Of a DNA stretch of 64,000 nucleotides, positions 1 to 64,000 are shown one piece after another. A program made the position numbers and the translations under genes. The number at the start of each line of letters is the position of its first letter. The first letter of the stretch is position 1. Origin of the DNA: Dimorphilus gyrociliatus (taxonomy: Eukaryota; Animalia; Annelida). Under the pieces are notes generated by a model that made no database searches, was not told where the DNA came from, and saw only the letters and a list, made by a program, of their open reading frames with translations. The stretch lies in contig CAJFCJ010000050.1 of assembly GCA_904063045.1 (NCBI GenBank), positions 1 to 64,000 of the forward strand, in the 5' to 3' direction.

Positions 1-53
1 CCACAGATCACCATTACAGTCATCACTAGTGGAAGCCACAACATCTGTTTCAT
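1..53 (-). CDS. Possible start of a signal-peptide (env-like) ORF running off the window
   Basis: ATG at 53 gives MKQMLWLPLVMTVMVIC, a hydrophobic signal-peptide-like stretch at the position where env sits in env-bearing Gypsy elements; only 17 codons are visible. Confidence 0.35.
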   Translation of the reverse strand, partial: MKQMLWLPLVMTVMVIC

Positions 54-714
54 GTTAGCTCTTCCTGTGTGGCTATAGTTGAATGGTTGAAAATTTGTGT
101 TGTTGTTCCACTCTGATAGTTATTCCATCTTCTAACTCTATATATTGTGGTTCCACTTCTTGTTGGGAATCTAATGTTCAGAGATGATTTTAGTCTCATC
201 TAAAAATATGACTGACTCATTGTCTGTGTCACTTGTATTTTCTTTCTCATCTTGGGATGAATCTACCACTATGAGGACTCATTATCGAATGGGTTATGTC
301 AATAATTTCACCTTCAATAATTATTGACTCATTATCCGAATGGGTTATATCAATAATTTCGCTTTCAATAATTATTGACTCATCGTCTGAACTAGATATT
401 TCATCTTCTCTATCAGAGATAATGTTTGCCTCTGAATCTGTATTTTGATCCAGTTCATTATTTGTTTCTGTGTCATCACTTTCAGATGAGCTTGAAGGTT
501 CATTGAGACTGTAATTACTGTCTGTTTTGAAAGTATTGCTTGTGTCATAACCAGTATCAGAATTAGTAACTTCCATCTCTGAGTCATCACTATCTGAACT
601 TTCTGATGAAGAGTCATGCTGTCCCATCATGGCTATAGTGACTTTGTTTAGTTGAGGTTGCCTTATTCTTTCAGCCAGGTTCCCTTTCCTTCTATCAAAT
701 TTGAGAGAACACTG

Positions 715-1010
715 TTTAGCTTCAAAATTGAGGTTTGCTCCCACAGTTTGTAGGAAATCACAACCAAGTATTATTGCTATGTCTAGATTTTCCATAACTA
801 TAAATTCTTGTTCCATACTTTCTCCAGCAAATTGGATATTCAGCTTTACGCTTCCTTTTTGCTTTAAAGCTTTCCCATCAGCTGAAGTTATAATTGGTAA
901 GCCAATTGTTTCTTTATCCATAATTGTAACATCCATTAACTTGATTTCTTTTTCAGTAATAAAGGATCTCAATGCTCCTGTGTCACACAAGGCAATGACT
1001 TCTTGGCCTT
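715..1010 (-). CDS. Second retropepsin-like aspartic protease domain, in frame after the integrase
   Basis: VIALCDTGALRSFI, flap-like SADGKALKQKGSV, and C-terminal IILGCDFLQTVGANLNF, which parallels CIIGCDFLQQNGATLDF of protease 1. Confidence 0.88.
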
Positions 1011-1139
1011 TTTGATTCTTCAAACGGAATTGGAAGTCATTTCTTCCTTCTACCTGAGAAAGATATTGGAGGTGTGTTATTTCCTTCTCCACAAGGTGAA
1101 AGATTGTTGTTGCTTCTTTCCCTGTTTCCAACTTATTAG

Positions 1140-2313
1140 ATTCATTGGCTAGTCTTAATCTGCTACCATGTACCAACTTGCATGTATTATCATCCATTTG
1201 TATTTCATATATCCACTTTTGATGATTGACTTTTGTTATTCGGTATGGGCCTAACCATTTTAAAGAAGGGATTTTTGTTATTGCAATTCTTGCAGCATCA
1301 TTTCTTAAGAATACTTCATCATCAACCTCAAAATATTTTGGAAGATTGAGATTTCTATTCTTTCTTTCCCTATATTGTTCTTTTGCCATGATGGATTTAC
1401 AGAAGGCTGTAGCTCTTAACTGTACTAATTGCTGCTGGTGATTGAATACAAATAGTACATTTGTTTCAGGAGAGGTAGTATGCATTGTTACATCAATCAG
1501 TGTTCTTGTGCTGGTGCCAAAAAGAAGTTCCTGGGGTGGTAGTCTTGTACTTCCTACAGGTGATTGATTCAAAAATGCTTGAATCAAGGGTAGGTTTGCA
1601 ACCCAGTTATGCTGATTTTCTTCCACCACTAATTTATTGATTTCCTTCCTCACTTCTCTATTTCTTCGTTCAACTAGTCCATTGCTCTGGCTTCTATAAG
1701 CTGTTGTTTGGATTTTTCTCAATACCTAATACCTTCATAAACTCTTTAAAAGCTTTACCAACAAAGTTTCTTCCTTGATCTGTCAACATTTGTTTTGGAA
1801 TTCCAAAAATGGGAAAAAATCTGTTGAAAAGAAGGTTTGCAATTTCTTTACTGGTTTGCTGTTTGAGTGCATATAAAACTGTGTATCTACTGAAATGATC
1901 CACTATCACAAGTATGAATCTGTATGACTTAACCATGGGTAAGGGTCCCATTATATCCATGGCTACCAACTCCATTGGTGATGCAGGGTGAAAGGTTTCT
2001 ACCAAGGGTATACTCTACTCCTACCATTCATTTGTTCACACAAAGTGCAATCCTTTATTGAATTCTCAATCATAATCTTTAATTTTGGGTGCCAAAAGGT
2101 CTTTGTAATTATTTGTAATGTCATTCTGGGTCCATGGTGATTGTGAATTTTATTTTTATGGAATTTAGGGAGCAGAGTTAGCATCAAATGGTCAGGTAAA
2201 ACCAGAATGTTTCTTTCTTCAAGGATAATCCAGATCATTTCCTTGTGAACAAACATCTCCATTATGAAAGGTGTAAAAGTTCCAAAAAAAGGAATAGGTA
2301 GCTGACCATCCAA
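1140..2313 (-). pseudogene. pol: Integrase (HHCC, DDE core, GPY/F C-terminal module), frameshifted
   Basis: H-NH-H...CTLC zinc motif; AMDIMGPL, TDQGRNF and NGLVERRNR catalytic residues; KWLGPYRITKV...VHGSRLR module. Confidence 0.93.
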
Positions 2314-2529
2314 TGTTAAATATTCTTTAATTGATTTTAAAATTCACATCTTTTTCTTGCTCTGACTGTAAGTCAACAGAAGACAAATCAATTTTCTCTT
2401 CACTGTTATCACTGGTAGCTACAAAAGTTAACTCTGGTGTATGTTCATACTGTTCCATTTTAACTGAAATAGAGGGAGAATTCTCCTTTTTGATCTTTCC
2501 ATGAATTAGCTCTTCAAATGTTACTTTCC

Positions 2530-3662
2530 TTGGGGTGTATATTCTTCTAATCTTGTTAATGCATCTGCTCTATTTTTTCGTCCTGTCACATAGTTAATTG
2601 TAAATTTTAAATCCATTAAAGCCATGACCCATTTTGCTGTGCTGACATTCAATTTGTTTTGCTTAAATGTTTGTACTAGACTCTGATGGTCAGTATATAA
2701 AAAGAATGGCTTGTCTTGAAGTAATGTAAAAATTTCTTTACAACCCAGTAAACCCCAAATGCTTCCTTTTGATAGGCTGCATATTTCATTTGATTATTGT
2801 TGAATTGTTTTGAAGCGTAGGCAATGGGTTTCATTGTTTTCTTCCCATTCTCATCTACATAAACTTGTTCAAGAACTCCTCCTACAGCTACATTCGATGC
2901 ATCTGTTGTTAAGTGAAAATCTTTAGCAAAATCAGGTAGTTGTAATACAGGAGGGTTAACTACTGCATCTCTAAACTTGAAAAATGATTGCTTGGCTTCC
3001 TCAGTCCATTGCAATTTATCCTTTTTCCCATGTAGTTTCATTAACATATACAGAGGTTTAGCTACTCTTGCAAAATCTTGTATAAATTTTCTGTAATAGC
3101 CACAAAATGCAACAAAGCTTAGTAGTGAATTTGCAAACACTGGTGGCTGTAAATTATATAATTTATCTGTCTTGGACTTATCTGTTTTCAATCCCCTTTT
3201 CTGATACAATGTGTCCCAAGAATTGAACTTGTTCTTTCAAAAACACACATTTACTTAGTTTAATCTTAAAATTGTACTTTTGAATCTGTTGAAGAATGGT
3301 CTCCAATGCTTCCCAATGTTGGTCCAGCAACTTGGTAAATATTATTATGTCATCAAGGTAGTTTAGGCACAAATGCTTTACATCCTTTAGCACAAATGAA
3401 TTCATTACATAACTAAAATGAGGAGGGGCATTGGTTAATCCAAAAGGCATCTTAATAAATTCAAACAAGCCAAAGGTGTAATAAATGCTGTTTTAGACCT
3501 ATCTTCTTTCTTGATGTTAATGTGGTGGTATGCACTTGTCAAATCCATTGTAGAAAAGAATTTATTTCCTCCTCCCAAATGGTCAAAAAGATCATCTTGA
3601 TTTGGCAGTGGATACTTGTTTTTAACTGTCATTTTGTTTAGTTTTCTATAATCTACACACAT
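2530..3662 (-). pseudogene. pol: Reverse transcriptase and RNase H, split by single-base frameshifts
   Basis: CVDYRKLN, FSTMDLTSAYHHI, MPFGLTNAP, YLDD, FLGHIVS, DASNVAVGGVL, KEAFGV motifs across ORFs 3435-3662, 3178-3468 and 2676-3209. Confidence 0.93.
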
Positions 3663-5584
3663 TCGTAACTACCTTCCTTCTTTCTTACGAAAACAATTGG
3701 TGAAGCCCAATTGCTCTTGCTTGGTTGAATAACTTTGCTTTTTACCAATTCAGCTATCTGTTGCTTACATTCTTCTTGTTTTTGAGGAGGCATTCTATAT
3801 GGCCTTTGTCTATATGGTGTTGAACCTGGTTCAAGAGTTATTTCCAAGGGTGGTACCTCTGGATTGCCAATATCAAATCTGTCTTCTGCAATAGTTTCTT
3901 TATATTTTGCCAGAATTTGGGTAACTTTGTTCTTCATCTCGGGATTTTCTTGTTCAATTGTTGTCTGAAGGGTATGTATTTGACTCTCATTCTTTTTCAT
4001 AATAAGAGGAACTGGGTAAAACCCTTTGAAAGATAAGTGTTGTGTTCCAACAGGGTAATTCTTTTCTGTACCTGGCTGGAGTATAATCTGTCTCTTGCCA
4101 AAGTCAAGGGTAGCTCCATTTTGTTGTAGAAAGTCACACCCAATAATACATTGTTGTGTAATGATTTTGTTGATCAGAAAGCGTTGTTTAATAATCTTTT
4201 CATTAAAATAAAGTCTGAGAATGATTTCTCCACATATCTCGATGCTATTTCCTGAAGCATCTCTAGCATTTTTCACAGTTTGTTCTGGGAAGGATGCTTT
4301 TCCTTGAACTTGTCTTAATACCTTTTTTGAAATGAAAGATCTGTCACTACCAGAGTCTATCAAGGCATCAAACTTAAAACCTGTATTAGTTTCAAATTGT
4401 CCAATAAATGTTGAAGCATTTCGCTCAGATTGTTTGCTTTGTAACAGCTGACAAGTGGATTCGTCACTATCTGAAAAACAGAGAATATCTTGAACTTCAT
4501 CGTTTTCTGACATGCTTTCATTGTCTAATGTTTCTAATTTTTGTAGCTTAGGTTCCTCTTTCAGTATTGTCTTTGCTGGTTGATTTTTCTTATAATACCT
4601 ATTTGTTGTAGTTGGTGCATACTTTTGGACTTTTTGGCTTGAAAACTTTTCTTTAGTAGCATTTTTGTTGTCAGGTACATGCTTTCTATTCCAGAAATTT
4701 GGGGTTTCTGTAGAAGCATCTTTTCTGATTACCTGGGTCTTTTTGGTCTCTTTTCTTTGTTGAGTTTCCAATTTTGACACCATTGTGATCGGTTTTCTTT
4801 GAGTTAGTTTTAATGAAGTTTCTGCTTGCTTAGCAGCCTCATATAGTTCTGCCAATGTTTGACATTTAGGATGTAAGGTGTACACTAAATGTAGAATATC
4901 CTGTTGTAATCCTCTTTGTAAAACTTCCATCAGTTTTATTTCTTTCATAGTTGCAAGCAATTGTGGTTCCATTGGTCTAGGTGGAGAAAACCTCTTTATC
5001 AATTTCTTTGCTCTATTAACAAACTGAACCACACTTTCGCCATTCATTTGCTTTAAGTTAAGCAATTTCTCCTGATACTCCAAAGGATCTAGATCAAATT
5101 CGTCATGGAGGGCTTTCCATATTTCCTTCACAGTAGGCTCTCCATCCAGAGCCAACACCAAATCCTTTGCAGGACCAGTTAAATAATCTAAAAGATTTGC
5201 TTTCACAACATCTTCTCCTATCCAACCATAAGCATAACATGCCTGATTAAAGTCTTCTTTGAATTTTGAACACTCCTTGCTTCCATCATACAACTTGAGA
5301 ATAGTTCTTTGAGGGCGGTCCCAAGCAGCCCTTAATGCTTGAATTACTGTTGTGATATCAACATTTGGGTTCTGTGCTGGGTGATGTGTTCCATCTCCAT
5401 GATCTGTTGGAATTGTGATTCGATTTCTTTTCATTTCACTCACCAATCTATCATAGTCTTCAATTAGTCTTTGTTGCCTTTCTGACATTCCTGCTGGCTG
5501 AATTGTAATTGTTGGAGTTGCTGGGGTTGAAGGGTTAGAGTCTGTAACTGCCCCAGTGGCGTTTCCATTTCCTCCTTCTGCCAT
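3653..5584 (-). CDS. gag-pol: Gag fused in frame to retropepsin 1 and the RT N-terminus
   Basis: First ATG after the PBS at 5584 (MAEGG); retrotransposon Gag-like helical region (..YQEKLLNLKQMNGESVVQF..); ALIDSGSDRSFI...CIIGCDFL protease; PYRMP and SNWASPIVFVRKK RT start. No CCHC knuckle seen. Confidence 0.9.
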   Translation of the reverse strand: MAEGGNGNATGAVTDSNPSTPATPTITIQPAGMSERQQRLIEDYDRLVSEMKRNRITIPTDHGDGTHHPAQNPNVDITTVIQALRAAWDRPQRTILKLYDGSKECSKFKEDFNQACYAYGWIGEDVVKANLLDYLTGPAKDLVLALDGEPTVKEIWKALHDEFDLDPLEYQEKLLNLKQMNGESVVQFVNRAKKLIKRFSPPRPMEPQLLATMKEIKLMEVLQRGLQQDILHLVYTLHPKCQTLAELYEAAKQAETSLKLTQRKPITMVSKLETQQRKETKKTQVIRKDASTETPNFWNRKHVPDNKNATKEKFSSQKVQKYAPTTTNRYYKKNQPAKTILKEEPKLQKLETLDNESMSENDEVQDILCFSDSDESTCQLLQSKQSERNASTFIGQFETNTGFKFDALIDSGSDRSFISKKVLRQVQGKASFPEQTVKNARDASGNSIEICGEIILRLYFNEKIIKQRFLINKIITQQCIIGCDFLQQNGATLDFGKRQIILQPGTEKNYPVGTQHLSFKGFYPVPLIMKKNESQIHTLQTTIEQENPEMKNKVTQILAKYKETIAEDRFDIGNPEVPPLEITLEPGSTPYRQRPYRMPPQKQEECKQQIAELVKSKVIQPSKSNWASPIVFVRKKEGSYECV

Positions 5585-5622
5585 ATTTACTTTCTCAAAA
5601 CTTTTGAATAAACCAAAAGAAT

Positions 5623-5640
5623 ATCCTGTCGACTGCGCCA
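5623..5640 (-). promoter_or_regulatory. Primer binding site TGGCGCAGTCGACAGGAT, complementary to a tRNA-Ser 3' end
   Basis: 18 nt starting TGG, 4 nt after the LTR end; matches the known pattern of eukaryotic tRNA-Ser 3' ends (..ATCCTGYCGACTRCG-CCA). tRNA identity is from recalled consensus. Confidence 0.85.
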
Positions 5641-5644
5641 AATT

Positions 5645-6279
5645 TGTACTGCTCTTGCTGGCAAAATCTATGCGTTTGCAAGTTATAACAATACTGGTTC
5701 TACTCGAACCTTTAAACAAATGTTTAAATTAAAATGGTTTATTCGCAATAATAATACTTAAGCAAGTAACAATATGAGAGTTCAATAGCAGAGTAGATAG
5801 TTTGTAATAGCAGGTTGCCAAATTACCAAACTGTCTTCCAATGTTGAGGAGTAGATGGATGGTTCCAGTGGAGGTTGTTTCCAGATGATTTTCCCAGGTC
5901 CTTGGGTCCAGATGGAAGCTGCATGCCAAATGAGAATAATGAGGATTTATATACTTTGAGGTTTGTCTCTGACATCCAATCATCACTTTACAGTTGCCGA
6001 AATGTGTAGTTCATATTTATCTTTAGTAACAGGATGTTACAAGGTTCAACATTTAGGAAGGTTAATTGAATTATAACTTGGCCACACCCTAGGCAAGTTA
6101 ATTAAATTATAACTTGGCCAAACCTTTATTGGTAATTAAAGATGAACCTTCAAGCTGACTAATCAGACTTATGTTTGGCCAATGTTATAGCATTTTCTTG
6201 CGTAGGTTTTAAGATGTACATGTATATGTTGCATAAAATAATAGAGTTCAAGCATGTAAAATATAACCAAAGTTGTACA
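5645..6279 (-). repeat. 5' LTR of family A (635 bp, TGTACA...AGTACA)
   Basis: TG...CA termini; near-identical copies at 20872-21506 and 46868-47501; internal direct repeat GGCCAAGTTATAATT, TATATAAA box and AATAAA signal; PBS immediately downstream. Confidence 0.95.
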
Positions 6280-6562
6280 CCATTTATTAGAATTGATTGT
6301 AAAGGGACATTGTATGCAAAAAGTGTTTTAATTGGAAAGCAGGATGATAGTACATAATTTCTTAAAACATGATAAGTTAATAAATAAAAATAATTTCAAT
6401 TTTAAATAAATAGATGAAGAATCTTTTAAGAATCTTTTAGTGAGCTTTGAAAATTTATCAGAAACATTAAAATCAACTGAAAACCATTCAATTATTGGCA
6501 GAATTACAGATAAAAACAACTATATCAATAAATTTTACTAACTTCTATTTCATTGATTATAA

Positions 6563-6950
6563 TGGTGGAACTTTAGAAAGACTTTTATGTCGTAGAGTTA
6601 GCTTCTTGAACTATAAAATAATTTTATTTCATAGGAAATAGATTCTTTGCTCATATTAGATGGAGCCATTATGCAATTAACAAAGGAACAAAGAACATGG
6701 ATAAGATACATGTCAAAGTTGTTACATCTTATTCAATACCATATGCTGAAGATGCAGGCTTGTTTTGCAGTGGCATACGTTGGCCACATGGCCTTAATCT
6801 AAAAATTTTATTTTCTATGTGTTATATAACAGTCTTTCATATTTTTGTTACATGTGAATTATGAGACTGTCACATTTCAACTTTGCAATCCTGACCAATT
6901 GACCAATTGAACCCAAGCTTTGTCAAATATATAAAAGGAAATGCATTTCT
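6563..6950 (+). repeat. Dispersed repeat family C, copy 1
   Basis: Collinear with 25858-26212 (GTGGAACTTTAGAAAGAC..., GCAGGCTTGTTTT(G/T)CAGTGGCA..., GAACCCAAGCTTTGT..TATATAAAAGGAAAT). Confidence 0.75.
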
Positions 6951-7457
6951 CCAGGCCTTTCTTTGTATACAATGAAAATACTTTTGATAATACTTCAAAG
7001 TATCTAACTCTTATATTAAGATTCATGTAAATTATGCCAATTTTCATTGTGAAAAATACAACTTTGTCCTTTAGTGAGTCTAAAAGTAAACTGGTATTAG
7101 AATGTGTTTTCAAAAAAAAGGCAAAATGAAAATGAAAATTTAATTTGTTTACTGTCATTTTGCTATAGACATGTCGACTACAATTTTCAAATTATGAATT
7201 ACAGTCTGCAAGCCATCGGAATTATTAAGTGGATTGACATTTGAAAAACATTTGTTCTAATGAATTAATTATATCTAGGCTATAATTAGCCTTTTGTATC
7301 TTTCTTATATATCAATTATGTCTTTGTTATGAAAATTAATGAGGTACTTTTCAAAAAAAAGAAAAGTGTTCAATGTTCTAATGAAAAATATTTTGTAATT
7401 ATGTTTCATTCATTTATCGTTCAAGTGTGTTCAAAGAACAATATAGAGAAAATAGAA

Positions 7458-8763
7458 ATGTTGGCATTAACTTGTATAACTTTTGGTATGTAGGTTTTAT
7501 TTTTTTAAATATAGGTTACAAAAACTTCCCTACAGTTTTAGCTATACCAGAAATATTTAGTATAAATCTTGCAAGGGGAAAAATGGCTTTTCAGAGTTCT
7601 ACAAATGGATCTAAAGAATATTCTAATTTTGCAACTTTTGCAACAGATTCAACTATAGAGATTACTAAGAATAGTCAAGTAACTAATTGATTAGTTATTT
7701 TGATGTGAAAATATGTTGTTTCTTTTTTTTGTCTTTTTATAGAATACCTCCTACTGTTCCTTGACAGATGTTAAAACTAATGAATATTCATGGTGGGTTG
7801 TTGATCTTGGTGATATTTATTCAGTTTCTAATGTCTGTTTACTAACTGAAAAAAATGGTAATGTTTTTTGTATAAATGGAAATATTTTCAAAATACTCTA
7901 AAGTAGTGACAGACAAATTTTTTTTATGCAAGGTCCAGAAATTTCAAATTTTGATATTATTTTGGGAAATAGCCTTACAGAACAAAATGCTTTATGTCAA
8001 CGGGTAGAAGATATTGTTGTAAATCCCCTATCGCTAAATGATTATCAGTGTTTTAAGTGTTCAGATGAGAGTGTAGGATCATTTCTTTTCTTGAAATCTT
8101 ATACAATGGGAACTGATATATTGCTGTGCGATATTGATGTGAAAGGAACTCTTGTCAAAAAGAGAGGTAAAAGAATAGTAAAAAAAATATACACATCAAT
8201 ATTATGTTTATTACACAGATTTTCACCTCTTAAACAATACTAATGTACAATTAGTTGGAGGAAAACATTATGGAATAATGGCTAAAGAGGGCGCTACAGA
8301 TGGAAATTTTATGACGGCATATCATACCAGAGGCCATAGTGCTGGACGTTATATGTCACCTTTTCTCTTATTAAGTTTTAACAATCTATACGATTTTCAT
8401 GGAGTGTTTTTCATTCATGCACGCGATACAAGTAAACTCTTTGAACACTTATATAACAATTTAATACCAGTTTTTTCATTATAAATTCTTATAGATTATT
8501 ATTATAGAAATATCTATGGATCTGTAAAATTATTACCCGAAACCTCTTTTAATGCTGATAGTAACTTTTGCTTTTATAACCAACAACCTCAGTATAAGCC
8601 TTACCTGGGAGCTCAAGTTTGGTGGTGTGACCCAATATATTCAGGAAAATATTTCCTAATTCAGCAATACGTTAATGACAATTCTCAATTAATATTGGTG
8701 GTAACAGAACTCATATTATATGGTAAATTAACAAAAACAACAAGTCATCACGGTAATAACTAA
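7458..8763 (+). CDS. Secreted tandem F-type lectin (fucolectin/FTP-fold)-like protein, about 6 exons
   Basis: Hand-spliced with in-phase GT-AG introns: MLALTCITF|VLAIPEIFSINLARGKMAFQSST..ATDS..|..SWWVVDLGDIYSVSNVCLL..|..LLCDIDVKG; second domain ATDGNFMTAYHT..HARDT|NYYYR..GKYFLIQ..VTELILYG; stop at 8761-8763. Confidence 0.8.
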
Positions 8764-8900
8764 AGTTTAAAATACATTTTTATTATAATGAATATTAATT
8801 ATTCTCTTTTTTTCTGTTCTTTTCCACTTCCGGAACAAAAAACACAACAGTTTCATCTCATCGATACGAAAATGTTATTGAAAATATTCAAATTAATAAT

Positions 8901-9694
8901 TTGCCATTAACTTTTGAACAATTCACACCAATTTGGAAATTTTCATCATTCTTTGATAATCCTTTTCAAATTCAAAAAAATAGTTTCATTGAAATTCGAA
9001 CAAAGCTTTTATACGTTAACGCTGTTTGTTTATCATGTTTGTTCATTTATTATCTATTTTATAGGCCTATTTGTATTTTTAACTACATATCAATTACAGT
9101 GGACAATGGTGGATCATTTAAATTTGGTACCATACTTGAAATTGAGAATCTATTTTGGCAGAATGTGACAGTTGTTAATCTAACTGGAAAATTTTTACAG
9201 GATCATATAATTTGTAAAGAATTTGACCTTACATTGGCAAAATACTTTAAATTATTTTCGAATTCTGATTCAATATATAAAATATTCTTTTATATAAATT
9301 CATTCATTTCCAAAAAAAGTTAGAATTTGTTGAAATATTTATTATAACAAAGATCAATTTCATTGTTTTCTATTTTTCAGTTGAAAATCATGAATTGTGC
9401 AATGTAAAGAAGGACTTCTTTACTGAATCTATTAATCTTGTAGATTATAATCAGCCAGTAAATGATTTATATATCTTAATTGATGGTAATTTTACTGATG
9501 ATCAAATAATTATTTGGAGTGATTTACAACAGAATACAACTAGAAAAAATATTTGCTCAAGTGTTGAAAATGTTGGAGAACTTGAATATTTTTTCATAAA
9601 ACAATTCTTTAAATGTTCAAGCGTAAAAGGTAAAGTTCAGATTGATATTGTTGGTAAGAAGTTATTTCCAATCTACATTGAAATTTACAAGTAA
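8901..9694 (+). CDS. Probable spliced gene of unknown function, weakly discoidin/lectin-like
   Basis: Two ORFs flanked by plausible splice signals; the second has IDGN..NICS..FKCSSVKGK..IEIY, resembling the C-terminal half of an F-type/discoidin fold. Confidence 0.35.
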
Positions 9695-10359
9695 TTGGCA
9701 AAAACCACTGAAATAAATAACACCAGTAGCATGATATTTTCAGTTTGAATGACCTTTAAATAGTATTCATATATTTTAGCTAATAGAATAAAATATTCAA
9801 GAATATCTTGCTGTGTTGTCACACTTTTAACAAATATCCAAAATTAAATATTTCAAGATACAGTCTCAGATGAATATTTTTCGTATGATATATATTTTTT
9901 GTTCAACTAACTGGCAACTTTAAAGTGACCTTTTCTATTGTTCATTTATGTTTGCTTATAAATAAAGAAAAATTTATTATGTGATCTCTAAATATGAATA
10001 CGAAGTGTATAGATTAATAAGCTTGCCTTATAAGAAAATACTTCCTTCAAAAATCCAGCAATTCCAATTAGTAGGTGTAAGAAGAGTAGAGTATTGTAAT
10101 AATATAATCTGGAACTTATTTACAAGTCTCTTCAAGCAGGGGATAAAATTTCAGCGAAAATTCTATAAACAAGCCTGTAATAAAACCAACACCATAACCA
10201 TTAAGTAATAGTTGGTTCAAGTTACAAAGCCTGTAATTAGTTATATATATATATATATATACTGTATATATATATATAAATAAGGAAACTAAATAATTAT
10301 ATTGAAAAATTGCAATATCCCAACAAAATGGCCAAAAATTAAAGAAAAGATTGAACAAT

Positions 10360-11325
10360 ATGAATGGAACATTTGAAATTTCATATAGTGAACAAGCTGC
10401 AATTAGCAATACATTTTTTAGAATAACAGATATAAGAGTATTCATTATTTTATCATCTCTATATGGCCTATTTATGATCATTGGAACACTTGGAAATGCT
10501 ATTAGTATAATATTATTTCAGAATCCAAAAAAAAAATGTAAATTTTATCACAATGAATTTCTCTTTCAATATCTTGCATGGATTGATCTATTCACCTGTG
10601 TAATTTCCATACCTTTAATATATCATAGGGAAATTCAAAATCATATTTTACCGATAAAAACACCGATAATTTGCAGCCTTTCAATAATATTTTCCAACAT
10701 TTTTCCATGGACATCAGCTAGTTTGCTAATATTAGTTTCTCTAGAGAGATTTTTAGCAGTTGTGAAGCCGTTTTTAAAAATTAGCAAAACAAAATGGAAG
10801 CTGATAACATTTCTATTAACTTTTGTCATTGGAGTATTAACAGTATGTTATTCAATAGATAATGAATCAATTGGAGGAAAGTATCTTTGTTATTCACCAT
10901 CAATCTTCAATTCATTTGGAAAGATTATTTTATACATTTCAGTGATCTTGATCCTAATTTTACTGATTATTACAATTACAATGTATTCAATAATGTTTTA
11001 TTATTTAAAAAGGCAAAATAACGCAATTTTTAACAATTCAAACCCAAATAATACAAAAAGACATAAGAGAACAGCAAAACAGGTATTGGTTTGTTTTTAT
11101 CTTGTGATGTTATATTTCATTTTTACTTGTCCTATACTCTTAACAATTACAAGAATTTTTTCAATAAAAGAGTCCATGTTTTATCATATTATCTATATCA
11201 ATGGCACCATTAATTTTTTTGTTTATTTTACTAATTTAAGTTCATTTAGAAAAGAATTTCAATCTCTATTTTCCTATTGCTTTTGTTGTTCTTCTAAAAA
11301 TACTAATTTAATGGTTTCCTCTTGA
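10360..11325 (+). CDS. Intronless rhodopsin-like (class A) GPCR, orphan
   Basis: Seven hydrophobic segments; GN (TM1), LAWID (TM2), SLERF (ERY variant), FTCP (TM6), INFFVY (NPxxY variant), C-terminal FRKEF..CFCC. Confidence 0.93.
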   Translation: MNGTFEISYSEQAAISNTFFRITDIRVFIILSSLYGLFMIIGTLGNAISIILFQNPKKKCKFYHNEFLFQYLAWIDLFTCVISIPLIYHREIQNHILPIKTPIICSLSIIFSNIFPWTSASLLILVSLERFLAVVKPFLKISKTKWKLITFLLTFVIGVLTVCYSIDNESIGGKYLCYSPSIFNSFGKIILYISVILILILLIITITMYSIMFYYLKRQNNAIFNNSNPNNTKRHKRTAKQVLVCFYLVMLYFIFTCPILLTITRIFSIKESMFYHIIYINGTINFFVYFTNLSSFRKEFQSLFSYCFCCSSKNTNLMVSS

Positions 11326-12029
11326 ATAAAATATTAAATATTCATTCATTGGCTATGACATTGGAAAACTGAAGAGTTATTTTACAGTTTGAGCTGTGAG
11401 GGAATAAATTATCTACAGGTTAGGTTCACTTTTTGTGAGTTATCTTTGGTCTCATCTGTGGTATCATTAGTAGTTAGTGACTACTCTTTGTTTCTGTTTC
11501 GTCTTTTTTCTAATGTTGTGGAAAATTACAAAAGAGACAAATGGCTACTTCAATGCTCAAACTAATGTTTTGCAAGAAAATGTAGAGTGTTTTTTCATGG
11601 TGGTAGTACCAATGATTAAAAATTTTCTTGATTGGTTAGATACTTGGGCATTTTTTTCTGCAACTGTTACTATGTTATCAAACTGAATTTGATTTTGTTC
11701 TTGTAAACTGATTGCCTACTGTATTCTGGATTATTGATATCTTTCTTTATCCCATGGTGGAGTAAATATTCAAAAGATGTAGAAAAAATTTGAAAAAATG
11801 AATCATACAACTCGGATGTCCAAATTGGATTTTTTTAAAATAGATATATCAAAATTTCTGTTGGGGAAATAAATCGTAAACTCAAAAGCCTATGTAAGAA
11901 AAGACAATGTCATTCAGCCAAATTATATTTCAATTAGTCATCCTAAAAGTTCCACTTTCATTACCAGTAAAAATTTGGCCAAGTTTTAAGTGAATTAACC
12001 CTTCTAAATCCTATGCTACTGCAGAACAT

Positions 12030-12377
12030 GAACTGGACACTTTATCAACTGCAAGGTGATGATTGGAAACTAGACGAGAGCCTCACAGTATATAAACCTT
12101 CACTGTTTTATTCAAATCATCGTATCTCAATCTAATCATCTGAGAAGATCATCTGGAAACAACCGCAGCTTGAACAGTCTGTCTAATTTTCAATGTTATA
12201 TGGTAGTTTGGTATTTTTGCAACCTACTTTTACAAACTGTCTACTCTGCTATTGAACTTTCATATTGTTACTTTCTTAAGTATTTTATTATAAATAAATC
12301 ATCTGAATTATACATTTGAGTAGATCAGTACTTTTGTAACTTGCAAACACATAAATTGGCCAAGCAGGAGCAGTACA
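12030..12377 (+). repeat. Old diverged LTR related to family A
   Basis: Matches LTR A segments (GTGATGATTGGA, ATCTGGAAACAACC, CTACTCTGCTATTGAAC, TAACTTGCAAAC) and ends in GAGCAGTACA. Confidence 0.75.
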
Positions 12378-13524
12378 GTAACATTAATTTTCACAAAATT
12401 CCATTAGATAAATTAATATTTTCTATTAAAAATATTGTAATCAACAATTTTATTGACGCAAATTGAAATTTAAGTTATGTACGGAATATTTAAAAATATA
12501 CAGTATATACAATATTGCTATGAATAGAAATTATCTTTTTTTTTCTTTTTTTACCAATTAATTATTTCTTTATTCTAAAATGAATTAAAGTTAATTTAAA
12601 AGTGAAAATGAAACTTGAAAAGAAAATGACAAGACAAATGACTGATATTTTCAGCAATGGACTATTAATAAAAAAGAAAGACAAATTTAAGGATGTTATT
12701 CAACTATATTCAAATTATAGTTATTCTGTTAATTAATCATCTTTATCTTCCAATTGAAATCTATATCACTTATTCAATCTTTAATAAGATTAAATATTTT
12801 ATCTCACCTTTGAAAGAAAATCAATTTTCAATTTTTGGAAATTAAAATGTAATACAATTACTTGATAATGAAATATTTTCAGTTTTGTATACAACTTCTA
12901 AAAATTTTCAAAACAATGATATATGTTCAACAATGGGTTATGAAAATATGTTTAGTATATCTAACATTTGTATTAGAGGTAGTTTTCTTTTTACAAATAG
13001 AAAACAATCAAACTATTTAAAAATTTCATCTATGTTTTAGATGTAAAAGAGCAATTTGAAAAAAACTGATGTTTATAAATGAGGTTCAATTGTTTGTATC
13101 TATATCAATTATTTCCTTCCCTATCCTTCTCTCTCTCATAAACTTTTAGAATTGAGGAAAATCATAAAGTACAAGTTATAAAAGCTCTGTTTGTATTTTA
13201 ATTTTTGCTTTTTCATCTGTCTATTTATATATGATTTTCACATACACTTAGAAATTTTATGATATATTTTCTTTTAGTCAATTTTATCCTCTGGTGAAGT
13301 GTGAGCAAAATGCTCGGCAAAGTATTTATGATATAAAAACTACTTCTTTTTTTGATGATTATTTAAAATTCTTTTTACTTTGAAAAACAGCATGTAAACA
13401 CAATAATGCGTTTCTCCTGCAAGAATCTTGCTTTTATCTTTTTGAAAGTGACAAGAGAGAATCTGTTGAGGATATTGATGATTTTTGTACAATTGATTTT
13501 TCTAATTTGCCCTAATTCTAATCC

Positions 13525-13924
13525 TAACGATTATTCGTGATGGGCTGTTGATCTTGGAGATATTTATTCAATATCAAGTGTATGTTTGTTAATTGGGAAA
13601 ATTGTATATTTAAGTTAATTGTGCCTAGCACAAGGCATAGACTGTTATTATTTTTCATATCATTCCCAGTTTTTTCTATCGGGTGTTATAATTTGTAAAT
13701 TTGATCTCATTGTGGGAAATTCTTTAATAGACCAGAATTTTCTATGTAAAAGGGTAGAAGAACCAGTTCCAAATCCTTTAACATCTACTGACTATAGGGA
13801 CAGCCTATTCATCTTAGAAAAGATATGCAATGGAATTGAAATCTCCAATAATTCTCAATCACCCAGTGCCAAATATTTTGTTCAATGTTCTGATGCAAAA
13901 AAAAGTGTCCCAGAAAAAAAATGA
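13525..13924 (+). pseudogene. Degenerate paralogue of the F-type-lectin-like exons at 7742-8160
   Basis: WAVDLGDIYSISSVCLL and FDLIVGNSLIDQNFLCKRVEEPVPNPL align to WVVDLGDIYSVSNVCLL and FDIILGNSLTEQNALCQRVEDIVVNPL; a TGA replaces a Trp codon. Confidence 0.7.
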
Positions 13925-14094
13925 AACAGTCACTAGGTCAGTTTTCAGAGTTAGGGTTTTATAAACAGTTATATTCAAAAGCGTGTATTACAATGATCAT
14001 ATTGCAATACATGTTAAACTTTTCTTCTTGTCTAGACAAGTTAGGGCTAATTTTTGCTTTTATCAAAGGTTAGCTTATCAAGTAATAGTTCATG

Positions 14095-14178
14095 TCCTGT
14101 AGGTCACTAGATTTTAGAAATCCTATATCCTTATTTAGATTTATATAGAATGCTTAAAAAATCTAGTGACCTACAGGA
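14095..14178. repeat. Perfect 21-bp inverted repeat with a 42-bp spacer (MITE-like hairpin)
   Basis: TCCTGTAGGTCACTAGATTTT (14095-14115) and AAAATCTAGTGACCTACAGGA (14158-14178). Confidence 0.85.
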
Positions 14179-14439
14179 TTGGTAAAAAAATTTCCAATTT
14201 TATTTTCAAGATAAAAAGTCATTGATAACTCACATGAGGGTTATTCTTTTTATAAGATATTTGATTGAAAATGTGTTAAGACAATTATTAAAACAGTTGA
14301 TTTATATTTAGGAAGGTTAGCAGCAAGAAACATTTGGAATAAAATCCATTATTGGTTTATCAGTAAGGGTAACAACACCAAAACTGTATGTTTTTTTTAA
14401 TGACATCCAAAAAAACGTTAGAGAATTTAAAGGAATCAT

Positions 14440-15583
14440 TTAACCTTTACATTTTCTCCCATAAATAGTGGAAATCGGCCATGTGACCTCAAAAGTTGTG
14501 TCATTACTGAAGTGCTTATCATTCTGTATTTCTTCAAGTCTATATAGAACATGTAACAAAACAAATTATCTTTTTTCATTAGTTGTTTGATTCTAAACTT
14601 ACAAAGTTCTGTTTTCTTCTAATGTATCTGAATGATATTTATCTTTGTATGCCTTATATAAAGTTTTAGTTTTGTAAAAACCAGCAAATTTATCAAAAGT
14701 CAATTCTTTAGTCATCATTACTGAATTATCTCTATAAGAAAAGAAATGAATTAGCAATGCTGAAGTAAATGCTATATAAAAATACTTTGTTACATCTTCA
14801 AATGGCATTTCAAGATTGTGATAGTTGTCAAAAAGAATCTTAATTTCTTTTGGAGCTTCATAAGCTATTTTATTAAAAACCTATTTAAAAAAAGATCCTT
14901 TTAAATTGTTATATAATGAAAAATAATGTCTATAAATCTTTCTTACATTGGTAAAAAATAAGTTTAGATGATGATTCAAGGGTTTGGGCAATCCAGTTAT
15001 AAAAGATTTAGAGTAGGCAAATATTGCTAGGCAACCACCTGGTACAAGAACTCTTTTAACTTCTGCATAAAACTCTTCAATTGGATTAAACCAATGAATG
15101 GTGGTTCCGCAAATTACTAATGAAACCGAATTGTCTTCAGCAGGTAATTCCTTAAAAGTTCCAACTCTATATGGTATTATTATTATTTAAATAAATTTTT
15201 TAAAGACATGACTATATTTTGTCTTCAACTTACACATATTCAACATTTTTGAAAACGTTATTTTCCCTTCCCTTTAATATCTGATCTTCACTGACATCAA
15301 TACCAATAACTTTTTCAAAAAATGGAGCAACACATCCTACACTTTGCCCAGATCCACATCCAACATCTAATTCTAATTTCCTTGGTAAATCTTTTGGAAG
15401 CTTTTAAGAGAAAAAAGTTTCTTTATATAAAAAAAATGCTTAAGAAAATTAAGAGACAAAAAATATATCAACTTTTTCATCCAAAAATTCAAGAATACTT
15501 TTACTCAAAGATTCTGGATAGGATGGCCGAAAACTACTGTAGTTCTTAGCAGCATTTTCTCCTTTAAAATGACTGTTCTCCAT
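14440..15583 (-). CDS. Class I SAM-dependent methyltransferase (Methyltransf_11-like), 6 exons
   Basis: Hand-spliced in frame: MENSHFKGENAAKNYSSFRPSYP..|..ELDVGCGSGQ..VIGIDVSEDQI..|..LPAEDNSVSLVICGTTIHWF..FYAEVKRVLVPGGCLAIFAY..|..YHNLEMPF..|..|..EVTWPISTIYGRKCKG*; GT-AG introns with matching phases. Confidence 0.9.
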
Positions 15584-16713
15584 TTTTTCTGTTTTGAGAA
15601 TGTAGCATGAATTTGATGCTTATATAAAGTTCTCTTGTGAAATGAGGCGTATAACAAACTTTTATTAAACAAATTATTTACCTATAATGTTAAACTAGAG
15701 CAAAGTTTTAATTGTTCATATTCAAGTGATGTCGAGAAAGCCTAATCCAATATCACGCATTTTTTTAAACTAGATCTCTCCCATTAAATAAAAAGATACT
15801 ATATAATAGACATGTCTCACTTCTGAAGGTGACTTTCAAAAAAAGTTACAAAGTCATTCATATGTAATGATATATATATATACCCTAAATAGGGTGAATT
15901 TTAAGTTTTTTCAAGTTAAAAATGACCTGAATTCTCCTCTTTCCAGGACAAGATTGTAAAATTAAGTGGAAAACTGAATTTTTGACACGACTAAAAAAGT
16001 ATAATACAATCATTGTTAAAATGTAAGGATATGATGTTCAAAGACTATAAAAAATGCTCTGGATTTTACTTACTCTTCGTGACTAAGTTTTAAGCGTGAG
16101 GATATCGAAGTGAGTTTTATACAGAGCTTTAAAGGAGTTTTCAGGAGAAAACTACTTAAAGAATTTGTTTTTGTTATAATAAAGATTTTAGTAATTTTTG
16201 TTAAATTATAGATGAAAAGCAAACTACAAATTCTGCCTACATTAGTTCATTTGAAACCTGTTTTTTTTTAAAAGAAGATTTAATTCAAGAAATTTCTGAA
16301 TCAATGGTTAACAATAGCATTGAGTTCACTTGAGTCACAATACTATTTTAGGACAAAATGCTAGTCTACACTTGTCTTCTATTTGGTAAGTCTAAAAGTG
16401 TAGACTATGAAAGGGACTATTGAAAAATAAACTTAATTTAAAAAAATTCACAAAATGCTTGTTCATAAATCTTTAATTATGTCATAAGTATGTCTAATTG
16501 GTTGCAACAGAAAACATTTCAAAATGTATGGTTTAACTCTAACCCTAGCCTGGCTCTTGTCTCTCCCTAAGCTTTTTGATTACCCTTAACCCTTAGATGG
16601 AACTCCCCTAACTACAAAAAACAGTAGCTACTTTGTTCCTCCTAAACATTGTTCAATCCGAAATGATATTTCAAATATCTCACTTGGGGACATTTTCTGT
16701 TGGCCCCGTCTAT

Positions 16714-16910
16714 TTAGCTCTGTATTCCCAATTATTGTCAATGCAAGTTTGCCACCTGGCAGGAATCATATCAATTCCTTTGGCAAAGTATTCAGGCAGT
16801 TTGCACCTAAAAAGTGCCATTACTCCTTTTTTCAATTCATCATCATTCTGATGATTTTGGGGAGTTTATAGACTGATATCTGATCTGGCATTGTCATGTG
16901 GTAAAATCAC
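16714..16910 (-). mobile_element. Mariner transposase remnant, internally deleted
   Basis: Minus strand reads VILPHDNAR and, after a deletion, EYFAKGIDMIPARWQTCIDNNWEY, the mariner C-terminus. Confidence 0.75.
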
Positions 16911-17178
16911 ATGGCTATTAGGCCTAATTCTATTCATTTTTTTTTGAATTTTTAGAAGGCTCCTAATATAGAGTATTTATAAAGGTAAAGGAAACTGACT
17001 GTATTGATGTTCATCAAGATGATAGTATAGTGACTCAAGCGAACTCAATGCTATTGTTAAGCATTGATTTAGAAATTTCTTGAATTAAATCTACATTTAA
17101 AAAAAAAACAGGTTTCAAATTGTACACATACATTCGTCAGCTATATTCTACAATAGAGAAGTAGTATTGAACCAGTAT

Positions 17179-18055
17179 TGTACTATGCAGATAGCACTGA
17201 TAAAGATAAGCAGTAGTGACCTAGTTTCGCATAGGGCAGTGCATACACGTTATGCAGTAATAAAACCTATTGAATTATATAAAGAATATTTGCTATTTGC
17301 AACCTAGCATTAATATTACAATTTATTAATCCATAAATTTATGATTTCGAACTAAAACTAGTTGAATTAATTATCAATTATGCTTAAATTCTAAGTTTAG
17401 ATTATATTCACTATTCAACAGTATTGTATACACAATACTGTTCTTGTTAACATGCATTAATCAGATATACTTCCTCCTTATATGCTCATGCTAAATTTAC
17501 TAACTCAATCAATTGAATATCATTATTAAGGTAGAATATAAAAACGGTCAAATATACAATCTACATGTTTTCTTGATTGTTGGACTTGTCCTACTAAAAT
17601 TGTTACATCTTATGCAACTCTCCAACCTTCGAAATTCAACTATTATTTAGAAGAGGAAAACAATAAAAACATGACCATATTTAGAACTTTTCTTTGTCTT
17701 CAAATGTTACTTTTGTTTTTGTGAACATTGAAATTTGTGAACTATCAACCCTTAAAAGAGTATATAAACCCTACGAAATTAACAGTTGATAGTTCAGTTT
17801 TCTAACCATCAGCTAGTTGTTTAAACTAGCTTGTTTAGAACTAGAAGCTCATTTTACTCAATACATATTCTTTGGACGAAATACTGGTGTTTTGTTGATC
17901 AATTTCTACCGAAATTGCCTTTGTTAGACTATTTGTGGACAAACTTTAAAGGTTCTATTTGGACCAGTACTTTGGCAAGTTGGTAAATGATTGGAAAGGA
18001 CGATTACAGTTGTGACGAACCAGAAATTCCTACAATTACAATACAACAAAGTACA
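17179..18055 (+). repeat. Repeat family B (about 0.85 kb, LTR-like), copy 1
   Basis: High identity to 22629-23470 from ACCTAGTTTCGC to CAACAAAGTACA; ends in GTACA; possible TGTAC start at 17179; TATATAAA box near 17760. No TSD found. Confidence 0.8.
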
Positions 18056-18134
18056 CAAATGAACTAATGTAGGCAGAATTTGTAGTTTGCTTTTCATCTA
18101 TAATTTAACAAAAATTACTAAATCTTTATTATAA

Positions 18135-18611
18135 TGTACAACCTTGGTTATATTTAACATGCTTGAACTCTACTATTTTATGCAACTTATACATGTACAT
18201 CTTAAGAAAATGCTATAACATTGGCCAAACATAAGTCTGATTAGTCAGCTTCAAGGCTCATCTTTAATTACCAATAAAGGTTTGACCAAGTTATAATTTA
18301 ATTAACTTGCCTAGGGTGTGGCCAAGTTATAATTCAATTAACCTTCCTAAATGTTCAACCTTGTAACATCCTCTTACTAAACATAAATATGAACTACACA
18401 TTTCGGCAACTGTAAAGTGATGATTGGATGTCAGAGGCAAACCTCAGAGTATATAAATCTTCATTTTTCTCATTCAGCATGCAGCTTCCATCTGGACCCA
18501 AGGACCTGGGAAGATAACCTGGAAACAACCTCTACTGGAACCATCCATCTACTCCTCAACATTGGAAGACAGTTTGGTAATTTTGCAACCTGCTATTACG
18601 AACTATCTACT
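18135..18611 (+). repeat. 3'-truncated LTR A
   Basis: Starts TGTACAAC and follows LTR A to AACTATCTACT, where it abuts MULE coding sequence. Confidence 0.9.
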
Positions 18612-20193
18612 AGGAATGAATATCATATTCAGCTCAAAGTTTTTATCATTGGGTACAATAGGCCTGTTCTTCCTTCTATTCCAATTTGCCACTTCTTTAC
18701 AATTAATTATATTTGATAAGTTTGAAGCACTAGAATACTTGACCAGAACATTTACAGCAATTCTTTTACCTGAAGAATTGATATCACTAGAACAATTGTC
18801 TTTGATTTCATTTCTTATACGAATCCTGGTTTTTAAATTTTTTATTGGTGAATGACAATGAATGTTTGTCCCAATTGCAAAATTGCTTCCTTTTTGATTG
18901 ATGCTTGCTTTACATTTTCTTTTTTTTCTTCTGACAGAACAAGTCCATACAGTAGTTGTTTTTGTTTTTCATTTAATAGTATATGAAAAACCTTTGTGAA
19001 ACAGTAAGTCTTTGCCTTTTTGACTTCCATGTGGCAGAATTTTAAAATGAAAATCATCAGAAGAATTTTCTTTGGCAGATGTTCACTTCAAAAGATTCTT
19101 CCTCAATTTTGCAGATTCTATATGTGCATTTTGAATTGTTTCAAAATTTTCAACTTCAATTTCATTATCATATTCAATGTCACTTCCATTAATGATATTT
19201 TCTTTGCCAACCATACTTTCATCTGAAATGTCATTGCTACTCCAAGATAAAGATAATCTCAATTCATCTGTGAATTCTTCAGTACTTTTTTTTGTCCTTG
19301 ACTAATCTCTCCTTTCTCTTCCACATATAATTTTTCCTCCTTTATCTTGTTATTGTTCTCAATATTCTTTTCCAAAAAATCAATTTTTTTTTCTTTTTCC
19401 TCATTAGGTTTTACAATAGAGTTAATATTCTTTACAACACATTCCCTTTGTTTTTCTGGATCATCAATTCTCTTTAACATCACCAAACATGATATTTTAG
19501 TTATTTTAAAACAACTCAAATAGAGTGGTGATTCTGTTGATGAATCTATAAGAAAAAATATTAAATATGTGTTTTTCAAAAACAGATAAGACAAACCTTG
19601 CAGACATTTTATATGACAAATATGCAGACACAATGAGCATTGGCCTTTTATTTGCCTACCAACAAATTTATCATTGCAAATAGAACAATTGTCCATTATT
19701 CAATATTTTTTTCTAAAATATTCCAGAAAAAGTGCTAAATTAAAATTAATAAGTTAATTGGTGATATCACTATTATCATTATTCATATAGCAATTAGTAT
19801 TATGACAATAACATTGAAAAAAAAAATCATTAAGAAACAAAATTGCTAAATTTATGTTTAGATTGATTATTAATAAAATAATCAACAATTTTTTAATCAC
19901 AAAGATTAATGAAAACAACAAAAACTTTAAAAATTTTAAATTTCATATTACCTCAAGAGAGTGAAAATAGAAAAGAAAGTTGACATTTTGTATCTCTTTT
20001 CCTGAAGATTTTTTCATCTCTACCAGTTTTTATAACCATTCTGTTAATTTGTTTTTCAACATATATTTACACTTAAATGAAATTTATTTTAATTTTATGT
20101 TTTCTTTTGGTTCATGGACATTTTCTTTCAGTTTATGGACATTCTGTTTTGGTTTATGGATGTTTTCTTTCATGGACGTTTTCTGTCACATCC
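18612..20193 (-). mobile_element. Truncated MULE (PHD + FLYWCH + start of transposase) with one TIR
   Basis: TIR GGATGTGACAGAAAACGTCCATG with 21-bp subrepeats ends at 20193; PHD ORF MDNCSIC..CSLC..HIKC; degenerate FLYWCH KGKDLLFHKGFSYTIK*..WTCSVR; NEIKDNC..SSGKRIA..ANWNRRK aligns with ORF 49285-50028. Confidence 0.85.
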
Positions 20194-20247
20194 TTTCTTC
20201 AACATTCTTTCAATAATAGTTTTTTATAAACATCAATAAAGGAAGCT

Positions 20248-20502
20248 TCAAGACAAAGAAAAGTTGTAAATATGCTCATGTTTTGATTATTTTTCTCTTC
20301 TAAATAATAGTTGAATTTTGAAGGTTGGAGAGTTGCATAAGATGTAACAATTTTAATAGGACTAGTCCAACAATCAAGAAAACATGTGAATTGTTTATTT
20401 GACCAATTTTATATTCTACTTGAACAATGAATTTAATTGATTAAGTTAGTAATTTTAGCATCAGCATATAAGAGGAAGTATATCTGATTAATGCATGTTA
20501 AG
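20248..20502 (-). repeat. Repeat family B, internal fragment, inverted
   Basis: Reverse complement of about 17445-17700; abuts an N at 20504 and truncates the LRR gene. Confidence 0.85.
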
Positions 20503-20503
20503 T

Positions 20504-22369
20504 NAGCAAATTTCCAATCTCCATACATTGTTTTTCATTTGAAATACACCAAAATAAATTAAGATTCTTCAAAGTATTTGATGAATTTTTGAGTCCCTTG
20601 AAAATGCTCAATATACCATTACCCATCTCTCTATTCCAAGATAGATTTAATGTTTCTATTCCAGAAAAATATTCTAGCATATTTCCAATCGTATTACTTT
20701 GTGCTTCATTTAATACACAGTCCTGTAAATGAAGATTCTTCAAAGTCTTTGCTGACTCTTTGAGTCCCTTGAAAATACTCAATATACCATCACCCATCTC
20801 TTTATTCCTACATAGGTCTATTGTTTCTATTTGGGAGAAATGCTGCAAGCAATTTCCAAGCATAATACCGTTGTACAACTTTGGTTATATTTTACATGCT
20901 TGAACTCTATTATTTTATGCAACATATACATGTACATCTTAAAACCTACGCAAGAAAATGCTATAACATTGGCCAAACATAAGTCTGATTAGTCAGCTTG
21001 AAGGTTCATCTTTAATTACCAATAAAGGTTTGGCCAAGTTATAATTTAATTAACTTGCCTAGGGTGTGGCCAAGTTATAATTCAATTAACCTTCCTAAAT
21101 GTTGAACCTTGTAACATCCTGTTACTAAAGATAAATATGAACTACACATTTCGGCAACTGTAAAGTGATGATTGGATGTCAGAGACAAACCTCAAAGTAT
21201 ATAAATCCTCATTATTCTCATTTGGCATGCAGCTTCCATCTGGACCCAAGGACCTGGGAAAATCATCTGGAAACAACCTCCACTGGAACCATCCATCTAC
21301 TCCTCAACATTGGAAGACAGTTTGGTAATTTGGCAACCTGCTATTACAAACTATCTACTCTGCTATTGAACTCTCATATTGTTACTTGCTTAAGTATTAT
21401 TATTGCGAATAAACCATTTTAATTTAAACATTTGTTTAAAGGTTCGAGTAGAACCAGTATTGTTATAACTTGCAAACGCATAGATTTTGCCAGCAAGAGC
21501 AGTACACCGTGCTCTTTCTTTAAATCACACCTACATAAATCAATATTCTTTAGAGTATTTGTCGACGTTTGAAGTCCCTCAAAAATTGTTGATATTCCTT
21601 TACCAATATGTGTATTCCAGGAGAGATTTATTGTTTCTAATTTGGAACAATGGCCTATTAAATCTCCAATTGTTTTACTTTGGTTTTCATCTAAGTTACA
21701 ATCTTTTAAATCAAGATTCTTCAAAGTCTCTGATGAGCTTTTAAGTGCTGCAAAAACATCCTGTAATCTATTATTAACTTCCTCCAAATTACATTTCTTC
21801 AAGTTCGAATTACTTTTACAAGTCATATCTCTTCCAGACATTTGACTTTCTTTTTCTGGCTCATTTTTACTGGCTATTTTTCTAAGTATCTCAAACTCAT
21901 CTTGTAATTCTTTCATTGCCTTTTTTTCACGTTCATTAATTTTGCTTATGATATCGGTTTTACAGTCATCTTCTTCACACAGAATACTATTTAACTTTTC
22001 TTTATGTTGTTTAAATTTTTCCATTGAAAATACTCTACAATTCTCATGCTTGTTATCCAAACATAAAGCACATAGATTTTCAATATTGTGTGTTAAACAA
22101 TACATATTCACAGGCTCCCTGTGATTTTCACATTGATTTTTGCTGTTTTGTAGATATTGATTAGACTTATTATTTCTATTTTCGATTTCTATCCCTTGTC
22201 TGAATTCTGAACAATTGGTATAATCCTTGTTATCTAGTAAATGTTGAACATATCTAAAACAGCATGTTTGTCGATTAGGAAATATTGTTGCACACTTTCC
22301 AATAAAAGATTCTGAGTTCTTTTCACATTCTAATTTATCTTCACTGGTGGCATGTTTATTGGCATCCAT
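20504..22369 (-). pseudogene. TRIM-like degenerate RING / B-box2 / coiled-coil / RNI-type LRR gene, split by a solo LTR and 3'-truncated
   Basis: B-box CENHREPVNMYCLTHNIENLCALCLDNKHENC; LRRs (LKNLDLKDCNL, LETINLSWN). Removing the LTR and one TSD restores DLKKEHG-IMLGNCLQHF in frame. Confidence 0.85.
20872..21506 (+). mobile_element. Solo LTR A with 4-bp TSD CCGT
   Basis: 635 bp TGTACA..AGTACA; CCGT at 20868-20871 and 21507-21510; no difference from 5645-6279 in the stretches compared. Confidence 0.96.
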
Positions 22370-22628
22370 TTTGAAAGTGAACAAATGCAAATACGTCAGT
22401 TAAAATACTTTTGATAGGAACATTTAAGGCTGTTTTCATTGTGGAACACTAACCAGTTTATCAATATTAAGATCCTGAAATTTACTAATAATCATAACAA
22501 TAAATTTGAAGCTTTTTACCAACATTACACAAAAGCTAAAAATACATTAGCTAAAGCACCTTTGGACAAAATGTTCCCGAATCAGAATATTTATATATCA
22601 TTTTTTCAATGCCTTGTCAAACTATTAA

Positions 22629-23470
22629 CACCTAGTTTCGCGTAGGGCAGTGCATGCACATTACACAGCAATAAAACCTATTAAATTATATAAAGAAAAT
22701 TTGCTATTTGCAACATAGCATTAATATTACAATTTATTAATCCATATATTTAGGATTTTGAACTAAAACTAGTTGAATTAATTATCAATTATGCTTAAAT
22801 TCTAAGTTTAGATTATATTGACTATTCAACAGTATTGTATACACAATACTGTTCTTCTTAACATGCATTAATCAGATATACTTCCTCTGCATATGCTGAT
22901 GCTAAATTTACTAACTCAATCAATTCAATATCATTATTAAGGGAGAATATAAAAATGGTCAAATATACAATCTACATGTTTTCTTGATTGTTCGACTTGT
23001 CCTACTAAAATTGTTACATCTTATGCAACTCTCCAACCTGAGAAATTCAACTATTATTTAGAAGAGGAAAACAATAAAAACATGACCATATTTACAACTT
23101 TTCTTTCTTTGTCTTCAAATGTTACTTTTGTTTTTGTGAACATTGAAATTTGTGAACTATCAACCCTTAAAAGAGTATAGAAACCCTACGAAATTAACAG
23201 TTGACAGTTCACTTTTCTAACCGTCAGCTAGTTGTTTAAACTAGCTTGTTTTGAACTAGAAGCTCATTTTACTCAATACATATTCTTTGGATGAAATATT
23301 GGTGTTTTGTTGATTAATTTCTACCGAAATTGCCTTTGTTAGACTATTTGTGGACAAACTTTAAAGGTTCTATTTGTTTGAGTACTTTAGCAAGTTGGTA
23401 AATGATTGGAAAGGACGATTACAGTTGTGACGAACCAGAAATTCCTACAATTACAATACAACAAAGTACA
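22629..23470 (+). repeat. Repeat family B, copy 2
   Basis: Collinear with 17219-18055; ends in CAACAAAGTACA, followed by a short duplication AATACAAAGTACA. Confidence 0.88.
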
Positions 23471-24079
23471 AATACAAAGTACAAATAACATAAAATTTCG
23501 TCATAGAAATCGAAAGTAAAAAAAAAATGGAACTTTAATTCCTCTTGCTAATTCTTCGTTACATTCTCTCTGGATACCTCTTTCCATTATCATTATGATT
23601 TAAAAAATATGTTTTATCAATGTTCCATAAATGAGTTTAGAGCAAAATATACAAAATTTTCTAATACATAATAGTTTCAATGATGACATAATATGAGCGA
23701 TATTAGGAACATTGATTGAAAATTTAATATTTATTTTATTGAACTGTGTATAACCATACCAAATCGAAAGTAGAAAAGAATTTTCCTTTTAACATTTTAC
23801 AAATGAAATAATAAAGTAAATATTATGAAACTATTAAAAACAAGAATGACTTCATTTAGGTTACCATTTTTTTTACTATTAAAAAAAAGAAGTCTGAAAG
23901 AATGTAAAACCTAAAATGACTTTTTTAAATATATATTTATATAAATGAAATGTGAATGGTAGAAATTTTTCGCTGAAATTCAGTTCTAAGAATTTGTAAA
24001 ATGTATTCTACAGAGAAAGAGTTGTATATTACCGTCCAACAGACTTGGTAAAATATTCCAAAACAGATTCCTCTTTTCT

Positions 24080-24700
24080 ATGGTTTTTGATGAAAAAGAT
24101 GAGTTGAACAATTCAGTGGTATCAGATATGGCTATAGATTATCATCTTCACAATGTCAAAAAATATGATAATATACTGTTAAAAGAAAAATTATTATGTT
24201 CAATTCTGAATAAATCTTCTTTGGAATTGAAAGAGATGAAAAAGTTGATAAGGCATTTGGAACATTTCCCACATTTTTTGGCTTTTTCGATATATCACCT
24301 CAAAATTATTATAATGAATTTTTTCATCTAATCTTAATAAAAGAACAAATTCACATAATTGCAAATTTCTTTATGTCATGTAGAAGATTATATTCTATTG
24401 ACTTAAGTGGAAATAAAGAAATTCGATCATGCATTCAAAATATTCTTAAAATTATATGCATGAGTGATTGCAAGTTGAATGAGGAACAGTACCATATTTT
24501 GGGTAATTTTTTAAAAGAATGTCCTCACATTTCAACCCTGATTTTAGACAATAACACCAATATGGGTAATGGTTTTAAAGCCATTTGCGATTGTTTTAAA
24601 ACAATCACTTGAACCCTGATGTTTTTTATCATTACAAAACTGCAATCTTAATTCTCAGCAACTGGATTGGTTAGATGATTTGAAAAGAGATAAATCTAAT
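24080..24700 (+). pseudogene. RNI-type LRR gene remnant
   Basis: CRRLYSIDLSGNKEI..CMSDCKLNEEQ..LGNFLKECPHISTLILDNNTNMGNGFKAICD matches the local 57-aa LRR consensus; interrupted by stops and frameshifts. Confidence 0.7.
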
Positions 24701-25857
24701 AGATTTTGATTTTTCCTTTATTCAATAAATATAATTGTTCATACCACTCAAGTAGAATAACTGTTGAAATGTTCAAAAGAACAAAACACTGAAAATTCTT
24801 TGTGTCGTCTTTGATCTTAATATAAATGTTTAAAAATTTACATAATCAAAGAAAACAACAGCAACCAACTTTATAAGTTTCAAATTTTGATATATTTTAT
24901 CAAAACTGACATTTGATATAGTTTTTAATGTCATTTTCAAAAGCATGCGATGCAGTATCTTACTGATCCAATAGATTATGCAATAAATGGTTATTGTAGC
25001 GAAGATCTAAATTTGAACATTGGTCATTTAGAATAACCTTTACAAACAAAAAGTTTCACAATCCCAACATGTTTAGGAATGTCTCTTCTAATTGATTGAG
25101 CAATATTTAATGCTATACTCACAGACTTTAGTCAATAGTAAAGTACATAGGCTTAATTTTTATTATGAATTATTCAAAATACATTGTATATATAAGGAAG
25201 AGAGGCAATTCTCAGATTCAGACAGTAAAAGGATTTCTTATACTATTGTTATTCCAAAATGCAGAAACATTTTTACCCACTTAGAGACATTTTAGCTTAG
25301 TTTTTAATGACATGAAATAAATAACAGAACAATTGTAGATATTGATATGAATTCAAATTGTTCCCACAGGCCAAATATCTCACTTAGGTCAAAGAAAAAG
25401 AAGTCAAAGTTGACTATTGTTAACTTTTGAACCAGGTAAGGGTTAGTAGGAAAGAGATAGCTATTGACATGTACTTATCTAATGGATAGGGCACTCAAAA
25501 ATGTTAGGTCAGGATTAAGATAAAATCATAGATTTATGGTTGTTTTCTACCACAATGAAATTGAACTTTACCTTAGGAAAACTTAATTTAAGGAATCAAC
25601 ATTGAAGAATGAAAACTATGTTCATTTAGAAAGCCAATCGTTAAATAAAAACTATTTGAAAGAAGTTGAAGAGAGAGCTGAAGAAGATTGTGGATTAATC
25701 ATAAAAAATCATTTTCAGATTGCAAAAGAGAGAAGTAGAAAGAGACATGCCATGATAATTAAAATTGTTTTTTGCTGTAATCTTTATTGTCTACTTTTTA
25801 TTTCTTACACAATTGTGCACTTAGAAATAACATAATGATACTTAGACGTTGGATATA

Positions 25858-26212
25858 ATAGAACTTTAGAAGGACTTTTATTTCATAGGAATTATAAATG
25901 TGGAACTTTAGAAAGACCTTTATTTCGTAGGAAATAGATTCTTTCACCGTAACAGATGGTGCAACGTTGGAAAATTAACAAAGGAACAAACAATATAAAA
26001 AAAATGCATGTCAGAATTGTTACATCTTATTCAAAAACAGATGTGGAAGAGGCAGGCTTGTTTTTCAGTGGCACATGTTGGCCATGTGTGATATAACAGT
26101 TTTTCATGTTTTTGTTATAGGTGCATTATGAGACTGTTACATTTCAACTTTATAATCCTTTGACCAAGTGAACCCAAGCTTTGTTAAATATATAAAAGGA
26201 AATACGTTTCCC
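25858..26212 (+). repeat. Dispersed repeat family C, copy 2
   Basis: Collinear with 6563-6950; its first ~40 bp are tandemly duplicated. Confidence 0.75.
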
Positions 26213-27819
26213 CAGATTGGACAATAAGCAGGGTCCAGAAAGAAGTATGTCATTGAGGAAATAGCCTTATTGTTGACTCTTTATAATACAAGGAAGTGTG
26301 TTGTGGTTGGTTACACTTCTTGCAACTAAACTTTGATAAATAGTTTTTGCTGATATTTCTGCAATGTAGGCAATTTCAACAATCAATGGCACCGTTGATA
26401 AAATCTAGGTTGTGTATGAACTTTAGAACGTTTTCTTTATGGCCTTTGATGTTAACACATCTTGATATTCGCAACAGTCCACTTCATCAGCCGTCCATCA
26501 ATTTAAAATCTGGCAATCTTCAGAATCATTGAGTTGACCTCCATTAGCGGAATGATAACACTTCTTTGGAAATTCCAATAATTTGTACCATTAAACTTCT
26601 CAAACGGAGCAGTCTTTCTGTATCTTGAAGTATCAATTCTAGAATTACAATTATAGGATTGGGACCGTCAATGATTTACCTACCATTTGTGTATGGCGTT
26701 CTGTCATATTCTATTTCCTGTCTTTTATGAATTGTTTGAAAATTCAAAGTTCCAACATCTTGTTCATTGACTAATGAGAAATGTCTAAATATTAAAATGA
26801 AATGTAAATTTTCATATACATTTACTATCAAATTTAGTTTACCCCAGTTTTTTCACATTGATTAGTTTTAACAATACTTTATATGTTTCTTCGGCATATG
26901 CCACACAACAAAAATTGAAATAAAGAAAAGTTGTTTTCATCATTCCTTTCTGAAGAAAATCTTTGAGTGTTGGATGATCTTTCCGTGTCACTTCTATACA
27001 TTGAGAGATATATGATTAGAGTGAAACTATAAGAGTCTATAGAGTAATTGACGAAAAAATTGGAACACTACTAATCTGGATAGGCAAAATATTCAAAATA
27101 TTTTTCATTATTAAAAAAAATCATTTATATAAGTTTGGTAGCAAACTAGGACTCTGCCAATTTTTCGTCATAATTCAATTATCTATGAGAAGTTAGTGGG
27201 TTGTTATTTTTTCCTAAAGATTTTTGATTGATTACTGTCAATTAGAAGGTTAATAAACATAAACTAAATAGTTCGCCAACGACAAGGTGATGATTAGAAT
27301 TAAAAGAAAAATCAATATTTTGATAATTTTTCCTGCAGGATATAAGTTTCTACATATTAATAATTATTATTATCAATTAAAAGTAGTTATTCAGTATGTC
27401 TTAATATCTAAACTAAAAATTTTACAAGGCGGCTGGGCACTTTTTGCCTAAACTGTAAAGCTATCCTATTCCACATTACAATTTTTCAATTCATAATTCA
27501 ATATCCAAATATATCATTTGTGGACTTTTACATCGTATTTTCGCATGTGGTAGAAAATGGCCCTAAATCTATGCTTTAATTTTAAGCCTATCCTAGCCTT
27601 TTTTCCCTAACCTTTTTAAATGACCCTAACCCTTAGATTGGAACCCCCCTCCCCTCCTGATAACATATCAATAGCTATCTTATTCTGCCTAACTATTTCC
27701 CAACCCTAAATCTAACCTTCAATTATTCCATTTATGGCTGTTTTCAATCAGTCCCTATATTTTTCTTACATTGTTTTTATTTCTGTTGCAAGTATGTTAA
27801 TCAGAAACCTTTACATATT

Positions 27820-28333
27820 ATATTAGATAGAATATTACAAGTATCTTATCTCAGAGGTGATAAAAGTTATATATTGCTGTATATATTGTACATATTTCTC
27901 ATTGTCACTTGAAATATTCGATGAAGAGAATAAGAGGAATTACCAAAAAAAAATTTTAAACATTCTAGCTATTCCTTGACAGGAAGTAAAAACTTTATGA
28001 TTTATGATTAAAAAAGTATATCATAAAATGGTTTATTCCGTAGTTAAGTTTACAATGAGAGACTGTAAGATTAATTATTTTACGGCTTCAGATCATTTAA
28101 AAAAAACCATTTATGATTGTTTAAGCAATAAAAAATTCCATTATAAAAGATTATCAAAAAAAGTTATTCACAGAATAACATTATGGAAAAATTTTCGGCT
28201 GTTTAGCTGCAATGAACATAGCATATCAATAAAAATTGTTAAGTTACAGTTATCATTGTATTCAAAGAAAAACATGAAGCCTGAAGTCCATCACATAAAT
28301 CTCCAAAACCAAATGACATACTCCAGTTATTAG
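27820..28333 (+). pseudogene. Paralogue of the 5' region of the 33366 LRR gene, cut off by an LTR
   Basis: TTATGATTTATGATT..GTATATCATAAAA and upstream TATCTTATCTCA match 32900-33300; VYHKMVY aligns with VYHKKVY; LTR A-like sequence starts at about 28362. Confidence 0.5.
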
Positions 28334-28361
28334 AAAAATTGACAGATTCAATCCAACAGGA

Positions 28362-28825
28362 GTATTCAACAAGTAGCAATATGAGAGTTCAATAGCAGAG
28401 TATATAGTTCGTAAAGGCAGGTTGCCAAATTACCAAACTGTCTTCCAATGTTGAGGAGTAAATGGATGGCTCCATTGGAGGTTGTTTCCAGGTTATCTTC
28501 CCAGATCCTTGGGTCGAGATAGGAGATGCTTGGAATGAAAATAGTGAGGATTTATATACTTTGAGGTTTGCCTCTGATATCCAATCATCACTTTACAGTT
28601 ACTGAACAGTGTAGTTCATATTTATGTTTAGTAACAGGATATTACAAGGTTGAACATTTAGGAAGGTTAATTGAATTATAACTTGACTAAACTTACCTTA
28701 ACTGGTAATTAAAGATGACTAATCAGACCTGTGTTTGGCCAATGTTGTATCATTTTCTTGTGTAGGTTTATATAAGTTGCATAAAGTAATATAGTTCAAG
28801 CATAAAATATAACCGAGGCTGTACA
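28362..28825 (-). repeat. Diverged LTR A copy
   Basis: Collinear with 5760-6279 with substitutions and deletions; ends in GCTGTACA. Confidence 0.88.
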
Positions 28826-29897
28826 ATTCTATACCCTAATAAAGTATATTTTTTGCAAAATTGATAAACAGATGAAATAAATTGATGTTTGTTTGATTAG
28901 TCTGGTTCTGATTCTGATTCATTTTATTAATATATTAAAAACATTTTATGTTTTTATTCCATCAAAATGATCAATATTTGATTGATGGTGTCCAGTATGA
29001 AAATAAATCTTTTGTGTGATTTTATATTTACTAATACTAGAACTTTTATTGCTATCATCTGAAGTATCTGTATTAAGTGAACAAAACAGAGGTTGTCACC
29101 TGTGTTTTGTGTTGACATGCTGCAGTAAGAATGTAAGTGAAAGAGAAAGAAAGAGTGTGTGTCATGTGTTGAGGGTAGGCAACTCAGGTTCACATCATTG
29201 TCTGTCAGTTTCAGTTGATATCACATCACAGGTGAGGTCAAGTTAATTATTTTGTAAATATGACATCACAAACAGGCTAGAAGAATCAAAACCTAATTGG
29301 AAGACATCGACAGACACAAACATTTATTTTATATCTTTGTTAAATTTTTCTCAGAAAACATAGTGGCAATTTTGACTCTAACAGTCAACTATTTGAGAGA
29401 TGTGAAAAAGTGAAGTTTGTTAATTCAGCTCATTGACACAAATGATAATGGACAAGAAATTTGCCAAAATTACAGCGACTTCAGGTCAATATAAACAGTT
29501 TGACCTTTACCTTGTCCAAGTGTCATGGCCGCCAAGTAGTATTGTAATTTTTTTTAATTGAAACTCTTGGATGGGTATCAGTCATCTGATCAGAATACAC
29601 TACTCTATTTATGCAGTATAAATAGATTAATAACAATCAGAAGACAAAGTAAAATCCTCTTTAGATGAAAGACAGTCTCGTATTACCGGAAAGAGCAGAA
29701 TTTGATAATTTATGCCACCTGAAACGATGATGTGACCGATTTAGGCAACGATCCTCCAGTTATATATGTCTAATTGTTTTTTTTCCATTTGTCATAGTAG
29801 CAAGAATCTCATCAGAAATTCAAATATTAAAACACTCTTCGCGACTTGTTTTAGTAGTACCTGTGAATCTGTATTTAGTTGTGTCCAAAATATTAAA

Positions 29898-30479
29898 ATG
29901 GCGGAAGCAGAAATCAACAACGTGTGTCCTTCTAATCAGCAAGAATGGAGAGAGTGGTTAGAAAGTAATCATAAGACAAAAGATGCAATATGGCTTGTTT
30001 TCTATAAGAAAAAATCTTCAATGCCAAATCTAACGTGGAGTGAGGCTGTTGACGAAGCTCTTTGCTTTGGTTGGATTGACAGTGTGAAAAAATCCATCGA
30101 TTCGGAGAAATATAAACAATATTTTAGCAAACGAAAATCAAAGAGCACATGGTCAAGAATCAACAAAGAAAAAGTTGAAAAATTGACCAAAGATGGTCTA
30201 ATGTCAGAGGCTGGCTTAAAGATTGTACGGATAGCTATGGAGAATGGATCATGGACAACCTTGGACGAAGTAGAAAATCTTAATATTCCAGATGATTTGG
30301 AGAAAGAGTTTAATAAAAGACCAGGATCAAAGGATTATTTTGTTAGTTTGAGCAGATCAGTTAGAAAAGGTATGCTATACTGGATTGTTGTTGCAAAACG
30401 ACCAGAAACCCGATACAAACGTGTTAGTGAAATAGCAGAAAATGCTGGTCAAAAACAGAAACCAAAGCAATTCAGATAA
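29898..30479 (+). CDS. ydeI: YdeI/OmpD-associated (OmdA, bacteriocin-protection) family protein, bacterial-type, 193 aa, intronless
   Basis: EWREWLESNH..WLVFYKK..LTWSEAVDEALCFGWIDS..FSKRKSKSTWSRINKEKV..L..GLM..G; C-terminal IPDDL..F..LSRSVRK.ML.WI..AKRPETR.KR are the family signatures as I recall them; AAAATGG start context. Confidence 0.92.
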   Translation: MAEAEINNVCPSNQQEWREWLESNHKTKDAIWLVFYKKKSSMPNLTWSEAVDEALCFGWIDSVKKSIDSEKYKQYFSKRKSKSTWSRINKEKVEKLTKDGLMSEAGLKIVRIAMENGSWTTLDEVENLNIPDDLEKEFNKRPGSKDYFVSLSRSVRKGMLYWIVVAKRPETRYKRVSEIAENAGQKQKPKQFR

Positions 30480-32649
30480 GATGATAACATACCTACAAGA
30501 TTTTTTATTCCAGTCCTGAAATATTAGATTTTTGAATACTTAACAAAACATTCCATTGGATACAAGTGATCCATCTAATGATAGAAATCAGAAAATAGTA
30601 TTCAATGGCTGGGAATGCTTCAAAGGTTGCCTACAGGCGAAATAAAGGAGAATATTGAAGACAATGTTCCATGGAGACGATGTTCATGTAAAGCAGAGGG
30701 AAAAGATGCTGGATGAGGACCAGAAACATAAGAAGTGTGTGCAGGGAACGTTTATTTAAATTCTTCCACAACAGGTCACGTAATAGGAATGAGTAGTGTA
30801 CATGTCCGTAAGAGAGGTCTATCAGACACTGTTAACAATTCACGCGAAAATTTCTGTGATTAATTAGATTAATATGTAAATCCATAACGAGGATTTTGGG
30901 ACATGAGATAAGAATTGTTTACAACAAACGCGATCAATGGTTGGCTGAGCAACACCAAGTTCTAGCTGTCTCGTGATTTTTTAAGAGGACATATCTCTGG
31001 CTACGCTTTTATTCTATTATAAAAGTTTCAATTGTAGCTTATTGCAATGTCTGTAATACTGATTCACTTTTCTCAAACTCCATTATTCTCTAACCCAGAA
31101 GCAACTCTTTATCTATGCATATCTTTCAGCATAATTATAACATATGTGCAGATTATATATCATGTCCGGAAATCACTTTCATTGCTCATCTCCAACATTC
31201 ATTCTATTTTGAATCACTTACGTGTCTCACTCAGACCATTCTTACATTTGTAATTGAGTGTTGATTATTTAGGTGATGAATCAATAAATCCTTCTTTAGA
31301 AATTTTAACAGTTGGAACACTGAAAAAATGGAGTACATATCTTCTAATCGTGTGAGAGAGAAAGGTTGAAAAATATGTTGTAATATTTTGGCAAATATAT
31401 TCATCCTTTTCAAAGAATTTTTTCTTGCTGATTCTCTAAAAACAGTGCATATTTTGATCAAGTGTCAATTTCTGACATAATAGAACATATAATAGAATTA
31501 TATAATAATTGTTTATTGAATATAGCAGAAAATGGTCAAAAACCTATGTGTATATAGGGAGTGAAGCTGTACCCAGATAAAACCATACCAGAGTTAAACA
31601 GTACTCATAATGAGGTTAAAATGTACCCTGTTGTTAACTACAACAGACAAAGTTATAAACCAAGAAAATAAGAACTATAATTTAAAAGTCACTAATTATA
31701 AAAATCAAAATAGAATTTAGAGAGAAAATGTACCTCCACTACATACAGAATCTCTTTCTTAAATTATGCTATCAATACCATAAACTGTGCCGACAGGTTC
31801 AATATTATCTTGATAGTCATCAAAAAGATCACAATATGAAAACAGATTTTTAGCATTGAAAATATCTATGGCTTTTGTGATTGAATGATGCTCAAAAACA
31901 CAGCGATTAACTTGTCTTTGACAATGAGCGTTTGAATACATTCTTTCCACAGGCTTTTGAGATAGTTTAGCTTTGTTAAACTTATAATTTGCAATTTTTC
32001 TCTCTTCTGACTTTTAAAACCAAAGTCGCGTGATAGTCTAAAAAATAAGAAAAAGCTTATAAAAGTAGAAAACAATTGGATAGAATTTTAATAATTTGCT
32101 CATTGGAAATATTATCAAATAGCAATTCATTTTTCTTCTTCCATAAATTAAAAAGAAAACCAAATATTTAAACTTATTTAAGTTCTTTCTATACTAATCA
32201 CTTGGATTGGAATGATTTTTTTACTGTTTTTTCGGATTTTCTAAGTCATTTTTTTGAGATTTTATTATTAGATTTAGGCCATTTATTCAGACTTGACTAT
32301 TAAGCCACTTTGAAGAATTGGATCATGATATAAGGAGCCTGATATTGTGTCGGAATTGTGCAATAATTTCATTGATTGAGAAAAAAATTGTTGACCTACT
32401 TTTGTACAGTTTGTGAACAAATTTAAAGTGTAAATACAACACTAGTTACCAAGTTACCACACTAGCATCCAACTCTTTAGTTTCCTCAAAGTGACATCAA
32501 GTCCGGTGACTGAAAATGATATAAACTCAAGTCACCCTACCCTCAACACATGATACACACTCACTCTTCGTTCATATATATTGATATTGATTCAAATTGA
32601 CACATAACATAGAAAACAAACATATTTTGTTTATATACTTTGGGAATTA

Positions 32650-32730
32650 GCCTCTGATATCCAATCATCACTTTACAGCTAGAGAAGAGTCCAGTTCATA
32701 TTTATCTTTAATAACAGGATCTTACGAGGT
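32650..32730 (-). repeat. Small LTR A-related fragment
   Basis: GCCTCTGATATCCAATCATCACTTTACAG..AGTTCATATTTATCTTTA..ACAGGAT matches LTR A. Confidence 0.7.
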
Positions 32731-33365
32731 CCAGGATATAGTGGAAAACAATGCAACAAATATACTGGGCTGCCTTTGTATATATCTATCTATTTAAAAT
32801 AACTTTAAAAAACCAATTTAAGTTAGCTCTTTTGAGCTGTATTTTCCATCTTTTATTTTTATTAATATTTCAAGTATGTCAATATAAAACTTATATTATA
32901 TTACAAGAATGCCAATGATTTTATCTTATCTCATGCGTAATAAATTGAAAATATATATATATATATATATCTTCCTCGGTGTCACTCACAAAATAGTTGA
33001 TCAAGAGGTGTTAACCAAAACATATTTATCGTTGTAATTTCTAAAACACCGGTTATTGAATTACGTAAGTATCAATTTTACAGATAAATAAAAAAATATC
33101 TAGTTTGTAATTCATTTATTCTATTTTGCTCAAAACACTTTTATGGTTTCCTCCAAGAGAAACATTATATCAATTTCTTTTTAGGAAGTAAATTCTTTAT
33201 GATTTATGATTTTCAAATGTATATCATAAAAAGGTATATTTAGAAGATAAGCATCATAGGTTTATTTTATATAACTCGTCAGATAAATTTTTAAAAGTTA
33301 TTTATTATTTCCAAAATATACATAAATACAAAATAAAAAAAAATATTTAAACACAGTATTCCAGT

Positions 33366-36300
33366 ATGATAACTCCAGAAGATATTTGGCCTATCATCTG
33401 TAATGGGCTTAGTAAATCAGCAAAAACTTTAAAAGAAATTAATTTTAAGAGACTTAGGCTTAATTATGAGAAGAGTATTTCTATTATGAAATTATTAAAT
33501 AAATGTACTCAAATTGAAAAGATAAGCATTATTGATAATAGAGACTTCGAAAAAGGATTAGCAAATATTTGCAAAGGATTAAATAATTCATCACAGCATC
33601 TAAAAGAAATTACATTTCAAAATTGTAGCCTTGATAACGCTGCTTGTGTATCAATTAAGAAGTTACTAATTAAATGCTTTCAAATTGAACTACTCAATAT
33701 ACATGAAAACAATCTGAGGACATCAGGATTTTTAGACATCTGCCTTGGACTTTGCAACTCCATAAATACTTTAAAGTCTCTTTTTTTAACATTTATATTG
33801 GTGGACAAAAGAGTGATTAGATGTTTTGAGAAATTTTTAAACAAGTGTACTCGAATTGAAAATATTCAAATCAATAATTATTCAACTTGTACACCTGAGC
33901 TGTTTACATTATGCTCTTCATTGGAAACATCTGCAAAAACACTAAAAGAACTTCATTTCAATACTGCAGTTTTCAATCCAGAAAATTCACATTGTATTGA
34001 TAATCTTATAAGAAAATGTGAAAATATTGAAAGAATACATATAAATGTTGATTTTGAAGAAGAATTTCAACCGTTGTCTACATTTTCTGCTCTGGAAATA
34101 TCAGCCAATAAACTGAAAGAACTAAATATTATATGCAAATTCAATTTAGAAATGCTTATCCAATTTGAAGAACTTTTAAACAACTGTTCAAAACTGGAAA
34201 GTGTAAGCTTTCCATCAATTAGAAATGTAGTCAATGATGAATTTTTCACTATTTGCCAGGGTTTGCAGAAGTCATGTAAAAGTTTAAAAAGATTAGATTT
34301 TAGTCATTGCACTTTAACTTCAAATTGCTTTAAAAATATTGGACAGTTTTTAAAATTTTGTTCAAATATTGAAATTATTATTCTAAACAATGATTTCTAT
34401 ACAAGAAATGATGTAACAAATATTTGCAATGGTCTTGAATATTCTTCCAATTCATTGAAAGTTTTAAATTTCAATGGAGGCAATACTGAGGAGAGATCAT
34501 GGATACCTATATTAAGTCTGCTAATCAAATGCTCAAATAGACCAAAAATGATATACACTTTAAATTTATATGAATTGTTGTCAGAATTAACTGATCAAAT
34601 GACTATATCTTCAAATACTATAAAAGAAATCAATTTGAATGCATATCATATTGGTAATGATATAGTTATAGATATGGCAACAATTATACAGCAACATACA
34701 AGAATAGAATCAGTAAGATTAGTTGGTATAGATAATGAAAATACATTATCTATGGTTTGCAGTGCTTTGGAATGGTCATGCAAACATATTAAAAGTATTC
34801 ATATTTCACAATCAGATTGGAATTATAGCTCATGGAATAGAGTTTGCAAGTTTTTGAACAAATGTAAAATTGAGTCAATAACTTTTGTGCAAAATAATAA
34901 TATAGAGAATCAAATATCAAGTATTTGGCATGGATTACAGAATTCTGTATCTACTTTAAAATCTATAGAATTCAATTGCTATGGCTTAGACAATCATGAC
35001 TATAATAAATTAGGAACATTTTTAGAGAAATGTTTCAACATTGAAACAATAGATCTATCAAGGAGCGCTCCTATTCCAGATGATTCCTTTTCAAAAATTA
35101 TTGAAGCCTTGGAAAAATCATCAAAAACCTTGAAAAATTTCAATTTCAGTTTTTGTGACATTAATGATGAAGTAGGCAAAACTATTAGTAATCTATTGGT
35201 GAAGTGTTCAAATATTGAAACAGTAAATCTAAGTTATAATAGTTCTTTGAGAAGTTCATTGAAAAATATTTGTATTGAGCTGGCAAGATCATCTATTAGT
35301 TTAAAAGAAATTAATTTTTCACAATGTAATATCATGGATGAAACTTGCAATAGCCTAACACAACTATTGAGTAAATGTTATAAACTTGAAAAAGTAACAT
35401 TATTTTCAAATTGGGATTTGAATGGTGAACTAATCAATATATGCCAAGAATTGGAAAAATCTTCCAATACATTAAAGGAGATTTGTTTGGCAAACTGTGG
35501 TTTGGATAACAGTCAATTAATTACTTTTGGAAATCTTTTAAAAAAGTGTAGAAAACTTGAAAGTATCAATATAAGTCAAAATAATATATCTGCGGAAGTT
35601 TGTATTGAATTTGAAAATCTATCAAAAACTTTGAAAGAAATAGACATTAGTTATTGTGATATGGGTGAAAAACTTTGGATAAATGTCAAGAACATGTTGG
35701 AAATCTTTGATAATATTCCAATTATTCATCTGTATGGAAATTCAATTGATGATTATATACCTTTTGTTTTTAAAGGAAAAGTCAATGATAAAGAAATTAT
35801 ATTTAGTTGTAAACTCTGTTTATTATCTGAATTATCACCAATTATTGGAAATATTATATTAAATTCATATAGAATTCTTACAGTTCATCTTGGTGAAACA
35901 TTCCAAAATATGTCTGGCCTTTCCGATATTTTTCTACTTTTGTCCAAAAGTAAAAATAGTTTGGTAAGTGTCAACTTTAGTTCTTGTAATCTTGATATCA
36001 GAATGTGTCAATATATTGGGAATTTTTTGCTTTCATCTGGCTGTATTAAATCTGTCTATTTTTCTAATAACCCAAATTTGTCATATGGTTTTGGATATCT
36101 ATGTGATGGACTTCAAATTTCACGTTTTTCTTTAAGACAAATTATATTTTCTAATTGTGACTTAACAAACAATTCATGTGTATGTCTTGTAGATCTTTTA
36201 ATGAACTGTCAGAATATTAAAAAAATAGATCTCAGTTTAAATGAAAATATGGGAAATGAAATTATAAATGTTTTTGAACAACTTCAAAATTCATCTTGCT

Positions 36301-36482
36301 CTATGGAAGAGATAAATTTAGAATACTGCAAATTAAAGAAGAATGTTTGTGAAAGCCTCAACAATCTTTTAATTAAATGCCCTTATCTTCAATCTGTAAG
36401 ACTTAAGGGTAATGAAAATCTGATGAAGGATATTAATATTAAAGATCAGTTATATACAAACAATAGGTTCTGTTTATCATAG
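33366..36482 (+). CDS. Large RNI-like (about 57-aa paired) leucine-rich-repeat protein exon, 1038 aa
   Basis: Uninterrupted ORF with roughly 17 paired units C..IE.I.L..N...ICxGL..S...LKEI.F..C.L; probably the 3' exon of a longer gene (coding-like segment at 33190-33300). Confidence 0.9.
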   Translation: MITPEDIWPIICNGLSKSAKTLKEINFKRLRLNYEKSISIMKLLNKCTQIEKISIIDNRDFEKGLANICKGLNNSSQHLKEITFQNCSLDNAACVSIKKLLIKCFQIELLNIHENNLRTSGFLDICLGLCNSINTLKSLFLTFILVDKRVIRCFEKFLNKCTRIENIQINNYSTCTPELFTLCSSLETSAKTLKELHFNTAVFNPENSHCIDNLIRKCENIERIHINVDFEEEFQPLSTFSALEISANKLKELNIICKFNLEMLIQFEELLNNCSKLESVSFPSIRNVVNDEFFTICQGLQKSCKSLKRLDFSHCTLTSNCFKNIGQFLKFCSNIEIIILNNDFYTRNDVTNICNGLEYSSNSLKVLNFNGGNTEERSWIPILSLLIKCSNRPKMIYTLNLYELLSELTDQMTISSNTIKEINLNAYHIGNDIVIDMATIIQQHTRIESVRLVGIDNENTLSMVCSALEWSCKHIKSIHISQSDWNYSSWNRVCKFLNKCKIESITFVQNNNIENQISSIWHGLQNSVSTLKSIEFNCYGLDNHDYNKLGTFLEKCFNIETIDLSRSAPIPDDSFSKIIEALEKSSKTLKNFNFSFCDINDEVGKTISNLLVKCSNIETVNLSYNSSLRSSLKNICIELARSSISLKEINFSQCNIMDETCNSLTQLLSKCYKLEKVTLFSNWDLNGELINICQELEKSSNTLKEICLANCGLDNSQLITFGNLLKKCRKLESINISQNNISAEVCIEFENLSKTLKEIDISYCDMGEKLWINVKNMLEIFDNIPIIHLYGNSIDDYIPFVFKGKVNDKEIIFSCKLCLLSELSPIIGNIILNSYRILTVHLGETFQNMSGLSDIFLLLSKSKNSLVSVNFSSCNLDIRMCQYIGNFLLSSGCIKSVYFSNNPNLSYGFGYLCDGLQISRFSLRQIIFSNCDLTNNSCVCLVDLLMNCQNIKKIDLSLNENMGNEIINVFEQLQNSSCSMEEINLEYCKLKKNVCESLNNLLIKCPYLQSVRLKGNENLMKDINIKDQLYTNNRFCLS

Positions 36483-37229
36483 TCATTTCCAGTAATGATT
36501 GGGATAATGACAACATTGAATATCTTAAATTGTAGATGATTGTCAAAGTTCATTGATAAAAAATATAAAATATTTGATTTCTTTTTTTATTTGTATAGCT
36601 CTCATTCAAATACAAATGCATTGATGAATTAAAAATACTTTTTATCATTTTTGTATCTAAATAATCAATGACTGATAGTTGCTGTAAAAGCAATGTCATA
36701 AATTTATACAATCAATTTTTCAGGTCAAACATAAAATCATATCAAAATATTTTTTAGCTGCAAACAGGTTAACTATCAAATGAGACAATTTTAAGAAAAA
36801 TTCTGAAAAATCGAACAAACACTGTAGATACCACCTCTTTCATTACTGCAAAGAAATACTATGTTTAGCATTTACAAGATTTTTTATTTCCTTGTATTAA
36901 GAACTTGTTGTATTGCTTAATAGCTATCAAGTTTTATTTATAAGACTCTCTGTTCTCTCACCTTGTTCTGTTACATTCACTCCCTATTATACCTTGCTAG
37001 CGTTGCTTAACTGGGTGTTTCACTGTGGTCATTTGTGGGTTTTTTTACCTATTTATGACCAGAGATATCACTCAGTAAGACTGAGTTAAACACCTTCGTC
37101 ATGAAACGCAATAGACATTTGATCTTTAATAATATTACACAAGAAGACTTAATCCAAAGCTTCTGTCTCAAATCTTCAAGAAAAAGACAAACTTGACTGT
37201 GTATTCACTCTTCTGGAAGAATGAGACAA

Positions 37230-37850
37230 ATATGAAAAGATCTCCTCTTGCATGTAGGATATAGTTATACTGTGAAAGAAGAAACTGCAAATACAGTCAA
37301 ATAGAAATTCAGAAACGATACCTTAAAGAGCCCAGCAAAAGTATCTTAAACAGATAATTCTTTCTCTTGGCAAAATGCTCATATTTTTAAGAGAAACAAT
37401 AATTTGGAAATGGAAATACGAATCAGATACAAATTAAAAGAAAGTGATCAAAATAATAAGATGACATCAGGAAAACATTTAGCTAAAAATATCCTCCGTA
37501 AAATTTCAATATCAAATTTTGGCATACCATCTATTGACAATAGTTGTAGACTTTTTAATAGAACAAAACAACAATTTAATCCCAATGAGTCTTACACTTT
37601 TTTCTGGACAAAACTTTCATTGCAGATGATTTTTTCCAGAGAAAATGAAAGAATAATCATATTCTCAAAACATGTAAAGTTAAATTATTATCTAATGAAA
37701 AGATGTGGTTTTTAAATGTAACCTTTAAATGTGATAAGGATCCTTTTTATCAGCCATTTACCATTCATGGGTTTGTAAAAAAGAATAGTGAATTTAAACA
37801 AGTTTCTTTGACCTTTGCCTTTATGAGCCCAAAATCAAAGAATTAATATA
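37230..37850 (+). mobile_element. Degenerate FLYWCH-MULE transposase fragment
   Basis: KDLLLHVGYSYTVK; TSGKHLAKNIL; KMWFLNVTFKCDKDPFYQPFTIHGFVKK..KQV align with ORF 49285-50028. Confidence 0.8.
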
Positions 37851-38382
37851 AGCTTTTAAACTTTTTATTAACATCACTAAGGTTGTTTAGAAAACAGGAA
37901 ATCAAAGCAAAAATAGATCAGATTTAAAAACTATCTTTAAATATCGATTTGCTTTCTTTGTGACATTTTTTTTATCTAAAAATATGAACAATTGTTGAAA
38001 TTGATTGAAAAGTGTTTTGAATTTAAAGATTTCTGATTTTCTTTTAAGTTAAAGTTAAGAGTAGTTGATTTAATTATTTAAATACTTGGTGTAAAAATGA
38101 CTTTAAAAAGCGAATCATATGATTTGACAAAACTACTGAAATTGTTATCAAGCTTTTTGTGGTGTCGGCATAGTGCAAAAGTTATTAATTGTAGCAGCTT
38201 CTTATTAGATAATTTAACTCAATGTCTGAAGTTTAATCAAATATGTTTTATAGGCCTTAAACAAGAAATAAAAAGCTTTCCATCTAGTTTCTCAACTGAG
38301 TTGGATAGGATTCTAAAGAATTTGAAATTTGAATTAGATTCTGTTGTGTGATTCTTGAGTTCAAATGAATATAAAAAAAAAT

Positions 38383-38456
38383 TGCTCCCACTGGGGGTCG
38401 AACCCAGGACATTCGCGTTATTAGCACGACGCTCTAACCAACTGAGCTATGGAAGC
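38383..38456 (-). tRNA. trnI-AAT: tRNA-Ile (anticodon AAT)
   Basis: GCTTCCA/TGGGAGC acceptor stem, A box TAGCTCAGTTGG, TCGTG-CTAATAA-CGCGA anticodon arm, B box GGTTCGACCC, followed by a T-run Pol III terminator. Confidence 0.95.
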
Positions 38457-38575
38457 TAATACACTTGGATGTTAGACAAGTGACCAAGTTTACAAAGACT
38501 ATCTTATTATCATTGAAGGACTATGTTTTGTAATATTACATTTATACAAACCCTGTATGATGAGGGGCACAATGA

Positions 38576-38758
38576 CTATTCTTGATCTCTCATAAAGTCT
38601 GTTGTATGGAGACAGGTATGAGGCGTGGCATTATCATGTTGTAGTATTATCTGTTTGCATGGTCTGATCCTATGTAGTTTCATTCTTAGCCCTTTTAGAG
38701 TCTCAACATATCGTATGGGATTGACTACTTCTCTGTACTCCATAAATTCAGCATGCAT
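38576..38758 (-). mobile_element. Mariner transposase fragment
   Basis: RYVETLKGLRMKL..IILQHDNATPHT (HDNARPH motif). Confidence 0.85.
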
Positions 38759-40435
38759 ACATTATTTTGTAAGGTTTATGTAAAGTAGTGATTTCGAAGT
38801 CATTGCTACTCTATGAAATATGTATTTCGTTTTCATCAATACTCAAACACATCGATACCTTTTGTCTAAACTAAGACAATAAATATTGCTTGAGTATATG
38901 TGTGTACAATACCCAATTTAACAAATGATTATAAGAATAAGATTATTGTCAATTGTCAGCAAATTTTCAGTTACATTTACAATATAAAAGAAATCACTCA
39001 TCAAGTCATTAATAGTAATATCAATGTTTTCAAATCAGTTTGCTAGATATAACTCAGGGATTTTAAAAATATAAAACAATTAACAATTGTTACGTGAATT
39101 TGATTTTCAGACAAATGAATAAAGCATGTTTTTCCTTCACTCTCTAAATAATACATTTTTAATATGAAAACTGGAAAATTACTATGCAAATTGTGATAAA
39201 AAATTTCATTTCTAATGGTTTATGTTAAAGCTTATAATCAATATTTCAATGCTAACGATTTATGGAGTGGTAAGTTTCTTATGTGTAATATTTTAAAAAG
39301 TAGTGACACCTGCTTGTATGAATGTAATTGTGGCCAATCAATTTGTAAAATGATTTATCTTAAATGGCTGATACAAAACAAGAGAGAACTAAATCCATTA
39401 ACAAAGGTATCAATATGTGATATTAGTGTTAATGGGACTGATTGAGTTTCTAAATACATGAACAAAAGCATGAGTATGCATATTTTGATTAAAATCATTG
39501 CTTATTCCCAAAAAACCTCTACAGCCTCATGTAAAAGGCAGAAATTTCCAGTATGATTCTTTCTAAACTCTCATCATTCTAATTCCTACCAAATGGATAT
39601 CTTTCTTAAAGTTCCTTTATATCTAAAGTCTAAATATCACTATGTCATGATTTCAGCAGTTTATTAAATTATATTTGATGGCTTCAAACACTTTTACTAT
39701 AAATAAATATTCCAAAAATCAAATATTTTACAAGACTTTTTCTTTAACAAGACAAGAGAAAAATAATACTCCATAGAGAAAACTAATTAAATGATCAAAA
39801 AATATATGGTTAAACCAGCCAATCACAAAAATATGTCTACACTAGAGGCATAAGACATCAAGGCAAAATGGATGCAATGGCCATGCAGAAGAGACAAAAT
39901 GTCCAAAGGTAAAAAGTCCAAAATTGTTCAGTCTTGAAAGTCCAGTAAATTCTTAAGTATAAGAGCCTCAGGATTGTTTAGCATATCTTTAAAAAGCTCT
40001 CTTCGAGACCTATCACCTCCACAAATTTAAATGTTTAAGGTATAACAGTACTCTAAGCAGGGTTAGGTTAGCCTTCTTCTCTAATAATAATGTCCTATTA
40101 ATCTTTATTTATTGTTAATCTCTGTTAGGGTTACCACCAGACAATCAGGTTTGATTGGCTTGCGATTAGTTTTGCTCTATTTATTTAAGTATACAATGTT
40201 ATTAGGGTCACCAGAAGAATTCTTTCCTTTATATCTAAAGTCTAGATATTGATATGTCATTATATCTAAGGGTATAACTACTCAATCATATATTAAATCT
40301 ATTTAATCACTTCTTTAGTGAGGGCTTAAAGTGTTGGATAAAAATTTAAATCAATTGTCACAGATAGTTTGCTATTCTTATTTAAAATAGGAAAGAGAGT
40401 TTCAGTAAATTTTTCACTTTTTTTATTAAAATATC

Positions 40436-40630
40436 TTGCTTGTCAGGGAAGATCAAACCACAACTCAGAGAGCAATTGCCAAAAACTTGGATATTTGTCA
40501 AGAGGCTGCTGGGAAGATGATTAAGGAGCTGGGATACAGAAGAATTTGTGCTAAATGGATCCCCTATGATCTTAATGAGGATCAAAAGGAGGTGAGGGTC
40601 GACCATTGTGTTGGACTACTCCAACATTAA
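40436..40630 (+). mobile_element. Mariner transposase fragment (HTH to WVPHEL region)
   Basis: TTQRAIAKNL..KELGYRRICAKWIPYDLNEDQKEVRV. Confidence 0.85.
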
Positions 40631-41043
40631 AAATATTATTAAAAAAATTATTATAATTAGTTCATCATTATAGTTAAAAATACAAAATGTCTACAATACT
40701 GAGATAGCACCTAATATATGGATGGATGTATTAATAAGATCATTTAGTGCATTGATTTGCAACTGACAACCTCAAACTCTTTCTGTAGCTTTTCTATTGC
40801 ATTATCAAGTATTTTATAATATTGAATAATGTATTGAGTTTCTAAATAAACAAAAAGAAAAAATGTTAATTTTTCAGAGTTTCTATGCTTTTCTAAGAGA
40901 TTTTTAGTTAAAATTCATCGATGTAAGTACACAGGGATAACATAAACTGAAGTCATTGCATGCTTGTAATAGACTAAACTAATTTTGACCATTCATTTTC
41001 TTTGATTTTACTGTTGTAGGCACTCAATTTTCACATTGAAAAC

Positions 41044-41202
41044 CTGCTTGAGCATCAAAACCTATGAATTCATTTTCTCCATCACTTCTAAAGTAAATAT
41101 CAAATGACTGCTCAACATATATGTAATATCTACCATTGATATACACTCCAGCATAATATATTGTTGGTATTGACAAACTTCTTAACCTTTCGACTGGATC
41201 TG
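41044..41202 (-). CDS. Symmetric phase-1 exon resembling a CUB-domain C-terminus
   Basis: 159-nt open exon with AG/GT ends; YFRSDGENEFIGFDA resembles the CUB F.SD....GF motif; neighbouring exons look degraded. Confidence 0.4.
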
Positions 41203-42556
41203 CTGATTGTTAAAAAAGATTTGTTATTTTGTTTTAATATTAATATTTTAAACTTTTCACTTTTCACTCCAAAACCACAAATATGTGTTTCCTGATTTTT
41301 GTGCCTAAGAACAAAATAATCATATATTATGTTGTTCTATACCAAATGTTTTAAATTTCAAGAGAAATTTCTAAAAGTACAAAAAAAACACTCTGAAATA
41401 AAAACTTTTATAAACTTTTGGCATACAGACTCCTTTTAGATGATTTTTATTTATGAAGTTGTAACCACATGACTGGTTTGGTCTATATAAACCATTTGTT
41501 GTTCATGTAAAATTTTAACCACTACAATCCCATACAATATCATTTTGTAATTTGTTGGGACAATACAATATTTCAGAATTGAAATTCTTTTGAGTAGTGC
41601 TAACTTTATTGGGAATTGTAGTTACTTCATTATTATTATTATTCTCACCACATTGGAACTACGATTTTATTGCAAAACCGCCCTTTACAACACTTTCAAT
41701 GAAATTTCCATCTGTATGATTAGGCTGAAATTTTAGCAAGAAATTTAAATATAATTGGTTTTAAAATAATTTCTCTTGTTGAAAAACAATATGTTACATA
41801 TCAGAGTTAAACTAATGATACAGATACACAAATTGAGAAAAGTTGCCTTCATTTTCACTTTCTCAAGCTGAAATAAGAAGACTCCTGAAAAATGTGTCTA
41901 TTATGGGAAAGAATTTGAATAACAAGGAGCGAATAATATATACACAAGTTTTTGACAGACTTACCCTTTGATAATGTATGTTGACAGAAAGTAACTACTA
42001 TTTGCAAATGTTAATCTATTACAGCTATATGTTATTGAATTTTGGATTTTGAGATTTTTTAAACGATCTGTATTGAAAATACTTTGTAAAATTTTCAGTT
42101 TAGATATTAAGATATACTGAATAACTACTTTGAATTGATAATAATAATTATTAATAAGTAGAAATTAATATCTTTTAAAAAAGATATCAAAACATTCGTT
42201 TTTCTTTTATAAAATCCAGTTTTAGTAATTATACCTCGAAAAAAGAGGTTCGTTAAAAATGAGTCACCATTTGCTAATAAATAAAATAGTGAATCAACTT
42301 AAATTTTCAATATTGTTGAACAAACAGAGCTTTTGTATCAAGCATGAAGAATAGCTGCCACATTTGCTGATTTAATATTTATATATTGTTCTGAATGGCA
42401 TTTATACTTTCTTTTATGCCTTTCAGAACAATATATTAATATAGTATGATGCTATTGGAAAAAATCTGAATAAAAATTAATGCATTAGAAGTGTATTAAA
42501 TTATCAATCATTTTAACTCGAACTGAGATCTTTAGCTTTCAAAATTTCAACTGATT

Positions 42557-43200
42557 ATGGAGTGTCTATCATTCTTTAAAATCATTGTTTTCCTTATAGG
42601 ATTCCTAATTTCTCAAGAAATCAACTGTGAAAAAACTCTTCAGATAATTGTAAATGAAGGAAGTAATCTTAATATTGATTGTGGAAATAATGTCATTGCT
42701 ATTCTTTATGCTCAATACAAAAGTTTTTTTTGTTCAAAAACAAACATTGTAACATCTACAATGAAGAACCTCTGTAATAACAAAAAAACTTGCACAAGTT
42801 ATATTGATAATTCGCTCTTTGGTGACCCTTGCAAAGGAATTCTAAAAAGGCTAACAGTTGTTTACGTTTGCACAAGTAAAAGAAATTTTTATAATAAACT
42901 TTTCCATTAAAATTTTTTACTTCCACAAAATAGATGAGGAATTTTTTACATATCAAATAGCGCAATCTCCAGAGGTTGGTTCTCCTCTAAGTATTAATTG
43001 CTCACAAAAATTAATCCTTGTGGCTCATGCATTTTATGGAAATTATGCACTGCATTGCGAGTATGAAGATGCTCATATATTCATACTAGAACAATGCTCA
43101 TCCAAGTCATCTTGTAGTGTTGCAGTTCATGAAAATATTGGAATTGATCCTTGTGTTGGTCATCATAAAACTATGAATGTCTATTACAATTGTTCACAAG
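42557..43200 (+). CDS. Secreted tandem SUEL / rhamnose-binding (Gal_Lectin) lectin, at least 2 exons
   Basis: Signal peptide; EGSNLNIDC..AQY..C..C..C..FGDPCKGILKRLTVVYVC; in-phase intron 42876-42933; second domain ..DPCVGHHKTMNVYYNC; splice donor at 43201. Confidence 0.88.
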
Positions 43201-44406
43201 GTATTTATTTAAAACCAAACAAACATAAAGTATACAAAACGTAGAGTTAATTTTCAAAACACAGAGTAACATTTACACAAAACATAATGATAAATAGGAA
43301 ATAAAGAAATGAACCCCAGATACTTTGGGGTGTTAAATCATTTCTTCTTAATCAATTGTAGTAATAAAGCAAATAATAGGGGTATAGGAGAAAATGTTCA
43401 AGGTTTTGGCATTTTAACCTAACCTAACCCTTGCCTTCTTCCTGAAATGTTTACATTAAATAAAAGTAATTATGACTTGTCTAGACTTAAGGGTTAGGGT
43501 TAGGGTTAGCCTAAGTTTTCCTTGATATTTTTTCCTTTAATGATGGAACATTTCTGAAAAATTAGACATCAAAAGACAACATGACTAAAGGAAAAAATTT
43601 ATAATAGAATAAATGGTTATAGTTGTTACAGTGGAAAAACTTTAAAATATCCAATGTTTTTAATTTACTGGCTTAATTCTAAATAAAGCTGGCTTGGATA
43701 ATTATCAGCAAATATCAATTTGGACTTCTAGCAATAAACTTGGTATATTTCTATAAAAAAATTCAAGTTGTAACTTCTTAGATATGATAACAAGTCAACA
43801 AATGTGACAGGCTAATTATATCTTAAAATTACTTAATAGCTGATGGAATTTACAGTATTGTGGAAAATCTTGCAATTTGAATAAGCAACAATGTCATAGT
43901 TTATGTAACTTTTAAAGAAAGTGCACAACTATTTCTATCTTGATATATTGCTCTTACTTGGCCAATCTTGTTTTTGCAAGTTACAACAAGTACGATTNTA
44001 GTCATTTCTGCATGATTTAATCACACTGATCAGAAATCAGGAAAAAATTAGTCATCAATAGTGCCACATGGTGCTTAATAATAAAAATTTCCCATAAGTC
44101 ATTGCTCTATATTTTACTCATTCTTTATTATATTAACCCTGGTAGGGGTTTTACAGATTTCTATTTGAGAAATGTCAAAAAAGTTAACATTATATTTTTT
44201 TTCACTTTTCATCTTTTCAAATTTGTAAGTAAACTTCTTTTTTCCAGAAATACAAATCATTCAGTAGTTTCATCAAATGAACAAGCAACATCTTTCAATG
44301 AAGTTCTGAGCAGTTTAGAGTGCAAATTGTGATGTAGTAGCCTGGCCAATACATTATTTTTACCCGGTAGTCATGTAATAGCTTGCGTGTATTGCTTATT
44401 GAGTTT

Positions 44407-45314
44407 TCAATAAGTTGCTGCATTGTAGTCGCAAGTGTCTGATATAGAATTGATAATATTGCATTGTTTTTCTCGATAATCAGGAGTATAATTAATCATA
44501 TCGCAATTGGATTGATCATTGCAAGATTTCTGCAATCTTTTATACTTTTTACTTTATATTTTCCAATTTTTCCACATTTGACTTGAAAACAGGTTTGAGA
44601 ATTGTGAGCAAGTCTATGACAGGTTACTGTATCCATTAGATTTTCTTGATCGATCTCTCTGCAAAAATCTAATGATAAAATGCATACAGTTGAAGAAAGA
44701 TTGTACTGGAAACAACTGCAATTTAAAATTGACAAACATTCTCTTGAACAGTCTTTCAGATCAACTGCACTGAGTACCAATAATTTTGAAGGTAAATCAG
44801 TCAGTCTAGTAACTTTTATAAACCCAGGTATAAAGGTATTGTCATAGTAACATTGGCCATTAACAAAGCAACAACCATAGGCTTCGCAATTGTACTGAGT
44901 GGTCATAGAAGATCCGCACAAATTTTCTGTAACATTTTCACACTGTCCCACATTGAGTACAGCATCTGTTGAAATAAAAAAAAGTCATCATTTTTAAATC
45001 TATATTTTGCAGATAGTCTTACCACAAACGCCGTTTTTTCGTCCAATATAGATATACTTATTTTTTGGAGTAAAGGCGCTGGGCTTTGAATGGCAGTCTT
45101 CTTTATTCAAATGACATAATGAAACAGTTTGAAAATATTCAATGGATCTGAAAAAGTTTCCAAATTTTGTCATAAAATATTTCAAGTATTAAAATCACTT
45201 ACTTGCAATTTGAATATTCAATACATTTCAATTTACATTCTTCCAGTGGTAGAGTTTCTACAAATATGTTGTTGCTGTTGATTTTATAATTGTAAAATGT
45301 TTCAGTGAAGCACA
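44407..45314 (-). CDS. Cys-rich PAN/apple + trefoil(P)-like + PAN module gene, one frameshift near 44520
   Basis: Spliced LEECKLKCIEYSNCK|SIEY..CHL (PAN); NCEAYGCCFVNGQCYY (trefoil-like); KDCSRECLSILNCSCFQY (PAN); a last PAN-like unit continues in a shifted frame. Confidence 0.6.
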
Positions 45315-45879
45315 CTGTATTTTTAAAAGTGAAAATTTAGAGTGAAAATGATTTGGTTAAATTTGCTAAAAATTTACTATCTGATCTTGTAAATACATTT
45401 TCTAATTCATTTCCCATGAAAAAGATAAACAGGTAATGATTTTGCAGACTAAAGATTTGGTGAGAAATGCTAGAGTTCTGAAATTCTTTAGTCAAATGCA
45501 TGATTATTTTAAATGATCTTAGATGTAGGCCTTCTAGAATATCGAATTGAATTTGAAAGAATTCTAATTGAGTTTTTGTACCACAAATTAAAAGTCTAAT
45601 TAGAATGTTAATATTTCATCAGATCATTTTATTGAAAATAGAAGCATATACAGTTTTTTATGCACAGACAATTTGGAACAAATTAACATGTCTATTATGA
45701 GTTTGTCAAGTAATTACTACATTTAAGATGACTGACTATAGAAAAGGAGGGATTTTCGAATGAAAGATGAAAGACAATTTATAGATAATTTGATTAGGCC
45801 TATCTATGCAATTAATTATGTATATGTAAAAATGTATATATAGATTTATATGAATAGGTGGAAAAGACTTGGATTAAAA

Positions 45880-46421
45880 ATTCAATTTGGACTTCAGATA
45901 GTTGGTCTGTACTTGGAATGAGCATTTGTACTAACAATGATGTTGAGGTGATGGCATAGAAGACTCAATGTAAAAGCTATGCCAAATACTTGTTTCTATT
46001 TATTAGTTGATTTTTTGAAACATGAAGCATCTCTAATTCCAGTCTTTCAAAAGCTCCTATCAGAAAAGAAATTGAAAAAATATCAAAAAAAATTAAGCAT
46101 CAAGAAACAGAATAATATTTTCAGGATATGGGATGAATATAAACAAGGAAAAATAACTGCATTGAATCTATTGGAGAAAACTGCCAATATTTATTCTCAA
46201 TAGAATTCTTTTCAATTCTCTCAATTTCTATCTATTTCCTTTTAAATATTTTACTTATTTCTCCATTTATTAAATATATATTCATATCGGTAAATATATC
46301 ATAACATTCTTTTCAAATTCTATTATTATATAAGGGGATAAGTTTTCCCTAAAAGGGAGACAAGTTTTCCCAAAAAAAGGGGATGAGTTTTCCCAAAAAC
46401 GGGACGAGTTTTCCCATTCCC
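45880..46421 (+). mobile_element. MULE 3' fragment with TIR made of about 21-bp subrepeats
   Basis: TNNDVE..WHRRLN and IFRIWDEYKQGKITALNLLE C-terminus; GGGA(C/T)(A/G)AGTTTTCCC repeats at 46334-46421. Confidence 0.8.
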
Positions 46422-46867
46422 GGTTGGACATCCCCATGATGGCAAATTAAAACAGGGTTAGGGTTAGATTAGGAACCCTAACCCTTCAACAAATCAAAAA
46501 AACAATTCTCTACTGTGAACAATATAGAGCCTGCACAGCAGTAAGGACACAATTCTCACCACAGTAAATGGTTGGGTGGGGGATGATCAGAATAATAGCT
46601 TTGCAAGTATTGATCTCCCTCTGGAGATACAAAGTGAGATTGATTGTGAATAATGATTAATAGGACAGATGAGATAGTTGGCAGTGAACAAACAGTTATC
46701 CAGCAGAAGCTCACTTCTAGTTCCTGTGTCCTAACCCTAAGATATAATCCAAGATTGACAAATTGGTGGATACAACAACTTAGACTGGATAAGGAACCTA
46801 CACTTTAAATAGCAGAGAAGGATGAGTGGTGATTTTATAAAGGTATGTTTGTAGTATTGGTTAATAT

Positions 46868-47501
46868 TGTACTGCTCTTGCTGGCAAAATCTATGCATTT
46901 GCAAGTTATAACAATACTGGTTCTACTCAAACCTTTAAACAAATGTTTAAATTAAAACGGTTTATTTGCAATAATAATACTTAAGCAAGTAACAATATGA
47001 GAGTTCAACAGCAGAGTAGATAGTTCGTAATAGCAGGTTGCCAAATTACCAAACTGTCTTCCAATGTTGAGGAGTTGATGGATGGTTCCAGTGGAGGTTG
47101 TTTCCAGATGATTTTCCCAGGTTCTTGGGTCCAGATGGAAGCTGCATGCCAAATGAGAATAGTGAGGATTTTATACTTTGAGGTTTGCCTCTGACATCCA
47201 ATCATCACTTTACAGTTGCCGAAATGTGTAGTTCATATTTATGTTTAGTAAGAGGATGTTACAAGGTTGAACATTTAGGAAGGTTAATTGAATTATAACT
47301 TGGCCACACCCTAGGCAAGTTAATTAAATTATAACTTGGCCAAACCTTTATTGGTAATTAAAGATGAGCCTTCAAGCTGACTAATCAGACTTATGTTTGG
47401 CCAATGTTATAGCATTTTCTTTCATAGGTTTTAAGATGTACATGTATAAGTTGCATAAAATTATAGAGTTCAAGCATGTAAAATATAACCAAAGTTGTAC
47501 A
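46868..47501 (-). mobile_element. Solo LTR A without TSD
   Basis: 634 bp, full termini, a few substitutions; flanks ATAT and CTAA differ; no PBS or PPT adjacent. Confidence 0.92.
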
Positions 47502-48365
47502 CTAAGAACTACAAAACAAACTGCAAAAAAATTATAAAAGACTAAGTTTATAACATGGTAACAAGGTAAATGAATGAGTTATGATGCAATATAAATGCTG
47601 GCTGCCTTTTCCAATAAATCTGATGCAGATATTAATCTGACCTCAAATTGCTCCCATAAGCCAAAGATCTGACTTTGAATTTTCTGATAAGGCTTTATAC
47701 ATATCTTTTTCTCACTTAATAATTTCTTGTACAGTGTAATCAACTCTGCTTCTCTCTTTAATTCATCAATGATCACATATAATGAAGAATTGGCATGGAT
47801 ATTCCTGTTCAATCTATTGTGCCATCCTTCCAGGTCATTGTTGGTTCTGATTGCTTCATCATATATTGACAAGGTATGTGGTGGGTAATATCCATATAAA
47901 CACTGGTTCTTGATGTAATCAATAAATGGTCCTAAATGAGTTGAGGCTGTCTGTCCAATGTTTTTGAATGCATTTTCAATGATGTTTGTTGGCAGAAATG
48001 GTAATGCCATTATTTTTTTCATAGTGTGGTAACACTCTCCTTTTGCCTTATATTCACAAGAGTAGCCTAATTCCTAAAATTACTATATTTCTTAATTTTT
48101 TTTGCAACAGATGATGATAAAAGTTACCTGAATTTTCCTATATACAGATTGGGTCCAGTGAAAGACACATCCTTTAATTATAACCTCAAGATAAACAGAT
48201 AACAATGCTCTCCAGATACCTTTTTCAAAATCCACAACAAATTTCATTGGGAAATGTTGATTGGTCAGCTCCTTTATTGCCTTTTTTAAGAATTTAATAC
48301 TTTAAAAAATTGAAATTAAAAGTATGTATACATGAAATAATTTCATATAAGCTGTCTTTTTCGGT

Positions 48366-49200
48366 AGTGGGTGAAACTGTACCTGGGTGAAACTGTACCC
48401 ATGCTGGGTGAAATCGTACCCATAAAAATATTATATTTTTTTAATTTTATTTTTTAGAATTATAATAATGGAACCTACAAAAATAAAAACACTGTTGAAA
48501 TATAAACTGACAGCCATTAAAAATGAAGAAACTGAAGTTTGAGAAGATAACAATTGATTTTGAGATGGGTCTGTGGAGAGCTGTATCCAAAATATATCCA
48601 GAATCACAAATTCATGGATGTGTATTCCATTTTACACAAGCAATATATAGGAAAATACAGGTAAAACATTTAATTTAACCTCTAAGGTTTGTTTTACAAG
48701 TATGATGCTTCAAGTCTCTTGGATACTCTGGAGAAAGGAGAGGACTGGAGAGACATGAGAAAGCTGATGGCTTTACCTTTTCTGCCTGCTCATATCATTG
48801 CTCTAACATTTTACAGATTGTAATCTCAACTTACAGAAAAAGAAAAATTTGCAGACTTGTTGGAATATTTTGAAGCAACTTGGATTATGAACTCTATATG
48901 GAAACCAGAGAATTGGTCTATATATGGATTATCCATAAGGACTAATAACAGTGTGGAAGGATGGCACAATAGAATGAATAATAAAGTACCATCTAAAGGA
49001 TCATTTTATTGGCTGCTTGATGAACTGAAGAGAGAAGCTGATTTAATTATCATCTATGAAAAGCTTATGTCTGAGAACAAGATTATAAAGTACCAAAAAA
49101 GCAGTATATTGAGATAGAAAGAAAAATATTTGAAATTTGGGAAAGTTATAGACTTGGAGGGCTTTTGGCAGATGAATTATTAGTTCAAACATCATACATT
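48366..49200 (+). mobile_element. Second, internally deleted MULE nested in opposite orientation
   Basis: GGGTGAAACTGTACC x3 TIR-like repeats; ITIDFEMGLW..GCVFHFTQAIYRKIQ| exon; RTNNSVEGWHNRMN. Confidence 0.82.
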
Positions 49201-49284
49201 TATGCTCCATAATATTCTTTTTTTTAAATGTTTTTTTCACTTTTTCCATTCATTTATCTTTCAAAGTTATGTCTTAATCTATTA

Positions 49285-50025
49285 TCATTTTCTTAGTATA
49301 TTTTTCTTGGATCCCGTAAATGCAAACAGTAATGGAACTTGTTTCATTTCTCCATGTTTTTTGATGAACCCATGAACTGTGAACAATTGGTAAAATGGGT
49401 CTCTGACACATTTAAATGTTCCATCCAAAAACCATATCTTTCCTTTAGACAATAGTTCAATTTGTTTTGGAGTTGAAAAAATGATTATTCTGTCATCTTT
49501 TATTTTCATATCTTTTACCAGAAACTCATCTGGTATAAATGATATTTCAAAATTTAAGTGAACATCTGTGAGCTCTTCTGGCTGAAATCTCCTTTTTGTC
49601 CAATTTGCCAACCTGGCACAGTTATCCATTGATTGAATAGCTTCTTCACAATCACAATGATGTTTTAATACTTCCTCAGCTAAGCGTTTTCCAGAAGAGA
49701 AAGTTTCAATTTCACACAATTGTTTAATTTCATTTTTAATTAAAATTTTCTTTTCCAGTTCATCTTCTCTTTTATGGGAATGGGGTTTTTTTCCAGGATA
49801 GAATTGATCTTCCAATTGATTGACACTTGCTGGGCATTTGTTGTTCTTATTCCTTACACTACATGTCCAAAATGTTTTTGTTGACCTTTTCATCTTTATT
49901 GTAAACATATAACCATCATAGGCCAATAGGTCTTTACCTTTTTTACTCATTCCTTTCAGAATTTTGAAAGTTGGCTCCATATCTACTTTTTTTGATGTTG
50001 GAGAATTTATGAAAGAAGTTTCCAT
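49285..50025 (-). CDS. FLYWCH zinc finger plus N-terminal half of the MULE transposase
   Basis: LLAYDGYMF..FWTCSVR..CPA..HSH; WFLDGTFKCVRDPFYQLFTVHG. Confidence 0.9.
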   Translation of the reverse strand: METSFINSPTSKKVDMEPTFKILKGMSKKGKDLLAYDGYMFTIKMKRSTKTFWTCSVRNKNNKCPASVNQLEDQFYPGKKPHSHKREDELEKKILIKNEIKQLCEIETFSSGKRLAEEVLKHHCDCEEAIQSMDNCARLANWTKRRFQPEELTDVHLNFEISFIPDEFLVKDMKIKDDRIIIFSTPKQIELLSKGKIWFLDGTFKCVRDPFYQLFTVHGFIKKHGEMKQVPLLFAFTGSKKNILRK

Positions 50026-50034
50026 CAAATTATT

Positions 50035-50518
50035 TTAATCCTGTGAATGATTTTCTGTTGTGATTTCAATGTTACACCCAATCATTAGATCTGTGCTGTT
50101 GTTTTCAACAATAACATAATTATCATCAGCATCAGTTCTGATATTTCTATCACTTTCTTTTTCATTTTCATAAATATCTGAACCATTATCAACAACATCA
50201 TTCATAGTGTTTTGTACTTCATATGTCATCTCTACTTCCTTTTCCACTTCAGAATTCACTGTTTTGATTTGGCTAGTGGACAGCTGTTGTAATGTGACCA
50301 AACATGTTCTCTTAGAAATATCTTCACAAATATTGCAAAGAAAGAGATGATTTTCTGTTAATACAATCATTTAAAAAAATTGATATATGCTATAAAATTG
50401 AATTTTACCTACTTTTCATGCATTTCTTGTGAATTATTACCCAATGGTGACATAGTTGGCATTTGGTTTTATGCTGTCTTCCAACCATTTTCTCCTTACA
50501 TTTGTAGCAATATGCCAT
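50035..50518 (-). CDS. PHD finger (2 exons) plus acidic linker of the MULE
   Basis: MAYCYKC..CQLC..HKKCMK|KNHLFLCNIC gives C4HC3 after splicing; in the same frame as the transposase, separated by one TAA (50035-50037). Confidence 0.8.
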
Positions 50519-51667
50519 TATCTATCAGTAAAAAGAGAAAGTTACCCCAAAATGGCAGCTCAAATATTTTAAAAGAGATTTTATTAATTAAAGTTTTACC
50601 TTAAACTGATTCAATTTAAAAGAATTATCAAGAGATATTCTAGTGTATTCAATTTTTTGATATTGTGTTGTACTTGTGAAATATCCTTTGCAGATAATAT
50701 TTGAATCAAACTCTCCTTTGTATGGAACCGAAACAAGAAATCATAAACAGGAAATAGTTCCCCAACAAAATGGAGAACCTGACATTGCATAGTTTTTATT
50801 ATCACTACAATGTATATACATTATTAATTTTAATTTCCATGGCCATTTTCCCCCTTAGATTTTTTCCACTGTGGACATTTTCTCCTGTGGACGTTTTCTC
50901 CATAAACCATCTGGGACGTTTAGGAGATTTCCAATGAGTTATCATAGACATTTCAATTTTGGTGGAGGTATTAGTGCTTGCAAGAGATTTTCATTGATAT
51001 GCTACACAACCATGTAGCTCCTACAGTTGAGGAGTGGCTAAGCATTAAATAACCAGTTATAACAACTTTTTGTAATGATTAACATTCTCCAAGTAAACAA
51101 GGCACTGTACTGATTGCATTGTTCCGAATCTAAATCACATCTTGATACATTAATTGATAATAGAGTTTTAGAATGTGGTTTTAAACCATGGCATATAAAA
51201 AAATTTTTTTTTCATATACAGTCATTTTTGTAATATCTCATATAATATTCATAAGTCTCTCAACTCAATAATTGACTTATTTTTTGTTTTATTCATTTTT
51301 GATATTTGTCCACTGAAAATAAAGAATTAACTATTTATTGAATTTCAGTATTGCTGGCTTTATTTTATGTTAATTTATGCACTTTTTGTGTATTGAAATG
51401 AAAAGGTGGTATATATTTTTAAAAGTGATAGATAATTAGATTATTAATATTAGCTCCAGTAAAAAGACAGAAGATCATAAAATCATTTATAATATGATTC
51501 AGAAATTGACAATAGAATTAATAATACAATGCATTTGTTTAATATTAAACAGTTACTAAAACTGTTTTAAGCAGAGTAATTAAACAAAACTGATAAAACA
51601 TACCAGATTTAGAGAAATGAACAGTCTATCAGACTCAAGATGGATATTTAAAATAGCCATTATTTTC

Positions 51668-53261
51668 GGATGCGACAGAAAACATCCATGAAAGAAAACG
51701 TCCATGAACCAAAAGAAAATGTCCATAAACCAAAAGAAAACGTCCATAAACTGAAAGAAAATGCCCATGAACCAAAAGAAAACATAAATTAAAATAAATT
51801 TCATTTAAATGTAAATATATGTTGAAAAACAAATTAACAGAACGGTTATAAAAACTGGTATATTTTAGAAAAAAATATTGAATAATGGACAATTGTTCTA
51901 TTTGCAATGATAAATTTGTTGGTAGGCAAACAAAAGGCCAATGCTCTTTGTGTCTGCTTATTTGTCATATAAAATGTCTGCAAGGTTTGTCTTATCTGTT
52001 TTTGAAAAATGAAATTAACAGTTGATAGTTCAGTTTTCTAACCGTCAGCTAGCTGCTTAAACTGGCTTATTTAGAACTAGAAACTCATTTTACTCAATAC
52101 ATATTCTTTGGACGAAATACTCGTGTTTTGTTGATTCATTTCTACTGAAATTACATTTGTTAAACTACTTGTGGACGAACTTTAAAGGTTCTATTTGTTT
52201 GAGTACTTTGGCAAATTGGTAAATGATTGGAAAGGACGATTACAGTTGTGACAAACCAGAAATTCCTACAATACAACAAAGTACAGCAGGGAATTTAGAA
52301 AAAAAGAGGGAGCTTGGGAATGATTATGTCTTTGCCATATTTGCCTCATGGCATGATTGAAAATCAATTCACTAAAATTCAAAATCAACTGACAAAAGAA
52401 AATAAACTGTCTGATTTGTTGGACTATGTGCCTAATACTTGGATAAAATATACATTTTGGTCTCCAGAGACTTGGTCTGTTTTTGATCAAAGCATAAGGA
52501 CAAATAATGATCTGGAAGGTTATCATCAAAGGCTGAATAAAATTGTTGGAGAAAATGTTTCTTTTTATTTAGTGATTGATGAGTTAAAGAGGGAAGCAGA
52601 CATGATAAATCTGTACAAAAAGCTTTTAAGTGAGAGAAAGATAATTAGACTTCAAAGGAAGACTTATAGCCAAATTCAAAAAGATCTTTTCTTAATTTGG
52701 GAAAATTTTAAAACAGGTGAAATTAATGCAAACCAGCTTCTGCAGCTTTGCTCAGAATTATATTATTGAAAATAATTGACAATACCTTGATATCAAAAAA
52801 CTTTACTTGAAAACACTGGTCATTTAATTGTAAAACTTGAAAAAAGTTTGTCTTTCTTTTAAAGTTGTTTACAAATAATCAATACACAATTTATATGGTA
52901 AACCTAAAGTTGCATATTATAAAGTTATAAAAAGTTTTCTATTAACTTGTTTTCAATATATATTTACATTTAAATGAAATATATTTTGAGTTATGTTTTC
53001 TTTTTGTTCATGGATATTTACTTTCAGTTTATAGACATTTTCCTTCACTTTTTCGTTTTCTTTCACTCCTTAAGGAAATATAATTCCTAAAAAATTAAGC
53101 TAATAGGAAAAGTTATGTGATTTTTTTTGTGAATATTTCATTTATTAAGTATATATTTAACATATTCTTTTACCAAAGGTTTACTTTTTCAACATATATT
53201 TTTTTTTAAATGAAATTTATTTTAATGGACGTTTTCTTTCATGGATGTTTTCTGTCGATCC
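51668..53261 (+). mobile_element. Non-autonomous MULE with long subrepeated TIRs and 10-bp TSD CATTATTTTC
   Basis: GGATGCGACAGAAAACATCCATG / CATGGATGTTTTCTGTCGATCC termini; TSD at 51658-51667 and 53262-53271; contains the PHD start, a repeat B fragment and the transposase C-terminus. Confidence 0.93.
52011..52285 (+). repeat. Repeat family B, 3' fragment inside the MULE
   Basis: Matches 17776-18055 and ends in CAACAAAGTACA. Confidence 0.88.
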
Positions 53262-53310
53262 CATTATTTTCACTCTCTTTCATTATTGTATAAATTTCAA
53301 TTATTGTCAG

Positions 53311-53913
53311 GAAAAAAAATGGAATTTATGATAAAAACAAATTTCCTGATTCAAGATTTTCAGATTATTTGTCTCATGCATCGAGGAAAGGATATCATGT
53401 TTGGATAGCTGGTTCTGAGTATACATTATGGATGACTACTCGCTATGGGCAAGGATGGATGCAAGTAAACTTAGGTCTAATAAACAAAATTCCCTTTTCT
53501 TATCTAATTTGAGATTCTAAAAAGATAAAATCTTATTGATTATTAGGTGAAATATATGAAGTGCATAGTCTAGAAACTAGAGCAGATTGTTGGTGCGAAG
53601 ATGGAAATTATGAACCATATTATACAAGCACTTTCAAATTGTCTTATTCAGTTAATGGGGAACAAATGATGAATTATTAAGATGAAAATGGAGAAGATAA
53701 GGTTCTATACCAGTTTTCAAAATAACTCCTAAAAAGGATGATGGGTAAAGTTAGATGATTTTTCTATCCCGCAGAAATTTCAAGGAAACTCCTATGCAAC
53801 ATGGAATATATTTAATAAAATTAACTTTATTATGAAAATTCAAGCTGATAAAGTGAGGATAAATCCATTAAGTGGCTTTTATGCAGCAATGGCTTTTGAA
53901 TTATATGGCTGTG
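53311..53913 (+). pseudogene. F5/8 type C (discoidin) domain exons with an in-frame TAA
   Basis: FPDSRFS..W..GWMQVNL|GEIYEVHSLETR..FKLSYSVNG..|KFQGN..VRINP..AFELYGC; TAA at 53678-53680. Confidence 0.75.
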
Positions 53914-55394
53914 GTAAAGATTTTTTCTCTTTAAAATTCTGACAAAAAGGAAATATTTTGAAATTTTTGACCCCACAAAACAAAAATTCATTTCAGAGCT
54001 TTTTCAATTAAAGGTTAAATAATTTAGAGCATTCTTTTAGGGTTGGGGAAAAAATGAAATATTTCTTTAACATTGCAATTATCATCTCCATCTAATTGAT
54101 AACAAGTCTCACAGTAATTGTCATTTTAAAAAGGAGCAAAGACATTTCAAACTATTAATTGCATTGATTCTGTGAAATTTAAAATTACAAAATAATAATC
54201 AATATTAGGCATAAAGCTATTGTAGGCCAAAATACATATGCTAATTGCAAAGCACTGCAAACTGATGATTGGATATCACCAACTAACCAAAAGAGCAGAT
54301 AAACTCTTGTAGCTTCATTCCAATCATCTATCTCTCTTTCTGTATCTCTTGATTTGAGAAGATCACCTGAAAACAAGCTAAAGTTCCTAACATATTGAAA
54401 AAGCCAATTTTCTCTGTAAAATATATATGAAAAAAATAAATTACCTCTCCTTTCATTCTTATATTGATCTTATGAGATCTGATAGTTTTATTTAAATTCC
54501 TAATGAGAAATGTGTGTTGAAATCCCTCTGGAATAGTGTCAAAGCTTCCTGATAAAGTAAATCTTTGATGAAAATGTATTTCTCTTAAATGAATAAAGCA
54601 GAGTTATAAGAAAATTTTGAGTATTTTTTTGGCATCATCTAATTGTATACCAGAGTGATCCTGTTGATAAATTTCCTTGCACTCTTGGAAAGTATAATCT
54701 TAATTTTGAATTATGGAGAAAACGTAATTCTATTTGCACATGTAAAATTCTTATAAATGAATATAATGAATATAGTATTAATGTTAACTACATTAGTGAT
54801 ATCTTAACTACCTACAAATGTTAATTTGGCTGCTGGCCAAAAAGTACCAAAAGGTCAAACAGTTTTGGACCGGTTCCAACTTCTCACATTGAATGGTTGA
54901 ATTGAATGTTACCAAAATTGTTACATCTTATGAAAGAAGTTGGCCACCTAAATTCATCTGACCTAATTACTCAGGATGAATGGAACCAACTAAAAGCAGA
55001 ATCATTTTTAGAAATTGTGAACTGTGTGAAATGTTACTTTGCATAGTTGAAACTTTGAAATTGTGAATTGTGCCTTTGGGAGAATGTATGGGGAGTATGA
55101 GTTTAAAAGGCTTTCTTTAAATTTGAAAAAAGTCTTTGTTAACTGTTAGATAATCTATCAAGAATTAAGGATTTGTTTTCTGGATCAAGCAGAATTAAGA
55201 ATTTAAGTAGAAAAGCTGATTAAAAACCATTAAGCGATTGTAAAAACTTTTTTTGCATGTATTATAAAAGTGCTGTAGCTGTTTCATTGCCATAAACAAA
55301 CGAAACGAACTTTAAGAAAGATGTTGACAATGAGAAATTTTCAAATGTATTTTAAAGGTTTTCTTTTTCTTTATCAATGCTTTATCGTTTTTAG

Positions 55395-55830
55395 GGAAGA
55401 ACCTTCGAGTTCAGATCAAAATATTCATTCCAGTATTGTGTGTAATGACGTTAAATGTGATAATGGAGGTAAGAAAGTGATTGATGATTTAATGGCAACA
55501 GATAGAGGTTTACCAGGTATTCAAGGTACTAAAGGCGCACCAGGTGGTCCTGGTCCTACAGGCCCAAAAGGCAATACTGATGACCAAGGTTCATCAGGTA
55601 TACCTAGCACTGAGTTCCAAAGGACCAGAGTTCCTAAATACTTGTGTAAAAAACTTATCAATTGCAGAAATGGAGGTAAGAAACAGAGAGTATTATTTTA
55701 TAATCAACATGATTGTTTTTATTTTAATAGGTACATGCTCAAGTATTGGATATTCATGGTCTTGTTCATGTAAAACTGATTTAAGTGGGCTACAATGTGA
55801 AACAAACAATCAACATATGAAATATGGTCT
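55395..55830 (+). CDS. EGF-like module(s) flanking a short Gly-X-Y collagen-like stretch
   Basis: GLPGIQGTKGAPGGPGPTGPKGN; spliced CKKLINCRNG|GTCSSIGYSWSCSCKTDLSGLQCE is an EGF pattern across a phase-1 intron. Confidence 0.6.
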
Positions 55831-55949
55831 AATGAATTTTGGTTCAATCAATTCTTTGGAAATTTAGTCTCATATGGACTGATTATTTCATAGATGAAAT
55901 TTTTGTTGTTGTTTTGTATGGAAAAAATAGTTGTAGACTGGTTGCACTT

Positions 55950-56960
55950 CAAATCATTCAATATACAATTTTGAGTCTATTTTCCAATGATCCAATGAGT
56001 TTGTCGATCAAAGAACATCTCTTTAATTCTTTATTATTCAAATGTACCCAGATTTCATCTCCAATAACAATTTTTCCCAAAGTCTTCTCTTTCTGTAGTA
56101 TATCTTTGGAGTAGAACAGCTCACACTCACATTTCCTTTCAGTCCTTATTAAGATCATAAGGAATCTATATGTACTCACAATCATGTTGATGAGAGATGG
56201 GATAAAACAGATGATGAGTTAGAAACAAAATTTGTTTTGCAATTCACTATGAAAAAATTTGACAAACTTCGATATTCGTAATTGTTTTTTAAATTCGAAA
56301 AATGGATTATTGACTGCTGCAAAATTGAATATTCAGAATAACCCTTTCCAATCGTGCTACGTAAAGGAAATAGAGATTGAGTTCTTTCAGAGAAATGTTT
56401 CTTTGTGAAGAAGATTTGTCCACAATGATTCGGATGTTGAAGATATTGATATTCGATCAAACATTATTATGGAAGGTGTCGATAACATTTGCGTCTGCTT
56501 TTACAGAATTTTTCCTCCTCAAAAGACAGAACCCAAATTCAATTGATAAAGGTCAAGGTTAGATAGATAATATATTGAATACCTTTGGCAGCAATGTCTA
56601 CGAAGCAATTACCATACGTATGAAAGTTCCAGTACTTCTGATAATCATGATACAAAAACAAGTCAGAACACAAGAATCGCACAAAATAGCATTGAAACTG
56701 ATCTTGACAAGATTCAGAAATCAAAAGATGCGTGTTTTTAAAGGTAAAAAAATTGAATAACCATTTAAATTTCATTTTCAAAAACTTATTTAAAATAGAA
56801 AGAAGATACAAAGAGAAACTGTTATCTCTTTGTTGAATACCTAGATGTGAATGAAAGTAATATGGCAGAAAATGATATTTATGCTCTAGGACAATTTCTA
56901 AGAAATCTTTTACAAAAGATACGATTTCAACATTCAAATTTAAATGGAAAATATTCACTG
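55950..56960 (-). pseudogene. Heavily degraded LRR/NLR-like remnant
   Basis: Fragments such as IGKGYSEY and LIGSLENRLKIVY resemble the local LRR consensus; many stops. Confidence 0.3.
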
Positions 56961-57274
56961 TAAAACATTTTTTCTTGTCACAGAATTTTAGTTTAAATAA
57001 AGAAAACTTGAATTTTTATGACAAATCAACAATGCACTTGTCTAGTTGTTATAGTTTATGAACAAAAAACAATAATCACAAGTCATATACTCACTCATTG
57101 ACACAAGATGGCCTCATTCAACAATCTTGTTCTTTAGAAGGCATTTGTCAAATTATATTTTGCTATCAAACAAACTGGTCTCTAACCCTTCTAACACACT
57201 TAGAGATTTATAACTCAAGATAGAAGTTAACAGCCAATGGCATTTAATTTATTCATCTATAAATAGTATCTAGT

Positions 57275-58580
57275 TTAGCTACCTTTAAATGTACTCAGAT
57301 CAATTTGTGGACGATTTCCAAATATGTTGCGAATTTGTTTACACTGATTTTCAGTTAGATTACAGAAACTAAAGTCAATTATTCTTAAATTATTTAATGA
57401 ATGAACAAGCTCATTACAAATCTTTATCAATTCATTTTCCATTTCATGATTTCCCCATAAATTGATTACTTCCATTTTAGAACATTTTTTCAGCATATTT
57501 CCAATTTGTAAACATTGCTTTTTAGATAAATTACAGTTGCTAAAATCAATTTGTTTTAAACTATTTGTTGATTGTAAGAGTCCATCACAAATGTCTACTA
57601 TTCCATTTCCTATAGTAGAATTCCCTAATAAATTGATTACTTCCATCTTGGAACAATTTTTCAGCATATTTCCAATTTGCAAACATTGGTTTTCAGTTAG
57701 ATTACAATAACTAAAATTGATTTCTTTTAAATTATCGAGTGAATGAACAAGTCCATCACAAATCTCTCTTATTCCATTTTCCATACTTTGATTTCCACAT
57801 AAATTGATCACTTCAATTTCAGAACAATTTTTTAGCATATTTCCAATTTGTAAACATTGATTTTCGGTTAGATTACATTCCCCAAAGTCAATTTGTTTTA
57901 AATTCTTTGACGAATAAATTAGGTTGTCACAAATATCTGTAAATCCTTTTCCCATAATGGTATTTTTTCTTAAATTCAATACTTTCATTTTAGAACAATC
58001 TTTCAACATAATTCCAATTTGTTTACATTGATTTTCATTTAGATTACATGAACTAAAATCAATTTCTTTTAAAGTGTTTGATGAATGAATGAGTCCATCA
58101 CAAATCTCTAAAAATCCCCTTCCCATCTTCACATTCTTTCTCAATTTGATTACTTCCAATTTAGAGCAATTTTTCAACATATATCCAAACTGTGTAGATT
58201 GATCAACAGTCATAAAACACCAATGAAAGTCAATTTCTCTTAAAGTGTTTGATGAATAGACTAGTCCATTACAAATTTCTAAAAATCCATGTTTCATATC
58301 CTTATTTTTTCTTAATTTAAATATTTCTATTTTAGAACAAAGTTTAAGCATATCTCCTAAATGTTTACATTGGTTTTCTGTCAGTTTACATGAGCAAAAA
58401 TTAATTTCTTTCAAAGTGTTTGATGAATGAGCAAGTCCATCAAAAAACTCCAATAAGCTATCTCTCATACCATCATTCTCCTTTAACTCAATTGCTTTAA
58501 TTTTTGAACAATTTTTCGCCATATTTCTGATGTGTATAAACTGATTTTCAGTAAGATTACAAGTAGAGAAATTCTGCCAT
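57275..58580 (-). CDS. Tandem 57-aa RNI-type LRR protein (about 7 units), 5' end degraded
   Basis: CSKIEVINL..N..M..G..EICDGL.HS.N.LKEIDF..CNLTENQC.QIGNMLK repeats with an exact 171-bp period; a partial unit lies upstream of the ORF ATG. Confidence 0.88.
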
Positions 58581-60926
58581 TGCCATATTTTTTAATACAT
58601 TGTCACAATTTAAAATTTAACAGAATATCATATTTTTGTTGAAAAGTGTACCTCAGAGTTATAACCATAGTCATATGGTTATAAAAGATTATAACCATGT
58701 CTGATTGTTTGCAAATACTTTTATTATACAGTAATCATAGGAGGCTAGCGTTTTAAAGAATCAAAGATATTGATTTTACAACTCCACGAAAAACAACTAA
58801 TGAGTAATAATAAGATAGATTATCTTCTTTCTACACATAGATTTGCACAGGGACTGATGATTGGAGAAACACTTATAGAGTCCATATATATTCTTTGGCA
58901 ATTTGGTAACGGTCAATATACTATTGTCAACAGTAATAATAATACTGTTTTCGTCTTTAGCGTCAGAAATAAAACATAAAATGGTTCAAAATAAATTTTT
59001 AAATAAAGTAGGAAAGTTCAAAATTGTGTATAGTAGATAGTTTCTAGTTGTACTGAGAATCTTGTTCTACTAGATATTCAGAATAGGATGATAGACATGG
59101 AGAAAGATGACTGGTGACCAATCATCCAAAAAGGATATCAAGAATTTTTCACGATTTTTCCACAATATAAAATATTTTGCTATTCAAAAACGAAATAGAA
59201 AGATTGAATTAGTTGAATATGTTAAATACAAAGTCACAGTTGTCATGTCATTTTATTGCAAAGTACAATTAATTTTAAAGAAAACAAAATATTAATTATT
59301 ATACAAAATAGGACGGTGTCTAAAAAATTCGTATCCGTACTGTATAAAGCCACTCTGAACCTGAGTAGGATGAAGGAGATAGCAACTGATTTGTGCTTAG
59401 GAGGGTCTCCTCCTCCAAGGGCTGGGGGTAATGTAACAGGTATGGTATAGTCAAGGGCTTGGTTAGAGTTAGCATAAAAGCAGGCAGTTATCCTGTTTTC
59501 TAAAATGGCAGCCTTATTGTGAATTTTACTACGATTTCATTTCGGGTAAACTAATGAGTTCATTTGTTGCCCTAGTTACAAAGTTACATATAACAATAGT
59601 GATTCCAGGGCTGGGTTAGGGTTAGGGTAAAACCACAAAACTGTCGGCGTTTTCAACAACATCCATGTCAACTATTAAGATCATATTAAGATAAGAGAAG
59701 AAGAAAACACTGCAAAATATTATGAATGACAATCATATTTGATCCTTTTTTGAAAGAAGAAATGTTGTCGTGTGGCTTTTAAATTAAAATTTAATAACTT
59801 CTTTAGCATTTCATGTAAAAATTCAAAATATTTCCAATTCTTCAAAGGCAACTTTAATACAATTTTTATTGTCAGTTTTTCTTCATATCTTCATTTTTAA
59901 TGGCACTGAGAAAAAAGTGCAAACTATTGTTTCATTTATGGATTTTATCAATGAATCTCAAGGCGTTTCCAATCCAATAACAAGTCTTTTTGGTAATTCT
60001 GCAATGAAACTGTTGGCTTGCAAAATTTGCAACAACAAAATGTATGTTACGCTAGTTGAGTCGAGTTAAATAGTGATTAATTAGGTCTGTTTCGTTTAGT
60101 AGGTATACATTTGTATAGAGCCTTGGAAACGCTGTTATAAAATATCCAATCTACCCGCCATTATTGGGATAACGCTAAAAGAATACTCTATAACTAAGAC
60201 AATTAATTTAGGTGATGATAAATACATGGGATATGGATTATTAGTGATTATCCGATGTATTTGTATAATCGTTTGACTCATCCAATCCTCGAATTCACTA
60301 GAAAAAAATTGGTGGTCAAAGTTGCCAACTGAATAAAAATCCAGCAATTCAAATTGGAATTGGAATACAATGACTTTCCATTATACACAAGTCTAGTTGT
60401 ACAGTCAGGAGGATTATAAACTGGAATCTCTCTCTCTCTCTTTCTGCAAAAAACAATTGAGAAAGTAATTTAGATGAGGTCATTAAATATGGTAAAACGT
60501 ATAATTTTATCAAAAGAGTTATTATATTACTTTTTAAATACAATTTATTGATATAGGCCTATGATGGTAGAAAAAAGTATTTTGGTCAACTGGTACAATA
60601 TCAATTGTTGAATTGAAAAGTAATGGACTTTCGGAACCTACACTGAAAAGTTTATTTACTTTTGTATTATTGAGTTGTGTTATGCATAGAGAGCAAGATT
60701 GCTTTTGTAGAACTGTATAATGAGAAAGTATATGAAACCAAAGTTAATGGATCAAACAAATAACTATATAGGCTAAAATTAAGTTAACCTGTTGTACAAA
60801 ACTACATAATTTCTTGAAAGAACACTGTTATTTGCTAAATGTATTTTTGTTCATTTAGAAGACAAATAAGTCAATACTACTTGCTATAGACCCCAAACTA
60901 ATATTGCTCAATCAATATAGCAATGA

Positions 60927-63900
60927 AATTTTGATGATCCCTGCAAACTTTTAAACATTTTAAAAAGTATAAAATTTTATGATAAAAAATACACTGAAAT
61001 TGGAAATTCAATCAAAAATACTTGGAAAAATTTAATTGATGAAAGAAAATATTATTTTCAATTACAATTAGAAATTTTAAACAATAAACAATGTTTCATT
61101 ATTAAACATAATAATATGTACACACCACCTCAACTTTTATTGAGAAAATGCCATAAAAATAAAGAAAGTGTTGGCCAATTTTTTCAACTTGAACAATTTT
61201 TAAATTATTTAAAAATTTTAAAAAATGATGATAAAAAAATTCTCTTAATTCTTGATGACATTGATGATGATAGCTCAACGATAAATGAGAAATATGAATT
61301 TCTTAATTATCATTTGCCAATGATTATCATGTCAAGGAGAAGAGAAGGAGAGAAATTATATGAAGAGAGCTCTTTACATGGTGGTTATTGCTCTATATTT
61401 GAATTAACAGGATTTAATGAAGGTCAGTTATGCAGCCATTTCCAAAGGTACATAATGGAATATAATTTTGAAAATGATTATTTCTTAAATGATGTCAAAC
61501 TACAAAGAAAAATACTATGGAAGAGTTAAATCAACTTTTAACTATCTTAAATAGTAACAGTAATAGAAAATATCTATTCAAACTTTGTAATAATCCTTTT
61601 ATGGCAAATTTAATATTATTCATTTGGAAAGAACAAAATTGCTTCAATATATTGCGCAGTAAATTTGAAATATTTGACTATATTTCAACATTATGTTTAC
61701 AAAAAGGCAGAGCGATAAATAGGGAAAATACGATTTATTATCTAAGTTTATTTGCTTTTTATGATCTATTCCTAATTGAATTTACATGGAAAGAGATAAA
61801 TTCAATAAATAATATTATAAAAGAATACTATTATTTTCATTGGTTTTTCAATCCTTCAACAAGGAAGAGTAGGTTAAATTTTGAATTTTCACACAGGCTA
61901 TTTAAAGAATATTTTGCGGCAAAATTCATCATTAGCTCGTACCAGAATGAAAAACATGAAAATATTCAATTAATAGAATCAATAATTAGAAATTTAAAGA
62001 ATGTGTTTATGCTGAAAAACGTTTGCTTATTTGTCCTTGACAGAGACTGCAATATCTGTACAAAGTTAATAACTATAAAAGGATTGGATAATATTTTATC
62101 TCTTCTGGATGTAGATGAAAGACTTTGTATATATATTAAAAATGAATCCATTATCACTGCAATTGAATTATCTGCTGTTAGATTACCAATTGGAATTTGG
62201 AGATTAATCCTACATAACTCTACTAATCCTATCAAAAAAATTCAAATAACAGATGTAGATGTAGATTTAAATAGCTTTATTCATGTTGGACAAGAATTTC
62301 CAAAAAAAATTCTCTTTCTGCTTTGGAAATTTATGATAACAATCTAATGAGTTCTATCATTAATGCTGAAACGATACAAAATATTATTTTTGCCACTATC
62401 TTATTGGCTAATTGTCTAAAAGTATTAAAATTACCAATTATTAAATGCTCAAATAGTCAAATAGCAACAAAAGCAGCAACAATGATTGATGATTTAATGA
62501 TGACAAAACTCGATTTGAAATTTCTAGATTTTGGTGGAAATTCTCTTGATAATATCTTGATATACAATTTTATTAAAAAGCTAATTTCTTGTTCAATTAG
62601 CTTAAAAGTGTTGGTTACAAATAGTTACATTCCAACATTTAATGAAATATTCTAATAATAATATTTCATCTCCAAATATTTTTAGAAAAATTGACCTAAA
62701 AAATTGCCAACTGTCTGATGATTTCTTAACAACATTGATAAATGTTTGGACTGAAATAACTTCAATAAAAAGTTTGGATATTAGTTACAATGACTTTTCA
62801 AAGGATACTAGTTTAAAATTTTTAAAAAGGATTAAAAATGAAAATCTTCAACAATTTACCAATTTGTACATGCATCATTGCAATTGGGAAAATATAGATA
62901 TATTTGAATATTTAAATTCAATTTTGGAAATAAAGTATTTAAGAATTTTCAATTCAAAATCAAGACATACTAAATTGGTGTCAGATGTGAAAAATGAAGA
63001 TAAAAGTTTTGTAGTTAATATTAATTCAGAAACTTTTAATTTATTTAAAATGAAAGAATTATGTAGAGTTATGAAAGATATTTCTGACCTGAAAACTCTA
63101 GATATAAGAATTTTAACCTACTATGAGAGGAAAATTGTAGATTTACACATCAAATTGGTAGTATTATTGGTGATTCAATAGGCAAACAAACAAACCTACA
63201 TTTACTTGATATATCTGAAAATTATTTTGGAGATGTTGTTGGAAAATCTATATTTATAAATATCCGATGGAATTGTTCAAAACTTGCAAAATTTGGTTTT
63301 GGTAGACGTGGATTTACTTCTAAAATTCATAACATTGTAGCTAGTGCAATTGGTCAACAAACTAACCTTAAAAATTTGCATTTTTGCCAAAATGAAATGG
63401 GAGATACTATTGGAAAATGTATATTTCAATTAATACATCGCAATTGTCGAAAAATCTCTTCCCTTAAGTTACAAAAGTGTAGATTTTCTTTTCGAATTGG
63501 AAATATTGTTTGTGATGCAATCGGTCAACAAAGTGATCTTGAAATTTTGTCAATTTGCGATAATGATTTCAGAGATGATATTGGTGAACATTTATTTGAG
63601 AAAATTTATAAAAATTGTCAAAAGATCTCGTGTTTAACTATTGGAAATTGTCAGTTTTCTTCTACAATAGGAAATATCTTGGCAAAAGCAATTAGTCAAC
63701 AGAAAAACCTAGAAATATTAGATATAAGCGATAATAATTCAGAAGACAGCGCTGGAAGAGAACTATTCAAAAGTCTTCGAAATAGTTGTACAACCCTCAC
63801 TAAACTTGATATATCTAATTGTGGATTCACTTCCACAATTGGATTAGCTTTAAGTGATGCAATCGGTCAGCAAACTTGCCTACTAACTCTCATAATCCAA

Positions 63901-64000
63901 GAAAACCCTTTAGGAGATGCAACAGGAAAATCTCTTTTTTCAATTATAGTAAAGAACAATAAAAAAATTGAATATTTAAATTTTAGTAGTTGTGAACATT
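60927..64000 (+). pseudogene. NACHT-LRR (NLR-like) gene with a degenerate P-loop and about 4 frame breaks; runs off the right edge
   Basis: LLILDDIDD (Walker B), IIMSR (sensor 1), LCNNPFM (HD1), FEFSHRLFKEYFAAKFI (winged helix); 57-aa LRRs in an open frame from about 63135 to 64000 that is absent from the ORF track. Confidence 0.85.

Follow-up and report, generated by a model that had tools for sequence, protein, structure and literature searches.

A horizontally acquired OmdA-family gene of Bacteroidota type, apparently held by selection, in an LRR gene cluster of the annelid Dimorphilus gyrociliatus

The window analyzed here, a stretch of 64,000 nucleotides of Dimorphilus gyrociliatus contig CAJFCJ010000050.1, carries on its plus strand an intact, intronless coding sequence (CDS) of 193 amino acids plus stop codon at positions 29898 to 30479. 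The original prediction of a complete ORF without introns or indels was confirmed by the ORF listing and by the alignment with homologs, with zero stops, frameshifts, or introns in the CDS. The open frame listed at 29766-30479 (+) corresponds to 237 amino acids and the complete frame, opening at 29745, to 244 amino acids; the 193-residue product starts at the ATG at 29898, which aligns with residue 1 of the bacterial homologs. Use of an alternative ATG at 29766 would lengthen the product by 44 residues, and there is no ATG between approximately 29795 and 29898. Based on the ORF listing and the position of the homolog start, the in-frame open stretch upstream of the CDS (29745-29897, +) is probably its 5' UTR. 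It includes a TATA-like TATATA at 29761-29766 (+), which from its sequence alone might be read as part of a promoter. The start context, attaaaATGG, with A at -3 and G at +4, is Kozak-like as had been proposed, and we give little weight to the accompanying argument that a Shine-Dalgarno sequence is missing. A scan for sigma-70 promoters and terminators found no excess over shuffled sequences, and an Rfam search of the region from 26 to 34 kb gave no match. Downstream, the letters AATAAA at 30641-30646 (+), 162 nt past the stop codon, constitute a candidate poly(A) signal, beyond which RNA-like contigs extend to approximately 31.5 kb. The GC3 of the worm gene is 0.31, compared with 0.20 to 0.31 in host ORFs and 0.22 to 0.51 in bacterial orthologs. 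Because the donors are AT-rich too, composition gives neither a date nor an origin.

The surroundings of the gene are those of host DNA. Copies and repeats were searched for in the genome assembly (77.9 Mb, 349 contigs), the published version of which was built from PacBio long reads and has about 350 scaffolds totaling about 78 Mb (PMC7854359). A high-copy interspersed host repeat at 28291-28830, with more than 40 copies of 76 to 83% identity on many contigs and a word depth of up to 125,743 in sequencing run X1, lies 1.1 kb upstream of the gene, and other repeats lie 1.2 to 2.2 kb downstream. A dispersed host repeat at 29071-29317 has relatives at C5:3239666-3239828 and C49:126076-126274, and its core at 29147-29179 is the inverted counterpart of 32536-32568 (33 nt, 91% complementary). 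The dispersed host repeats on the downstream side, at 32491-32741, are made up of an inverted partner of 29071-29233 followed by high-copy repeat, with 32647-32741 as a partial direct copy of the repeat at 28291-28830.

LRR genes and their remains occupy much of the same neighborhood. An LRR remnant is present upstream at 24316-24618 (+), and an RNI-type LRR gene remnant at 28251-28352 (-) was identified by tblastn from its 65% identity to residues 894 to 927 of the product of the gene at 33366-36482, a transcript contig of which, from run X2, aligns at 28251-28352 too. This gene (33366-36482, +), the nearest intact host gene downstream, encodes a 1038-amino acid LRR protein (LRR_6 according to Pfam) and has a 5' UTR intron at 33065-33356 with a GT..AG joint in X2. 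The original prediction of animal TE and LRR remnants on both sides of the gene was thus correct for the host repeats but not for the LRR remnants, which are found upstream only, the nearest downstream LRR gene being intact. Surrounding ORFs are animal-type, with matches to 7tm_1, LRR_6/LRR_1, FLYWCH, SUEL lectin, and collagen. When both flanks were compared with more than 70 bacterial loci using tblastx and blastn, we observed no match and no co-transferred bacterial DNA. The gene is therefore without bacterial neighbors and embedded in animal DNA within an LRR gene cluster, as had been proposed.

Bacteroidota often associate with marine invertebrates, and the locus could in principle reflect an assembly chimera or contamination by an associated bacterium of this phylum. 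In run X1, a single contig covers 28785-32676 with zero differences and at a depth of 136, compared with 97 in a neighboring unique contig. X1 is possibly the same data as the assembly, however, so that only X2, which comes from a separate study of 2017 with a different organism label, is independent. In X2, two contigs with a 30-nt overlap, 28785-29718 and 29689-31535, also have zero differences, and the second of these joins the ORF to nonbacterial sequence on both sides (209 nt upstream, 1,056 nt downstream). A 2024 run labeled as the same species, X6, contains almost none of the locus, but it is without the unique host flanks too and is therefore uninformative on the gene. Further evidence against a chimera is that the flanks carry host repeats and no bacterial similarity, that a decayed copy of the gene resides in different host DNA, and that the nearest bacterial gene has only 73% nucleotide identity to the worm gene. 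We consider a chimera highly improbable. The linkage in X2 contigs, the host repeats and LRR remnant in the flanks, and the decayed copy show that this is genuine horizontal transfer rather than contamination.

The encoded protein is a member of the YdeI/OmpD-associated family and resembles Bacteroidota proteins, in agreement with the original prediction. The Pfam domain OmdA (PF13376) matches residues 128 to 184 (E 4.7e-18; 65.4 bits versus a cutoff of 25.6) over profile positions 2 to 58 of 60, and a repeat search on the genome gave 64.1 bits. OmdA was the sole Pfam match of the worm protein in our local copy of Pfam, which seemingly lacks the PF28474 model; all close homologs, which align from worm residue 1, carry both PF28474 (DUF8412) and PF13376. 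Neither NCBIfam nor PADLOC yielded a match. In a collection of 5.8 billion proteins, we found 7,946 homologs at E <= 0.001. The best 120 of these 7,946 share 58 to 69% identity with the worm protein at a query coverage of 95 to 100% and are 188 to 225 amino acids long, and no homolog in the collection exceeds 69% identity. All named proteins among the best 120 of 7,946 are from Bacteroidota, and none of these 120 is eukaryotic. Bacteroidota proteins with PF28474 and PF13376, for example, from Reichenbachiella, Aureivirga, Plebeiibacterium, and Zobellia, share the length (190-193 amino acids) and very probably the two-domain layout, and are alternatively annotated as "YdeI, YjbR/CyaY-like superfamily." A homolog is present in 71 of 151 sampled Bacteroidota genomes, with the close subfamily in 12, and in only 8 of 81 sampled Spirochaetota, with the close subfamily in 1. 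The closest bacterial homologs are situated in dense gene contexts together with AraC, SDR, and ECF sigma genes. Around 69 bacterial copies there was no recurring neighbor family, the sole recurring cluster consisting of antisense ORFs within the gene itself. Without a conserved bacterial partner gene, the gene probably works alone, which would make its transfer easy.

As suggested for checking the original prediction, we placed the protein in a maximum-likelihood tree. In a careful tree of 45 rows, which omits most unnamed top matches, near-duplicates, and the long-branch rows L060, L063, L065, L074, and L075, the worm protein is nested within a Bacteroidota subfamily of 39 rows with a support of 97/85. 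Its end branch (0.20) is not longer than those of the bacterial proteins (median 0.22). In a quick tree of 99 rows, it falls within a clade of 46 rows (SH-aLRT 97). The worm gene is placed in a polytomy of the 45-row tree, and the donor is thus resolved to the level of phylum, but no further. We infer that the worm gene was captured from Bacteroidota. The alternative is vertical or ancient eukaryotic inheritance, or a transfer from animal to bacteria. Eukaryotic homologs might rank below the best 120 of 7,946, and there is a member of the same Pfam family in the fungus Verticillium dahliae, although it was reported to have been acquired from bacteria (PMC6430987). The recipient in that case is a fungus and not an animal, and the donor may differ. 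Thousands of homologs exist in bacteria, and roughly every second sampled Bacteroidota genome has one; the worm sequence is nested in a single subfamily with an ordinary branch length and has no homolog above 69% identity, and the worm gene is intronless while neighboring genes are spliced. Vertical inheritance or a reverse transfer is hardly credible in the face of these observations.

The worm protein retains all 30 of the invariant columns of the family, 59 of 60 columns that are at least 95% conserved, and 67 of 69 that are at least 90% conserved; alignment A2, in which the window protein is included, contains 38 invariant columns. Among the invariant residues kept are W17, R18, W20, H25, C56-F-G-W-I-D61, Q74, R79, and N116-G-S-W119, and the altered conserved positions are K114M and I176V. 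Because every family-invariant residue is kept, the activity of the worm protein is most likely that of the bacterial proteins. An AF2 model (pLDDT 89.7) contains a three-stranded alpha/beta domain and seven helices, very probably corresponding to an N-terminal alpha/beta domain of the DUF8412 type, followed by a C-terminal helical OmdA domain. In the ESM Atlas, this model matches only its own family, in clusters that are 100% PF28474 (TM by query 0.81 and 0.62). Searches of the PDB by sequence and by profile gave no match at E <= 1 and E <= 10, and the best Foldseek result against the PDB had an E of 0.03 and a TM of about 0.3. A wide VIA-align comparison reached at best a Z of 7.2 (noise guide 8) for generic alpha/beta sandwiches, namely the C-terminal part of Trm14, Alba/Sac10b, and SirA/TusA-like proteins; these concern residues 1 to 80 only, so that the helical half was barely probed. 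The N terminus (MAEAEINNV...) has no hydrophobic signal, and the worm product is soluble, with neither a signal peptide nor a membrane segment. Apart from K114M, I176V, and the possible 44-residue N-terminal extension if ATG 29766 is used, what sets the worm gene apart from its Bacteroidota relatives is that it resides in animal DNA, has a Kozak-like start and flanking host repeats, and lacks bacterial neighbors.

The family is annotated as "bacteriocin protection," and the original prediction had considered co-option for defense against microbial toxins conceivable on this basis. Through a confusion of names, the label stems from the unrelated Salmonella enterica YdeI/OmdA, a porin-associated periplasmic BOF protein of about 15 kDa with an OB fold, which is homologous to YgiW and SipA (PMC6370654). 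Salmonella YdeI/OmdA, with E. coli YgiW and V. cholerae SipA, acts in antimicrobial-peptide resistance. By contrast, the worm protein has 193 amino acids, no signal peptide, and a predicted alpha/beta plus helical structure. A BOF protein of the Salmonella type, with an OB-fold barrel of about 130 amino acids and a signal peptide, is ruled out by the AF2 model, the N terminus, and the presence of Pfam OmdA only. Because nothing beyond the name and the PF13376 text is common to the two, no function can be transferred from the Salmonella protein, and the proposed defense role is not supported. A co-opted factor against microbial toxins or antimicrobial peptides would explain why the gene lies among LRR genes that have duplicated locally and that the genome paper tied to immunity, and would agree with the Pfam family name. 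As a weak hint, a family member is among the most strongly induced proteins of L. plantarum under patulin (PMC12846167). However, OmdA is the sole Pfam match and PADLOC finds nothing, and PF13376 occurs in only 4 of 14 control genomes (B. subtilis, T. thermophilus, B. thetaiotaomicron, and L. lactis). Moreover, foreign DNA commonly inserts into regions that recombine and are rich in repeats, and adjacency there does not count as evidence of a shared function. We thus regard a defense role as quite unlikely.

Elsewhere in the genome, a second, decayed copy survives as a fragment at C82:41873-42052. It covers codons 2 to 75 with 78.8% nucleotide identity to the window gene (K2P 0.255, approximately 21% nucleotide divergence), is interrupted by a TAA stop, lacks 42 bp through a deletion, and has flanks devoid of homology. 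At the amino acid level, the fragment is 63% identical to the window gene and at most 57% identical to bacterial proteins, and it shares with the window gene A4, S23, and T27, which are rare in bacteria. By these modest margins, the fragment appears to be a paralog of the window gene. At 18 of the 22 codons with nonsynonymous differences between gene and fragment, including all 9 sites that are at least 83% conserved, it is the gene that has the bacterial majority residue. The pairwise ratio of nonsynonymous to synonymous differences is 22:8 and near neutral overall, so that the signal of selection resides in this polarization by bacterial residues, over 60 codons only. In simulations of neutral drift at 0.10 to 0.12 substitutions per site, start codon and open frame survived in 0.5 to 1.1% of copies, with indels uncounted. 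By this indirect evidence, purifying selection appears to hold the window copy. According to the original prediction, the intactness of the gene implied either purifying selection or recent arrival. The former is borne out by the polarized changes (18:4) and the neutral survival of about 1%, whereas recent arrival is unlikely because the paralogous fragment has already diverged by approximately 21% in nucleotides. A decayed paralog as an internal neutral yardstick is unusual among claims of single-gene horizontal transfer.

Contig data from two studies point to transcription. A single contig of high depth in RNA-like run X2, at 29689-31535, marks a probable transcribed unit that includes the CDS, and its depth is 199, compared with 55 upstream and about 5 downstream. 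In run X3, the corresponding contig (29689-31452) has a depth of 49, compared with 14 upstream and 0 downstream. We take X2 to behave as RNA because one of its contigs shows a GT..AG skip of 292 nt (33064->33357). These runs are Logan contigs, none recorded as RNA, and their cover carries neither strand information nor transcription start or poly(A) ends. The gene is probably transcribed, as judged by this patchy RNA-like cover centered on it in X2 and X3. Both runs share a contig break at 29689-29718 that a spliced antisense transcript might explain; part of the cover would then not be sense mRNA. The 30-mers at the loose ends of X2 at 31738 and 32431 were not found in the 64-kb window. It is conceivable that the gene is integrated but functionless, a neutral insert that by chance has yet to decay and whose RNA cover stems from transcription of the LRR cluster, either reading through or running antisense. 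A minus-strand 3' splice site would be consistent with the break at 29689-29718, and a functionless insert would also agree with cover lacking strand and start, with the near-neutral 22:8 ratio, and with repeat-rich surroundings containing decayed LRR pieces. Yet the fragment, at a K2P of 0.255, has already suffered a deletion and a stop, in contrast to the gene with its open frame and 67 of 69 highly conserved columns retained. Polarized changes fall on the fragment side (18:4 overall, 9:0 at strongly conserved sites), neutral simulations keep the frame open in about 1% of copies, and the end branch is not longer than bacterial ones. A functionless insert is therefore unlikely.

We consider it highly probable that a Bacteroidota gene entered the worm germ line and was duplicated, and that one copy decayed while the other was selected and is most likely transcribed. 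After its arrival, the gene would have undergone at least one duplication, with subsequent decay of the copy on C82. The window copy would have been kept by purifying selection. It now stands alone, without introns, in repeat-rich DNA between LRR genes that have duplicated locally, and a host-type promoter most likely drives its transcription. Within this account, the ORF, its membership in the family, its embedding in host DNA, its nesting in Bacteroidota, and its conservation are observed, and we infer the direction and the age of the transfer, the strand and start of transcription, and the function. With low confidence, we propose that the protein acts in the cytosol, where a surface of conserved Trp, Cys, His, and Asp residues would bind or modify a small molecule, perhaps in connection with chemical or xenobiotic stress. 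A role as a periplasmic peptide-resistance factor is not favored. There is also a modest outside chance that the gene was domesticated within an LRR immune-gene cluster undergoing local expansion and serves to detect or neutralize a small molecule of bacterial origin, as the first animal member of its family.

Bacterium-to-animal transfer of this kind is already known. A literature search found no report of an OmdA/YdeI family member in an animal, the Dinophiliformia genome paper did not examine horizontal gene transfer (PMC7854359), and Dimorphilus is not mentioned in the accessible portion of a compendium of metazoan horizontal gene transfer (PMC13342648). The gene described here is a well-supported addition, in Dinophiliformia, to the bacterial genes fixed in animal germ lines. 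Our analysis also corrects a misleading annotation, as the "bacteriocin protection" label is unfit for inferring the function of this family. Since the protein is nearly unchanged after its move from a bacterium into the animal cytosol, it must act without bacterial partners, and this narrows the hypotheses for an uncharacterized family with members in roughly half of the Bacteroidota genomes sampled. If confirmed, the gene would extend a large bacterial family, one without known function or solved structure, to animals for the first time. If it was indeed domesticated, a single selected gene in a eukaryotic cytosol would provide a handle on the function of the DUF8412-OmdA family.

The original prediction of a YdeI/OmpD-associated ORF with a Kozak-like start at positions 29898-30479 (+) was borne out. 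A single open frame of 237 aa occupies 29766-30479 (+); its ATG at 29898, which gives a protein of 193 aa, aligns with residue 1 of the bacterial homologues, and in the start context, read from the sequence as attaaaATGG, position -3 is A and position +4 is G. Pfam OmdA (PF13376) is matched by the product with an E value of 4.7e-18 and a score of 65.4 bits (cut-off 25.6). A word-index protein search returned 7,946 homologues at E<=0.001, the best 120 of which share 58-69% identity with the worm protein at a query coverage of 95-100%, measure 188-225 aa and contain both PF13376 and PF28474. The named sequences among these best 120 are all from Bacteroidota, including Bacteroidales, Reichenbachiella, Cytophagales, Aureivirga, Plebeiibacterium, Zobellia, Flavobacterium and Runella, among others. 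NCBIfam and PADLOC gave no match for the worm protein. The worm gene belongs to the DUF8412-OmdA family by every testable criterion.

The evidence for integration of this gene in host DNA is solid. In sequencing run X1 (organism label A), a single Logan contig covers 28785-32676 with no differences at a depth of 136, next to a neighboring unique contig of depth 97; X1 is not independent of the assembly because it may be its source data. In run X2, which differs from X1 in study, year and organism label, two contigs (28785-29718 and 29689-31535) also show no differences and are linked through a 30-nt graph overlap. Moreover, the host genome holds a decayed second copy on another contig, C82, at 41873-42052 (L002:1500-1680), which spans codons 2-75 at 78.8% nucleotide identity to the worm gene (K2P 0.255), carries a 42-bp deletion and a TAA stop, and loses homology to the window abruptly at both ends. 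At the amino acid level, this fragment is 63% identical to the worm gene compared to at most 57% to bacteria, and it shares with the worm gene the residues A4, S23 and T27, which are rare in bacteria (1%, 3% and 9%, respectively). Bacterial contamination or an assembly chimera is thus very unlikely, given that gene and flanks are joined in the contigs of X1 and X2, that a decayed copy lies on C82, and that the closest bacterial gene has only 73% nucleotide identity to the worm gene. A 2024 run labeled as the same species, X6, contains next to nothing of the locus in 273 Mb of contigs, with repeat k-mers as the only matches; it is uninformative on the worm gene because the unique host flanks are missing from it as well, and it is probably another library type or a different lineage carrying the same label.

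The absence of bacterial neighbors that had been claimed also holds, with neither flank resembling any of approximately 70 homologue-bearing bacterial loci by tblastx or blastn. Around the gene, promoter and terminator patterns of bacterial type show no enrichment, and an Rfam search gave no matches. GC content averages 29% across the window, of which the large ORFs match 7tm_1 (rhodopsin-type GPCR), LRR_6/LRR_1, FLYWCH, SUEL lectin and collagen; gypsy-type retroelement ORFs are present, and the ORF at 21419-22387 (-) matches no Pfam family at E<=0.001. The window has LRR-gene remnants at 24316-24618 (+) and at 28251-28352 (-), as well as an intact LRR gene of 1038 aa that starts at the ATG at 33366. 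Direct repeats (27842-28048 and 32922-33251) point to tandem duplication of the regions that precede LRR units. The D. gyrociliatus genome (earlier name Dinophilus gyrociliatus), assembled from PacBio reads into about 350 scaffolds totaling about 78 Mb, has few expanded gene families, which are locally duplicated immune genes (PMC7854359).

Within the host genome, 29318-31688 is unique sequence. Upstream of it, 28291-28830 is a high-copy interspersed repeat without Rfam match, with more than 40 diverged copies on many contigs of the assembly; its word depth peaks at about 125,000 in X1 and runs into the thousands in the RNA-like libraries X2 and X3. Members of a different dispersed repeat family (kin, for example, at 3239666-3239828 of host contig C5) form an inverted pair at 29071-29317 and 32491-32637, followed at 32647-32741 by a partial copy of the high-copy element of 28291-28830. 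Both arms of a 33-nt inverted repeat with 91% complementarity (29147-29179 and 32536-32568) are part of this dispersed family and flank the worm gene 3.4 kb apart, reflecting either a transposon-like carrier or coincidence.

Concerning the origin of the gene, our careful maximum-likelihood tree (LG+C20+F+G4, 45 rows) places the worm protein within a 39-row subfamily (support 97/85), in a polytomy with Reichenbachiella, Bacteroidales, Marinilabiliales and unnamed metagenomic sequences, on an end branch of 0.20 compared to a median of 0.22. A quick tree of 99 rows placed it in a 46-row clade with an SH-aLRT of 97. The three closest homologues are on bacterial contigs where AraC, SDR and ECF-sigma genes are densely packed. 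In evenly sampled genomes, homologues occur in 71 of 151 Bacteroidota and the close subfamily in 12 of 151; among 81 Spirochaetota genomes, homologues are found in eight and the close type in only one. Because the gene tree does not track Bacteroidota orders, identification of the donor stops at the level of phylum. The GC3 of the worm gene (0.31) is intermediate between host ORFs (0.20-0.31) and bacterial orthologues (mean 0.35, range 0.22-0.51), and composition thus provides no date. The copy in a Spirochaetaceae MAG (L018; OZ245056.1, 2001-2567) is of Bacteroidota type: it shares 61% identity with the worm protein and nests among Flavobacteriales and Marinilabiliales. The remaining sampled Spirochaetota copies are at most 42% identical. 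The MAG copy results either from inter-phylum transfer or from a binning error.

Evidence for selection on the worm gene is solid. The protein retains all 30 columns that are invariant across 120 bacterial homologues, 59 of 60 columns with at least 95% conservation and 67 of 69 with at least 90%, the deviations being K114M and I176V; an alignment of the family that includes the worm protein has 38 invariant columns. Over 60 shared codons, the worm gene and the C82 fragment differ at eight synonymous and 22 non-synonymous sites. An even split would be expected if both copies had drifted equally, yet the worm gene has the commoner bacterial residue at 18 of the 22, and the bacterial residue at all nine sites conserved to at least 83% (C10, W20, S48, E53, A54, C56, D61, E70 and Q74). 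When neutral drift of 0.10-0.12 substitutions per site was simulated with host-like composition, ignoring indels, start codon and open frame survived in only 0.5-1.1% of copies. These results indicate purifying selection on the worm gene since the duplication, with the caveats that the comparison covers 60 codons and that the fragment is assigned as a paralog by modest margins.

Expression of the worm gene is probable. Runs were compared as assembled contigs, none is recorded as RNA, and "RNA-like" is a judgment from cover and splicing. X2 is RNA-like, with patchy cover and one contig that omits 33065-33356, a 292-nt 5'UTR intron with GT..AG ends directly upstream of the LRR gene ATG. In X3, a run of the X1 study, cover is limited to 28983-31452 of the 5.9 kb compared. 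The contig from 29689 to 31535 (X2) or 31452 (X3) has approximately 3.5 times the depth of the upstream contig (199 vs 55 and 49 vs 14, respectively), and 29689 to approximately 31.5 kb is probably a transcribed unit with the worm CDS inside. The sequence would be in keeping with a host-type mRNA for the 193-aa protein: TATATA occurs at 29761-29766, no ATG lies between about 29795 and 29898, and AATAAA follows at 30641-30646. Both RNA-like runs break at the 30-mer 29689-29718, where the DNA-like X1 is continuous. Read on the minus strand, 29719-29733 (...cgtttcag) is a good 3' splice site, and an antisense spliced transcript is therefore possible, with an exon from 29718 down to about 28785 overlapping the region upstream of the worm gene. 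The genome paper (PMC7854359) reports no trans-splicing in D. gyrociliatus.

An AlphaFold2 model of the worm protein (42 sequences, pLDDT 89.7) consists of an alpha/beta domain at the N-terminus (helices 14-24, 47-56 and 90-98; strands 30-36, 59-66 and 71-78) and seven helices after it. No relative was found in the PDB by sequence or by profile. With this model, the best Foldseek E value was 0.03, and VIA-align gave generic two-layer alpha/beta folds over residues 1-80 with Z of at most 7.2, inside the tool's stated noise; in the ESM Atlas, its own family was the only return (TM 0.81). The sequence contains no signal peptide or hydrophobic segment. No neighbor family recurs around 69 bacterial copies, which argues that the gene works alone. 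Tentatively, the worm protein may be cytosolic and self-sufficient, and may bind or modify a small molecule through invariant Trp, Arg, His, Cys and Asp residues. Two weak hints on function are the proximity of some close bacterial copies to AraC and SDR genes, and an OmdA-family member among the proteins most strongly induced in L. plantarum under patulin (PMC12846167).

Co-option for defence, which the original prediction had considered conceivable from the "bacteriocin protection" label, is without basis in homology. The Salmonella YdeI/OmdA behind the "bacteriocin protection, OmpD-associated" name is a periplasmic bacterial OB-fold (BOF) protein of ~15 kDa, homologous to YgiW and SipA (PMC6370654), whereas the worm protein is not a BOF/OmdA member. 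Among 14 control genomes, PF13376 is found in four only (B. subtilis, T. thermophilus, B. thetaiotaomicron and L. lactis). The PF13376 text describes the Salmonella protein, which appears unrelated to the proteins that the model matches, and "bacteriocin protection" annotations derived from this text, including those in HGT lists, are probably wrong.

HGT was not among the analyses of the genome paper (PMC7854359). The bacterial genes listed as acquired by the fungus Verticillium dahliae include the PF13376 family (PMC6430987), likewise of bacterial origin in a eukaryote. Our literature search found no report of the DUF8412-OmdA family in an animal. Movement of single intronless genes from bacteria to animals is a well-known kind of HGT, of which the D. 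gyrociliatus gene is a further case.
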